This document shows, in pieces, positions 1-64,000 of a stretch of 64,000 nt of DNA. The position numbers were made by a program, and so were the translations under genes. The DNA lies in assembly GCA_036517155.1 (NCBI GenBank), contig DATDXY010000009.1, positions 2,141 through 66,140 of the forward strand, given 5' to 3'. The first letter of the stretch is position 1. Each line of letters begins with the position of its first letter. The stretch comes from Minisyncoccota bacterium (GTDB lineage Bacteria; Patescibacteriota; Minisyncoccia; UBA6257; 02-FULL-45-10c). The notes below the pieces were generated by a model. It did not search any database. It was not told the DNA's origin and saw only the letters and a program-made list of their open reading frames with translations.

Positions 1-977
1 ATCATTGCGGCGTTATCGGTATTAAATTCTAAATCCGGAACGAAAAATTTAGTTTTTAATTTTTTTGCGGTATGAGCAAGTCGTTCCCGTAACGGTTTAT
101 TGGCGGATACACCACCGCAGAGCAAAATTGTTTTTATTTTATATTCTTGCGTCGCCCGTTCAGTTTTTTTGGCCAACACATCCACGACTGCTTCCTGGAA
201 ACTTGCCGCTATATCCGATTTTTTAGTTTTTGGATTGTCCCGTAGATAATACAAAACTGCGGTTTTTAATCCGGAAAAACTGAAAGCGTAGTTTTTTTGT
301 TGCAATGTGGGCCGTGGAAAAGGAATCGCATTGGGATTACCCCGTTCCGCTGATTTCTGGATTTCCGGTCCGCCCGGATAGGGAAGTTTCAGCAAGCGAG
401 CCACTTTATCAAAAGCTTCGCCAGCGGCATCATCCAGTGTTTCTCCCAGAACCGTCCATTTTTCTATCGCTGTCATATGTAATAAAATTGTGTGCCCGCC
501 GCTGACTACGAGTCCGATAGCAGGGAATGGAATACGCGGAAGTTTTCCTTTTTTCGGCAGCCAATTGGAATATAAATGTCCTTCCATGTGATTGGCGCCG
601 ATCAGGGGAATGTCTAATTCTTTAGATTTAGTTTTGGCAAATTCAATACCGGTCCAAAGCGCCGGTTCCAGACCTGGACCAACGGTTACAGCAATATGGC
701 TTATAGCAGATAGCTTATGACGTTTACTAATTTGTTCCCACAAAATTGGCAGATTTTTCATATGTTCGCGCTTGGCGAGATTGGGGACAACGCCGCCGAA
801 TGGACGATGGATTGGAATTTGAGAGGTAATTATATTTTCTACAACTTTAAATCGCGGCGATTTTAATCCACCGCGGCATTCCAAAATTGCCAACGAGGTT
901 TCGTCGCAGCTGGTTTCAATGGCTAAGATTGTTGTGGGTGAAGTAGATTTCACAGGAAGATTTTTTAATGTATCCAT
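1..977 (-). CDS. tsaD: tRNA N6-adenosine threonylcarbamoyltransferase TsaD (Kae1/Gcp family), 5' end present, C-terminus runs off window
   Basis: Manual translation of reverse strand from ATG at 977 gives MDTLKNLPVKSTSPTTILAIETSCDETSLAI...PFGGVVPNLAKREHMKN...GANHMEGHLYS...VVSGGHT; hallmark TsaD motifs. Not in ORF track because no stop in window. Possible GTG start at 953; overlaps stop of upstream epimerase gene by ~40-60 nt. Confidence 0.8.
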   Translation of the reverse strand, partial: MDTLKNLPVKSTSPTTILAIETSCDETSLAILECRGGLKSPRFKVVENIITSQIPIHRPFGGVVPNLAKREHMKNLPILWEQISKRHKLSAISHIAVTVGPGLEPALWTGIEFAKTKSKELDIPLIGANHMEGHLYSNWLPKKGKLPRIPFPAIGLVVSGGHTILLHMTAIEKWTVLGETLDDAAGEAFDKVARLLKLPYPGGPEIQKSAERGNPNAIPFPRPTLQQKNYAFSFSGLKTAVLYYLRDNPKTKKSDIAASFQEAVVDVLAKKTERATQEYKIKTILLCGGVSANKPLRERLAHTAKKLKTKFFVPDLEFNTDNAAM

Positions 978-1983
978 TTTTGACGTACCAGTCAACGCTT
1001 TCTCGGATCGCCGTTTCAACGGGCGAGGGCATAAATCCCAATTCTTTTTTTGCTTTGATTGGATCGTACAGGCAGCCTTGGGAAAAATAACGAGTAAGAT
1101 CGTAGCTGATAAGAGGACGCCAGCTTTTTCCAATGCCAAAAATTCGAATCAAGCCAATTAAGGCTTCGTTCGCAATGGCGAATATTTTCAACATAAAAAT
1201 CGGCAATGGGAAAAACGGTTTTTTCACCCCGCTGATTCTTTCTAAAATCTGAAAAAATTCCAGTACGGTTAAATAATGATCGGATGTCACGATATAACGT
1301 TCACCGCTTCGGCCGGACGTGAGGGCATTGATATGAGCTTGGACCGTTCCCTTCATTTCCGATAAAGAGAGCGGCGCGTGGAAATAGCACGGATAACGCC
1401 GATTCAAAAATTTGATAATGATTTCTCCAGTTGGACTTGGGCGGCTGTCGCGCGGACCAACCAAAAAACTCGGATTAACCGAAACCACCGACAAACCCTT
1501 TTTATGGAAAGCAAGGGCGGTTTGCTCGCCAAGCGATTTGCTTTTTTCGTAATGCGATCGGGTGCCAAGCATATTAAACGCCATATTTTCCCCAGTCGGT
1601 TTATTTTTTATACACCCGATGGAACCAGTAGAGCCGGTATAAATAAATTTTTTAACGCCCGCGTCCAACGCGGTTTGGCATAAAACTCGCGTACCCTCAA
1701 CATTAATATTATAAATTTCTTTTGGAAAAAAATTATACCAATGAGTGCCTGTATATAAGGAAGCAGTATGAAATACATAATCAATACCTTGCATCGCTTG
1801 GGCGATTGCCGTGACATCACGCACATCCCCGTACATAATTTCTACCGATATGCCCTTGAGATTGGCATCGTTTCCTCCTGGCCGGAGCAAGGCCCGGACA
1901 GAATATCCTTGTTTAAGTAATTCTCGAACTAATTCTGAACCAACAAACCCGGCCGCGCCGGTTACTAGGCATTTCATATTCAT
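916..1983 (-). CDS. NAD-dependent epimerase/dehydratase family protein
   Basis: N-terminal Rossmann motif MKCLVTGAAGFVGSELVREL; YxxxK-type catalytic region (SHYEKSK); 355 aa. Confidence 0.75.
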   Translation of the reverse strand: MNMKCLVTGAAGFVGSELVRELLKQGYSVRALLRPGGNDANLKGISVEIMYGDVRDVTAIAQAMQGIDYVFHTASLYTGTHWYNFFPKEIYNINVEGTRVLCQTALDAGVKKFIYTGSTGSIGCIKNKPTGENMAFNMLGTRSHYEKSKSLGEQTALAFHKKGLSVVSVNPSFLVGPRDSRPSPTGEIIIKFLNRRYPCYFHAPLSLSEMKGTVQAHINALTSGRSGERYIVTSDHYLTVLEFFQILERISGVKKPFFPLPIFMLKIFAIANEALIGLIRIFGIGKSWRPLISYDLTRYFSQGCLYDPIKAKKELGFMPSPVETAIRESVDWYVKNGYIKKSSCEIYFTHNNLSH

Positions 1984-2020
1984 CTCTATAATAAGATGAT
2001 TTACTAGGTTGGGTCAAAAA

Positions 2021-3061
2021 CTAAAATGGACCGGAAAATTCCTTTTTTGAAATTGTTGGTTCAGTAGAGGCAATAGATTGAGTTGTAGGACGCACAAGAT
2101 TATGAATAGATTGATAAATGGTATTGGCAGTTGGATAATAGGCTGCTTCCAAGACAGAACTGCAGGGAGTTGGCGTATCGGGCAAGCCAATCCGAATCAC
2201 CGGCGCTTTGAGATCATGAAATCCTTTTTCTACTGCGATTGCCGCAATTTCCGCAGTCAAACCGCAGGTAGTCCAACCGGTATCCGCAACAACCAACCGG
2301 CCGGTTTTCTTTAGGGATTCCAGAATTAACGGCTCATCCAATGGTCGTAAGGAACGGGGGTCAATAATTTCTACATCAATGTTTTCTTTAGCCAGCATAT
2401 CCGCTGCGATTTTCGCCTCAAGGAGCATATGAGAAATCGCTACGAGCGTTATGTCTTTTCCGGTCCGGACAATTGCGCCTTTGCCAAAAGGCACTTCGTA
2501 TATTTCTTCCGGAACCGAACCGGTTTTATCATAAAGCCAACGATGCTCAAGGCAGATTGTCGTCCGATCGCTTTTTAAACTGCTTATGAGCAAACCTTTT
2601 GCGTCGTAGGGTGTGGCGGGCATAATTACTTGTAAACCGGGAATATGAGCAAACAGCGCTTGTAAGCTTTGGGAATGTTGCGCTGCTTGTCCCCAGCCTC
2701 GGCCAATAATGGCGCGAATTAAAAGCGGAACAGAAAATTGGCCGCCGGACATATAACGCCATTTCGCGGCGTGATTCACGATTTGGTCCATAGTCAACAG
2801 CAGAAAATCATTTCGAGCATGCACTAAAACCGGACGCAATCCGGACATAGCCGCGCCAACGCCGATGCCAGTTAAAGTATTTTCCGACATGGGCATATCC
2901 ATGACTCGAGACGGTCCAAATTTTAAGGCCGCTTCCCGGGTAGTGCCAAAAATACCCGTTGGATCGGCCGCACCAACACCATAAATAAAAATTGTTGGGT
3001 CGTTAGCCATGCTTTGTACTAAGGCTTCGCTAATTGCTTGGCTGTATTTTATATCGCGCAT
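2021..3061 (-). CDS. TPP-dependent alpha-ketoacid dehydrogenase E1 component beta subunit (transketolase-like)
   Basis: 346 aa; transketolase pyrimidine-binding and C-terminal domains (MDMPMSENTLTGIGVGAAMSGLRPV...). Confidence 0.85.
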   Translation of the reverse strand: MRDIKYSQAISEALVQSMANDPTIFIYGVGAADPTGIFGTTREAALKFGPSRVMDMPMSENTLTGIGVGAAMSGLRPVLVHARNDFLLLTMDQIVNHAAKWRYMSGGQFSVPLLIRAIIGRGWGQAAQHSQSLQALFAHIPGLQVIMPATPYDAKGLLISSLKSDRTTICLEHRWLYDKTGSVPEEIYEVPFGKGAIVRTGKDITLVAISHMLLEAKIAADMLAKENIDVEIIDPRSLRPLDEPLILESLKKTGRLVVADTGWTTCGLTAEIAAIAVEKGFHDLKAPVIRIGLPDTPTPCSSVLEAAYYPTANTIYQSIHNLVRPTTQSIASTEPTISKKEFSGPF

Positions 3062-3062
3062 A

Positions 3063-4040
3063 TTAGATATCGGTAAAAATCGCTTCTAATTTTGGAAACG
3101 GACTTTGCTTTGCAAATTGAATTGCGGTTTCGATATCTTGTTCTACGGAGCGAACAATGCTCTTTCGTTCAACATCCGGAAGAAGATTGTGGGTTTCTAA
3201 AATTTGTTCAAAAAGTTTTATGGGATCTTTTTGCATCCATGCGTCTAATTCTTCTTTAGTGCGATGACCAAGATGATAATCAGTATTTGGACCGACATGT
3301 TCTTTCCAGCGATAACAAGTCGCTTCAATAAACGTTGGGCCATGGCCGCTTTGCGCCCGACGAACGGCGCGCTGGGTAGAGAAAAATACTTCGGTCACTT
3401 TCGTGCCATCAACTCGAACTCCCGGGATTCGATACCCAGCGGCTCGTTGATGTAATTCTTTGTGCGGTTGCCGAGCAGAGATATGAGTGCAGGTGGCGAT
3501 TTCATTGTTTTCACAGACAAAAATTATTGGCAATTTATGCAAGGAAGCAAAATTCAGGCTCTCGTGAAAGGTCCCTTGCTCAAGGCTGCCATCGCCGAAA
3601 AAAGCCACCACCACATTATTTTTATTTTGTTTTTTTGCAGCGAAAGCGGCGCCTACCGCTAATGGCAGATTACCGCCGACAATTGCTGAAGCGCCGTAGG
3701 CACCTACTTCCGGGGCGACAAAATGCATGGAACCGCCCTTGCCTTTAGCGCAGCCTGTTTCTTTTCCATAGAGTTCCGCGAACAGCGTTTTAAAATTTGC
3801 GCCTTTAGCCACAGTGTGGCTATGACAACGATGAGTGCTAAAAATAATATCGTTATTTTTCAACGCTCCGCAGACCCCAGCGGCTACCGCTTCTTGGCCA
3901 ATGGATAAATGCACCGGACAGCGCATTTCTTGCTGAGGGTATAATTCGGCGATTTTTTCATCAAATTTTCTAGCCCGAATAAGGGCAGTATAGAGCTTAT
4001 GGGCAATAGTCGGAGTAATAGGTTTTGGAGAGTGTTCCAT
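3063..4040 (-). CDS. TPP-dependent dehydrogenase E1 component alpha subunit
   Basis: TPP-binding motif GDGSLEQG...NN (FFGDGSLEQGTFHESLNFASLHKLPIIFVCENN). ORF track extends to 4211, but start at internal Met (MEHSPKP, ATG at 4040) avoids overlap with the 4105..4599 gene. Confidence 0.8.
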   Translation of the reverse strand: MEHSPKPITPTIAHKLYTALIRARKFDEKIAELYPQQEMRCPVHLSIGQEAVAAGVCGALKNNDIIFSTHRCHSHTVAKGANFKTLFAELYGKETGCAKGKGGSMHFVAPEVGAYGASAIVGGNLPLAVGAAFAAKKQNKNNVVVAFFGDGSLEQGTFHESLNFASLHKLPIIFVCENNEIATCTHISARQPHKELHQRAAGYRIPGVRVDGTKVTEVFFSTQRAVRRAQSGHGPTFIEATCYRWKEHVGPNTDYHLGHRTKEELDAWMQKDPIKLFEQILETHNLLPDVERKSIVRSVEQDIETAIQFAKQSPFPKLEAIFTDI

Positions 4041-4104
4041 TATTGCAACATATAACGCCTTTTTAAAACAAAAAGTCTCGTTGGAAACGAGACTTTTTAG
4101 AGGA

Positions 4105-4599
4105 TCAAGAAATGAGCTGTAGTCTTTGCAGGAGATGAAACGCTGCGGTTTTTGTTGAGGTTGGATGTTTAATTTTACAAAAACACGCCGATTTTTTTTC
4201 AGATTTTCCAATACCGTGGTAATGGCAACGCAATATGTCGTAAGTAGCGGCGCATTGCAGTATTTCGGTCCCAGTTTTTTCCAGCACCGATAGCAGCGGA
4301 TGTTCTAATTCCACAAGATTGATTTTAGATCTGAAAGAATCGCCAGTTATGCTATGCACCCGTTCAATAAATTGCTCAAGCCTTAGAGTGAAGATAGCAT
4401 CCTTTATTTCTTGGCTGAACAAAGATTGATTTTCAATTATGTAACGGTAACGTATTGGCAGAGCAAGGCGTTGCAGCAAGTAGAGCGTCGGTTCAAGACG
4501 ATCGCAAAACATTTCATGATTTTGATGAGCAAAGATAACGCTATTTAAACATATTGCCCGCTCATCTAATTTGTTAGCAAATAAGTCAGTTAGACCCAT
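4105..4599 (-). CDS. hypothetical protein
   Basis: 164-aa ORF, no recognisable motifs; divergent from radical SAM gene. Confidence 0.4.
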   Translation of the reverse strand: MGLTDLFANKLDERAICLNSVIFAHQNHEMFCDRLEPTLYLLQRLALPIRYRYIIENQSLFSQEIKDAIFTLRLEQFIERVHSITGDSFRSKINLVELEHPLLSVLEKTGTEILQCAATYDILRCHYHGIGKSEKKSACFCKIKHPTSTKTAAFHLLQRLQLIS

Positions 4600-4722
4600 A
4601 TATTCCTCCTTGGAATTAGAAAAGCTAGATTAGTTAAAGAAACTATTACAGATTAAAAATCAATTAACATAGATTGTCAATCTTTTAAAGCAAAAAGCAA
4701 CTATTTCCTTACTTCTTATGTT

Positions 4723-4740
4723 TTACCTATAAATAGGTAA
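4723..4740. promoter_or_regulatory. palindromic candidate operator TTACCTAT-aa-ATAGGTAA immediately upstream of RBS of B12-radical SAM gene
   Basis: 8-bp perfect inverted repeat arms separated by 2 nt, 26 nt upstream of ATG; RBS TAAGGAGG at 4754-4761. Confidence 0.3.
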
Positions 4741-4765
4741 GTAAGTACTTTGATAAGGAGGAAAT

Positions 4766-6397
4766 ATGAAGACATTGGATAGAACGAAGGTGATGTTTAT
4801 TGAAATGATGGTGGAGTTTATTGATCCGATGCAAATTGAGCTTTTATCCGCATTGGCAATCCGAGAAGGATTTCAAACCTTTTTCACGGTTGAGCAGGAT
4901 TACGACTTGAGAGAGGAACTAAAAGAAATCCGGCCGGACATTGTCGCCTTGAGCGCTAAGACTGGCGGTTATACAACGACGACCTTGCCATACGCTCGAC
5001 TGGCGAAAGAATTGAATCCAGACGTGATTGTCATTGTTGGCGGGCCTCACGTTACTTTCGATCAAAGTTTGATTGAAGACGATGCCATCGATATCGTCAT
5101 CGCGGGCGAAGCGGACAAAGCTTGGACAGAAGTTCTGCGCGCGTTGGCGGCCAAAAAAACAGTTAGCCATATCAAAAATGTTTTCACGAAAGAAAATTGG
5201 TATGGCGCTTTCAAAGTAATGCCGTTGCCGGAACGAAGAACTCATCTGGATAATCGCCTGGAAGAAAATTATCTGGACACTTTGCCGTATTTGGATCGGA
5301 AAGTGGTTTACGACAAAGTTCCGCATTTGGCAAAATTTCCGATGCGATCCTTTATGACTTCGCGCGGTTGTCCGTACGAATGCACCTACTGCTTCGAACC
5401 AGAATTCAACGACATTTATAAGGGCAAGGGCAAACCGCATCAACGGTATAGTCCGGAAAGGGTTGTCGCAGAATTGAAGGATATGGTAAAACGATATCCG
5501 ACTCAATTCATTAAATTCTATGATGACATTTTTTGGATTCACCCGAAATTAGAACAAGACCCCTGGCTGATAGAATTCGCCGAGCGGTATCGAAAGGAGA
5601 TTCATCTGCCTTTCTTTTTACTGACGCGTTGCAATATTCTGACAGAAGATCATCTCAAGCTTCTGAAGCCAGCTGGTTTGCATTCCATGACGATGTCCAT
5701 TGAAGCGGGGAACGACTACGTTCGCAGCGAAGTTATTCGCCGGCACATGAGCAAAGAACACATCCTGAATGCGTTTGATCTCTGTTACAAGTACGGCGTG
5801 AAAACTTTTGCGAACACCATCTTGGGCATTCCCGTGCATCCGGAAAAGTTGAAAGAGCTTGGCAAGAAAAATATTGAATTGGACATTGAGTCCTTGGATA
5901 TCAATATTCGTTGCCGAGCCACGTTCGGGGAATATACGATTATTCACCCGTACGCCGGCACTCCCTTCAATCGATATGTGCAGGAAAATGGTTGGTTCAA
6001 AAAAGATGACTTAAGCAACCTGCACCATTCGTATCAAAGTTGGAGTCCGCTCAATTGTTTCACCCCGGAAGAAAAGATGCAGCAAGTGAATCTTTCCAGT
6101 CTAGGCACAGTTTGTAATGTCGTGCCGTGGGCGCGCAATCTGGTGGTGCAATACTTGATCAAAGTAAAGTGGGTTTGGGTCCAAAAATGGATTTACCACC
6201 CGCTTTATTTCTTGGCCAAGGGATATTTGATGATGTTCAAGATTTATCCGATGAATTTGGGAATCTTGAATTTCTGGCACCTGGGCTTGCGAGCTTGGAA
6301 AAATGAAATCAGCAAGCGGTCGCCTGGCAAGAATCTCTATAAGCAATCAGAGAAATCGCCGGCAGCAAAGGTTGCTTTGGCTCCCGTAAAAGTGTAA
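4766..6397 (+). CDS. B12-binding domain-containing radical SAM protein
   Basis: N-terminal cobalamin-binding Rossmann-like domain (DVIVIVGGPHVTF); CxxxCxxC radical SAM motif (SRGCPYECTYC); strong RBS taaggaggaaatATG. Confidence 0.85.
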   Translation: MKTLDRTKVMFIEMMVEFIDPMQIELLSALAIREGFQTFFTVEQDYDLREELKEIRPDIVALSAKTGGYTTTTLPYARLAKELNPDVIVIVGGPHVTFDQSLIEDDAIDIVIAGEADKAWTEVLRALAAKKTVSHIKNVFTKENWYGAFKVMPLPERRTHLDNRLEENYLDTLPYLDRKVVYDKVPHLAKFPMRSFMTSRGCPYECTYCFEPEFNDIYKGKGKPHQRYSPERVVAELKDMVKRYPTQFIKFYDDIFWIHPKLEQDPWLIEFAERYRKEIHLPFFLLTRCNILTEDHLKLLKPAGLHSMTMSIEAGNDYVRSEVIRRHMSKEHILNAFDLCYKYGVKTFANTILGIPVHPEKLKELGKKNIELDIESLDINIRCRATFGEYTIIHPYAGTPFNRYVQENGWFKKDDLSNLHHSYQSWSPLNCFTPEEKMQQVNLSSLGTVCNVVPWARNLVVQYLIKVKWVWVQKWIYHPLYFLAKGYLMMFKIYPMNLGILNFWHLGLRAWKNEISKRSPGKNLYKQSEKSPAAKVALAPVKV

Positions 6398-6402
6398 GTG
6401 TA

Positions 6403-6440
6403 AAAACCCCTCTTCGCGATATCGCGAAGAGGGGTTTTCT
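6403..6440 (+). terminator. rho-independent terminator
   Basis: Perfect 12-bp stem CCCCTCTTCGCG/CGCGAAGAGGGG with ATAT loop followed by TTTTCT. Confidence 0.75.
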
Positions 6441-6528
6441 ATTATTTGCGCTCCTTACAATTGACGCCATGGCATTGATTGTTATATATCTGAATTAGCA
6501 CAGTAGTAGTTTAATAAGGAGGATTGAA

Positions 6529-6684
6529 ATGATTCCAGACAAGTTTTCCAAAGAACGGAAACAAGTCGTAAAAAAGTCCATTGTCGAAAAACAGGGTCAA
6601 TCTGTCCATCAACAAAAAAGAACCAACCTACCCCCATTATCTGAAGAAGAGAAAGAATACGCTTCGGAATTTGGAATACGCTGA
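6529..6684 (+). CDS. small hypothetical protein (51 aa)
   Basis: Perfect RBS TAAGGAGG 7 nt before ATG; MIPDKFSKERKQVVKKSIVEKQGQSVHQQKRTNLPPLSEEEKEYASEFGIR; bracketed by two terminators; below ORF-track size cutoff. Confidence 0.35.
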   Translation: MIPDKFSKERKQVVKKSIVEKQGQSVHQQKRTNLPPLSEEEKEYASEFGIR

Positions 6685-6703
6685 TTGTGAGTTTTCAAAT
6701 TTT

Positions 6704-6741
6704 AAAAAAAGCCGCCCCCGAAAAGAGGCGGCTTTTCTTTT
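6704..6741. terminator. bidirectional rho-independent terminator (A-run / GCCGCC-loop-GGCGGC / T-run)
   Basis: Hairpin flanked by A7 upstream and TTTTCTTTT downstream; serves small ORF (+) and tRNA-Glu (-). Confidence 0.6.
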
Positions 6742-6743
6742 AG

Positions 6744-6815
6744 TAGCCCCACCGGGAATCGAACCCGGGTTACCGCCTTGAAAAGGCGATGTCCTAACCA
6801 CTAGACGATAGGGCC
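6744..6815 (-). tRNA. tRNA-Glu (anticodon UUC)
   Basis: Reverse complement GGCCCTATCGTCTAGTGGTTAGGACATCGCCTTTTCAAGGCGGTAACCCGGGTTCGATTCCCGGTGGGGCTA folds as cloverleaf; anticodon loop TTTTCAA. Confidence 0.85.
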
Positions 6816-6862
6816 GTTTTCTGTGATTATACTACACCTATGTTATACTTTAAAACAAGACT

Positions 6863-7294
6863 ATGAATTTCATCAGTAATTTTTATTCTTATTTAGATGC
6901 TTTATTGGTTTTTGACCAATTGGCATTGTTTGTTTTGCGGGTTTTTGTCGGAGTTTTGTTTGTTATTCACGGCGCGCCGAAGTTAAAAAATTTGAGAACC
7001 ACCTGGCAAAATTTTGAAGCAATGGGGTTTAAACCGGGTAAAATTTGGGGAACCATCCCGGCATTTTTAGAAAGCATTGGCGGATTTTTTATTATTATCG
7101 GATTTCTGGTCCAGCCAATCGCAGTTTTATTAGTGGCGCAAATGGGCGTGGCGGCCGGATGGCGCATCAAAAACAAACATTCTTTTGTCAACGGGTATGA
7201 ATTGGATCTTTTATTGATTGTGGCTTTGGGTATTTTGGTGGTCAATCGCAGCGAAATTTTGGCGCTGGATAACTATCTTAGGATGTTGTCATAG
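6863..7294 (+). CDS. DoxX-family membrane protein
   Basis: 143 aa, 4 predicted TM helices, DoxX-like pattern (LRVFVGVLFVIHGAPKL). Confidence 0.5.
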   Translation: MNFISNFYSYLDALLVFDQLALFVLRVFVGVLFVIHGAPKLKNLRTTWQNFEAMGFKPGKIWGTIPAFLESIGGFFIIIGFLVQPIAVLLVAQMGVAAGWRIKNKHSFVNGYELDLLLIVALGILVVNRSEILALDNYLRMLS

Positions 7295-7326
7295 CGCTAC
7301 TCTTTCGTTACAATAACGTTTTCTTT

Positions 7327-8814
7327 ATGTATCGTCTGTTTGAACGACTGCCCGGTTTTCTCGCGTGGGGAACTTTGTTGCTTATGATTTTCGCTTCGTG
7401 GCAAAAACCCTTGTGGGCGGCAATTTTTATTATTCTCTTTGATACTTATTGGCTTTTGAAAACTATCTATCTGACATTTCATTTGCGCGCGACTTTCGTG
7501 AAAATGCGGGCAAACTTGAAAATTAATTGGCAGGAACGTTTGGAAAAAGAATGCTCCGGCCGTTGGGAGTCATTGCGTCACTTAGTTATTCTGCCGATGT
7601 ACCATGAACCGTACTCGGTGGTGAAAGAAAGTTTGGAAAGTTTAACGCGGACGAATTATCCGCCCAAAAAAATAATCGTCGTGCTAGCAACGGAAGAACG
7701 GGCGGGAGAAGAAGCGCAAAAGACCGCGATTCGTTTGGAACAGGAATACGCAGCGCAATTCGGTTCTTTTCTGATTACGCGGCATCCAGTGGATATTGCC
7801 GGAGAAATTCCCGGCAAGGGCTCGAATGAAACCTGGGCGGCGAAAGCAGTGAAGCAAGCAATTATTGACACGCAAAAAATTCCTTACGATCAGATTTTGG
7901 TTTCGGTGTTTGACGTGGATACGCAGGTCTACTCGGATTATTTCGGGATTTTGAGTTACCAATTCTTGCAAGCGGCCAAACCACTGCGTTCCAGTTTCCA
8001 GCCGATTCCGCTGTTCATAAACAATATCTACGATACGCCGGCGTTCGCGCGGGTGGTTTCTTTTTCCGCCAGTTTCTGGCAGATGATGCAGCAATCCCGA
8101 CCGGAACGGTTAACCACCTTTTCTTCTCACGCGATGCCGTTTTCCGCCCTTGTGGAAATCGGATATTGGCAGACCGATATTGTTTCGGAGGATTCCCGAA
8201 TTTTTTGGCAATGTTATTTGCATTACAATGGCGATTGGAAAGTGGAACCGCTTTTTTATCCGGTTTCCATGGACGCGAATGCCGCGCCGACTTTCTGGCA
8301 GACGTTAAAAAATGTCTATAAACAACAGCGTCGTTGGGGATATGGGGTAGAAAATATCCCATATTTGCTGGAAGGTTTTCGAACTAATCAGCTCATCTCC
8401 GGAAAGAAAAAAGCCTATTGGAGCTTTATTTCTGTGGAGGGCTTTCATTCCTGGTCTACTAATGTGATTTTAATCTTTGCCCTGAGTTGGTTGCCGATTT
8501 TAATCGGTTCAGGAAATTTTGGCACGACCGTGTTAGCCTATAAACTGCCAGAAATTGCCGGTTGGCTGATTCGCTTATCTAATGTGGGTATTATCAGCGC
8601 CGCGATTCTGAGCTTGATATTATTACCGCCGCATCCAAAAGGATTGCGGAAAAGAGATTACGTTTTTTATGTGGCGCAGTGGCTTTTGATGCCGCTGACG
8701 CTGATTATTTTTGGCGCGCTTCCCGCATTGGAGGCGCAAACTCGGCTGATGCTGGGAGGAAAATGGCGATTGGGTTTTTGGGTGACGCCTAAATCTAGAA
8801 ATTATTCCAAGTGA
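7327..8814 (+). CDS. family 2 glycosyltransferase, processive membrane-embedded type (cellulose/chitin-synthase-like)
   Basis: D..D..D + QxxRW (QQRRWGYG) motifs; N- and C-terminal TM helices; 495 aa. Confidence 0.75.
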   Translation: MYRLFERLPGFLAWGTLLLMIFASWQKPLWAAIFIILFDTYWLLKTIYLTFHLRATFVKMRANLKINWQERLEKECSGRWESLRHLVILPMYHEPYSVVKESLESLTRTNYPPKKIIVVLATEERAGEEAQKTAIRLEQEYAAQFGSFLITRHPVDIAGEIPGKGSNETWAAKAVKQAIIDTQKIPYDQILVSVFDVDTQVYSDYFGILSYQFLQAAKPLRSSFQPIPLFINNIYDTPAFARVVSFSASFWQMMQQSRPERLTTFSSHAMPFSALVEIGYWQTDIVSEDSRIFWQCYLHYNGDWKVEPLFYPVSMDANAAPTFWQTLKNVYKQQRRWGYGVENIPYLLEGFRTNQLISGKKKAYWSFISVEGFHSWSTNVILIFALSWLPILIGSGNFGTTVLAYKLPEIAGWLIRLSNVGIISAAILSLILLPPHPKGLRKRDYVFYVAQWLLMPLTLIIFGALPALEAQTRLMLGGKWRLGFWVTPKSRNYSK

Positions 8815-18347: not shown

Positions 18348-18677
18348 TTATCGATTATCTCCGTCACCGCCAATTTTATTTCGTTCCAAACGAGAATAAA
18401 GTTTTTTGATATTGCCATCAGCAACATTTTCCAAGGAAATTCCTAATTCACTGGCGATTTGAGCAAGGTACCACAACACATCCCCCAATTCTTTTTCAAT
18501 AGTATCTTTATCTTCTTGTCCAAACACGTCTTTTTTATCTCGGTGTACTTTTTTTATTTTTCCGCAGACCTCGCCAGCTTCGCTGGCCAGGCCGAGAGTC
18601 GGATAAAAAATATTTTTCCCCGCATTCGGATATAACGCGGTTTTTCTGGAGAGTTTTTGGTATTCTTCAAACGTCAT
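18348..18677 (-). CDS. MazG-like nucleotide pyrophosphohydrolase
   Basis: EAGEVCGKIKK...ELGDVLWYLAQIASELGISL pattern of MazG/YpjD family; 109 aa. Confidence 0.75.
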   Translation of the reverse strand: MTFEEYQKLSRKTALYPNAGKNIFYPTLGLASEAGEVCGKIKKVHRDKKDVFGQEDKDTIEKELGDVLWYLAQIASELGISLENVADGNIKKLYSRLERNKIGGDGDNR

Positions 18678-18683
18678 ATGCTA

Positions 18684-19229
18684 TTAGCGGTAAGTTGGGT
18701 TATGTTCCTTAATATTGGCGATTTTTGATTCGTAACGGGCGCAGGCGAATAAAAATCCCGAAAGGCGATTAAGATAAGCAAGAATATCCGGATTTATTTT
18801 CTTTTTTTTGGCTAGCCTCAGCGTTTCCCGTTCGGCGCGGCGGCAGACGGTGCGAGCGTAATCAAACCAGGCAGCTTGTTGGTTCTCTCCGCTGATAACG
18901 AATTTTTTTTCCGGCTGAATTTCTTTTTCTAAAACATCAATCACAGTTTCTAACCCAGTGATTTTGTTATGAGGAAATTCTGGAGCTTTAAATTTTTTCC
19001 CCAACATAATGACCGCCAAATTTGCTTGTATGATAAAAAGATTTTCTTGAACGCCTTTCAGCCCTTCTTGAAATTGTGGTTGGATTTGATAACTGCGGAT
19101 CAAACCCAGCAGGCTATTCAGTTCGTCTAAATGGCCCAGCGCTTCCATTTCGCAGCAAGTTTTATCTATTTTTTTCCCGCAAATCAAGCTTTTACCTTTA
19201 TCTCCCTTGCCTGTGTAAAAAAGTCCCAT
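18684..19229 (-). CDS. ATP:cob(I)alamin adenosyltransferase, PduO-type
   Basis: N-terminus MGLFYTGKGDKGKSLI... and overall pattern of PduO N-terminal domain; 181 aa. Confidence 0.7.
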   Translation of the reverse strand: MGLFYTGKGDKGKSLICGKKIDKTCCEMEALGHLDELNSLLGLIRSYQIQPQFQEGLKGVQENLFIIQANLAVIMLGKKFKAPEFPHNKITGLETVIDVLEKEIQPEKKFVISGENQQAAWFDYARTVCRRAERETLRLAKKKKINPDILAYLNRLSGFLFACARYESKIANIKEHNPTYR

Positions 19230-19239
19230 AGAGAAGTAA

Positions 19240-19461
19240 TTATATCATAACCTCAATAACCTTTTGTTTGCTTTTAAGCCCGTGAGTAAAACGTACGCGG
19301 GAAAGTGGAACGCGGAAATGAGCAGCCACTGCTTGTAAAATTGCCAGATTCGCTAAATTTTCTCGAGCTGGTTCTTGAACGGAGATTTTGAAATGCGTAG
19401 CATCGATTTCTCGGAGAGAAGCACGGGTAGCGCCGGGAGAAGCGGTAACGTGAATCCGCAT
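19240..19461 (-). CDS. DUF167 (YggU) family protein
   Basis: 73 aa; MRIHVTASPGATRASLREID... Confidence 0.55.
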   Translation of the reverse strand: MRIHVTASPGATRASLREIDATHFKISVQEPARENLANLAILQAVAAHFRVPLSRVRFTHGLKSKQKVIEVMI

Positions 19462-19464
19462 AAC

Positions 19465-20019
19465 TTATGGCTGGAGAATATCCTCAATCCGGCCATCTAT
19501 AGAAATAATGACTTCTTGAACAGTCGGAAATTGTTTCAGGGTTTGGGTGATTTGGGCACGAATAGCGGAAACTCGGCAAGAGCCGCCCACCTGATTTTCT
19601 AATTGGGTATCAAAATCTGCTTTAGCGACGCCATTTTCAATAGTTAAGCTCTGTAACTTTACGTTTTCATTCAGACTAGTAAAAAAACCGTCAGTTTTTT
19701 CTGCGCTGGTTGGCCCTTGTAAGAGCGCCAAAAGAGAAGCGCGGCCAACGGCGGAAGTTTTTTCTATTTCCCGAGTAACCGGAAAAACTTTATTGCAGGA
19801 AAATTCCGGATCCAGATTGCTGTTATTAAAGAAAGCCCGGACAACCATAGTTTCTTTCTCTTTTTCTTCAGCCACGGAAAGAAGCGCATTGCCAGAAAGA
19901 TTTTCTTGCAGATCGGCCATTGTATTGCTGCTGCCGTTCCGTGCCCGATAAATCCACCCGCCAATCAAAAGAACTATTAGAATAAAAATAGTCCAATATA
20001 CGATTTGTTTGTTTTTCAT
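19465..20019 (-). CDS. GerMN domain-containing membrane-anchored protein
   Basis: N-terminal TM; GerMN-like region (VFPVTREIEKTSAVGRASLLALLQGPTSAE...VQEVIISIDG). Confidence 0.6.
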   Translation of the reverse strand: MKNKQIVYWTIFILIVLLIGGWIYRARNGSSNTMADLQENLSGNALLSVAEEKEKETMVVRAFFNNSNLDPEFSCNKVFPVTREIEKTSAVGRASLLALLQGPTSAEKTDGFFTSLNENVKLQSLTIENGVAKADFDTQLENQVGGSCRVSAIRAQITQTLKQFPTVQEVIISIDGRIEDILQP

Positions 20020-20054
20020 ATAGGCTAATTATAGCACTTCTTACTGGAGTTCTA

Positions 20055-20077
20055 TATTTGTGCCCTCGAAGGGAATC
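20055..20077. repeat. 23-bp direct repeat = duplicated 3' end of tRNA-Arg (17 nt) plus 6 nt of flank
   Basis: tatttgtgccctcgaagggaatc identical at 20055..20077 and 20265..20287. Confidence 0.8.
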
Positions 20078-20215
20078 AGGGTTTCGCTCGCAGCTAGATA
20101 GCCCGCTCGCTCACCGAACCCTACCGCCGCACCCCGACCCCCGTACTTGGACACCTTCGGTTTCCAACGTCGCTTCGCTCCTGCCTTCCTGATACGGGGT
20201 GCGGCTGGTTCGATT
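20078..20215 (-). ncRNA. unassigned GC-rich structured element between the tRNA-Arg 3'-end repeats
   Basis: On minus strand: 5' GGGAATC pairs with 3' GATTCCC; internal long helix GCCGCACCCCG / CGGGGUGCGGC; GC content far above surroundings; no ORF with RBS. Confidence 0.25.
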
Positions 20216-20231
20216 CCCATATCAAAAACAA

Positions 20232-20262
20232 AATAAAAAATCACTCGGCAAGCGAATGATTT
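20232..20262. terminator. hairpin flanked by A-run and T-run (terminator-like) between tRNA-Arg and the structured element
   Basis: aaaaaATCACTCGgcaagCGAATGATttttt, 8-bp stem with one mismatch. Confidence 0.4.
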
Positions 20263-20270
20263 TTTATTTG

Positions 20271-20342
20271 TGCCCTCGAAGGGAATCGAACCCCTATCAA
20301 CCGGTTCGAAGCCGGTTACTTTATCCATTAAGCTACGAGGGC
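20271..20342 (-). tRNA. tRNA-Arg (anticodon UCG)
   Basis: GCCCTCGTAGCTTAATGGATAAAGTAACCGGCTTCGAACCGGTTGATAGGGGTTCGATTCCCTTCGAGGGCA; anticodon loop CTTCGAA. Confidence 0.85.
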
Positions 20343-20417
20343 CTTTTGTTTGAATCTTATTATAAAGCTTCAAAAATAAAAAGGGATCTAGAATCAGATC
20401 CCTTTTTAGCGGGGTGG

Positions 20418-20558
20418 TTAAGCGGAGGTGGCGACGGCAACAATGATAAGGATAACGCCGACTGACAGGAAAGAAATGCAGGTTATTTCGTGAGTTTTTC
20501 TGATTCTCCAACTAACTGTGAACGACAATATGGATGAGGCCAGAATCGCGGTGAACAT
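20418..20558 (-). CDS. small 2-TM membrane protein (46 aa)
   Basis: RBS GGAGG 8 nt upstream of ATG; MFTAILASSILSFTVSWRIRKTHEITCISFLSVGVILIIVAVATSA; below track cutoff. Confidence 0.45.
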   Translation of the reverse strand: MFTAILASSILSFTVSWRIRKTHEITCISFLSVGVILIIVAVATSA

Positions 20559-20573
20559 AGCATATTCCTCCGT

Positions 20574-20747
20574 TTATCGGGGCCGCATTCCGAAAAAGAT
20601 AGCGATCGCAATGAAAGCGACTACGTAGCAGAAGAAGACTTTATTTTTTTCGGACTTGGTTCGGTAATAAAAACCACTGCTGACCGAAAGAAAGAATAAT
20701 GACCCAAAAATAACATTATGGATAATCAAGGCAAGATTGCTGGACAT
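20574..20747 (-). CDS. small 2-TM membrane protein (57 aa)
   Basis: RBS TAAGGAGGG 7 nt upstream of ATG; MSSNLALIIHNVIFGSLFFLSVSSGFYYRTKSEKNKVFFCYVVAFIAIAIFFGMRPR. Confidence 0.45.
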   Translation of the reverse strand: MSSNLALIIHNVIFGSLFFLSVSSGFYYRTKSEKNKVFFCYVVAFIAIAIFFGMRPR

Positions 20748-20850
20748 TTGTTAGCCCTCCTTATATTTTTAATGATCACGTACTATATATAGTCAAACAC
20801 ATAAAACTATTATTTGTCAAGTTAGAAGCAAATACGATATACTTTTTATA

Positions 20851-22311
20851 ATGAACGTGCCGCAAGAAGTGCAAAACATCTCTAAGCAATTACAGAGCGC
20901 TGGTTTTGAAGCGTTTCTTGTTGGTGGCTGCGTACGGGATATTTTACTCGGGAAAGAACCGAAGGATTGGGATATTACGACTAACGCCACGCCCGAACAG
21001 ATCCAAAAAATTTTTCCCGACAGCGTATACGAAAATCAATTTGGAACTGTTGGCGTAAAAACAAATTCCGAAAGCCAGGCTTTGAAAGTTATTGAAGTAA
21101 CCACCTATCGTTTGGAGGGGAAGTATACCGACAAGCGTCATCCAGACGAAGTAACATTTGCTCGGACGATTGAAGAGGATTTGAGCCGGCGGGATTTTAC
21201 CGTAAACGCAATGGCGATGAAAGTCATGGAAAGCGCAGTGCAAGAAATTACTGACCCCTTTGGCGGGCAGGCAGATTTAGAAAAGAAAATAATTCGCGCC
21301 GTAGGCAATCCGGACCAACGATTCCAAGAAGACGCGTTGCGTTTGTTGCGAGCGGTGCGATTTATGGCCCAATTGGGTTTTGTCATTGAAAGCGAAACGG
21401 AAAATGCGATTCATCAGCACGCGGGACTGTTGGAATTTGTTGCTAAAGAAAGAATACGAGATGAATTCAGTAAATTACTGATGAGTAATTTTGCCGCGGA
21501 TGGCGTGGTGCGATTGCAGGTGATTGGGCTTTTGAAATATATTGTATCGGAACTGGAGGAGGGAGTAGGTATTGGGCAAAATAAGCATCATATCTATACT
21601 GTGTTTGAGCATAATTTCCGTTCTTTAGAATATGCGGCACAACAGAATTATTCCTTAGAAGTGCGCATGGCATCGCTTTTGCATGACGTGGGCAAGCCGC
21701 GTTCTAAACGGGGCGAAGGCCCGGACTCTACTTTTTACGGCCATCAAGTCGTTGGCGCGCGCATGGTAATGGAGATTCTGGACCGACTGCATTATTCCAA
21801 AGAATTTATCGAAAAAGTGGCATTATTGGTTCGGGAACATATGTTTGTGTATGATCCAGATACCGTTACGGACGCAGGCGCGCGCCGTTTGCTCCGGCGA
21901 GTCGGCCAGGAAAATATGGAAGATTTGTTTCGATTGCGGGAAGCGGATCGTATCGGTTCCGGAGTGCCTAAAGCCCAACCATATCGTTTGCGGCACTTGA
22001 AATTTCGAATTGAAAAAGTCAGCCAGGATCCAATCAGCGCAAAAATGCTGAAAATAAACGGCGGAGATATTATGAAAATTTTAAATATTCTTCCGGGGCC
22101 AAAAATCGGTTTTATCCTCTCTATTCTTTTAGAGGAAGTTTTAGATGATCCAAGTTTGAATACGGAAGAAACAATGAAAGTTCGCGTAGAACATTTGGGT
22201 CAACTTTCGGAAAAACAATTGGCGGAAATGGCGAAATTCGCGAAAAAATCCGCCGATGAAGCCCAATCGCGGGTAGACGAAGAGATTAAAAAGAAATATT
22301 TTGTTCAATAA
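20851..22311 (+). CDS. cca: CCA-adding tRNA nucleotidyltransferase with HD domain
   Basis: Pol-beta head (FLVGGCVRDILLG...DWDITT), HD motif LLHDVGKP; promoter TTGTCA-18-TATACT upstream. Confidence 0.85.
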   Translation: MNVPQEVQNISKQLQSAGFEAFLVGGCVRDILLGKEPKDWDITTNATPEQIQKIFPDSVYENQFGTVGVKTNSESQALKVIEVTTYRLEGKYTDKRHPDEVTFARTIEEDLSRRDFTVNAMAMKVMESAVQEITDPFGGQADLEKKIIRAVGNPDQRFQEDALRLLRAVRFMAQLGFVIESETENAIHQHAGLLEFVAKERIRDEFSKLLMSNFAADGVVRLQVIGLLKYIVSELEEGVGIGQNKHHIYTVFEHNFRSLEYAAQQNYSLEVRMASLLHDVGKPRSKRGEGPDSTFYGHQVVGARMVMEILDRLHYSKEFIEKVALLVREHMFVYDPDTVTDAGARRLLRRVGQENMEDLFRLREADRIGSGVPKAQPYRLRHLKFRIEKVSQDPISAKMLKINGGDIMKILNILPGPKIGFILSILLEEVLDDPSLNTEETMKVRVEHLGQLSEKQLAEMAKFAKKSADEAQSRVDEEIKKKYFVQ

Positions 22312-23010
22312 CTATTTTTTGGGCAGGAACTTTTGGTAAGCGTCAAAGATACTCATCGCCGCAAAAATAATTTCAATGACAATCAGCGTATGTCCGATTG
22401 TCAGAAGCCAATTAGAAGGCGATAAAATATAAAGAAAGAAAAAAAGATAAGCGATGGTCCAAAAGAAAAATTGCAATCGGCCCAACACGGATGCTTGTAG
22501 ATTGTTGTGGGAAAGATGGTGGATTAAGATCGATGTTTCCTGGTTATGTTTGAGATATTGGATAACAAAATCTTTTAGCGTAATCCAAAGAAGAATAATT
22601 TGCAGCCCCCAAATCACACCGATGAATTCCAACGAAAGCACTTGATAAGAAAAAAGGAGATATGTTGCCCAAGCAACCAAAGAACCATCGCGTAAATGAT
22701 CCAGCCAAATACCTAGAATGGTGACATTCTTGTTATTGCGGGCGAGTGGTCCATCAATTGCGTCGGCAAGACCAATCAGCCCCAATAAAATAATTTGCGG
22801 TCCGAGAGGATATCCTTGAAAATGCATTCCAATTGGAACCAGTAGTAAAAGATAGCTGGCGATAGTCAGATGATTGGCGGTAATGCCAATCTGGCCCAAA
22901 AAATTGGTCAGCGGCCGGAAAAGATTATCCCGCCAATTTTTTTCCATTGCCGTCAATAAATCATCCTTTTTCTTCCGGAGGAATTGTCTAATTTTTTGCC
23001 GTTTTTCCAT
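22312..23010 (-). CDS. CDP-alcohol phosphatidyltransferase family protein
   Basis: DAIDGPLAR...G..LD...D signature; multi-TM. Confidence 0.75.
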   Translation of the reverse strand: MEKRQKIRQFLRKKKDDLLTAMEKNWRDNLFRPLTNFLGQIGITANHLTIASYLLLLVPIGMHFQGYPLGPQIILLGLIGLADAIDGPLARNNKNVTILGIWLDHLRDGSLVAWATYLLFSYQVLSLEFIGVIWGLQIILLWITLKDFVIQYLKHNQETSILIHHLSHNNLQASVLGRLQFFFWTIAYLFFFLYILSPSNWLLTIGHTLIVIEIIFAAMSIFDAYQKFLPKK

Positions 23011-23042
23011 AAATGGAGTATAACATTATAATATTAAGATTA

Positions 23043-23113
23043 CGGACTGTAGTATACCGGCAGTATACACGCTTCGGGTGCGTGAGGACTGGGTTCAATT
23101 CCCAGCAGTCCGA
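23043..23113 (+). tRNA. tRNA-Pro (anticodon CGG)
   Basis: CGGACTGTAGTATACCGGCAGTATACACGCTTCGGGTGCGTGAGGACTGGGTTCAATTCCCAGCAGTCCGA; anticodon loop TTCGGGT. Confidence 0.8.
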
Positions 23114-23115
23114 CA

Positions 23116-23154
23116 AAATAAAAAACCAGCCCTTTTGAGGTGGCTGGGTTTTTA
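23116..23154. terminator. bidirectional terminator
   Basis: AAAAACCAGCC-cttttgaggt-GGCTGGGTTTTT. Confidence 0.7.
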
Positions 23155-23166
23155 TTGGATAGGAAT

Positions 23167-23391
23167 TTATTGTTGGGTTTCGCTGAGGTTTGCGGCGGCG
23201 ATGCTGAAGAAGGGACGGATTGCAGCGTAAGTCATGCACAGTGTCATGACAATCATAACGCCGAAGAAGATGTTGACCCGAATGTCGTGCGCAGCGCCTT
23301 CGCTATAGGCGATCCACCAGGATCCGCCGAGACTGACAGCGACGGCTATGAAAAGCGCTTTTACCCCCTGAACAATATGTTTATCAATCAT
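23167..23391 (-). CDS. small membrane protein (74 aa)
   Basis: RBS ATAGGAGG upstream; two hydrophobic helices. Confidence 0.45.
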   Translation of the reverse strand: MIDKHIVQGVKALFIAVAVSLGGSWWIAYSEGAAHDIRVNIFFGVMIVMTLCMTYAAIRPFFSIAAANLSETQQ

Positions 23392-23522
23392 AAATTCCTC
23401 CTATATTGAAATGAGCTATTAACTTGCCCTGATTATAACATATTTTTCCCACATTTGTCAATATGGATGGTGCGTATATTTTTGGCAAAAATAGTTTTTC
23501 GGTTATGATGGATATATAAAAT

Positions 23523-24086
23523 ATGATTAAAATCGGCGATAAAATTCCAGACGCATCTTTTGAGGCATTCCATAACGAGGAAATTAAAAAAATGAAGTTC
23601 TCGGATTTGAAGGGGAAGTGGATAGTGCTTATCTTTTACCCGGCGGATTTTACTTTCATTTGCCCGACAGAACTAGAAGAAGCGGCCCAGCATTATTCGG
23701 AATTCCAAAAACTAGGCGCGGAAATTTTAAGCGTAAGTACTGATAAAGTGCATACACACAAGGCCTGGCACGATTCGTCTCCAGCAATCGGGAAAGTAAA
23801 ATTTCCCATGATCGCGGATCCAAATGCGAAACTTTGTAAAGAATTTGGCACCTACATTGAAGAGGAGGGTGTGGCCTTACGTGGCAGTTTTATAATTGAT
23901 CCGGATGGAGTTTTAAAAGCCTACGAAATGCACCATAATAGTATCGGCCGAAGCATTAAAGAATTATTGCGGAAGTTGCAGGCGGCGATTCATGTTCGGA
24001 AGTACGGGGATCAGGTGTGTCCGGCCAGTTGGGAACCGGGAGACGACACTCTGAAGCCGGGACTCAATTTAGTAGGTAAAATCTAA
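23523..24086 (+). CDS. typical 2-Cys peroxiredoxin (AhpC/Prx1 family)
   Basis: FYPADFTFICPTE motif and resolving Cys region (VCPASW); 187 aa. Confidence 0.9.
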   Translation: MIKIGDKIPDASFEAFHNEEIKKMKFSDLKGKWIVLIFYPADFTFICPTELEEAAQHYSEFQKLGAEILSVSTDKVHTHKAWHDSSPAIGKVKFPMIADPNAKLCKEFGTYIEEEGVALRGSFIIDPDGVLKAYEMHHNSIGRSIKELLRKLQAAIHVRKYGDQVCPASWEPGDDTLKPGLNLVGKI

Positions 24087-24099
24087 TTAATATTTATAT

Positions 24100-24687
24100 A
24101 TGGCATACGAACCAAAAAACTTTGACCAAATATTAGGAACACCGGGTTTTAGCGAACAGTTATTAAAGAATCACTTCACGCTGTATCAGGGCTACGTTAC
24201 CAATACCAATAAATTAGCCGAGGCGTTAAATACTTGGACGAAAGAGGGGAAAAACAACACGCCGGAATATGCGGAACTGAAGCGTCGCTTTGGCTGGGAA
24301 TGGAACGGGATGCGTTTGCACGAATTGTATTTTGGCAACATGCGGAACGGCGGTTCTAAATTAGATCGAAATCCAAAACTCCACGAAAAGATTCTGGACA
24401 CCTTTGGCAGTTACGAGAATTGGGAAAAAGATTTTAAAGCCAGCGGAACGATGCGGGGGATTGGTTGGACGATTTTATATCACGATCCTATCGGCGGTCG
24501 GATTTTTAACACCTGGGTGAATGAACACGATCTCGGTCACCTGGCAGGATGCGCGCCGATTTTGATTCTGGATGTCTTTGAACACGCGTATATGTTGGAT
24601 TACGGTTTGAAACGGGCGGATTATATAGAGGCATTTTTTAAGGCAATAGATTGGAGCGTAGTGACGGAGCGTTTCAATGAGAAATAA
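24100..24687 (+). CDS. Fe/Mn superoxide dismutase-like protein (divergent; metal-ligand substitutions)
   Basis: C-terminal LDVFEHAYMLDYGLKRADYIEAFFKAIDW matches SOD D-x-W-E-H-A-Y-Y motif; the 'GGH..H' ligand region reads GGSKL. Confidence 0.65.
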   Translation: MAYEPKNFDQILGTPGFSEQLLKNHFTLYQGYVTNTNKLAEALNTWTKEGKNNTPEYAELKRRFGWEWNGMRLHELYFGNMRNGGSKLDRNPKLHEKILDTFGSYENWEKDFKASGTMRGIGWTILYHDPIGGRIFNTWVNEHDLGHLAGCAPILILDVFEHAYMLDYGLKRADYIEAFFKAIDWSVVTERFNEK

Positions 24688-25807
24688 GTTATTGATTGTT
24701 GCGCTGGTAGTTTTAGGGTCGGCGTTGTTTCATGGATTGGGATTGAAAATTGGGGGAGAGCGAATTTTACCGTGGCATATTGCCTATAGCGATATGCCGG
24801 CGTTTTCGGAACGAGCATTGGCGCCAGGTTTTGCTTATCTCAATAAAAAAATAGAATACCCGGTGATTACCGGACTGATTATAGATATTACCGGGAAAGT
24901 AGGACGAAACGTGCCGGGATATTTTATTGTTAACGCGCTTTTGTTGATTGGTTTCGCGGTTGCCAGTACTTATTTATTGCAGAGATTAACGGAACATTAC
25001 CCTGACCGGTCAGGTAGTCAAGATAATGTGTGGCGCTATTGGATTTTTGCTCCATCTCTGTTGATGTTTGGAGTCTATAATTGGGATTTGGTCGCAGTCT
25101 TTTTTTCTATCTGCGCGCTATATGCGATGGCAAAAAATAAAGATTATTGGGCAGCAATCTGGATTGCCATCGGTTTTTCCACCAAATTTTTTCCTGCGTT
25201 ATTTTTCCTCCCGTTGCTTTTGAAACAGGATAATTGGAAGAAAATCGGATATCTCATCGGAATTTTTATTGCCGTCACGCTAGTTATTAATAGTTATTTT
25301 ATCTTGAATGCCTTTGATAATTGGTATTACTTTTTTGAACTTAATCGAACGCGAAATTCCAATATTGATTCTATTTGGACGACTATTCGGTTTTTATTTA
25401 GTCCGTATCTGGAAAGCGTGCCGCGCGTTAATGCCTTATCGCTGGTCACTTTTTCTGGATTATACGGCTGGCTGATGTGGCGTTTTCGAAAAGCAGATAC
25501 GGTGAAACTTTGTTTTTTGTCGGTGCTTGCTTTTTTATTGACCAATAAAGTTTTTTCTCCGCAATATCTTTTGTGGTTATTGCCATTTTTTGTAATTTTT
25601 TCCGTGCCCAAAATAAAATGGTTTTATGCGCTGGAGGGGGCGAATATTGTATCCACATTTATTGTGTTGCGCTGGTTCCTGATTGAACGGAACGTTGCAT
25701 ATTTTTATTGGAGCGCTCCTTTAGTAATAATTCGGCATATTATTTTAATTAGCGTGTTCATTTATGTGGATCGTTTGATTCTGCCAATAAAAAAGCCAGC
25801 GGATTAA
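24677..25807 (+). CDS. polytopic membrane protein, GT-C-like glycosyltransferase (DUF2029-like)
   Basis: 376 aa, ~10 TM helices, pattern resembling DUF2029/GT87 family. Confidence 0.4.
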   Translation: MRNKLLIVALVVLGSALFHGLGLKIGGERILPWHIAYSDMPAFSERALAPGFAYLNKKIEYPVITGLIIDITGKVGRNVPGYFIVNALLLIGFAVASTYLLQRLTEHYPDRSGSQDNVWRYWIFAPSLLMFGVYNWDLVAVFFSICALYAMAKNKDYWAAIWIAIGFSTKFFPALFFLPLLLKQDNWKKIGYLIGIFIAVTLVINSYFILNAFDNWYYFFELNRTRNSNIDSIWTTIRFLFSPYLESVPRVNALSLVTFSGLYGWLMWRFRKADTVKLCFLSVLAFLLTNKVFSPQYLLWLLPFFVIFSVPKIKWFYALEGANIVSTFIVLRWFLIERNVAYFYWSAPLVIIRHIILISVFIYVDRLILPIKKPAD

Positions 25808-25822
25808 TGCGGCTGGCTTTTT
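25789..25822 (+). terminator. rho-independent terminator overlapping the stop codon
   Basis: AAAAAAGCCAGC-ggattaatgc-GGCTGGCTTTTT. Confidence 0.7.
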
Positions 25823-26085
25823 ATTGTGTCTTTGGTATAGAGAATGGTTTCGGGCATAATGACTTGCAGATCTTTGTGATCATCCTCCAGAAAAAGATCA
25901 TGATTAACCTCGCGGAGTTTTAGCGGTCGAGCAGTTTGATTCTTTTTTGCAAAGACATCAGTGCCGTTTAATTCTTTTACTGGAATTATAGTCCCAAGCG
26001 AGTTAACAAGCTGATATTCATAAGTAGGATGTCCATTCCCATTGTTGCTGGGGACTTGTTTGACCGTCCATCGCGTAAAGGTCAT
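25804..26085 (-). CDS. hypothetical protein (93 aa)
   Basis: RBS AAAGGAGG upstream of ATG. Confidence 0.4.
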   Translation of the reverse strand: MTFTRWTVKQVPSNNGNGHPTYEYQLVNSLGTIIPVKELNGTDVFAKKNQTARPLKLREVNHDLFLEDDHKDLQVIMPETILYTKDTIKSQPH

Positions 26086-26135
26086 ACAATACCTCCTTTG
26101 TGAAGAACACCTTTTTATAAAGTATACCTAATAAA

Positions 26136-26169
26136 ATAAAAACCCGCTAGAGTAGTAGAGCGGGTTTTT
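26136..26169. terminator. terminator
   Basis: AAAAACCCGCT-agagtagtag-AGCGGGTTTTT. Confidence 0.7.
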
Positions 26170-26182
26170 AGGAACGGATAGT

Positions 26183-26458
26183 TTATGGGTAGGGATTTGG
26201 GTTTTGAATCGGCGGAGAAAAACGCGGAACAACCCAGAGTCGGCGGAACAACATTAAAATTGCCCACACAACAAGCAAAGCGCCCAGAATAGAAAGCACC
26301 ATCACTGCTGCTGTTCGATAATCTTCACTTGGGAGCAAAGAAGTTTTGAATTTGCTGAAAAAATAAGCAGCAAGAAAACACTTGATGCTTAACGCGATGC
26401 AAGCAGCTACAGAAGCAAACGTTTTTTTGAACAAGCCGAAGTAGATTTGTTCGTTCAT
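26183..26458 (-). CDS. hypothetical membrane protein (91 aa)
   Basis: RBS AAGAGG upstream; two TM helices. Confidence 0.4.
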   Translation of the reverse strand: MNEQIYFGLFKKTFASVAACIALSIKCFLAAYFFSKFKTSLLPSEDYRTAAVMVLSILGALLVVWAILMLFRRLWVVPRFSPPIQNPNPYP

Positions 26459-26546
26459 TATATACCTCTTTTGTGAAGGATCTGCATTGGACTTGCCAAT
26501 GAAGCAATTATCGATAAGATTAAATCTATCGGTTTAATTTGTAAAT

Positions 26547-26617
26547 GGGCTCATAGTAAAGTGGTATTACGCAGCATTCGCATTGCTGAGGCGCGAGTTC
26601 GATTCTCGCTGAGTCCA
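26547..26617 (+). tRNA. tRNA-Ala (anticodon CGC)
   Basis: GGGCTCATAGTAAAGTGGTATTACGCAGCATTCGCATTGCTGAGGCGCGAGTTCGATTCTCGCTGAGTCCA; G3:U70 Ala identity pair present; anticodon loop TTCGCAT. Confidence 0.85.
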
Positions 26618-26658
26618 CAGCTAAAAATTTTCTATCAATTGACGACATATTATATATA

Positions 26659-26688
26659 TGTTATAATATGCAGACAATTCCTTAAGGT
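26659..26688 (+). promoter_or_regulatory. sigma-70-like promoter (TTGACG-17-TATAAT) for methyltransferase gene
   Basis: ttgacgacatattatatatatgttataat. Confidence 0.4.
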
Positions 26689-26733
26689 TTAACCCAAAGG
26701 AAAGCACGTTTAAAAATATAAAGGAGATTCGTT

Positions 26734-27657
26734 ATGAAGGGATTAAAAATGATGGTCAAGAAAGTTGTTCCGTCAACAGTCATACAAAGGATGCATTTCA
26801 TCCGTAAAGAAATAGATGTCAGGTGGAAAACCAGAAAAGCAAAAACTCTTTTCCAGAAAACGAATGGCGTGCCAGTGTGGCTAGACAAGGATATGTTGGA
26901 AAAACTTCAACAAAAATATCCGATCAAACCTGCCACTTACCGCTATGATCCGGAAAGTTTGGTAATCAGGGGGAAAGAAAGGGCGTACCAAGTTCTTAAT
27001 CTCTTGAAACTAAAATCCGATCAGCCGGAAAAAATTGTGAAATTTCTGGAATTAGGATGCGGAGACGGCATGGCAAGCTGTATTTTGCAGCTAGCTGGGA
27101 AAAAAGTCATCGCTTCGGATGTTCAGAATAACAATTTTGATACGAGAGCGGTTCGGGCGGGTGTGGAGTTTAAGACTCTGGATGTCCATAATTTGGAGTT
27201 GGAATCAAGTAGTTTAGACTGCATTTTTTCTTACAATGCGTTCGAACACTTTGACCAACCAACGACTGCATTGCGCGAGATGATTCGCGTAGTCAAACCG
27301 AATGGCTTCATCTATCTCAATTTCGGGCCGCTTTATATGGCGCCGAAGGGAATGCATGCGTACCGGGTGGTTTCCATTCCGTACTGCCAAATGCTTTTCC
27401 CAAGAGAAACGCTCCAGGAATACTTTCTCGAGAAAAAGGCATCCTTAACGCCAGTGAATGGATATACGGTGCAACAGTATCGGGATATCTGGAACGCGCA
27501 TTCCCACAGATTGAAACGATTGGTGTATTTCGAAGAATACATCGCATCGGGGTTGGAACTAATTGAACAGTTTCCATCCTGCTTTAAACATAAAACAGAT
27601 TATTTTGATAACCTGCTTGTCACCAGTATCGAGGTGCTTTTCAGGAAATTGGAATAA
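26734..27657 (+). CDS. class I SAM-dependent methyltransferase
   Basis: Motif I LELGCGDGMAS; RBS TAAAGGAG. Confidence 0.8.
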   Translation: MKGLKMMVKKVVPSTVIQRMHFIRKEIDVRWKTRKAKTLFQKTNGVPVWLDKDMLEKLQQKYPIKPATYRYDPESLVIRGKERAYQVLNLLKLKSDQPEKIVKFLELGCGDGMASCILQLAGKKVIASDVQNNNFDTRAVRAGVEFKTLDVHNLELESSSLDCIFSYNAFEHFDQPTTALREMIRVVKPNGFIYLNFGPLYMAPKGMHAYRVVSIPYCQMLFPRETLQEYFLEKKASLTPVNGYTVQQYRDIWNAHSHRLKRLVYFEEYIASGLELIEQFPSCFKHKTDYFDNLLVTSIEVLFRKLE

Positions 27658-27670
27658 TAAGTTATATGAT

Positions 27671-27709
27671 AGCCTCGCGTAGCACCTACTACGCGAGGCT
27701 TTTTGTTTT
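27671..27709 (+). terminator. rho-independent terminator
   Basis: AGCCTCGCGTAG-caccta-CTACGCGAGGCT + TTTTGTTTT. Confidence 0.8.
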
Positions 27710-27724
27710 CACCACCATACCGCC

Positions 27725-28363
27725 TTACAGTTTTAAATGGAGAATATATAAATAAATAAGCAAAAAATGGCTTGTATTGCCTAATATAAGAAATATTTGC
27801 GGAATATTTGCTTTCAATGATGTAATGGTTTCTTGAACATACCGGCGTTCCAAAATAATGGAAAACGCGTATAAAAGACTGCCGAGCGTTAATAAACGAA
27901 GTCCGAGAGGAGGAAGAAGCCGGTGCAGGGGAACAAAAGCAATAACAATGGACCAATCTACTATTATAAAGGTTAGCGCCGCTAATTTTTGATTCAGCGG
28001 TTGTGGAGATAATTTGAGCGCAATGCCGATAATCGCAAAAGCCCAGGTCACGCTCAGAAGGCTTACGCCCCAACTCGTCGGCAAGATAGCCAAATAAATT
28101 GGCGTATAAGATCCGGCAATCAGTAGAAACACAAATACGCTATTGAATTTCTGAATTAAAGGGGCGAAAGGAATATGCCGGACTCGAACTAGCGTGATGA
28201 GATGAATTACGTGTAGGAGAACTACAATTGATCCATAAATGCTTAAGCTTACAATTGCGCCAGCGCCAGCGGAACGCGCGGCATCGATAATAAAGATAAC
28301 AAAAATTGCGGTTCCTAGGAGAACCGCGAATAAAGCTAAGGCAATGGAAATTGTTCGGCGCAT
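27725..28363 (-). CDS. hemolysin-III/PAQR-family channel-like membrane protein
   Basis: 7-TM profile; LIAGSYTPIY motif resembling Hly-III family IAGTYTPF. Confidence 0.5.
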   Translation of the reverse strand: MRRTISIALALFAVLLGTAIFVIFIIDAARSAGAGAIVSLSIYGSIVVLLHVIHLITLVRVRHIPFAPLIQKFNSVFVFLLIAGSYTPIYLAILPTSWGVSLLSVTWAFAIIGIALKLSPQPLNQKLAALTFIIVDWSIVIAFVPLHRLLPPLGLRLLTLGSLLYAFSIILERRYVQETITSLKANIPQIFLILGNTSHFLLIYLYILHLKL

Positions 28364-28415
28364 AACACTGTTTACAGTATAAGCAGGAACGTATTTTTCT
28401 GGTATAGTAAAGGCA

Positions 28416-29567
28416 ATGCGGAAATTGTTAATTATACTGGTTGCCCTCAGCGTTGTCGGATTATATATAACGATACGGTTTTTTAATGTACGGATTACGA
28501 CCCAGCAAAAAGATTTGGAATTTATTCAATTACCGGAAGGATTTCAAATTGAGGTCTTTGCCGACGATCTAGGCGGATCGCGCCTGTCTTCGCCCGGTCC
28601 GAATCCTGGACCGAGGTTAATGGAACTTCGCAATGATACGGTTTTCGTAGCGTTGCCAAGTAAGGGTGAAATCATAGCTTATGAAGATAAAAATAAAGAT
28701 GCTAAGCCGGATTCTCAAAAAGTTTTTTTAAGCGGTTTGCGCAAACCGCACAGCATTGCGTTTCAAGGGGACTGGGCTTATATCGCGGAAGAGGACCGGG
28801 TGATTCGCGTCAAAGATAAAGACAACGATAATATCGCGGAACCGGAAACAATTGAAAAAATTATTAGTTTGCCAGTTGCTGGCCATTGGACTCGCACCGC
28901 AAAAATAATTGATGGATCATTGTACATCGCTTTGGGTTCCAGTTGTAATGTTTGCCGGGAAACCGACCAAATACGCTCCACAATCCAAAAATGCGATTTA
29001 GATGGCAAACGATGCGAGACATTCTCGCGCGGCCTGCGGAACACAGTGGACTTTATTCAGTACCAAGGAAAAATATACGGAACTGATAACGGAAGAGATG
29101 GTTTGGGTAATACTTTACCGCCGGACGAAATTAATCTTATTGAAAAGGAAAAAAATTATGGATGGCCGATATGTTATGGCCAAAATATCCACGATACGGA
29201 ATTTGATACGAATACATACATAAGAAATCCATGCATGGCTCCGTTTGAAACGCCGGCATTGGTAGATTTGCCGGCACATGTTGCGCCGCTCGGACTAGCG
29301 TTTTATTCCGGTAGAGCTTTTCCGGAATTTTATCGGGGCAAATTGTTTGTTGCTATGCATGGATCTTGGGATGCGAATCCGCCAGTGGGATATAAAATAG
29401 CCACCATTGATACTGCTACGAAAGAAATTACGGATTTTGCCACGGGCTGGTTTAACGGAGAAACGGTGCTGGGCCGACCGGTTGGTATTATTAATTTTCG
29501 AGACGGCCTTTTAGTATCTGACGATAACGCCGGAAAAATCTACCGAATTTTTTACGAAGTGAAATAA
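28416..29567 (+). CDS. PQQ-dependent sugar (glucose/sorbosone) dehydrogenase-like beta-propeller protein
   Basis: N-terminal TM; EKNYGWP motif and overall propeller pattern. Confidence 0.6.
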   Translation: MRKLLIILVALSVVGLYITIRFFNVRITTQQKDLEFIQLPEGFQIEVFADDLGGSRLSSPGPNPGPRLMELRNDTVFVALPSKGEIIAYEDKNKDAKPDSQKVFLSGLRKPHSIAFQGDWAYIAEEDRVIRVKDKDNDNIAEPETIEKIISLPVAGHWTRTAKIIDGSLYIALGSSCNVCRETDQIRSTIQKCDLDGKRCETFSRGLRNTVDFIQYQGKIYGTDNGRDGLGNTLPPDEINLIEKEKNYGWPICYGQNIHDTEFDTNTYIRNPCMAPFETPALVDLPAHVAPLGLAFYSGRAFPEFYRGKLFVAMHGSWDANPPVGYKIATIDTATKEITDFATGWFNGETVLGRPVGIINFRDGLLVSDDNAGKIYRIFYEVK

Positions 29568-29579
29568 TTTTTAAGACTG

Positions 29580-29839
29580 CAAATAACTTTCTCCGAAACC
29601 CAATGAGCCGAAGCGGGCAGGGTGTCCTCTCCGCATATACCCTTCGGAACCGGCTGTCCGTTTCCTCCAGCGGGAAACGGCAGCGCTTAGTTCTCGCGTT
29701 GCCATCCGCCAAGTATGGCGGAACCAATCTGGCAACGCTCCGAAATATTCCTCAGAATATATGCGGATAGGACGAGCGAGGCGAAGATAAGCAAGCGAAC
29801 ACGCTGGGTGAGCGTAGCGGGTTGAGGGAAAGTTATTTG
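29580..29839 (+). ncRNA. candidate ~260-nt highly structured ncRNA, class unassigned
   Basis: 12-bp terminal helix caaataactttc/gaaagttatttg; 16-bp helix GGTGTCCTCTCCGCATATA/TATATGCGGATAGGACG enclosing two long hairpins (cruciform); additional GNRA/UUCG-capped hairpins; no ORF; followed by terminator. Strand uncertain. Confidence 0.35.
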
Positions 29840-29851
29840 CGGTTTTTAAAT

Positions 29852-29880
29852 AAAAAAAAGCACCCATGGGGTGCTTTTCA
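29852..29880. terminator. bidirectional terminator (A8 - AGCACCCCATGGGTGCT - T4)
   Basis: Palindromic hairpin; T-run is longer on the minus strand (8 nt). Confidence 0.65.
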
Positions 29881-30152
29881 GAGTGAGATATTGCAAAGAG
29901 CAAGTTGTTTTCTTTTAAAAAGTATTAAGTGGCAGCTTGGAGAAGCTACTTGAATCTATTGGTATTCTGTTCTCAACGAACTGATACCTTAATCATATAA
30001 TATGGAGCGGGAGGCGCAAGAGTAGTTATTCACACCCCAGCTAAAATAAGAATAAGTTTTCTATTATATAATAAGAATAAGCTGAAATCTGGCTACATTG
30101 ATAGTCAGCAGTAAAAGGTCGGCATCATTACGGAACACACCTTATATAATAT

Positions 30153-30836
30153 ATGATAGTTCAAAAGTGGACTGACGTACTCGTATTATCGCTTCAAGAC
30201 TTATATCGGCAGGTGCTTAACTTCTTGCCTTCATTGATCGGTGCGATCATCGTCTTTGTTGTCGGCTTAGTTATTGCGGCAGGACTTGGGGCAATCGTAG
30301 AACGGGTGGTAGGCGCCTTGAAAATTGATACGCTATTACGGCGTGTTGGTCTTGAGGAATATACCAAACGCGCGAACATTGAGTTAAATTTCGGTCATTT
30401 CTTAGGTCAGGTAGTATATTGGTTTATCGTGCTGGCGTTTTTACTAGCGGCAGCAGAAATTTTGAATTTCTATAACCTTTCCGGTTTTATTCAGGATTTC
30501 TTGTTCTACGTTCCCAACATTATCATTGCGGTTTTGATTATGATAGCTTCGTTCGTGATTGCGAACATTTTGAAGCATATCGTTCGAGCGTCAGTGATGG
30601 GCGCGCGGCTCCATTCGGCAAAATTCTTAGGAGCAGCAGTCTGGTGGATCGTAGTTATCTTTGGACTTTTAGCTTCGCTTGTCCAGCTTAGAATCGCAGT
30701 CTCAATCATTGAAACAGTGATTACTGGCTTGATTGCAATGCTGGCGTTGGCCGGCGGTTTGGCTTTCGGTCTCGGCGGCAAAGAATACGCTTCGGAAGTC
30801 ATCGGCAGAGTGAAGAACGAATTGGAAGGAAGATAA
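30153..30836 (+). CDS. membrane protein with two 'conserved TM helix' repeats (MscS-associated N-terminal-domain type)
   Basis: Two copies of the PF05552-like pattern (LIGAIIVFVVGLVIAAGLGAIVERVV / IIIAVLIMIASFVIANILKHIVRASV). Confidence 0.55.
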   Translation: MIVQKWTDVLVLSLQDLYRQVLNFLPSLIGAIIVFVVGLVIAAGLGAIVERVVGALKIDTLLRRVGLEEYTKRANIELNFGHFLGQVVYWFIVLAFLLAAAEILNFYNLSGFIQDFLFYVPNIIIAVLIMIASFVIANILKHIVRASVMGARLHSAKFLGAAVWWIVVIFGLLASLVQLRIAVSIIETVITGLIAMLALAGGLAFGLGGKEYASEVIGRVKNELEGR

Positions 30837-30933
30837 ATTTCAGTGCGCTTAGGCGCGTAAAAAACTTCTGGTGTGAGCCTGCCCGTAATGTGAGGTTACG
30901 GCCAGGGGCCAGGAGTTTTTTATTTGTTCAGAA

Positions 30934-30976
30934 AAATAAAAGGCCCAAAACGATTTTAACGTTTTGGGCCTTTTTG
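30934..30976 (+). terminator. rho-independent terminator (second of two tandem terminators)
   Basis: AAAAGGCCCAAAACG-attttaa-CGTTTTGGGCCTTTTT; a preceding larger hairpin with T6 at 30862..30921. Confidence 0.75.
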
Positions 30977-31151
30977 GTTTCAATTTTTAATTTAGCAGGA
31001 ACAAAGACCGATGGTGTTTTTTAGGGAGCGTCTCTGGTGCGGTTCATTCCGACCTCCTGTGCACATAGGCACTGTTGTTTTTGGGTCTGGGTGCCGGGTT
31101 TCTTTACTGTCAGCCGTCCTGCTGAACGGCTTTAATTTATAAAGAACAAAT

Positions 31152-31240
31152 CGATCCTAGAGGACTCGAACCCCTAATCCATCGGCTGGCGCGAAACGCA
31201 ACGGCTACAGCCGTGCTTTTGCCATTAAGCTAAGGATCGA
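31152..31240 (-). tRNA. tRNA-like element with aberrant anticodon arm (possible tRNA-Tyr-derived pseudogene or noncanonical/intron-bearing tRNA)
   Basis: Minus strand CGATCCT-TA-GCTTAATGGCAAAAGC-A-[CGGCTGTAGCCG TTGCGTTTCGCGCCAGCCGATGGATT]-AGGGGTTCGAGTCCTCT-AGGATCG-A. Perfect 7-bp acceptor, D-arm and T-arm (TTCGAGT), but the 38-nt middle cannot form a 5-bp/7-nt anticodon arm; it contains CUGUAG (Tyr GUA-like) in a too-short loop. Confidence 0.4.
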
Positions 31241-31305
31241 AAATAAGCTTCTTATACTATACACCTATTTTTCTTAAAAGTCAATGTCGGTGGGGATAGC
31301 CGGAT

Positions 31306-31333
31306 TTGACAATTTTATATCGCTCTATATAAT
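31306..31333 (+). promoter_or_regulatory. consensus sigma-70 promoter (TTGACA-16-TATAAT) at head of 23S-5S leader
   Basis: ttgacaattttatatcgctctatataat. Confidence 0.5.
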
Positions 31334-31403
31334 AGTAATTACCTGAATGAATACTATTAGACATATTCAAAAGAGACGCGGCTAACCAAAGGCGTAAATT
31401 CTT

Positions 31404-31430
31404 TTGCGTAGAGAGCCGTTGTGGCTCTTT
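31404..31430 (+). terminator. terminator-like hairpin inside rRNA leader (AGAGCC-gttgt-GGCTCT + TTTTTTGTT)
   Basis: May mark a short leader sRNA end or an antiterminated pause site. Confidence 0.35.
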
Positions 31431-31558
31431 TTTGTTGCTAATAGCACCCATGAATGCCTGACTGAATTTTGAAAAATGAATATCGTTTAAGATTTAACGA
31501 GCTGAAAGTAAAAAAGATAAAGTAAAGAAATGAATACTGACACAAGGGGGTCAGTTAA

Positions 31559-31820
31559 AGTCTTGTACTTCACATATTTTACCAATCAAGCGAAACGAAT
31601 TTTTAGACAGATTCGCGACGCGATGAGCGAGTGTGCTGGATGCACTCGAGCGAAGAGCAACAAAGAAGATGGCAAAAATTCGTTCGCCCGAAAGGGAAAT
31701 AAATTTTGAACGATTTCTTCGTTGCTTCTCCTCGACGTACTTCCGTACGTCTTGTCGTCGCGCCTTGAACTCATTTCAAAATTTATTTCTTGATTTGGCG
31801 AGATATGTGAAGTACAAGAC
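31559..31820 (+). repeat. 18-bp perfect inverted repeat (gtcttgtacttcacatat ... atatgtgaagtacaagac) enclosing 226 nt, right arm abutting the mature 23S 5' end
   Basis: Arms at 31559..31576 and 31803..31820. Confidence 0.7.
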
Positions 31821-34910
<3,090 letters not shown>

Positions 34911-34989
34911 CGTTGGAATTATCCAACATTTACAAGAGAATATGACTGACTCTCTTGTGTAAGTATTCATTTCATTTTTTACTTTTAAT

Positions 34990-35136
34990 TGCCTCCAGTG
35001 ACTTCCTGGTGATTTAGCAGTAGGTGTCCCACCTCTTCCCATTCCGAACAGAGAAGTGAAATCCTACTGTCCTGATGATATTTCCTGCTTCGGCGGGTGA
35101 GAAAGTAGGGTTCGCCGGGATATCAGTGGAGGCAAT
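34990..35136 (+). rRNA. rrf: 5S ribosomal RNA (slightly expanded, ~147 nt)
   Basis: Helix I TGCCTCCAGTGA/TCAGTGGAGGCA; conserved CCCACCTCTTCCCATTCCGAACAGAGAAGTGAAA. Confidence 0.85.
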
Positions 35137-35144
35137 TGGCGTAC

Positions 35145-35172
35145 TTGACAAATATCTTGTATATGCTACAAT
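35145..35172 (+). promoter_or_regulatory. consensus sigma-70 promoter (TTGACA-16-TACAAT) immediately downstream of 5S rRNA
   Basis: ttgacaaatatcttgtatatgctacaat; followed at +8 by boxA-like GCTCTTTAA. Confidence 0.55.
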
Positions 35173-35178
35173 AAGAAC

Positions 35179-35510
35179 GCTCTTTAAATTTTGTGGGGTT
35201 GGCTCCTCGGTAGGGGGTTCCGATCCAATTGGCTGAGTTCTCCTGGAGAATAATTACAAGATTATTCGAAAGGTTGCGCATTTTTTCCAATCGGAAGAAA
35301 TGGTGGCTTGCGATTATCGTGAGCCTTCGGTGCGCGGAAAACGCAGCTAACCCCACGCTTTTAGTTCTTTAGAATGCAGATCCTAGAGGTATACACCTCT
35401 GAAATTATCTCCGGGGAATGGGCTTAGAAAATTTTTCTAATCCTTGCCTCTAGGATCTGCGGCTTGACCAAAACCTCTTCCTGATAGGAAGAGGTTTTTA
35501 TTTTTCTGAT
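35179..35510 (+). ncRNA. ~300-nt structured leader / candidate regulatory RNA ending in intrinsic terminator, upstream of cell-wall operon
   Basis: boxA-like motif at 5' end; long-range GUGGGGUU/AACCCCAC pairing; 14-bp helix GCAGATCCTAGAGG/CCTCTAGGATCTGC; terminator AAAACCTCTTCC-tgata-GGAAGAGGTTTTTATTTTT at 35468..35506, 17 nt before the ATG of the next gene. Confidence 0.3.
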
Positions 35511-35522
35511 ATACTTAAGACA

Positions 35523-36299
35523 ATGCCCAGAATATTAAAACAAATTACTTACGGCATTTTTTATTTGGCAATTTTAACCGCGTTGGGATTTGGCGGATAC
35601 CTTTTATTATTAAAACCGCCGGCGAGCTGTGTGGATCAAATCCAAAATCAAAATGAAACCGGGGTGGATTGCGGCGGCTTGCCTGGCCAGGGTGGTTGCG
35701 TCAGTTGTGAGATTAAACAATTAACGCCAATTGTGCTGGGGAAAGCGATGCTGTTGCGCAGCGGCGATATTGTGACAGTTGTTGCGCCGATGGAAAATCT
35801 GAATCTAATATATGGCGCTCAACAATTACAGTACGCGTTAAAACTTATTGATAATTCTGGACAGATAATAAAAACAATTAGTAAAACCAGTTTTATCCAC
35901 GCGGGTGAAAAAACGCAATTCGTGGAAACTGGCATTGCTGATGCGCGGCAACAAATTGCGCGAGCGGAAATTACCATTGCCAATATTAATTGGCAACCGA
36001 CGGAAGGGTGGTGGCAACCCGCATTGACTATTAAAGAAATTCAAACCAATGTCGGTCAGCAACAAACAACGGTTCAGGGGATTGTGGCGAATACCAATAA
36101 TTTTATAGTTACTCAGGTCGTTTTACGGGCTCTGGTGGCAGATTCCTTTGGGGCAATTGTCGGCGCTTCTAAGACAACATTAGAAACCTTACAGCCATTT
36201 GAAGAACGGACGTTTCAGATCAATATCGTTCCAGATTCCGCCTTGTTAAATAGTGTCGTTCCGGAAGCAACGGAACTTTTCGTTAGCGCTAGAAAGTGA
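35523..36299 (+). CDS. hypothetical membrane-anchored protein
   Basis: 258 aa; N-terminal TM (ITYGIFYLAILTALGFGGYLLLL), Cys-rich segment CVDQ...CGG...CVSC. Confidence 0.5.
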   Translation: MPRILKQITYGIFYLAILTALGFGGYLLLLKPPASCVDQIQNQNETGVDCGGLPGQGGCVSCEIKQLTPIVLGKAMLLRSGDIVTVVAPMENLNLIYGAQQLQYALKLIDNSGQIIKTISKTSFIHAGEKTQFVETGIADARQQIARAEITIANINWQPTEGWWQPALTIKEIQTNVGQQQTTVQGIVANTNNFIVTQVVLRALVADSFGAIVGASKTTLETLQPFEERTFQINIVPDSALLNSVVPEATELFVSARK

Positions 36300-36311
36300 T
36301 ATATAAGAACT

Positions 36312-37376
36312 ATGCCCAAACGGATGGATTGGATACTCAACAGCAGCTTGGCGGTGCTTGCTCTAGCAAGCCTTTTAATTTTATTCAGCGGCGATCGAGC
36401 GCTTTTTAACCAACAATTGGTATGGTATGGGGTTGGTATAGTAGCGATGGTAATGATGACTCGAATCGATTGGCGGCCGCTGATTAATTATCCTTGGGTG
36501 ATTTATGGAATTTACAGCATTGCGATTGTATTGCTGATTGCAACGCTTTTCGCCACACCAATCCGCAATATTCGAGGTTGGCTAGTGCTTGGGCCATGGC
36601 AATTCCAAACTTCCGAGTTTGTAAAACTCTCGCTCCTAATCGTCTTCTCGTCATTTTGGGCAAAAGCGCATATCGGCATTGCTCATTTAAAAAATGTCGC
36701 GGCTTCTTTTCTTTTTTTTATAGTGCCGGCGACACTAGTGTTGATGCAGCCGGATATGGGATCAACGCTAATTTTGTTCGGCCTGTGGTTTGGATATTTA
36801 TTGGTAAGCGGCATTCAATGGAAACATTTATTAATAGCGGCAGCGCTTTTTTTAATTGCCAGCGGCATATCTTGGAATTACGGATTAGCTGACTATCAAA
36901 AAGAACGAGTTATTGGGCTTTTTTATCCGGAGCAAGATCCGTTAGGCGTGAATTATAGCGTCATCCAATCCAAAATTGCGATTGGTTCGGCTGGCTGGCT
37001 GGGCAAGGGTTTTGGACGGGGGACGCAGGTGCGGTTGGGTTTTTTGCCGGAAGCCGAAACGGATTTTATCTTTGCCGCCTTCATTGAGGAATGGGGACTG
37101 ATTGGCGGAGTTGTGGCTTTGGTTGCCTTTATGACTGTACTGATTCGGATTATTTTTGCCGGCTTGGCAAGTACAAATAATTTTTCAAGAATGTTTTGTT
37201 TGGGTGCGGTGATTCTTTTCCTGGTGCATTTTATCTTGAATACCGGTTCTGCAATCGGATTATTGCCAGTGATCGGGGTACCTTTTCCGTTTTTAAGTTA
37301 TGGTGGATCGAATTTATTGACCAGCCTAATGATCGTTGGTATTATTCAGGGCATTGTAATCCGTTCTAAGTTTTAA
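36312..37376 (+). CDS. SEDS-family peptidoglycan glycosyltransferase (FtsW/RodA)
   Basis: 10-TM profile; conserved C-terminal GGSNLLTSLMIVGIIQ. Confidence 0.85.
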   Translation: MPKRMDWILNSSLAVLALASLLILFSGDRALFNQQLVWYGVGIVAMVMMTRIDWRPLINYPWVIYGIYSIAIVLLIATLFATPIRNIRGWLVLGPWQFQTSEFVKLSLLIVFSSFWAKAHIGIAHLKNVAASFLFFIVPATLVLMQPDMGSTLILFGLWFGYLLVSGIQWKHLLIAAALFLIASGISWNYGLADYQKERVIGLFYPEQDPLGVNYSVIQSKIAIGSAGWLGKGFGRGTQVRLGFLPEAETDFIFAAFIEEWGLIGGVVALVAFMTVLIRIIFAGLASTNNFSRMFCLGAVILFLVHFILNTGSAIGLLPVIGVPFPFLSYGGSNLLTSLMIVGIIQGIVIRSKF

Positions 37377-37382
37377 ATTCTG

Positions 37383-38384
37383 ATGAAACAGATATATGTA
37401 TCGTGGCTTTGGGTAGTGGGATGCGTGGTGGTGGGATTTGGCATAGGCTATTTTGTTTTTGACCTGCAACCAGCCGCCCAAGCTTCCAATGTTCATCGAT
37501 TTGAAATTGCCACTGGCAACGGCATGGATGAAATCGCGGTCCAATTAAAAGAAAGTGGCTTAATTCGTTCGCCAAAAGCTTTTAAGTTATTTTCTTTACT
37601 ATCTGGTTCCGCCCATCTTTTAAAACCCGGAACTTATTTTTTGAATGCCGCTTCCAGTACTCCGGCAATTGTACGAAAGCTGATTTCTGGACCAAATGAA
37701 ATTATAGCAGTAGTTATTACCGAGGGGATGACACTTCGGGATATTGATGAGCTTCTTGCTAGGAATAGGATTATTCCGCGGGGCAGTTTACTCGCGCTTT
37801 CTAGCAAATCATTTGTTGAAGATTTTCCTTTTTTGCAAGGCGTCGCTTCATTAGAGGGATATCTTTTTCCGGATACCTACCAATTTTTTTCCAGTTCCAC
37901 GCCGGGAATTGTTGTCCGAAAGTTATTAAACACCTTTGCCGCGAAAGCTTGGCCGCTTCTGGAATCGCAAAATAATTCCTATCAAAAATTAATTCTGGCT
38001 TCGCTGTTGGAAAAAGAAGTGCCGAATTATCAAGACCGCAGAGTAGTGGCGGGAATTTTATTTGAACGATTGCGATTGGGGATTGCGCTGCAGGTGGATG
38101 CGACTATTAGTTACATCAAGTGCCAAGGCGCATTTGTGTTTTGCGACCAACCCGGAGTAGCTCGGAAAGATTTAGATATTGGTTCTTTATATAACACCTA
38201 TTTACATCCGGGCGTTCCACCAGGACCAATTAGTAATCCTGGCACTGACGCGATTCTAGCCGTATTGGAACCCAGAACCTCTGATTTTTTGTATTATTTG
38301 TCTGACCCAGTTTCTAAAAAGACAATTTTTAGCCGCACACTGGATGAACATAACGAAAATCGGGTCCGGTATCTGAATCTTTAG
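37383..38384 (+). CDS. mltG: endolytic murein transglycosylase MltG (YceG-like)
   Basis: N-terminal TM; YceG domain; [17 protein letters not shown]. Confidence 0.85.
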
Positions 38385-38499
38385 AATCCCTGTTTGTCCC
38401 CAAGGGGGACTTGACGAATTCAAAATACTTAGTAAACTTAATAAATTAACTGTTTCCCTCACCAATAGACCTTATTTTCCTAGATCGGGTCCTTTTTTT

Positions 38500-41400
38500 A
38501 TGCTTAAATTACCTACTAAAGTTTTTTCATCCCATCCAGGCGCATTAATTGAACAACCGAACCTCGTAGAGATTCAAACTGCTTCTTACAAGCGTTTTCT
38601 TAAGGAGGGTTTAAAAGACTTATTTCAAGAAGTTTCCCCGATTAAAGATTATGCCGGAAAAGATTTAGAACTTTACTTTACGGATTTTTATTTTGACGAA
38701 CCGAAATACGACGAAGAATACGCAAAATTTAAAGATTTAACTTTTGAAGCAGCGCTGCGGGTAAAAATGCGGCTGAACAATAAACGCACCAACGACAAAA
38801 AAGACCAAGAAGTATATTTGGGTGATTTCCCAATGATGACAGAACGCGGCACGTTTATCATTAATGGCGTAGAGCGCGTAGTTGTATCGCAGTTGATCCG
38901 TTCGTCTGGAGTATATTTTACCGCTAATATGTGGCGGGGGAGAAAGTTGTTTGGGGCAAAAATCATCCCAAATCGCGGCGCCTGGTTAGAATTTGAAACC
39001 GATCCGGATGGTTTTATCGGAGTGAAAATCGATCGTAAACGCCGAGCGCCGGTGACGGATTTGTTGAGAATTTTTGGCATGGAAACCAATGAAGAAATCG
39101 CAGAAACTTTTGCGGATACCGATTCCAGCCAAATTAAATTCATTCAGACTACTCTGAAGAAAGATCCGGCGAAAAATATTGACGAATCTTTCTCCGAAAT
39201 TTATAAACGTATCCGGCCGGGCGATTTGGCTACGGTAGAAAACGCTAAGAGCTTGATTGAAGCCATGTTTCGCAAAGCGGATCGCTATGATTTATCCCAA
39301 GTGGGCCGATTTAAATTGAATCAGCGATTAGGCATTAAGAGCGATTCCCGCCTTTTGGAATTGACAGATTTAGTGGCGATTGTCCGAGAAATTATTCGTT
39401 TAAATAACGAACAAACCGCTGAACCGGATGATATTGACCACTTAGGGAATCGACGAGTACGACCGGTAGGGGAACTTTTGGAAAATAAATTACGCAATGG
39501 TCTGGCGCGATTACGGCGTATTGTTCAAGATCGAATGTCCACATTGGATATTAATACTTTAACCTCGGTGCAATTAGTAAATGCCCGGCCATTGATTTCC
39601 GTAGTGAAAGAATTTTTCTCTTCTTCCCAGCTATCGCAATTTATGGATCAGGTTAACCCGCTTGCGGAGCTGGAACATAAGCGCCGAATTTCGGCAATGG
39701 GTCCCGGTGGACTGACTCGCGAACGAGCTGGATTTGAAGTGCGCGATGTGCATCGTTCCCATTATGGCAGAATTTGTCCGATTGAAACTCCGGAAGGCGC
39801 CAACATTGGCTTGGTAAATCACTTGGCGAACTATGCGCGGGTGAACGAACTTGGTTTTTTGGAAACTCCCTATGTTGTCGTAGAAAAAGGAAAAGTAACA
39901 GACAAAGTTGTTTGGTTGAATGCCTTAGAGGAAGAAAAATATAAAATTGCCCATGGCGGCGTCCAATTTGATCCGGCATCCGGCAAAATTTTAGAAGATA
40001 TTGTAGAAGCAAGAATTAAAGGCGAGCCGGGTACGTGTGAGGCGTTAGAAGTAGACTTTATTGATGTTTCAACGCATCAATCGATCAGTGTAGCAACTGC
40101 CTTAATTCCGTTTCTGGAACACGATGATGCCAACCGCGCCCTGATGGGTTCCAACATGCAACGGCAAGCCGTGGTGTCGGTGCAACCAGATGCGCCTTAT
40201 GTAGGAACGGGTATGGAAGAAATCGCGGCTCGAGATTCTGGTCATGTGATTATTGCCAGCGAGGCGGGAGAAATTTTGGAAGTGGATTCCCGACATATTG
40301 TCTTAAAAACAAAGTCTGCGACCAAAAAATATCCTTTAAATAAATTCAAACGTTCCAACCAATTTACTTGTATTTCTCAACGGCCGCTGGTGCAAAAAGG
40401 CCAAAAAGTAAAAAAAGGAGAAGTATTGGCAGACGGACCGTCAATTAGCAATGGCGTGTTGGCCCTTGGGCAAAATTTGTTAGTCGCGTTTGTGTCGTGG
40501 CAGGGAGCGAACTTTGAAGATGCCATTGTCCTTTCCGAGCGAGTGGTGGAAGGGGATCGGTTCACTTCCATTCATATTGAAGATTTCTATTGTGATATTC
40601 GGGATACTAAGCTTGGCCCAGAAATGACTACTCCGGATATTCCGAACGTATCAGAAGAAAAATTAAAGAATTTGGATGAAGATGGAATAATTCGAATCGG
40701 CGCTGAAGTGAAATCTGGTGATATTTTAGTTGGAAAAATTTCTCCAAAAGGGGAAAGTGAATTAACAGCGGAAGAACGATTGCTTCGAGCGATTTTCGGG
40801 GAAAAAGCCCGCGACGTAAAAGACACATCGCTGACTATGCCACACGGAAAATATGGCCGAGTAGTTGGTATCAAGATTTTTGATCGAGAAAAAGGAGATA
40901 AGCTCGAACCAGGAATTATTAAGCGGGTGCAGGTGGAAATTGCCCAACTTCGGAAAGTAATGGCGGGCGATAAACTTGCCGGCCGTCATGGTAATAAAGG
41001 CGTTATTTCTCAAGTGCGACCAGTGGAGGATATGCCATATCTGCCAGATGGCACGCCAGTAGATATCATATTAAACCCGTTGGGCGTTGCATCTCGTATG
41101 AATCTGGGTCAGATTTTAGAAACTCATTTGGGTTGGGCGGCAAAAACTCTTGGTTATCGAGCGGTGACTGCGCCACTTGCCGGAGCAACGGAAGAGCAAA
41201 TCCGAGACGAATTGAAAAAGGCTGGTCTTCCGGAAACCGGCAAGTTGACCGTCTATGATGGCCGAACCGGCAAACCGTTTGATAATAAAGTAACGGTAGG
41301 CATCATTTATATGATGAAACTAAATCACTTGGTAGAAGACAAGATTCACATGCGTTCTATCGGACCATATTCTTTAATTACTCAACAGCCGCTTGGTGGT

Positions 41401-41691
41401 AAGGCGCAATTTGGCGGCCAGCGATTCGGGGAAATGGAAGTCTGGGCTTTGGAAGGCTATGGCGCTGCGTATACGCTTCAAGAAATGCTGACGATTAAAT
41501 CTGATGATGTATTGGGCCGTTCCGCCGCGTATGAATCCATTATCCGAGGGGAAAAGATTAAGAATCCAAACATCCCGGCATCCTTTAACGTATTGGTGAG
41601 CGAATTAAAATCCCTGGCTTTAAATGTCGATCTAATTAAATTAGACAGAGAGACCGGGAAAGAATCCCCGATGCTGAAACATAAAGAATAA
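38500..41691 (+). CDS. rpoB: DNA-directed RNA polymerase subunit beta
   Basis: 1063 aa; conserved regions incl. [27 protein letters not shown]. Confidence 0.97.
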
Positions 41692-41692
41692 T

Positions 41693-44600
41693 ATGTATAC
41701 TTTTGACGCTATTAAATTAAAAATTGCTTCCCCGGAAGACATCTTGAAATGGTCTCATGGTGAAGTATTAAAGCCGGAGACAATCAATTATCGGACTCAG
41801 CGACCAGAAAAAGACAGCTTGTTTTCGGAACGGATTTTTGGTCCAACGAAAGACTGGGAATGCTATTGCGGCAAATATCGCCGAATTCGTTATAAGGGTA
41901 TTGTGTGCGATAAATGCGGCGTAGAAGTGACTCGTTCCATTGTTCGCCGAGAACGGATGGGACATATCAAGTTAGCCACGCCGGTTACTCATATTTGGTT
42001 TTTACGGACTAATCCTTCCAAAATTAGTTTGCTTTTAGATGTGCCGTTGCCGAAAGTGGAAAAGGTGATTTATTATGCCGCGCACATTATTACGTCGGTG
42101 AATCAAGAAAATAAAAAGCGAGTTTTGGAAGAATTGGACCGGGAATTCGAATCCCGTAAAAAAACTGTTCGCCAAGAGGGGGTGCGGACTGCAGAACTCC
42201 GTTCGGCGTTAAACGAGGGTAAAAAATTAGTGGAAGCGTTAACCGTAGGAACGGTGCTGACCGAAACCGAATTTTATAATTTAGCCAAACGTTTTGGCGA
42301 TGTCTTTGAGGCAGGCACCGGATCGGGAGCAATTCGGAAAATTTTAGAAAATATTGACCTAAAAAAATTAACGGAAGAAATTAAAAAGGAATTAAAAGAT
42401 GTTATAGATCCGTTAGTGGAACGGCGCTTGCTTCGTCGTTTGAAAATCGCTGTCATGATGGAGCGGCAGCATATGCGGCCGGAATGGATGATTATGACAG
42501 TGCTCCCAATATTGCCACCGGATCTTCGTCCGATGGTAGCTTTAGACGGCGGCCGATATGCCACTTCTGATTTGAACGATTTATATCGACGAGTTATCAA
42601 TCGAAATAACCGATTGAAAAAATTATTGGAACTCAAAGCGCCGGAAGTAATTGTTGTGAACGAAAAACGAATGCTGCAGGAAGCCGTAGATGCTTTAATT
42701 GATAATTCCGCGCGGTTTGGTTCCCAACAAATGTCTAGTCAACGTCGGCCATTGCGTTCCTTGTCTGATATGTTGAAGGGCAAGCAGGGGCGATTCCGTC
42801 AGAACTTGCTTGGAAAACGGGTAGATTATTCCGGCCGCTCCGTTATCGTAATCGGTCCGGAGCTTCAATTGGGAGAATGCGGTTTGCCGAAACGAATGGC
42901 TTTGGAATTATTCAAGCCCTTTGTCATTAGTAAAATTATTGAACGGGGTTTAGCGCACAATATTCGCAACTCCAATCGATTAATTGAACAGACACCACCG
43001 GAAGTGTGGGAAATTTTGGAAGAGGTAATTGCGAACCGAAAAGTCTTGCTCAATCGCGCTCCTACTTTGCATCGTCTGGGTGTCCAAGCATTTAAACCAG
43101 TGTTGATTGAAGATTTGGCGATTCGCATCCCGCCAATGGTATGCACAGCGTTTAACGCGGACTTTGATGGTGACCAAATGGCAGTGCATTTGCCGCTTTC
43201 GGAAGAAGCGCAAAAAGAAGCTACGGAAATCATGTATTCTGTTATGAACTTATTAAAGCCAGCGAACGGCGATCCGATTGTGTACCCGACTCAAGATATT
43301 GTTTTGGGTTCATATTACCTGACTAAAATCCGCAAAGATGCGAATGGCACCGGAAAAATTTTTGCAACGAACGAAGAGGCATTACTTGCCTACGAGCATG
43401 ACATTGTGGCGCTGAATGCCGCAGTGCGCATTGGTAAGACGGAAACATCCGTTGGCAGAATTATCTTTAACGAAGCGTTGCCGAAAGATCTGGAATTTGT
43501 AAATAAAACGTTAAATAAAAAAGAACTTTCTAAATTGATTGGCGTGATTATCAGCAAATACACTCCGGAAGAATCCAGCCAGCGTTTGGATGCGATTAAA
43601 AAAATTGGTTTTGAATATGCGACTCGAGCCGGTATTACTTGGAGTATCAGCGATTTAATCATCCCGAAAGAGAAGCCGCAGATTATGGAGAAAGCGGAAA
43701 AAGAAGTGGAAATCATTCATCAACATTTTGAAGAGGGGTTATTAACTGACAGCGAACGGAAAGCGCGTGTTATCAGCGTTTGGGAGCGAGTGAAAGGTGA
43801 CATTGCCAAATTGGTGCCGCTGACGCTTTCGGAGGAAAATCCGGTATTCAATATTATTGATTCCGGTTCTCGTGGTTCTTGGGCGCCATTGGTGCAGATG
43901 ATGGGTATGAAAGGTTTGGTGGCCAATCCAAAAAATGAAACTATTGAATTACCAGTCAAAGCTTCTTTAAAAGAGGGCATGAGCGTATTGGAATACTTTA
44001 TTTCCACGCACGGTGCTCGAAAAGGAACGACCGATACCGCTTTAAAAACAGCTTCTGCGGGTTATTTGACTCGACGCCTAATTGATGTTTCTCAAGATTT
44101 AGTAATTCGGGAGGAAGATTGCCGGACCAAAGAGGGTATTGATTTAGCGCGCGCGGATGGCGCGGAATTTGGCCAATCTTTTGACGTCCAGCTTTTCTCT
44201 CGAACGGCATTAGAAGATGTGAAAGTAAATGGCAAAACAATTATTAAGGCTGGTGAGATCTTTGATCGAGATACCGCAGAGATTGTTGCCGAATCCAATA
44301 TTCCGGTAGTGAAAATTCGTTCTCCAATCACCTGCAAAACGTTGTATGGCTTGTGCAGTAAATGTTATGGATATGATCTTGGTAATAACCAGCCAGTGAA
44401 AAATGGGGCAGCGGTGGGTATTGTTGCGGCTCAGTCCATTGGCGAACCAGGAACGCAATTGACGATGAGAACGTTCCACATTGGTGGCGTAGCCGGGGCA
44501 GATATTACTCATGGCTTGCCTAGAATTGAAGAAGTCTTTGAGGCGCGGCCGCCAAAAGGCAAAGCTTTTCTTGCGGAAGAAGACGGCATTGTGGATAGCA

Positions 44601-45250
44601 TTGAAGAAAAAGGACTTTTGAAGATATTGCGGCTTAAAACGGAGAGCGGCAAAAAAGAACAAATGTTGGAATATTCTTTGCCTCGAAATGCAACGGTTTT
44701 TGTGAAAATCGGCGATCCAGTCAAGAAAGGAGACCAATTATGCGAGGGGAACTTAGACTTGAAAGAAATCTTTATTTTTAATGGCGGCCGGGAAGTAGAA
44801 CGTTACGTTATCAATGAAGTGCAAAAGATTTACTTCAATGAAGGCGCGGCAATCAACAACAAGCACATTGAAATTATCGTGCGGCAAATGTTCTCTCGAG
44901 TAAAAATTAAAGAATCCGGAGACACAGAATTCGTTGCTGGCGATGTAATAGAAAAATCTCGTTTCTTGGAAATGAATCGGAAAGCGAAGAAAGCGGGGGA
45001 TCAGCCGGCAAAAGCTACCCAGCTTTTACTTGGAGTAACCAAAGTAGCGCTTTCTACTGAAAGCTTCTTATCCGCTTCGTCTTTCCAGGAAACTGCCAGA
45101 GTGTTAGTAAATGCCGCAAATGAAGGTAAGGTGGATCTTCTTCGCGGCCTTAAAGAAAATGTCATTATTGGTCGTCTAATCCCCGTAGGAACCGGCTTGC
45201 AGCCCAATCTGGAACCCCTAGAAGAATCTTTAGGGGAAGACGAGGAATAA
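41693..45250 (+). CDS. rpoC: DNA-directed RNA polymerase subunit beta'
   Basis: 1185 aa; zinc-binding CxxC...CxxC near the N-terminus and NADFDGDQMAVH catalytic motif. Confidence 0.97.
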   Translation: MYTFDAIKLKIASPEDILKWSHGEVLKPETINYRTQRPEKDSLFSERIFGPTKDWECYCGKYRRIRYKGIVCDKCGVEVTRSIVRRERMGHIKLATPVTHIWFLRTNPSKISLLLDVPLPKVEKVIYYAAHIITSVNQENKKRVLEELDREFESRKKTVRQEGVRTAELRSALNEGKKLVEALTVGTVLTETEFYNLAKRFGDVFEAGTGSGAIRKILENIDLKKLTEEIKKELKDVIDPLVERRLLRRLKIAVMMERQHMRPEWMIMTVLPILPPDLRPMVALDGGRYATSDLNDLYRRVINRNNRLKKLLELKAPEVIVVNEKRMLQEAVDALIDNSARFGSQQMSSQRRPLRSLSDMLKGKQGRFRQNLLGKRVDYSGRSVIVIGPELQLGECGLPKRMALELFKPFVISKIIERGLAHNIRNSNRLIEQTPPEVWEILEEVIANRKVLLNRAPTLHRLGVQAFKPVLIEDLAIRIPPMVCTAFNADFDGDQMAVHLPLSEEAQKEATEIMYSVMNLLKPANGDPIVYPTQDIVLGSYYLTKIRKDANGTGKIFATNEEALLAYEHDIVALNAAVRIGKTETSVGRIIFNEALPKDLEFVNKTLNKKELSKLIGVIISKYTPEESSQRLDAIKKIGFEYATRAGITWSISDLIIPKEKPQIMEKAEKEVEIIHQHFEEGLLTDSERKARVISVWERVKGDIAKLVPLTLSEENPVFNIIDSGSRGSWAPLVQMMGMKGLVANPKNETIELPVKASLKEGMSVLEYFISTHGARKGTTDTALKTASAGYLTRRLIDVSQDLVIREEDCRTKEGIDLARADGAEFGQSFDVQLFSRTALEDVKVNGKTIIKAGEIFDRDTAEIVAESNIPVVKIRSPITCKTLYGLCSKCYGYDLGNNQPVKNGAAVGIVAAQSIGEPGTQLTMRTFHIGGVAGADITHGLPRIEEVFEARPPKGKAFLAEEDGIVDSIEEKGLLKILRLKTESGKKEQMLEYSLPRNATVFVKIGDPVKKGDQLCEGNLDLKEIFIFNGGREVERYVINEVQKIYFNEGAAINNKHIEIIVRQMFSRVKIKESGDTEFVAGDVIEKSRFLEMNRKAKKAGDQPAKATQLLLGVTKVALSTESFLSASSFQETARVLVNAANEGKVDLLRGLKENVIIGRLIPVGTGLQPNLEPLEESLGEDEE

Positions 45251-45288
45251 GTTGCATTTTATAGGGATTTTTGCTAGTCTAAGTCGTC

Positions 45289-45696
45289 ATGAAAACTGAT
45301 TCTAAATTATACGAAATTGCCTTTTTACTCAAAGATCCAGAGGGGGAAAAAGACCTTGTACAAATTATTGCCCAACATAATGGAACGATTAAGGTGCAGC
45401 AGCCAGCCAAGGCAATTCGACTTGCTTATCCGATTACCAAGCATACCTCGGCATACTTTGGTTTTATGCATTGCGATCTTCCGGCGAGTGCCATTGAATC
45501 GATTGATCGGACATTGAAATTAAATAAAAATGTCATTCGTTTTCTGATTGTAATCCCACCGTTAATTAAGGCTTCAAAAACGGAACGAAAATCCGATGGC
45601 CGGAGGCTGGTTAAAAAAGTTGCTTCCACAAAGTCGCTTTTAACCAATGATGTGTTGGAAGAAAAATTAGCCGCATTAGAAAATGAATCTAAATAA
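45289..45696 (+). CDS. rpsF: 30S ribosomal protein S6
   Basis: LYEIAFLL...; 135 aa with extended C-terminus. Confidence 0.85.
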   Translation: MKTDSKLYEIAFLLKDPEGEKDLVQIIAQHNGTIKVQQPAKAIRLAYPITKHTSAYFGFMHCDLPASAIESIDRTLKLNKNVIRFLIVIPPLIKASKTERKSDGRRLVKKVASTKSLLTNDVLEEKLAALENESK

Positions 45697-46126
45697 AGTA
45701 TTTATTTTAGGTCGTTTGACGGGTGATCCGCTTTTGCGGAGCACGCCCACCGGCGTTCAGGTGGCAAATTTTTCTATCGCTACGAATCGAGTTTGGACGG
45801 ATAAAACCGGCGGGCGAAAAGAAGAAACCCAGTATCACAACGTAGTACTTTGGGGTCGGCAAGCGGAGATTGCGAATCGGTTTTTGAAAAAAGGAGCGCT
45901 GGTGTTGGTGGAGGGGCGATTACAGACCCGGGATTGGGAAGATAAACAGGGGCAAAAACGAAAAACCACGGAAATTATCGGTGAGCGGTTGCAATTAGGG
46001 CCACGTCCGGGAGGATTCAGCGCAGCGCCAAAAGGTGAAGAAGTGATGGAAAAAACGGAGGCGTTGCCCACTATCGAAATCGGTGATACGGAGGGAGATA
46101 TAAAGTCAGAAGATTTACCATTTTAA
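45683..46126 (+). CDS. ssb: single-stranded DNA-binding protein
   Basis: OB-fold N-terminus (NKVFILGRLTGDP...); acidic tail ending DLPF. Confidence 0.9.
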   Translation: MNLNKVFILGRLTGDPLLRSTPTGVQVANFSIATNRVWTDKTGGRKEETQYHNVVLWGRQAEIANRFLKKGALVLVEGRLQTRDWEDKQGQKRKTTEIIGERLQLGPRPGGFSAAPKGEEVMEKTEALPTIEIGDTEGDIKSEDLPF

Positions 46127-46142
46127 GATTTTCCACAAAATT

Positions 46143-46343
46143 ATGAACCAATGCTTTTTTTGTTCACAAAATTTAAAAGAAATAGATTATAAAGACATCG
46201 AATTAATTCGCCGGTTTATTTCTGGGCAGGCAAAAATTATTGATCCGCGATTTACCGGAACCTGCGCCAAACATCAGCGAGCGCTTGCTCAAGCGATTAA
46301 GCGTGCTCGTTTCATGAGTCTTTTGCCGTTTGTGCGGCGTTAA
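46143..46343 (+). CDS. rpsR: 30S ribosomal protein S18
   Basis: CFFC...IDYKDIELIRRFIS...KIIDPRFTG...RALAQAIKRAR. Confidence 0.85.
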   Translation: MNQCFFCSQNLKEIDYKDIELIRRFISGQAKIIDPRFTGTCAKHQRALAQAIKRARFMSLLPFVRR

Positions 46344-46896
46344 TTTCTTTCGCAGTATGTTTGATCTTCGGATTTTTAATGCAATTCACAATCTTGCGGG
46401 TGTTTCTCGGTTTTTAGATCTCTTAGGAATTTATTTATCTGATTCCTTTGGATATTTATTGATTGTGACCGTGGTGTTTTTTCTGATTCGAGAAAAAGAT
46501 TGGCAAATTCGATATAAAAATTTGTTTTTTGTCATTCTCTCCCTGGTTCTTTCTCGGGGAATTATTACAGAATTAATCCGCATCTTATACAATCGGCCCC
46601 GGCCATTTTCTGCATTGAATTTTGAACCGCTTATCATGCATGGGCCGGGGTTTGCTTTCCCGTCTGGCCATACGGTATTTTATTTTACGCTTGCTTTCGC
46701 TATATGGCACATAAATAAAAAATGGGGACAGTGGTTATTGGCCGGCGCATTTATTTTGGGTTTAGCGCGTGTATTTATCGGAGTACATTGGCCGTTCGAT
46801 ATCTTGGGTGGTATCGCCGTCGCTTGGCTAGGCGTGCTGATAACAAAGAAATTCCTCGTATCGCGTATTCAATCCGCAACCAATGAAACTCCATAG
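46330..46896 (+). CDS. PAP2-family phosphatase (undecaprenyl-diphosphatase/PgpB-like)
   Basis: PSGHT ... GVHWPFDILGG motifs. Confidence 0.75.
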   Translation: MCGVNFFRSMFDLRIFNAIHNLAGVSRFLDLLGIYLSDSFGYLLIVTVVFFLIREKDWQIRYKNLFFVILSLVLSRGIITELIRILYNRPRPFSALNFEPLIMHGPGFAFPSGHTVFYFTLAFAIWHINKKWGQWLLAGAFILGLARVFIGVHWPFDILGGIAVAWLGVLITKKFLVSRIQSATNETP

Positions 46897-47581
46897 GTTT
46901 TTTGGCGATTTTTTATTTACGGCATCGCGTGTACAGAGTTCGGACCCCACTTTTATTCATCAATTAAAGAATGTGCTGCGGGTGGAAATTGGCGAGGAAG
47001 TATTATTGTGCGATGGCAAGGGCCGAGAGGCGATTGCCACGTTGACGAGTTTGGAAAAAAATCGAGCAGAATTTGAAATAGTGAAGCTGCAAAAAAATAA
47101 AAATGAACCCGAGCGAATGCTTACGTTGTATTGTGCGATTTTAAAAAGAGAAAATTTCGAATGGGTAGCGCAAAAAGCAACGGAAATCGGCGTGAAAACA
47201 ATTGTGCCGATTCGCACCGCGTATACGGTAAAGTTAGATTTAAATCGAGAGCGCATTCAAAAAATTATCAAAGAATCGGCAGAGCAATCTGGGCGGGGCG
47301 TATGTCCGGAGCTTTCTGGAATAATGGATATGGCCGATGCGTTAACTCAGGGAGACAATCTTCATGAAGAGATTCTATTACTAGATGTCGGTGGAAATCC
47401 CATCAAACCACTGGGGAATAAAAAGAATATCGGTCTTTTTGTCGGTCCAGAGGGCGGGTGGAGCGTGGCAGAGTTAGAACAATTTAGAAAATTAAAATGT
47501 AAAACAGTTTCTTTAGGCCCATTAACCCTCAGAGCTGAAACCGCAGCTATAATTGGCAGTTATATAATTATACGTATATGA
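46883..47581 (+). CDS. rsmE: 16S rRNA (uracil1498-N3)-methyltransferase RsmE
   Basis: MKLHRFF start, PUA-like N-domain, C-terminal LGPLTLRAETAAI. Confidence 0.8.
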   Translation: MKLHRFFGDFLFTASRVQSSDPTFIHQLKNVLRVEIGEEVLLCDGKGREAIATLTSLEKNRAEFEIVKLQKNKNEPERMLTLYCAILKRENFEWVAQKATEIGVKTIVPIRTAYTVKLDLNRERIQKIIKESAEQSGRGVCPELSGIMDMADALTQGDNLHEEILLLDVGGNPIKPLGNKKNIGLFVGPEGGWSVAELEQFRKLKCKTVSLGPLTLRAETAAIIGSYIIIRI

Positions 47582-49110
47582 AAATCGCATCCAAAGTAGT
47601 GTCTCTAGAAGATTTAGTTAATATTGTCGGTAAGCTTAGAAAGTCCGGAAAACGCATTGTGCATTGCCACGGAGTATTTGATCTTTTACATCCCGGCCAT
47701 CTGCTCCATTTTCAAGCAGCCAAGCAGCAAGGGGACATATTGGTTGTCACTCTCACTCCAGACCATTACGTAGGTAAGGGACCCGGTCGGCCAGTTTTCA
47801 ATCATCGTTTGCGCGCTGAATCCGTCGCAGCGCTTACTCATGTGGATTATGTGGCGGTCAATGATCAACCAACGGCAGTAACGCTGATTCAACGCTTAAA
47901 GCCGGATATTTATGCTAAAGGCAGCGATTACAAAAATGCCGAAGACGATTTAACTGGTAAAATTACGGAAGAAGAAATGGCGGTGAACTCAGTGGGTGGC
48001 AGGCTGCATTTTACTAATGAACTTTCTTTTAGTTCTACCGAGCTTTTGAATCGGCACTATATGGTATATCCGGACCAAGCCCAGTCTTTTTTGGAATCTT
48101 TCCGTAAAAATTATTCCGTAGATTCCGTAATTCAGAAATTAAAAAGTTTGCAATCTTTGAAAGTATTAATCATTGGCGAGGCGATTATTGATGAATATCA
48201 TTATTGCGAACCAATGGGGAAGTCGCCAAAAGAAAGTATTGTTGCGTCCCGATATCTTCATGAAGAAATTTTTCCCGGTGGCGTATTAGCCTGCGCAAAC
48301 CATGCCGCTGGTTTTTGCAATCAAGTGAATTTAGTTACTCAACTGGGAACGGCAGAGCAAAGTCATTTTGAACCATTTGTCCGTAATGCGTTAAAGCCTC
48401 AGGTGCAACCAACGTTATTTTTCCGGAAAGATGCTCCAACAATTGTGAAACGCCGTTTTGTCTGGCAACCATTCATGACGAAATTGTTTGAAATAGCTTT
48501 CTTAAGCGACCAGCCTACCCCAAAAACATTAGAAAAAAATATGCTTAAAACGTTAAGCAAACTGGTGGCAAAAGCGGATGTAGTCATCGCGGTGGATTAT
48601 GGTCATGGTTTTTTTACCCCAACATTAATTGATTTTCTCACTAAAAAATCCAAATTTTTTGCAGTGAATGTTCAAACCAATAGCGCGAATACTGGTTTTA
48701 ATACTTTAAGCAAATATCCCCATGCTGATTATGTATGCATTGATGAACGAGAAATGCGGATTGAGCATAAAGATAAATTCACTGATCTCCATGCCTTGAT
48801 TGAAAAAACTGCCAGTCGAATGAAAGCTCGATATGTAACCGTAACCCACGGCCATCATGGTTCGGTGGTATATGCGAAAGGAAAAGGCTTTTTTCAAACT
48901 CCAATTTTCTCAAAAGAAATTGTAGATCGTGTCGGTGCCGGGGACGCATTTTTAGCAGTAACTGCGCCATGTGCCGCGAAGGGCTTCCCACCAGAATTAA
49001 TCGGTTTTATTGGCAATACCGTGGGCGCGCTTGCGGTGAAAATCGTTGGCAACCGGAACGCGGTAGAGCCGATTCCGCTTTTTAAATTTATTACAGCGCT
49101 CTTAAAATGA
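47578..49110 (+). CDS. bifunctional HldE-like enzyme with reversed domain order: N-terminal heptose-1-P nucleotidyltransferase-like, C-terminal PfkB-family sugar kinase
   Basis: N-term VHCHGVFDLLHPGH (cytidylyltransferase HxGH); C-term PfkB signature GAGDAFLAV and VLIIGEAIIDEY. Confidence 0.7.
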   Translation: MKIASKVVSLEDLVNIVGKLRKSGKRIVHCHGVFDLLHPGHLLHFQAAKQQGDILVVTLTPDHYVGKGPGRPVFNHRLRAESVAALTHVDYVAVNDQPTAVTLIQRLKPDIYAKGSDYKNAEDDLTGKITEEEMAVNSVGGRLHFTNELSFSSTELLNRHYMVYPDQAQSFLESFRKNYSVDSVIQKLKSLQSLKVLIIGEAIIDEYHYCEPMGKSPKESIVASRYLHEEIFPGGVLACANHAAGFCNQVNLVTQLGTAEQSHFEPFVRNALKPQVQPTLFFRKDAPTIVKRRFVWQPFMTKLFEIAFLSDQPTPKTLEKNMLKTLSKLVAKADVVIAVDYGHGFFTPTLIDFLTKKSKFFAVNVQTNSANTGFNTLSKYPHADYVCIDEREMRIEHKDKFTDLHALIEKTASRMKARYVTVTHGHHGSVVYAKGKGFFQTPIFSKEIVDRVGAGDAFLAVTAPCAAKGFPPELIGFIGNTVGALAVKIVGNRNAVEPIPLFKFITALLK

Positions 49111-49116
49111 GTTTTC

Positions 49117-49662
49117 ATGGATAAGGCTCAGAATTTAGAACTTCTTTTTAATGCAGTCCGGAAAGCGTATCCGAAAAAGACGCTGGTCTTTAACGACGGT
49201 TCGCCGGATAAGGAAATAATGATTATCGGCGAAGCGCCGGGGAAAGATGAAGAAATTCATGGTAAACCGTTTGTCGGCCGGGGCGGGAAGTTGTTGAATG
49301 CGACACTGGAAACCTTGGGTTGGAAACGGGAAGATTTTTACGTCAGCAATATCGTAAAATGGCGGCCGCAGGATGAATTCGGTAAAACCTTAACTCCTAC
49401 TCCGGAATTGATTGAAAATTTCCGTCCGGCAATGGAAAAAGAAATTCAGATTGTAAATCCTAAATTAATCGTTGCGCTCGGAAGAATCGCTATGGCAGGG
49501 TTGCAGATTGACGGCTCAATGGGGCAAAACCACGGCCGAGTTATTGAATCTAAAAGATACAAAGTATTGGTAGTTTATCATCCGGCGGCGATCCTTCGGA
49601 ATATGAACTGGGAACCGATTTTTCGAGAAGATTTGGGAAAAATCAGGGAATTAATAAAATAA
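49117..49662 (+). CDS. uracil-DNA glycosylase, family 4
   Basis: GEAPGKDEE...GKPFVGRGGKLL and HPAAILRN motifs. Confidence 0.85.
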   Translation: MDKAQNLELLFNAVRKAYPKKTLVFNDGSPDKEIMIIGEAPGKDEEIHGKPFVGRGGKLLNATLETLGWKREDFYVSNIVKWRPQDEFGKTLTPTPELIENFRPAMEKEIQIVNPKLIVALGRIAMAGLQIDGSMGQNHGRVIESKRYKVLVVYHPAAILRNMNWEPIFREDLGKIRELIK

Positions 49663-49691
49663 AAAAATCTACGCTTAGGCGTAGATTTTTA
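49661..49691. terminator. bidirectional terminator
   Basis: AAAAAAATCTACGC-ttag-GCGTAGATTTTT. Confidence 0.75.
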
Positions 49692-49696
49692 TTCTG

Positions 49697-49778
49697 TGCC
49701 GCTGGTCGGAGTCGAACCGACATGCCTTTCAGCACACGATTTTGAGTCGTGCGTGTCTGCCAATTCCACCACAGCGGC
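49697..49778 (-). tRNA. tRNA-Leu (anticodon CAA), type II
   Basis: GCCGCTGTGGTGGAATTGGCAGACACGCACGACTCAAAATCGTGTGCTGAAAGGCATGTCGGTTCGACTCCGACCAGCGGCA; long variable arm. Confidence 0.85.
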
Positions 49779-49835
49779 AAGACGACTTAATCTGGTCAAA
49801 ACTGAATTTTTCTATTATAATATTGAAGAACACTT

Positions 49836-50721
49836 TATGCAACCGAATCAGACTTTAGGCCCCATTTTTCATATTGAGGTAGAGAAGATTAAACCCAACC
49901 CCTACCAGCCGCGGCGGGATTTTGACGAAATTGCTTTGCAAGAATTAGCCGGATCTATCCGAGAATTTGGAATTTTACATCCGCTGGTGGTGACCAAAAT
50001 CGAAATTCCCGGCGAGCACGGTACAGACGTGGAATACCAGTTGATTTCCGGAGAACGTCGTTGGCGAGCCGCAAAATTAGCTGGGCTGGAACGGGTACCG
50101 GCGCTAGTTCGGATTGCGCCAACCGATCGTGACCGCTTAGAACTCGCGATTATTGAAAATATTCAGCGGGAAAATTTGAATCCGATTGAAACCGCCCGCG
50201 CCTACGCCAAACTGCAAGATCAATTCGGATTGACTCAACGGGAGGTTGCTGTTCGAGTGGGGAAAAGCCGGGAAGTGGTAGCGAATTCCATTCGGCTTTT
50301 GAACTTGCCGACTCCAATTCAAGACGCAGTTTCTGGAAATAAAATCAATGAAAGCCAGGCAAGGATGTTGTTAATGTTACCGGACATTCGGGAGCAGCAA
50401 GTGATGTTTGACGAGTTAATGCGGGATAATTTAAGTGTTCGCGAGCTCCGAAATCGCATTGCTTCCCGGCGCAGCGTATCGTTAGTGATGTCCGATGTGA
50501 AAACCGCTGATCCGGAAACTTCCAGTATGGAAGAACAACTGCGGGAAGTATTGGGAACAAAAGTGAAACTCCAGAAAGAAGGAGATGGCGGAAAATTAAC
50601 CATTAATTTTTATTCTCAAGAGGAATTGCAAGCGATTATTGAACGATTGACGCAAATAAAAATGGCAACGGAACAAACGCCAATTATTGAAACCGCTCCA
50701 CCCCAAGACTTTACGGTTTGA
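49836..50721 (+). CDS. parB: ParB/Spo0J-family partition protein
   Basis: ParB box GERRWRAAKLAG; HTH; start set at MQPNQ because the upstream part of the track ORF overlaps tRNA-Leu. Confidence 0.8.
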
Positions 50722-50733
50722 TATACTTACAGG

Positions 50734-52143
50734 GTGGAACATAATTTCTGGTTTCAGAATTTAATATATCGGTTGAAAAGCCGATTTTTTATTATCAGCG
50801 GGATTATAATCGTAGGCTTTTCGATAATATCTGCGACAGATGTATTGGGGAAATTAAAAATCTGGGCCGCCGGTGAAATCGGCATGCCCAAAGACAATTT
50901 TCAACTGGCGGCCGTAATTGAATTGGGGAAAACACCCGAATCACAGAATAAACCACAAAATAATTTACTTCCATTGCCCGCGCCGAAAAAAATCGAAACG
51001 AAAATACAGTCAAAAAACGAAGAACAAGCAGCGAGCACGAGTATTGCAGAGCAGCCGCTGATTTCAGAAATAAAAAACTGTTCTTTCGCTACAAATCAAA
51101 ATCCGGCGCATCAACCGGTTATAATGAACGAAATTGCCTGGATGGGTTCTATGTTAAGCGCGAATGACGAATGGATTGAATTAAGGAATATTTCTGATGA
51201 TACGGTATCGCTTCAGGGGTGGCAGCTGAAAGATAAAGGAGAGCAAATTTCCGTTTTATTTGACGCTTCGTTCAGTATTGAGCCGCGGGGATTTATGCTC
51301 TTGGAACGTACCGACGACAACAGCGTGCCAGCCATTGCCGCTGATACCATATATGTCGGCGCGCTTTCCAATTCTAACGAGGGGATACGTTTATTTGATC
51401 CAGAATGCCATTTAATTGATGAAGTGATTGCGTTGCCAGATTGGCCGGCAGGCAATCCCGGGGAGCGCAGGACCATGGAACGGCATATGAGTTTTAGTTG
51501 GTACACTTATACCGGAAATGGCGTAAATGGAATTAATGGAACGCCACTGGCGGAAAATAGCGTTCCATTAATTTCAACATCTTCTAACCCGATTCCTTTT
51601 TCTCAGACTGATCCTGCTGAAACTGCCAATGCCGTTTCAACAAGTACTGCGGAAATTTCTCCAGCGAGTTCAATTGCAACCCTAATGATTACGGAAGTTC
51701 AAGTCAGCGGAGTAACTATTAACGACGAATTTATTGAATTATATAATCCCACCGATATAGTTGTTGCTTTGACTGATTGGTCGCTTAAAAGAAAAAGTTC
51801 CAGCGGCACGGAATACAGTTTAGTTCCGAAAAGTCGATTAGAAGGAAAATCCATCGCTCCGCAGAGTCATTTTTTACTCGCGAATGAGGAGGGATATGCT
51901 GGAGCGGTTACAGCGGATGTCCAGTGGGCGAAATCTAATACGATTGCCAATAACAATACGGTTATATTGTATGGTCCTGACGGCGGGGTGATAGATAAAG
52001 TTGGTTTTGGCGAAGCGCAAGATTTTGAAGGAACGGCTGCCCAGAATCCGGAATCGGGGCAATCTTTAACTCGGCAAAACAACATTGATTCCAACGACAA
52101 TGGAAAAGATTTTATAGGAAACATTCCTACGCCAAAAAGTTAA
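50734..52143 (+). CDS. secreted protein with two lamin-tail-domain (LTD) repeats
   Basis: N-terminal TM; two copies of ...NE(I/F)..........EWIELxNxSDxxVSLxGWxL pattern. Confidence 0.65.
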   Translation: MEHNFWFQNLIYRLKSRFFIISGIIIVGFSIISATDVLGKLKIWAAGEIGMPKDNFQLAAVIELGKTPESQNKPQNNLLPLPAPKKIETKIQSKNEEQAASTSIAEQPLISEIKNCSFATNQNPAHQPVIMNEIAWMGSMLSANDEWIELRNISDDTVSLQGWQLKDKGEQISVLFDASFSIEPRGFMLLERTDDNSVPAIAADTIYVGALSNSNEGIRLFDPECHLIDEVIALPDWPAGNPGERRTMERHMSFSWYTYTGNGVNGINGTPLAENSVPLISTSSNPIPFSQTDPAETANAVSTSTAEISPASSIATLMITEVQVSGVTINDEFIELYNPTDIVVALTDWSLKRKSSSGTEYSLVPKSRLEGKSIAPQSHFLLANEEGYAGAVTADVQWAKSNTIANNNTVILYGPDGGVIDKVGFGEAQDFEGTAAQNPESGQSLTRQNNIDSNDNGKDFIGNIPTPKS

Positions 52144-53840
52144 ATAAATTGATATACAATACTTTTAACTTCTTTTAATTTTTTGAGTTTAGCGATCAAT
52201 TTTTCCACCTTATCTTTTTGAGTTAAATCGCAGTTGATTTTAATAATTGGCAATTTTTGATTGGCATGAGCAAGGGTAGAGATATTGGTAATATTTACAT
52301 GAGAGCGTGAAAAAATCCCAGTTAAATCTTTTATTAGGCCCAGGCGATCCATGACTAGAATCTTTATTTCCGTTCCTGTTGGTCCAGTCTGAGCAAGTCG
52401 CGCGGTTTTTCCCTTAAGAGCAGCTCGGATATGGTTTCGAGCGTGAGAGGTTTTTACGAATTCCAGCCAATCTTCCGACGGCTTTTTTCCTTTTTGAATT
52501 ACAATTTCCACTACATCTCCAGAGCGCAATTGCGTATGGAGTGGCATTAATTTACCGTTTATTTTTGCTCCGGAACATTGATCGCCGACATTGCTATGAA
52601 TATGATAGGCAAAATCAATCGGGGTGGCGTTAGCGGGCAGATCAATGACTTCGCCCCGGGGAGTAATGACAAAAATCCTATCTCGAAAGAAATCAATTTT
52701 CAGGGATTCCAAAAATTCTTCCGGGCTAGCGAAATGTTGTTGCCATTGTTTTAATTGTTCTACCCAAGTTAATTCTTTTTGATCGCCGATTACTACTCGC
52801 CGTTCTCGGTACGCTTTATCGCCCTTGTGTTGCTCATAAAGCCAATGGGCGGCAATACCGTTCTCCGATTCTTGATGCATTAATTCGGTGCGGATTTGAA
52901 TTTCCGTAATCCGCTGGTCAATGCAAAAGACTGTCGTATGTAGGCTACGATATCGGTTTGGTTTTGGCAGGGCGATATAGTCTTTAATCCGGCCTGGCAG
53001 CGGCGGCCATAAATTATGAATAATGCCTAGGGTTGCATAACAATCCTCAATGCCTTCAACGATAATTCGAAGCGCCACCAAATCATAAATCTTATCCACA
53101 TCCATATCATAGCGAAGCAATTTTTTATACAAACTGGAATACCGTTTGGCGCGAGATTCTACGCGGATAATTTTCACATTAGCTTTTTTCAACGCTTCGA
53201 TAATAATCGGTTTGGCGCGTTCTAAATATTTTTCCCGCTCTTCGTATTTTTCCGCAATATGGTTTTCTAGCCAGCGATATTCCCTGGGATAAATAAAGGG
53301 AAAGGCTAAATCTTCCAGCTCGCCGCTAACTTTTTGCATACCCAATCGATAGGCAAGCGGCGCATAGATTTCCGAAGTTTCTAAAGCAATGCGTTTTTGT
53401 TTTTGCGGCGGCAGGGCATACAAAGTTTCCATATTATGCAGTCGGTCTGCCAATTTGATAATAATGACTCGGATATCCTGGCTCAATGCCAAAATCATTT
53501 TTCGCAAATTTTCCACTTGTCGTTCCACGCCGCGATATTTGATTTTACCCAGCTTAGTCAGGCCTTCAACAAGAAAAGCGACATCTTGATTAAATTCTTG
53601 GCGGATTTTTTCTAGAGGATAACTAGTGTCTTCAACGATATCGTGCAAAAGCGCGGCGATAATGCTGTCTTGGTCTAAACCCCAGCGGGCAATATATTCC
53701 GCCGCAGTTGCGACATGAAAAAAATAAGGCTCACCGCTTTTACGTTTTTGTCCCTGGTGACATTTTTGCGCCAGTTCATACGCCCGTTGCACGAGCGGAT
53801 TATTTTTCCGGAGTTGGTCCAGTTGAGGAGTTTTTGGCAT
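52140..53840 (-). CDS. rel: bifunctional (p)ppGpp synthetase/hydrolase Rel/SpoT
   Basis: HD hydrolase (LHDIVEDT), synthetase (YRSLHTTV), TGS and ACT regions; start placed at MPKTPQL (track ORF starts at 53882); overlaps topA 3' end by ~40 nt. Confidence 0.9.
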   Translation of the reverse strand: MPKTPQLDQLRKNNPLVQRAYELAQKCHQGQKRKSGEPYFFHVATAAEYIARWGLDQDSIIAALLHDIVEDTSYPLEKIRQEFNQDVAFLVEGLTKLGKIKYRGVERQVENLRKMILALSQDIRVIIIKLADRLHNMETLYALPPQKQKRIALETSEIYAPLAYRLGMQKVSGELEDLAFPFIYPREYRWLENHIAEKYEEREKYLERAKPIIIEALKKANVKIIRVESRAKRYSSLYKKLLRYDMDVDKIYDLVALRIIVEGIEDCYATLGIIHNLWPPLPGRIKDYIALPKPNRYRSLHTTVFCIDQRITEIQIRTELMHQESENGIAAHWLYEQHKGDKAYRERRVVIGDQKELTWVEQLKQWQQHFASPEEFLESLKIDFFRDRIFVITPRGEVIDLPANATPIDFAYHIHSNVGDQCSGAKINGKLMPLHTQLRSGDVVEIVIQKGKKPSEDWLEFVKTSHARNHIRAALKGKTARLAQTGPTGTEIKILVMDRLGLIKDLTGIFSRSHVNITNISTLAHANQKLPIIKINCDLTQKDKVEKLIAKLKKLKEVKSIVYQFI

Positions 53841-55821
53841 CGGTTGGCGGTAATGTAGGATTAGTCCACGACGCATAATCACATTTCGGATAACGCGAAC
53901 AACCCCAGAAAGATTTACCTCGCGCGCGGCCGCGAGAAACGCGGCGTTCGATTACGTCTCCCTCGGCGCATTTCGGACAATGCATGCCAGTTGGTTTCGG
54001 CGATTCCTTTGGGGCCAGCGATTTAGTATTCCGGCATTCTGGGAAACCAGTGCAAGCCAGGAATTTTCCAAAACGGCTCATTTTTACTGCCATTGGTTTG
54101 CCGCATTTTTCGCAAAGAATATTAGTAATTTCCACTGGCGGTTTGGCTTTAATAACTTCCGCGGTCTTTTGCAACAAATTTTTTTCAAAGGGAACATAGA
54201 ATTGTTTAATTACGTCTTGCCAACGCTCCTTATGTTCGGCGATATTATCCAAACTTTCTTCCATTTTGGCGGTAAAGTCTATGTCTACCACTTCCGGAAA
54301 ATTTTCAATTAAAACTTTATTGACGAGGCGTCCCATATCCGTCGGATACAGCCGGGCCTCGCGTTTTTCTACATAATTTCGTTCTTGAATGATGGAAATC
54401 GTTGGCGCGTAGGTTGAGGGTCGGCCAATGCCGAATTCTTCCAGGGTTTTAATCAGGCTGGCTTCATTAAATCTGGGTGGCGGTTCAGTGAAGTGTTGTG
54501 ATGGTTTCAGCTCGATCAAAGATAATATTTCATTTTCCGATAATTGTGGCAAAGTTTTTTCTTGGAATTTTTGTTCCCAGATTTTTAGAAAACCATCAAA
54601 TACCAAGATATTGCCGCTGGCGCGGAAAGTATATTGGGCAGCGCGAATATCCACTTGGGTAGTATTAAAAATTGCTTGCGGCATTTGGGAAGCAACAAAA
54701 CGTTGCCAAATCAATCCGTAAAGTACTTTCTCGCCTTTTTCGCTAATAGGAGTGTTGTCGGGCGTGTGAGTGATATTAGTTGGGCGAATCGCTTCGTGCG
54801 CTTCTTGGGCCAATCGGGACTTGCTTTTGAATGCGCGCGGCGCTTGGCTGGCATAACGTTCGCCGAGATTGGCAGTAAGCCAAGATTTTGCCGTTGTTAG
54901 CGCTTCTTGGGAAAGATTAACCGAATCGGTGCGCATATAAGTAATCAAGCCCTGCTCATAAAGGCGCTGCGCCATTAACATAGTTTTTTTAGCGGAAAAA
55001 CCTAGGCGTTTTGCGGCTTCTTGTTGCAAGGTGCTGGTAATAAACGGCGGCAATGGATTTTTATTTACCTCTTTGGTTTCCCGGTGAATAATTTGGAATT
55101 CCGATTTTCCTATAGTTTTGACGATTTCCTCCACCATTACCTGATTTTTTAAATCCAGTTGGTCTAATGTAGTGTCATTGATTTTTACTAATCGCGCTTC
55201 AATTGATTGAGGATCGCCGGATTGCTTTTTGAGCAATGCTTCCAGTTGCCAATATTCAGTAGGAACAAATTTTTCAATTTCTTCCTCTCGTTCTACGATT
55301 AATCGGAGCGCGACAGATTGCACCCGTCCCGCCGAAAGACCCTTAGCAATTTTTTGCCAAAGAAAAGGAGAAAGTTTATAACCCACCAAACGATCCAAAA
55401 TACGCCGTCCCTGTTGGGCGTCAACTAAATCTTGGTCAATTTTTCGAGGAGAATGCAGCGCGTGTTCTAGCGCGGTTTTAGTAATTTCGTGGAATACGAT
55501 TCGTTTTACATCTTCTTTTTCCGGATGCAAATTTAGCGCCTGAGCCAGATGCCAGGCAATCGCTTCGCCTTCCCTGTCTTCATCAGTCGCGAGAATAACT
55601 TCTTTGGCTTTTTTTGCCAACTTTTTCAAGTTATTAACGGTCTTGGTGGTTTTTCTCGGGATAACGTATTGCGGCTGGAAATCATGCTCCACATCAACGC
55701 CTAGTTTGCTTCTTGGTAGATCACGCACGTGGCCATAAGACGATTCCACTCGGTAATCACCTTTGAAAAATTGAGCAATCGTTTTTGCTTTGGTAGGACT
55801 TTCTACAATAATAAGTTTCAT
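53800..55821 (-). CDS. topA: DNA topoisomerase I
   Basis: Toprim TDEDREGEAIAWH, catalytic Tyr region, C-terminal Zn ribbons (CxxC...CxxC). Confidence 0.95.
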   Translation of the reverse strand: MKLIIVESPTKAKTIAQFFKGDYRVESSYGHVRDLPRSKLGVDVEHDFQPQYVIPRKTTKTVNNLKKLAKKAKEVILATDEDREGEAIAWHLAQALNLHPEKEDVKRIVFHEITKTALEHALHSPRKIDQDLVDAQQGRRILDRLVGYKLSPFLWQKIAKGLSAGRVQSVALRLIVEREEEIEKFVPTEYWQLEALLKKQSGDPQSIEARLVKINDTTLDQLDLKNQVMVEEIVKTIGKSEFQIIHRETKEVNKNPLPPFITSTLQQEAAKRLGFSAKKTMLMAQRLYEQGLITYMRTDSVNLSQEALTTAKSWLTANLGERYASQAPRAFKSKSRLAQEAHEAIRPTNITHTPDNTPISEKGEKVLYGLIWQRFVASQMPQAIFNTTQVDIRAAQYTFRASGNILVFDGFLKIWEQKFQEKTLPQLSENEILSLIELKPSQHFTEPPPRFNEASLIKTLEEFGIGRPSTYAPTISIIQERNYVEKREARLYPTDMGRLVNKVLIENFPEVVDIDFTAKMEESLDNIAEHKERWQDVIKQFYVPFEKNLLQKTAEVIKAKPPVEITNILCEKCGKPMAVKMSRFGKFLACTGFPECRNTKSLAPKESPKPTGMHCPKCAEGDVIERRVSRGRARGKSFWGCSRYPKCDYASWTNPTLPPTDAKNSSTGPTPEK

Positions 55822-56843
55822 AATAATTCTGGCAGTTGGCCGTTTAAGGTTAAAAAGGTAATGATGCGATTTACCTTCGGTATTTCGATTTTAGAGATTT
55901 GCCCAATTTTGTCAATTGAGCAGGGCCAACCAAGTTCCTTTATAATATCTAACACAATTTGTTCTTCTGCGTGAGGGTGAGATGAGGAAAATGGCAAAGA
56001 AGGAGTTTTTTTGAGATCAATATTGAGATCTTCTAATATGTCTTTTGCGGATGTGATTAAACGAGCGCCGGCGCGGATTAATTGGTGAGAACCGCGATAG
56101 TTCGGATGCTGGATTGGTCCAGGGACAATAAATACTTCTCGATTTTGTTCCAAGGCGTGCTGGGCAGTGACGAGCGACCCGGAATGTTCCGGCGCTTCAA
56201 TTACTATTGTTGCTCGCGAAAGACCGCTCACGATACGATTCCGTTGCAAAAAATGATGAGGAAGAGAAGCGGTTCCCGGAGGATATTCGGAAATCAGTCC
56301 GCCTTGATGTTCTAGTATTTGCTGGGCTAGTGCAATGTGTTGGCGCGGATATACCCGGTCTAAGCCAGTCGCCAGAACGGCATAAGTGTGTCCGGATGCT
56401 TCTAATGCGCCGAAATGCGCCGCCTGATCAATCCCCAGGGCAAGGCCACTGATAATTGGAATACGATATTGGGAAAGATCTCGGGCCAACGCCGTTGCTG
56501 CTGTTTTTCCCGCTAAGGTCGCTTTTCTAGTGCCGACAATTGCTATGCTGGCTTCTTGGGGTAGGCTCTGACCGGGCAGGCTACCTTTTATATATATGCC
56601 AAGGGGTGGATAGGAGATTTCTTTCAGTAAAGCCGGATAAGACGCATCGTCTTGGAGATAAAGTTGAATCCCTTCGGATTCTAATTGCCCCCAAAGCTTT
56701 TCTGGATTGCAGGAAGAATATTGTTGGGATTCGTGTTGCCAAGCGCGATACCATGTCTGATGAGCGATTTTTAGTCGCTGTAGTTTTGCATAGTTGGATT
56801 GCAATACGCAATTTAAGGCATGATAACTTTGCTGTTCGGTCAT
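55818..56843 (-). CDS. dprA: DNA processing protein DprA (Smf)
   Basis: Rossmann-like DprA core (VGTRKATLAGKTAA...SGLALGIDQAAH). Confidence 0.85.
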   Translation of the reverse strand: MTEQQSYHALNCVLQSNYAKLQRLKIAHQTWYRAWQHESQQYSSCNPEKLWGQLESEGIQLYLQDDASYPALLKEISYPPLGIYIKGSLPGQSLPQEASIAIVGTRKATLAGKTAATALARDLSQYRIPIISGLALGIDQAAHFGALEASGHTYAVLATGLDRVYPRQHIALAQQILEHQGGLISEYPPGTASLPHHFLQRNRIVSGLSRATIVIEAPEHSGSLVTAQHALEQNREVFIVPGPIQHPNYRGSHQLIRAGARLITSAKDILEDLNIDLKKTPSLPFSSSHPHAEEQIVLDIIKELGWPCSIDKIGQISKIEIPKVNRIITFLTLNGQLPELL

Positions 56844-56901
56844 GGATTAAATTTAAAATTATTATTCAGACAGATTTCAGTATAAAGCAAATTATGTTAA
56901 A

Positions 56902-57441
56902 ATGCTGTACGGGGGTATGAATAATTTTAAAGAATGGCTTTTAAAAAATCTGGGTATTGGCATTGGAGTGATAGTGCTTTTAGGCGGGATATTATTTTTT
57001 TTAAGAGTAGATTTAGTAAGCCGAGTGCGAGCTATTGAAAGCGCTCGGCAAATGCTAGTATCCCAAAAAGCGGCTATAGAGTCGCGCGGCTTATTAAAAA
57101 GCGATCTGGAAAAATCCGGACCGTATTATAATTTAATTAATAATGTGCTGCCGATTAAAGACGAATTGGTGAATGTTCCGGGTGATTTGGACGCCATCGC
57201 TCGCGCCCATCGGGTAAGTTTTGGAATTAACTTGGGAGCGGAAACCGCGCCGACTATTGCCAGCCCGGGACATATTCAATTTAAAATGACTGCGACTGGT
57301 TCTTATCAAGACGTCATTCGTTTTTTGGATAGCGTAAAAGCGAGTCGTTATCTTGTGAAATATCTAGATATACATGTGACGCAAAAGGGAAATGTCTTTG
57401 AAGAAAGCGTTAATGGCCAAATTTTTTATCAAGTAAAATAA
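56902..57441 (+). CDS. PilO-like type IV pilus assembly membrane protein (tentative)
   Basis: TM + coiled-coil + C-terminal ferredoxin-like region (GSYQDVIRFLDSVKASRYLVKYLDIHVT). Confidence 0.4.
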   Translation: MLYGGMNNFKEWLLKNLGIGIGVIVLLGGILFFLRVDLVSRVRAIESARQMLVSQKAAIESRGLLKSDLEKSGPYYNLINNVLPIKDELVNVPGDLDAIARAHRVSFGINLGAETAPTIASPGHIQFKMTATGSYQDVIRFLDSVKASRYLVKYLDIHVTQKGNVFEESVNGQIFYQVK

Positions 57442-57455
57442 CTTTAATAGTTGCT

Positions 57456-57656
57456 ATGAAAATCCATCTTCGCAATAAAAGGGAATTGACATTTTTGGCA
57501 ATTGGAATTTTAATGTTGTTTATACTAGTTACCTTAGCTATTTTCTCCATTAGTTTCGCGGTAGATCAATTGCGGGCTGGTTTACGCTCAGAAGTAATTA
57601 CCGAGTCGGCCGTTCGATTTGAGTTTTATAAGACCGAAGAACTTAGGAAAAGATAA
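57456..57656 (+). CDS. small single-TM hypothetical protein
   Basis: 66 aa, weak RBS. Confidence 0.25.
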   Translation: MKIHLRNKRELTFLAIGILMLFILVTLAIFSISFAVDQLRAGLRSEVITESAVRFEFYKTEELRKR

Positions 57657-57679
57657 GCAAGCATTAATGGGTATTGTAT

Positions 57680-57754
57680 GCGTGTATAGCTCAGTGGTAG
57701 AGCACTTCACTGATAATGAAGAGGCCGAAGGTTCGATCCCTTCTACACGCACCA
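57680..57754 (+). tRNA. tRNA-Ile (anticodon GAU), CCA encoded
   Basis: GCGTGTATAGCTCAGTGGTAGAGCACTTCACTGATAATGAAGAGGCCGAAGGTTCGATCCCTTCTACACGCACCA. Confidence 0.9.
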
Positions 57755-57757
57755 GAG

Positions 57758-57829
57758 GCGCGCATAGCTCAGTGGTAGAGCGTCACATTGACATTGTGAA
57801 GGCCCCAAGTCCGATCCTTGGTGCGCGCA
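57758..57829 (+). tRNA. tRNA-Val (anticodon GAC)
   Basis: GCGCGCATAGCTCAGTGGTAGAGCGTCACATTGACATTGTGAAGGCCCCAAGTCCGATCCTTGGTGCGCGCA. Confidence 0.85.
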
Positions 57830-57838
57830 CAGGAAAGT

Positions 57839-58405
57839 ATGAATAATAACGAACTCAAGGACGAAGAAATTTTATTACTGGCCCAAGAGGACCCGACTTA
57901 TTTTTCTATTCTTGTAGATAAATATAAGGAGCCGTTTTTGCGTATGGCGCGGGGGATTACCCATAGTTTAGAAGAAGCGGAAGATATTGTGCAGGACACT
58001 TTTATTCGGATTTATCGTCATGCCAGCCGATTCGAAAAACAAGAAGGTATTCAATTCAAAAGCTGGGCATACAAGGTATTGATGAATACCGCATTTACTC
58101 ATTATCAAAAACTCAAAAAGACTAAAGGAAACGTAGAGTACTTAGACCCAGTTCTATATGATGACAATCCGAATCTGGCCTCCAGCGGCATAGATAAGGT
58201 GATGCAGAGCGATGCCAAAGCGACGATTGATAAAGTGCTGGTGAGGATGCCGGAACATTTAGCCAAACCATTGCGCATTTACTATTTTGAAGATAAGTCT
58301 TATGAAGATATTGCCCGATTAGAAAAAATTTCTATTTCCACATTAAAAATGAGAATGTTCCGAGCCAAACGATTGTTTAAGAAATTAATGGAAGAAGATT
58401 TATAA
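57839..58405 (+). CDS. RNA polymerase sigma-70 family factor (ECF-type)
   Basis: Region 2 (EDIVQDTFIRIYR) and region 4 HTH (SYEDIARLEKISISTLKMRMFRAKRLF); start moved to MNNNE (RBS AGGAAAG), as the track ORF start overlaps tRNA-Val. Confidence 0.8.
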   Translation: MNNNELKDEEILLLAQEDPTYFSILVDKYKEPFLRMARGITHSLEEAEDIVQDTFIRIYRHASRFEKQEGIQFKSWAYKVLMNTAFTHYQKLKKTKGNVEYLDPVLYDDNPNLASSGIDKVMQSDAKATIDKVLVRMPEHLAKPLRIYYFEDKSYEDIARLEKISISTLKMRMFRAKRLFKKLMEEDL

Positions 58406-58407
58406 AT

Positions 58408-58761
58408 ATGAAACCAATGGAATTACTTAAAAATCGAATCTTATGGAAAGTCTACGCAGTCTGGTTTTTTGCTAAGATTCTGCCAATTTTATTATTTGAA
58501 TTAATCGTCATCGTAGGAGCGCTGTACATATTTGGAAAATTTGTATTTGTGGAACGAGTGGTTGGTAATACCCTGCTGATTGCTTCCGAACATCCTTTGG
58601 CATTGTTCAATTTTTTGGTCTTCGCATTTATGAAAACTAGCTGGATTATTAAAGGAGTGACCTTGATTGGCCTGAGTATTGGAGCGTTAATCCTTCGGGA
58701 TATTGGCAGGGTATTAGTGTCCTATCGAATGACTTCCCGACTCGCGAAACCAAAAGAATAG
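58408..58761 (+). CDS. membrane protein, candidate anti-sigma factor partner
   Basis: 117 aa, 3 TM helices, 3-nt gap after sigma factor gene. Confidence 0.35.
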   Translation: MKPMELLKNRILWKVYAVWFFAKILPILLFELIVIVGALYIFGKFVFVERVVGNTLLIASEHPLALFNFLVFAFMKTSWIIKGVTLIGLSIGALILRDIGRVLVSYRMTSRLAKPKE

Positions 58762-58931
58762 AGGCCCAGTTATATGAGATGACCGTGAGATTTTGGAGTG
58801 TGTTGATTATTCTTCGACCGATAATCTCCCTCATAAATACTCTTAAGTCTCATTCTATTAAAAGGCCTCATCCCATAGGGGCTTTTTAATTTCCCTTTAT
58901 ACTTTTAACTTTTGAATTTAAACTGTGAAAT

Positions 58932-64000: not shown

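Follow-up and report, generated by a model that had tools for sequence, protein, structure and literature searches.

Introduction

tRNA genes are classical landing sites of integrative elements; those known to occupy them span kilobases and encode an integrase of their own. Patescibacteria have tiny genomes in which selfish DNA is thought to be scarce. Elements moved by tyrosine integrases reportedly leave attL/attR duplications in tRNA genes, with the T-loop as a sublocation, as Reiter et al. in 1989 and Williams in 2002 are said to have described. Partial tRNA copies bound elements of 9–23 kb (PMC9897764). In the locus analysed here, a tRNA-Arg(UCG) gene in a 64-kb window (the whole stretch of DNA that was studied), the repeat likewise consists of the 3' part of the tRNA from the T-loop to just past the 3' end, the tRNA is intact, and the insert is present in some relatives and missing in others. 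The locus differs in that only 187 bp lie between the repeats rather than 9–23 kb or more, in that neither an integrase nor any other ORF is found there, in that it carries GC-rich hairpins and an inverted T-arm copy, and in that the distal tRNA fragment is split by a hairpin at the T-loop dyad.

Several smaller systems are also comparable. CIMEs are cis-mobilisable elements of several kb that are flanked by att sites. As with CIMEs and MITEs, the window element is short, lacks an enzyme gene, is bounded by a target-derived repeat, has inverted terminal sequences and is presumably mobilised in trans. CIMEs are very much larger; unlike those of MITEs, its inverted ends copy the local tRNA T-arm and not a parent transposon, none of which was found, and the repeat varies in length (16–23 bp), where a MITE has a short target-site duplication of fixed size. 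MITEs occur in many dispersed copies per genome; the count here covers the 64-kb window and is one.

Integron attC sites are imperfect palindromes of 57–141 nt with the boxes R'' (RYYYAAC) and R' (GTTRRRY), and the CTX-phage attP(+) is a forked hairpin used by XerCD. The window element shares with both an imperfect palindrome of ~100–150 nt whose stem rebuilds a duplex recombination site, a structure that is kept more than its sequence, and an integrated layout of site, inverted site, ~100 nt and site. An imperfect palindrome of ~105 nt that contains an asymmetric internal loop has ATCGAAC and GTTCGGT at its two edges; as read from the sequence, each of these motifs has one mismatch to the attC consensus. 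Here, however, the integron integrase, attI and a cassette array are absent, there is a single site beside a tRNA, the target is the tRNA T-arm rather than attI or dif, and single-strand recombination is something that we only infer.

Rickettsia palindromic elements are GC-rich hairpin mobile elements of AT-rich genomes, and so, in an AT-rich genome, are the GC clusters of yeast mitochondria (PMC4478555). The window element resembles both in being a small, GC-rich, self-complementary, non-coding insert in an AT-richer genome, with a patchy distribution; those elements are dispersed in many copies and neither rebuild tRNA 3' ends nor have them as specific targets. PATEs are miniature elements of the IS200/IS605 type, and omega-RNA guides TnpB or IscB. 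With these the locus has in common a ~130-nt hairpin scaffold abutting ~20 nt of flanking target (guide plus scaffold) and insertion beside a short specific motif, but the Rfam HEARO and IS605-orfB motifs were unmatched here, TnpA, TnpB and IscB were not found in the window, and the "guide" also matches the intact tRNA gene of the same genome, which would amount to self-targeting.

Results

Layout of the tRNA-Arg(UCG) locus

The tRNA-Arg(UCG) gene was located on the minus strand at 20270/20271–20342 (ARAGORN; Rfam RF00005 tRNA, 71 bits). The 23-mer TATTTGTGCCCTCGAAGGGAATC occurs at exactly two sites, 20055–20077 and 20265–20287, the second of which is the 3' end of the intact tRNA. It comprises 17 nt of tRNA, from T-loop G57 to the discriminator base, and 6 nt of flank; no third copy was found in the 64 kb with up to 3 mismatches tolerated, and 0 of 100 dinucleotide shuffles matched the repeat. 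With 2 mismatches the direct repeat reaches 28 nt. The spacing of the repeats is 210 bp and the interval between the copies is 187 bp. The features of the locus, with the strand where one applies, are as follows.

20271–20342, minus strand: intact tRNA-Arg(UCG), with no encoded CCA (ARAGORN and Rfam RF00005)
20265–20287, minus strand: proximal copy of the 23-bp direct repeat (tRNA positions 57–73 plus 6 nt of 3' flank)
20231–20269: bidirectional intrinsic-terminator hairpin, 17-bp stem and 5-nt loop, with an A-run on one side and a T-run on the other
20207–20218, plus strand: 12-nt inverted T-arm copy from the adjoining tRNA, GGTTCGATTCCC, with 100% complementarity to 20281–20292
20126–20205: long GC helix, arms 20126–20136 and 20195–20205, 11 nt, 100% complementary
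20147–20167: hairpin TTGGAAACC-GAA-GGTGTCCAA (minus-strand sequence), whose stem covaries with homologue L074
20116–20125, minus strand: T-stem-5'-like segment GGTAGGGTTC, like tRNA positions 44–56 (GATAGGGGTTC), read from sequence
20078–20115: 38-nt branch hairpin domain, placed exactly at the TC/GA dyad of the split T-arm copy
20055–20077, minus strand: distal repeat copy of 23 bp, made up of the tRNA 3' fragment that begins at T-loop G57 and of 6 nt of flank
20045–20054: short block past the distal repeat, TAGAACTCCA in the window and CAGAACTCAA in L074

The 187-bp interval thus holds the bidirectional terminator hairpin, the 12-nt inverted T-loop copy and ~130 nt of hairpins at 64% GC. Read on the minus strand, 20269–20231 is an intrinsic terminator, with 17 pairs followed by TGTTTTTGAT, and the mirror-image A-run makes the hairpin usable from the plus strand too. 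The terminator is the centre of a longer interrupted palindrome, in which the T-arm (20281–20292) is joined to its inverted copy (20207–20218). Similar AAATAAAAAA-stem-TTTTT terminators are found immediately 3' of the tRNA in relatives whose site is empty (see below). In the predicted folds, the inverted T-arm copy is paired through its GGGAATC half to the distal repeat and through its GAACC half to 20116–20120. The likeness of 20116–20125 to tRNA positions 44–56 is by itself without statistical significance; together with the distal repeat this segment makes up a split copy of the T-arm. The long GC helix surrounds the 20147–20167 hairpin and a GCGAAGC motif at 20172–20178.

The GC content was 63.8% in 20078–20218 against 42.1% in the flanks, and the self-complementary pairs GGGAATC/GATTCCC and GCCGCACCCCG/CGGGGTGCGGC are both present. 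With RNA parameters, the fold z-scores were -2.6 for the minus strand and -3.0 for the plus strand, 1 of 200 shuffles being as stable; with DNA parameters they were -4.2 and -3.7, and none of the 200 shuffles reached that stability. The element is thus more stably folded than shuffles on either strand, and the DNA parameters show this most clearly. MFE, z-scores and counts of G-U versus A-C pairs singled out no strand. The first-pass annotation of this DNA had described the tRNA-Arg(UCG) with a perfect 23-bp repeat 210 bp downstream, a terminator-like hairpin in the interval, the same two self-complementary pairs and a composition unlike the neighbourhood, and each of these was borne out. The perfect 12-nt inverted T-arm copy at 20207–20218 had not been pointed out there.

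The 831-bp intergenic region was 100% identical in the six independent public contigs long enough to cover it, and one further public contig differed by a single SNP, at position 20093 inside the branch hairpin domain. The element region is real sequence and not an assembly artefact. No filled/empty polymorphism was seen among the public contigs of the strain.

A homologue at an orthologous tRNA-Arg

One homologue of the element was found, L074, which is at the orthologous tRNA-Arg of a relative. The cores of the two are 77–79% identical, versus 70% for the neighbouring CCA-adding-enzyme gene, and the terminator region adjoining the core is not alignable between them. The two differ by indels of 8, 3, 2 and 1 nt, which rules out coding. 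The sole ORF of the element runs through the tRNA and is spurious, and the indels break every frame.

Six base pairs show compensatory changes between the window and L074, both sides being changed with the pairing kept. Every pair of the long helix (20126–20205) is kept in L074. The 20147–20167 hairpin has two compensatory pairs, at alignment positions 68/86 and 69/85 (TTGGA/TCCAA in one, TAAGA/TCTTA in the other), and the branch hairpin has three, at 128/144, 131/142 and 134/139, while its loop ATCT is kept. Judged from this comparison, the structure of the core is probably under selection. A functional RNA would be just as likely to show compensatory changes.

The distal repeat of L074 follows its own tRNA variant, with CCCTC instead of CCCTT. 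In both carriers the match between the distal repeat and the local tRNA is thus perfect, whereas the inverted copy, which is 11 nt in L074, has decayed. Directly before the distal repeat the window has T and L074 has A. The block at 20045–20054 is shared by the window and L074 despite their differing downstream genes, and it may be part of the element. It contains, on the plus strand, a -10-like TATATT; the consensus promoter scan made no call at 20045–20054.

Searches for known families, copies and enzyme genes

Rfam 15 gave no match beyond the tRNA, whether the whole window was searched at the gathering threshold or 19950–20450 at E <= 10. For 20055–20230 alone, on both strands at E <= 10, nothing was found except a chance 14.7-bit match to a model with a gathering score of 79. 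The first-pass annotation had proposed a covariance-model search and a search for further copies of the segment; the former returned no Rfam match to the element, and BLAST within the 64-kb window disclosed no copies, leaving the one homologue in a relative. A blastn search of a phage collection and exact-pattern scans of IMG/VR gave no match or chance matches only, the latter to GC-rich coding DNA, phage tRNA-Leu and isolated terminator hairpins.

The 19 large window ORFs tested and the ORF screen yielded no gene for a recombinase, a transposase, TnpB, a reverse transcriptase or a GIY-YIG protein. There was no integrase gene between the repeats or near the element, and the neighbouring genes are without a recombinase domain. 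The consensus scan called no promoter next to the element in either the window or L074.

Empty sites and distribution

The first-pass annotation had named a comparison of orthologous tRNA-Arg loci as an empty-site check. Nine related tRNA-Arg(UCG) loci lack both the element and the repeat (L010, L156, L157/L158, L159, L160, L161/L162 and L163), the tRNA being followed directly by a terminator or a gene. In L010 the site is empty, yet the CCA-adding enzyme is 84% identical and the tRNA 100% identical to those of the window. Overall, the element is carried at 2 of 43 tRNA-Arg(UCG) loci.

In a tree of a single protein, the CCA-adding enzyme, the window clusters with the empty loci L010 and L157, and L074 clusters with the empty loci L159, L161 and L163; by this tree the two carriers are not sister lineages. 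Because the empty loci include the closest relatives of both carriers, two separate acquisitions would be more parsimonious than inheritance with many losses. The region 3' of tRNA-Arg is itself rearranged among relatives.

Analogous modules behind other tRNA genes

A 14-mer repeat screen identified modules of the same architecture at tRNA-Pro(UGG), tRNA-Pro(CGG), tRNA-Gly(UCC) and tRNA-Arg(CCG) in other Patescibacteria, each with a terminator, an inverted copy of the local T-loop, GC hairpins and a perfect 16–20-nt repeat. There are seven modules in all, namely the window, L074 and a five-member group (model R1) at tRNA-Pro, tRNA-Gly and tRNA-Arg(CCG) that shows covariation of its own. A scan of GTDB genomes with the tRNA 3' 18-mer found zero loci with two copies and added three loci with analogous modules. 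In six loci with such modules, the Rfam matches were to tRNAs alone.

All seven modules had been grouped by eye as one family, a grouping that was unsupported by leave-one-group-out nhmmer and by the covariance model. With nhmmer, homology of the window and L074 to the analogues gave E > 1, and model R1, built from five sequences and run with filters off, gave no match at 20055–20222 at E <= 10. Global identity of the window to the five-member group was 48–53%, and the motifs GGGTCGG, GCGAAGC and a GAAACC...GGTnTC hairpin are common to both. RNAalifold on a seven-sequence MAFFT alignment was uninformative, the alignment being poor. At the level of sequence comparison, then, the "family" across tRNAs appears to be one of shared architecture only, with homology undetected.

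The repeat length varies from 16 to 23 nt across the modules, and such variable boundaries are a poor fit to a fixed staggered cut. A casposon-type fixed duplication and a classical TIR/TSD transposon were both ruled out by the junction sequences and the variable repeat length. A group I intron, which would interrupt the tRNA, follow a 5' exon ending in U and itself end in G, was also rejected: the tRNA is uninterrupted, there is no Rfam intron match, the base before the distal repeat is T or A, and the junction follows C56.

Other small inserts at tRNA 3' ends are mobile in Patescibacteria. L087 and L091 form a clean filled/empty pair, with a 324-bp insert and a 17-bp repeat, and two different tRNA-Ala genes, whose hosts are ~75% identical, are followed by a 141-nt element with 98.6% identity between them. 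Small inserts encoding GIY-YIG proteins recur at tRNA ends across Patescibacteria.

Discussion

The perfect 23-bp repeat starting in the T-loop, next to an intact tRNA, is the signature of an insertion. The first-pass annotation had seen an attL/attR-like signature here and had suggested, among other readings, a miniature tRNA-targeting element; the nine empty loci, the non-sister carriers and the same architecture at other tRNAs speak for that suggestion. We consider it somewhat better than an even bet that 20055–20264 is a non-coding, non-autonomous miniature insertion element that targets the tRNA T-loop/3' end and depends for its movement on an enzyme provided in trans. The segment appears to be a very small mobile element without an enzyme gene, of a kind not yet catalogued, and both the mobilising enzyme and the mechanism put forward below are hypothetical.

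Such an element would have entered at the 3' end of tRNA-Arg(UCG), at or just behind the T-loop; the point of entry may have been within the T-loop or directly past the native terminator, and either the tRNA-attached copy or the distal copy could be the original. Because the inverted T-arm copy can pair with the direct copy, which is split into GGTTC, the branch hairpin and GATTCCC..., one strand of the element could form a stem in which the T-arm target is restored as a duplex that branches at the TC/GA dyad. The order of site, inverted site, roughly 100 nt and site would then be the layout of a folded single-strand recombination site, as in integron attC and the CTX-phage attP hairpin, and from this likeness we propose that a recombinase or nuclease encoded elsewhere recognises the fold. 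This site-specific enzyme would swap the fold with the T-loop region of the tRNA gene; the direct repeat would be an att-like product, and the element would be without benefit to the host. The predicted empty-site junction runs from tRNA-Arg ...GGGCACAAATA directly to TAGAACTCCAG, and the predicted circle junction from ...GCGAGCGAAACCCT to GATTCCCTTCGAGGGCACAAATAAAAAATC.

A bolder proposal, to which we give little credence, is that this is the cis-acting core of an undescribed class of enzyme-less Patescibacteria elements that find tRNA genes by nucleic-acid mimicry. A folded strand or transcript carrying sense and antisense copies of the T-arm/3' end would serve as recombination substrate or guide. 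If this were so, a new tRNA target would need only changed copies, and such retargeting would explain the same design behind tRNA-Arg, tRNA-Pro and tRNA-Gly with locally copied ends.

A different and unlikely reading makes the segment a small structured RNA gene. The first-pass annotation had offered a small RNA co-transcribed with tRNA-Arg, which fares badly given the strong intrinsic terminator between the tRNA and the element; the most coherent form is instead a plus-strand RNA, opposite to the tRNA. Its 5' end would be a perfect antisense of the tRNA-Arg 3' end (about 14–23 nt), followed by the GC-rich scaffold and a stop at the shared terminator, which is how an antisense or guide RNA that acts in trans on the tRNA or its gene would be laid out. 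Hairpins maintained by compensatory changes would suit such a gene, as would the hairpin at 20231–20269, whose runs on both sides could end plus-strand transcripts, and a distal repeat that tracks the local tRNA perfectly in both carriers while the inverted copy decays. In addition, ~10 nt past the repeat are conserved, with a -10-like motif immediately upstream on the plus strand, TATATT in the window and TGTAAT in L074, and closing-stem mismatches in L074 and L057 become G-U on that strand only. The G-U evidence is mixed, however, since L054 and one L049 hairpin favour the other strand, and the fold z-scores fail to separate the strands. Rfam was without a match on either strand, the consensus scan was without a promoter in the window or L074, the putative seed is tied up in the closing stem, and the closest relatives of both carriers lack the segment, which would be unexpected for a host RNA gene. 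An RNA gene of this kind would be compatible with an element that is also mobile.

The miniature element must also be weighed against two readings in which the segment does nothing. One, an inert scar, was among those of the first-pass annotation: a larger element (a phage, an ICE or similar) would have occupied the T-loop site, and an internal deletion would have left ~190 bp beside the att sites. A direct repeat of the tRNA 3' part from the T-loop is the classical tyrosine-integrase product, displaced tRNA fragments without an element are common in related loci (for example, behind tRNA-Ala in L085, L101, L134 and L136), and the rearranged region downstream of tRNA-Arg would also accord with this reading. 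Yet the same ~140-nt core, with its compensatory changes, is found in two non-sister lineages, which would be unlikely from independent deletions; 0 of the 7 modules has a long form, no repeat lies >330 bp from the tRNA in loci up to 10 kb, and an integrase is absent nearby. With the core kept and no full-length version seen, we regard a scar as improbable. The other, a local rearrangement, would have template switching or slippage at the palindromic terminator copy the tRNA 3' end both directly and inverted, with neither mobile element nor function involved. Quasi-palindromes are hotspots of template switching, and the T-arm, terminator and inverted T-arm copy do make up a single long, interrupted palindrome with the terminator loop at its centre. 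Such an event would leave unexplained the ~130 nt of 64% GC, which have no source in the 64-kb window, the conservation and covariation of the core in L074 and the same layout at several tRNAs, and it is very improbable indeed.

The occupant of this tRNA gene is about 200 bp of structured non-coding DNA and is possibly a minimal form of tRNA-gene integration. If the modules are mobile, they would define minimal cis requirements for tRNA-gene targeting and might provide a route to an enzyme, either a recombinase or a nuclease, by which a folded T-arm copy is recognised. For annotation, public gene callers place a spurious 95-aa protein across the element, and displaced tRNA fragments could pass for tRNA genes.

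The tRNA-Arg(UCG) locus and its repeat

A tRNA-Arg(UCG) gene was found on the minus strand by ARAGORN and by the Rfam tRNA model (71 bits). A 23-mer, TATTTGTGCCCTCGAAGGGAATC, is present in two copies spaced 210 bp apart, with 187 bp in between; the window has no further match at three or fewer mismatches, and matches arose in 0 of 100 dinucleotide shuffles. Read in tRNA sense, the repeat is GATTCCCTTCGAGGGCA-CAAATA, which runs from T-loop G57 to the discriminator base and then through 6 nt of flank, and it lengthens to 28 nt if two mismatches are allowed. The 23-bp duplication of the tRNA 3' end claimed in the first-pass annotation is thus real. In minus-strand order, the features are as follows.

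20271-20342, minus: tRNA-Arg(UCG)
20265-20287: proximal repeat (last 17 nt of the tRNA plus 6 nt of flank)
20231-20269: hairpin with a 17-bp stem, scoring as an intrinsic terminator for the tRNA
20218-20207, minus reading: perfect 12-nt inverted copy of the tRNA's own T-arm, GGGAATCGAACC
next on the minus strand: long GC helix, arms GCCGCACCCCG / CGGGGTGCGGC, enclosing the hairpin TTGGAAACC-GAA-GGTGTCCAA and a GCGAAGC motif
next on the minus strand: GGTAGGGTTC, a segment resembling tRNA positions 44-56
20115-20078, minus reading: 38-nt branch hairpin, preceding the distal repeat
20055-20077: distal repeat

The same annotation had placed a terminator-like hairpin and a GC-rich, self-complementary segment between the copies, and both were borne out. 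The hairpin is symmetric, flanked as it is by an A-run before and a T-run after. At 63.8% GC the segment (20078-20218) contrasts with flanks of 42.1%, and it folds beyond shuffles on both strands. With RNA parameters the z-scores were -2.6 (minus) and -3.0 (plus), 1 of 200 shuffles being as stable on each strand; with DNA parameters they were -4.2 (minus) and -3.7 (plus), and 0 of 200 shuffles were as stable on either. The 831-bp intergenic region is 100% identical in six independent public contigs that span the element, and the region is not an assembly artefact. The sole polymorphism seen among this population's public contigs is a SNP at 20093 in one further contig, G in the window and C in the fetched locus L004, where it disrupts a predicted base pair of the branch hairpin.

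In the predicted folds, the inverted T-arm copy pairs with GGTTC and with GATTCCC, the latter the start of the distal repeat. Because these partners lie on either side of the branch hairpin, a single strand could adopt a three-way junction in which the main stem copies the tRNA T-arm as a duplex, broken exactly at the TC|GA dyad. Together, the inverted copy and the real T-arm make up a long interrupted palindrome centered on the terminator loop.

The heptamer GCGAAGC, at 20172-20178 on the tRNA-sense strand, recurs in the core of L074, a relative's locus, and in those of L049, L057 and L101, same-layout modules at other tRNAs, and so in both groups. As DNA, GCGAAGC is known to fold into a mini-hairpin of unusual stability. 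In L057 the distal T-arm copy is split by a 10-nt insert that consists almost entirely of this heptamer.

Content and genomic setting

Searches of Rfam 15 at E ≤ 10 on both strands, the cmscan check proposed in the first-pass annotation, matched no RNA family to the element. A protein-coding reading was rejected: the sole ORF passes through the tRNA, and indels of 8, 3, 2 and 1 nt between the window and L074 break all frames. Public gene calls place a 95-aa protein across the element and into the tRNA (20041-20328, minus, and likewise L001:5692-5979, in another fetched locus); this protein is almost certainly spurious. The element occurs once in the 64-kb window. No recombinase, transposase, TnpB/IscB or reverse transcriptase turned up among the 19 large window ORFs tested, and a profile screen found no small GIY-YIG ORF in the window.

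The window is otherwise an ordinary Patescibacteria chromosome, with genes for RNA polymerase, topoisomerase I, RecG, RelA/SpoT, ParB and DprA and for 23S-5S rRNA. The 23S gene (within 31816-35121, followed by the 5S gene) is 3092 nt long, against 2925 nt in the bacterial model, and holds several inserted blocks, e.g., blocks of 67 nt and 44 nt in place of 2 and 9 nt in the model; no 16S gene lies within the 64-kb window. An enlarged 23S gene with inserts, followed by 5S and lacking a nearby 16S gene, is typical of candidate-phyla-radiation bacteria.

A homologue in L074 and empty sites in relatives

Of 80 metagenomic loci collected via the neighbouring CCA-adding-enzyme gene, a single one repeats this arrangement after its tRNA-Arg(UCG): L074, whose enzyme is 72% identical. 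There the inverted T-arm copy measures 11 nt, the distal repeat is a perfect 17 nt, and the terminator hairpin has a sequence unrelated to the window's. The cores are 77-79% identical, above the 70% nucleotide identity of the enzyme gene, while the adjoining terminators are unalignable. In a two-sequence consensus fold, six pairs are changed on both sides yet still pair (three in the branch hairpin, two in the enclosed hairpin and one in a small stem), compared with five on the opposite strand; by this covariation the predicted secondary structure is shown to be under selection. The T-stems differ, G49-C65 in the L074 tRNA and A49-U65 in the window's. Since the L074 distal repeat carries the local C65, the repeat must either derive from the local tRNA or be kept in step with it. 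The window-type element thus has two known members, the window and L074.

Orthologous loci of further relatives were gathered via two flanking proteins and their homologues. In empty loci a terminator or a gene comes straight after a very similar or identical tRNA-Arg(UCG), and element and repeat are both missing. Such loci are L010 (CCA-adding enzyme 84% identical to the window's, tRNA 100% identical), L157/L158 (75%) and L156 (74%), and, at 77-80% to the L074 enzyme, L159 (a Harrisonbacteria genome), L160, L161/L162 and L163. In all, the element is present in 2 of 43 tRNA-Arg(UCG) loci with enough downstream sequence. The empty-site comparison that the first-pass annotation called for supports insertion, and what the loci show is a polymorphism of the insertion type, at the 3' end of a tRNA gene that stays intact; a perfect repeat beginning in the T-loop bounds it, and its content is non-coding. 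In a neighbour-joining tree of the CCA-adding enzyme, a rough one from a single protein, the window groups with the empty L010 and L157, and L074 with the empty L159, L161 and L163. On this tree two independent acquisitions would take fewer events than inheritance plus four or more losses.

The surroundings of this tRNA-Arg are a rearrangement hotspot. Between the MazG and AhpC genes the window has two adjacent paralogous ORFs of 436 and 456 aa (15652-18329, minus), with an N-terminal hydrophobic segment, repeated G-rich motifs and no Pfam hit on record, which are missing from the otherwise syntenic L010. Compared with the window, L010 alone has tRNA-binding-domain and laminin-G-like genes between tRNA-Arg and the GerM gene.

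Modules of the same layout at other tRNAs

A 14-mer duplicate screen of the 284 tRNAs in the fetched loci picked out 11 whose sequence from the T-loop to the 3' end is directly repeated 100-324 nt downstream. Five of these modules share the window's layout: besides a terminator and GC-rich hairpins, each has the local T-loop copied in inverted orientation and 16-20 nt of its local tRNA repeated perfectly. They lie behind tRNA-Pro(UGG) (L054), tRNA-Pro(CGG) (L078 and L101), tRNA-Arg(CCG) (L057) and tRNA-Gly(UCC) (L049). The L057 inverted copy matches the local tRNA 3' end at 19 of 20 nt, and that of L049 has the unusual T-loop base of its tRNA-Gly. The five have collinear conserved blocks in common and are homologous to one another; their covariation score exceeds those of all 500 shuffles, and one hairpin has 6 of 9 pairs changed on both sides. 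Leave-one-group-out nhmmer searches gave no matches between the five modules and the window/L074 element, a covariance model built from the five had no hit to the window or L074 (E ≤ 10, filters off), and global identity between the groups is 48-53%. Because these comparisons fail to show homology, we claim a shared architecture and not family membership.

Mechanism and alternatives

Site-specific recombination at tRNA T-loops is reportedly the established origin of such repeats, as described by Reiter in 1989 and Williams in 2002. Recombination as a folded single strand is known for integron attC sites and for the integrated CTX-phage attP hairpin. The element has the same design as these sites, that is, site, inverted site, about 100 nt and site, the two inner copies being able to pair as a duplex copy of the target. 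Given this likeness, we propose that the element may be a hairpin-type att site for a hypothetical recombinase or nuclease. There is no room for an integrase between the repeats, so the element would have moved in trans. The stronger z-scores with DNA parameters fit, but do not prove, single-strand recombination. Insertion might have been inside the T-loop, in which case a new 3' end and terminator would have come with the element, or it might have been just behind the native terminator. The second point is favoured by the empty-site relatives, in which the tRNA is followed at once by very similar AAATAAAAAA-stem-TTTTT terminators.

The compensatory changes would fit a small RNA gene equally well. 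Three features would suit an antisense or guide-like RNA: the bidirectional terminator, an antisense match to the tRNA 3' end that is perfectly maintained, and a conserved -10-like hexamer just upstream on the plus strand. Promoter scans, however, called none, the evidence on strand points both ways, and a host RNA gene would be expected in the nearest relatives, which lack it; we consider a small RNA gene unlikely, although it is compatible with mobility and the two are not mutually exclusive. The textbook reading of such repeats, and one offered by the first-pass annotation, is the scar of a large integrative element that was excised or deleted. A scar would leave unexplained the same covarying core in two non-sister lineages, and none of the seven modules has a long form, which makes this origin quite improbable. 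Purely local template switching at the palindromic terminator is very improbable indeed, as no local source exists from which it could have copied 130 nt of GC-rich sequence.

Events of this kind, att-like duplications at tRNA 3' ends, are already known, and site-specific recombination at tRNA T-loops is an established source of such repeats (PMC9897764). The occupant is a structured element of about 200 bp, without an enzyme gene, whose ends are direct and inverted target copies and which is absent from Rfam. A literature search found no description of such an element.

Other small inserts at tRNA ends

Behind tRNA-Pro, the fetched locus L087 has an insert of 324 bp (L087:4920-5243) that contains a small GIY-YIG ORF and comes with a 17-bp repeat; L091:6490-6580 is its clean empty site, with an identical 600 bp upstream. 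A second non-coding element, of 141 nt, is 98.6% identical behind tRNA-Ala(CGC) in L118 (5596-5745) and tRNA-Ala(GGC) in L131 (3397-3537), with a weaker copy at L133:750-822; this family of about 140 nt has the motif GAGCG.AGCGAAAGGC and ends in a terminator-like hairpin plus TTGTrr. Such identity behind different isoacceptors, in hosts whose enzyme-gene regions are only about 75% identical, points to recent transfer. The L087/L091 and L118/L131 pairs show that small inserts at tRNA ends do move in these bacteria.

The fetched Patescibacteria loci hold nine small GIY-YIG ORFs (about 85-95 aa), every one of them adjoining a tRNA gene within an insert that duplicates part of the tRNA; Pfam PF01541 was confirmed for two of the nine. 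Further inserts of this kind are in L124/L141 (about 3435-3711), L049:3392-3646, L058:7293-7559, L098:8766-9062 and L134:1965-2627. Terminal inverted repeats of 19 bp, CCCCTCAC... / ...GTGAGGGG, enclose the ORF in L058 and L134; their terminal GGGG rebuilds the tRNA 5' end beside a 4-10-bp duplication. The GIY-YIG inserts look like an undescribed tRNA-targeting mini-transposon.

At L125:1437-1771 (minus), the 3' half of tRNA-Arg(UCG), positions 29-73 from the anticodon stem, is duplicated 262 nt downstream. The AT-rich insert so enclosed, of about 215 bp, has terminal inverted repeats of about 22 bp and is probably an anticodon-loop-type insertion of another small element. Behind intact tRNA-Ala(CGC) genes in L101:7222-7390, L085, L134 and L136, one or two displaced 3' halves lie in tandem; one L101 fragment has a 24-nt insertion within the T-loop (GGTTCGA|...|ATTCC), which echoes the window's branch hairpin splitting the distal T-arm copy. 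In two Saccharibacteria-like contigs, small zinc-finger/HNH-like ORFs lie between clustered tRNA genes (L049:4094-6948 and L057:6170-6631), and about 2 kb away from the tRNA-Gly element is a 318-aa reverse transcriptase (Pfam RVT_1, E 7e-21).

Follow-up and report, generated by a model that had tools for sequence, protein, structure and literature searches.

Results

A structured segment between a dehydrogenase gene and a terminator

The window, by which we mean the whole 64-kb stretch of DNA that we analysed, is an ordinary CPR chromosome by gene content, with genes for a CCA-adding enzyme, peroxiredoxins, SOD, RecG, RpoB/RpoC, topoisomerase I and RelA/SpoT among others. Outside the segment described here, Rfam 15 matched 23S and 5S rRNA, which form an unlinked 23S-5S operon, and ten tRNAs. 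No gene for a transposase, integrase, reverse transcriptase, homing endonuclease or recombinase/invertase was found within the 64 kb. A gene for a PQQ-dependent sugar dehydrogenase (GSDH; Pfam PF07995/PF23500) occupies positions 28416-29567 of the plus strand, and its product is identical to a protein of that name from a 'Candidatus Paceibacterota' MAG. Eight nucleotides after its TAA stop codon begins an element of about 270 nt (29575-29845) that is present once in the window.

Ten nucleotides beyond the end of the element stands a bidirectional intrinsic terminator hairpin (29855-29879; GCACCC-AUG-GGGUGC, preceded by an A run and followed by a T run), which the first-pass annotation had already placed directly after a structured region. 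The hairpin was scored on the minus strand only, where it is followed by eight T; on the plus strand the tail reads TTTTC. Most simply, this is the terminator of the dehydrogenase gene, and the element now separates the stop codon from it; were the element removed, the two would lie about 20 nt apart. An extended -10-like box, TGAAATAAT (29560-29568, plus strand), overlaps the stop codon and lies 7 nt before the first paired base of the element. This box is a pattern match read from the sequence, and our promoter scan, which requires a -35 box, did not report it. The same scan returned no promoter-like site inside the element.

The pairing here exceeds that of intergenic filler, as had been claimed from inspection of the letters: both strands reach z scores of about -8 against shuffled sequences. 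Positions 29575-29885 fold at -139.3 kcal/mol compared with -97.0 +/- 5.3 kcal/mol for dinucleotide shuffles (z = -7.95), and the opposite strand folds at -139.4 kcal/mol (z = -8.87). Only 4 of the roughly 86 pairs in the window element are G.U, so both strands fold almost equally well. The G+C content of the element is 55%, against 43% for the window.

The earlier statement that no ORF with a ribosome-binding site lies here has to be amended, as ORFs of 110 aa on the minus strand and 55 aa on the plus strand cross the region; their translations have no relatives except another copy of the element. Neither the 110-aa/98-aa minus-strand ORF nor the 55-aa plus-strand ORF has a Pfam match, and the spurious ORFs form singleton clusters among 15 billion proteins. 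We rejected a protein-coding reading on these grounds. One of the ORFs that cross the element is called as a gene in a public assembly. Two Logan contigs end inside the element, which thus breaks short-read assemblies.

Relatives are few and lie in unrelated contexts

At least five samples yielded contigs of the same species, and in these the element is identical in sequence and orientation. Strain look-ups through the window dehydrogenase and mechanosensitive-channel proteins likewise returned identical copies only, with neither an empty site nor a flip. Beyond the species, the family comprises the window sequence, two further full sequences (loci L006 and L020) and one fragment (L005). L005 is a 1.3-kb contig that encodes a dehydrogenase 80% identical to that of the window. 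Its element follows the dehydrogenase stop codon after 13 nt as the reverse complement, and is thus inverted relative to the window: positions 1250-1294 match the minus strand of window positions 29800-29840 with three differences, and the contig ends within the element. Homologues of the dehydrogenase at 60-64% identity have no element and no spacer after the stop codon.

L006, which was reached through a single distant match of the spurious 98-aa ORF among 1.8 billion representative proteins, holds a 133-nt short form between pnp and a gene of 374 aa. In the window plus orientation, this copy lies on the same strand as both genes, and no terminator follows it. L020, from a Saccharibacteria MAG, carries a 140-nt form inside the mnmA ORF, on the sense strand; it is the one confirmed locus that degenerate patterns built on two conserved blocks yielded in 185,579 species genomes. 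Three of the four copies are therefore sense to the surrounding transcription unit, and the L005 copy is antisense to its dehydrogenase.

Within a common core, the window sequence is 93% identical to L006 and 78% identical to L020, and the outer stem and one hairpin apex cannot be aligned among copies. Among the differences between the window and L020, 12 affect the 28 loop or junction positions, 6 the 38 helix positions and 2 the 22 positions of a conserved strand; judged from these alignments, the core is under constraint. The copies have a G+C content of 55-65%, compared with 43-48% for their hosts.

Wider searches added nothing to the family. An exact scan of genome contigs with a 19-mer from the outer stem gave no match, and a conserved-strand 19-mer gave 11 matches in JGI metagenome contigs, all of them chance. 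Exact-pattern scans of IMG/VR viral contigs found nothing real, blastn found no match in phages and plasmids, and a chimeric six-frame peptide profile found nothing at E<=10 among 5.8 billion proteins. A second copy was present neither in the window nor in any fetched locus, and we rejected a high-copy repeat on this basis. Our literature search found no specific description of such an RNA or element in CPR bacteria. As there are only three full sequences and a fragment, the evidence from covariation is thin.

A conserved core is clamped by a copy-specific stem

In the plus orientation of the window, the element is closed by a stem, P1, in which the 5' arm GACUGCAAAUAACUUUC (29575-29591) pairs with the 3' arm GAAAGUUAUUUGCGGUU (29828-29844) in the minimum free energy (MFE) fold. 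Described at first sight as a 12-bp terminal helix, P1 has 13 Watson-Crick pairs (GCAAAUAACUUUC / GAAAGUUAUUUGC) and is extended by G.U pairs, of which the MFE helix of 17 pairs has 2. It is 11-20 bp long and nearly perfect in every copy, and its sequence is specific to each: the arms read GCAAAUAACUUUC in the window, GUUAAUCUUUU in L006 and AAGAAGCCGGCACGGAUUUU in L020, with complementarity kept within each copy. Next come a bulged U, a CC paired to the GG at 29826-29827, and the 5' half (GA) of a tandem GA/GA 2x2 internal loop (together 29592-29596), a loop that does not vary among the window, L006 and L020. The second stem, P2, pairs AACCC (29597-29601) with GGGUU (29819-29823), and the plus-strand segment 29819-29827 comprises this GGGUU, the 3' GA of the tandem loop and the GG. 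P2 reads AAACCU/GGGUUU in L020 and there includes a U.G pair.

Two hairpins follow on the plus strand. The stem of hairpin A (29607-29618, GCC-GAAGCG-GGC) is the same in all three full copies; the window and L006 have a GRAGCG loop on it, L020 a GAGCG loop. Hairpin B has a base, UGUCC (29623-29627) paired with GGACG (29770-29774), that is identical across the full copies, and an apex that measures 11-13 nt in L006 and L020 but forms a 140-nt three-way domain in the window (29628-29769). This expansion is absent from L006 and L020, and no relative of it was found through its translated ORF. It contains a perfect 10-bp helix (29630-29639/29758-29767) and opens at a three-way junction (29644-29648/29739-29743) into hairpins at 29653-29684 (4+9 bp) and 29696-29738 (9+7 bp). 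The '16-bp helix' of the first-pass annotation thus exists as 6 + 10 pairs (29623-29628/29769-29774 and the 10-bp helix) with one bulged base per side, and the two long hairpins that it was said to enclose are those on the junction.

Downstream of hairpin B runs a purine-rich strand of 22 nt, the C strand, AGCGAGGCGAAGAUAAGCAAGC (29775-29796, plus strand), which has no convincing local pairing and is identical at 22 of 22 positions in L006 and 20 of 22 in L020. Hairpin D (29801-29815, ACGCU-GGGUG-AGCGU) is one of the further small 3' hairpins noted earlier. Its outer pair is A-U in the window, U-A in L020 and a U.C mismatch in L006 and L005, and its inner pair is U-A in the window and U.G in L020. 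Details of the pairing in this 3' third are uncertain: several AGCG motifs are available to CGCU, and with P1 left out RNAalifold prefers another partner for it.

The common core is about 100 nt long and has the order GA, P2, hairpin A, hairpin B, 22-nt strand, hairpin D, P2' and GA. Its two halves, ending in ...GGUGUCC on the 5' side and beginning with GGACGAGCGAGGCGA... on the 3' side, flank the apex of hairpin B. Every helix named in the first-pass annotation is present, and the structure first seen in the window is this core plus a large copy-specific expansion of hairpin B.

One copy lies in frame within mnmA

In L020, MnmA aligns with solved MnmA structures as far as 'GHYVRKE' and again from 'RLLQAKD' onwards, with 42 residues in between in place of 7. 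The core contributes 33 residues, and the P1 arms (18-20 bp) contribute about 9 where homologues have 6-7. The frame that is used is the only one of three without stop codons, and the downstream mnmA frame is kept. From the aligned structures, the P1 arms appear to occupy native beta-hairpin strand positions of MnmA, which would fit a P1 derived from the host. This copy is our single case of an in-frame insertion at a tolerated loop, as is seen for the palindromic elements of Rickettsia.

The element matches no known family

At the gathering score, Rfam 15 matched nothing in the element as found in the window, L006 or L020, neither RNase P nor any other family. At E<=10, the interval 29450-30200 gave seven weak matches, all centred on the terminator or the downstream spacer, and none of these aligned the helices of the element. 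The best score inside any copy was 21.1 bits for Betaproteobacteria-1, against a threshold of 49.4, and arose in L020 only. The initial view that this is not a tRNA, tmRNA, 6S or 5S RNA is borne out by Rfam 15 and, in addition, by ARAGORN. Rfam 15 also led us to reject 6S, SRP, tmRNA, riboswitches, ribozymes, group I/II introns, HEARO, raiA and ROOL. The window element is real, non-coding, highly structured and in no known RNA family.

Other candidates were rejected on context or on ends. A cis-regulatory RNA of the riboswitch or leader type was dismissed because the neighbouring genes change from genome to genome and L005 has the element flipped, and a MITE with common terminal inverted repeats because the P1 arms differ in every copy. 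For an integron attC, the window arms match 5 of 7 positions per core site (RYYYAAC ... GTTRRRY) and the L020 arms match none; there is no integrase, and a conserved core of 100 nt is not an attC feature. Retrons, IS200/IS605 ends and bridge/omega-RNAs were set aside, as the genes for their partner enzymes are absent from the window and their defining sites are missing.

The common helices may favour one strand

Structural alignment showed that all non-Watson-Crick pairs in P1, P2 and hairpins B and D are G.U in the plus orientation and would be A.C on the other strand, although helix limits were taken from plus-strand folds, which biases this count, and only about three G.U positions are free of that bias. 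In each of the three full copies the plus orientation folds more stably, by margins of 2.9, 14.8 and 4.0 kcal/mol. The 2x2 loop that they all keep reads GA/GA, a common RNA motif, on the plus strand and UC/UC on the minus strand. These features are suggestive, not proof, of a preference for the plus strand of the window.

Discussion

Our preferred reading, which we hold tentatively, is that the element is a horizontally spread, non-autonomous structured insertion element, akin to Rickettsia palindromic elements (RPEs) and intervening sequences (IVSs), that sits passively in the 3'UTR of the dehydrogenase gene. As part of the same reading, and with the same reserve, it would belong to a family of rare, small, non-coding, structured insertion elements of CPR/Patescibacteria-type genomes. 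The core of about 100 nt would be the part that moves and is under selection; it would have landed at unrelated sites in different genomes, each time clamped by a copy-specific P1. P1 would be made largely from host flanks; hairpin-templated copying at the level of DNA, for example, would have rewritten one flank as the reverse complement of its partner. A host-flank origin would explain why each copy has its own P1, why mismatches are nearly absent and why both arms are coding in mnmA. The active form may be a single strand of plus sense. At the variable apex of hairpin B, the window copy would have grown a 140-nt domain of perfect hairpins, and the element, lying between stop codon and terminator, would be transcribed passively as 3'UTR; any effect on the mRNA, as a stable block to 3' exonucleases or as a target of RNase III, would most likely be incidental. 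Recombination or template switching between the P1 arms would be expected to produce an inversion such as separates L005 from the window.

An insertion element is favoured over a housekeeping RNA or a regulator of the dehydrogenase by contexts that vary from copy to copy, including a flip at one shared locus, by the in-frame copy in the housekeeping gene mnmA, and by the foreign base composition, extreme rarity and high core identity across two CPR lineages. Against it stand the single copy per contig, in the 64-kb window and in each related contig, as multi-copy status is a hallmark of MITE-like elements, and the lack of conserved terminal inverted repeats. Direct repeats flank the copies (TTTTTAA in the window, AGCGAG in L006 and CAGG in L020), but their lengths and spacing differ and they may be chance. 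There is also no transposase, integrase or homing endonuclease gene in the window, and our searches found no autonomous relative. A functional RNA would account equally well for the strand pattern of G.U pairs, the conservation of the tandem GA loop and the invariance of the 22-nt strand.

We think it unlikely, but well worth weighing, that the family is a new class of structured non-coding RNA in the sense of the window plus strand, either a stand-alone sRNA or a horizontally spreading cis module for mRNA processing or stability. In the stand-alone variant, a transcript of roughly 300 nt would run from about 29575 to the terminator, with TGAAATAAT at 29560-29568 as a promoter-like box. The wobble pattern of the common helices, the greater stability of the plus orientation in the three full copies, the invariant GA/GA loop and the 22-nt strand conserved at 20-22 of 22 positions all argue for such an RNA, as do the sense orientation of three of four copies and, in the window, a terminator directly after the element and a box 7 nt before P1. 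Hairpin B accepts any apex, a tolerance that peripheral hairpins of functional RNAs also show. However, the element is extremely rare and sporadic, its gene neighbourhood is not conserved, and in the nearest relative, L005, it is inverted with respect to the same upstream gene. The missing terminator in L006 and the position inside an ORF in L020 mean that there is no common gene-like architecture, and the count of G.U pairs carries the boundary bias described above. A new RNA class, as the first-pass annotation proposed, keeps part of its case, and the sporadic distribution, changing contexts and in-frame insertion fit a mobile element better. Its suggestion of an sRNA derived from the dehydrogenase 3'UTR fails as a conserved role, given the inverted copy in L005, the 60-64% identical homologues that lack the element and the pnp and mnmA contexts. 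A reduced or atypical RNase P RNA, which it also raised, is rejected within the reach of these tests: the likeness is confined to short strings (GGAACCGGCU and GAGGGAAAGU), no RNase P model matches even at E<=10, and the CR-I/CR-V-like strings are permuted, standing in reverse order relative to the P4 pseudoknot. Moreover, GAGGGAAAGU is a P1/P2 strand and GGAACCGGCU lies in the window-specific expansion that relatives lack, the relatives are only 133-140 nt long, and the family is absent from nearly all CPR genomes.

RNase III cuts long duplexes, and P1 and P2 together make 20-25 nearly continuous base pairs in every copy, so the element might be an intervening sequence at the RNA level, in which P1 joins the flanks and the element is cut from the transcript by RNase III, like the IVSs of 23S rRNA, or by a cut-and-ligate route that restores the mnmA frame. 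Three of four copies are sense within transcripts, and CPR rRNA genes carry many short, ORF-less, unclassified insertions, regarded as IVS-like and horizontally spread (PMC11270868). We nevertheless consider this improbable. The open frame and the preserved downstream phase of L020 are expected if the insertion is translated and needless if it is spliced out, in which case the open in-phase mnmA reading would be a coincidence of roughly 1 in 9 by chance; cutting by RNase III, unless followed by ligation, would destroy the mRNA of mnmA, none of the copies scores with an intron model, and no copy among the four lies in an rRNA gene. Slightly less probable again is the related idea that the core is a mobile or excisable element of about 100 nt acting at the RNA level, which would insert in sense into transcribed regions, recruit or build its clamp helix from the flanks and then leave the mRNA by cleavage and religation, or serve as a small ribozyme or protein-binding module. 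If true, this would be a kind of element as yet undescribed in bacteria, 'intron-like' and housed in protein-coding genes of CPR genomes. That the element is an inverton, with the 13-17 bp inverted repeats as recombination sites and flipping that alters transcription near the dehydrogenase or mechanosensitive-channel genes, strikes us as very unlikely. A segment of about 240 bp is indeed bounded by perfect 13-bp inverted repeats, and two related genomes, those of the window and L005, have opposite orientations at the same locus. Yet every contig assembled for the species (five or more samples) shows one orientation and an identical sequence, no invertase or recombinase gene lies nearby, the element contains no promoter-like site, and the mnmA and pnp copies would be left unexplained.

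Returning to an insertion element, RPEs, which are read in frame inside genes (PMC10969869), are among its closest parallels. Like them, the element is about 100-150 bp long, non-coding on its own, folded into a stable hairpin-like structure and found both between and inside conserved genes, and reading in frame adds a peptide at a tolerated loop, as in mnmA of L020 (PMC10969869). RPEs, in contrast, are multi-copy in each genome and have common ends, whereas we find one copy per contig and an outer repeat that is copy-specific and looks host-derived; here the conserved part is internal, a multi-helix core whose wobble pattern is strand-specific, and the hosts are CPR bacteria. From MITEs as well as RPEs it differs in having no common terminal repeats, no consistent target duplication and signs that the core is constrained on a single strand.

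With the IVSs of 23S rRNA and the insertions in CPR rRNA genes, the element shares a short, ORF-less sequence, sporadic and apparently horizontal spread (PMC11270868), and a long stem formed from both ends that would be a substrate of RNase III. Our copies, however, lie in a 3'UTR, an intergenic spacer and a protein-coding gene rather than in an rRNA gene, and excision is only hypothetical for them. Perfect inverted repeats with both arms translated at native protein positions are known from mitochondrial genes of Nematomorpha (PMC6649704), and the 18-20 bp arms in mnmA of L020 are likewise both translated; the nematomorph repeats, unlike ours, enclose no conserved foreign core and occur genome-wide in a single organelle lineage. 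In E. coli, the stable hairpin of a REP can protect upstream mRNA. The element resembles REP/BIME sequences in lying between a stop codon and a terminator, immediately behind the former, and in having a stable hairpin that may protect the upstream mRNA, but REPs are about 35 nt long, occur in hundreds of copies and are mobilised by RAYT transposases, none of which we see here.

In practical terms, the element generates spurious gene calls and breaks short-read assemblies. It is real and unannotated and belongs to a very small family, which we regard, at somewhat short of an even chance, as a variation on the theme of palindromic or structured selfish insertions in CPR bacteria. The genomes of CPR/Patescibacteria are tiny and streamlined, yet have unusual insertions in rRNA and tRNA genes. 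Copy-specific, perfect outer stems would make the element a concrete case of flanking DNA turning palindromic around an insertion. It would also add an RPE-like phenomenon to a second group of reduced, host-dependent bacteria, and would extend the picture of insertions in CPR bacteria from rRNA and tRNA genes to protein-coding transcripts.

Assembly of the element and its flanks

Contig L003 stops 97 nt after entering the element, L030 begins within it, and L005, a 1.3-kb contig with an inverted copy, terminates within that copy. Thus, in two different organisms, contigs of short-read (Logan) assemblies are interrupted within the element, and in some assemblies a 98-aa 'gene' is called across it. 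Together, these breaks and gene calls identify the palindromic structure as a source of contig ends and spurious proteins. In L006, the locus with the 133-nt short form downstream of pnp, a perfect 22-nt AT-only palindrome (TTAATTAAAATATTTTAATTAA; L006 5178–5199) adjoins the element copy on the side toward the pnp stop codon.

The terminator that follows the element (window 29855 onward) was scored on the minus strand only, with 8 T, and no minus-strand gene ends there. An AT-rich gap of 270 nt separates it from a mechanosensitive-channel-like gene (region 29855–30152). Because this gap holds a promoter-like site on the minus strand (30095–30068), a short minus-strand transcript from the region is conceivable.

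Ribosomal RNA genes and repeats elsewhere in the window

The window contains a second very strongly folded element, an almost perfect rod-like hairpin of ~265 nt (31558–31822), which has a folding energy of -109 kcal/mol (z = -9.5) and outer arms of 28 nt with 89% complementarity. On one side of this hairpin is the 5' strand of the 23S processing stem (31502–31563, pairing with 34937–34998) and on the other the 23S 5' end (31816); the hairpin shares no sequence similarity with the element at 29575–29845. The 23S rRNA match (31816–34907) spans 3092 nt against a 2925-nt model, indicating insertions of ~170 nt or more in the gene. A 5S rRNA gene follows 3' of the 23S (35004–35121) and no 16S was found within the 64-kb window; the rRNA operon is unlinked, an arrangement common in CPR.

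Elsewhere, a 28-nt direct repeat (93% identical) occurs at 20050–20077 and 20260–20287, with a spacing of 210 nt. Its second copy takes in the 3' end of a minus-strand tRNA-Arg gene (20270–20342), and the repeat resembles the remains of an att site from an integration event. Two tandem paralogous ORFs without Pfam matches (15652–16962, 436 aa; 16959–18329, 456 aa) are 94% identical over a stretch of 252 nt and also have an exact repeat of 33 nt in common.

Ancestry of the dehydrogenase gene

The dehydrogenase (28416–29567) has one relative at 80% identity. Its remaining best matches (55–64%) are for the most part archaeal (Woesearchaeota, Methanoperedens and Nanoarchaeia), which suggests that the gene itself was acquired horizontally.
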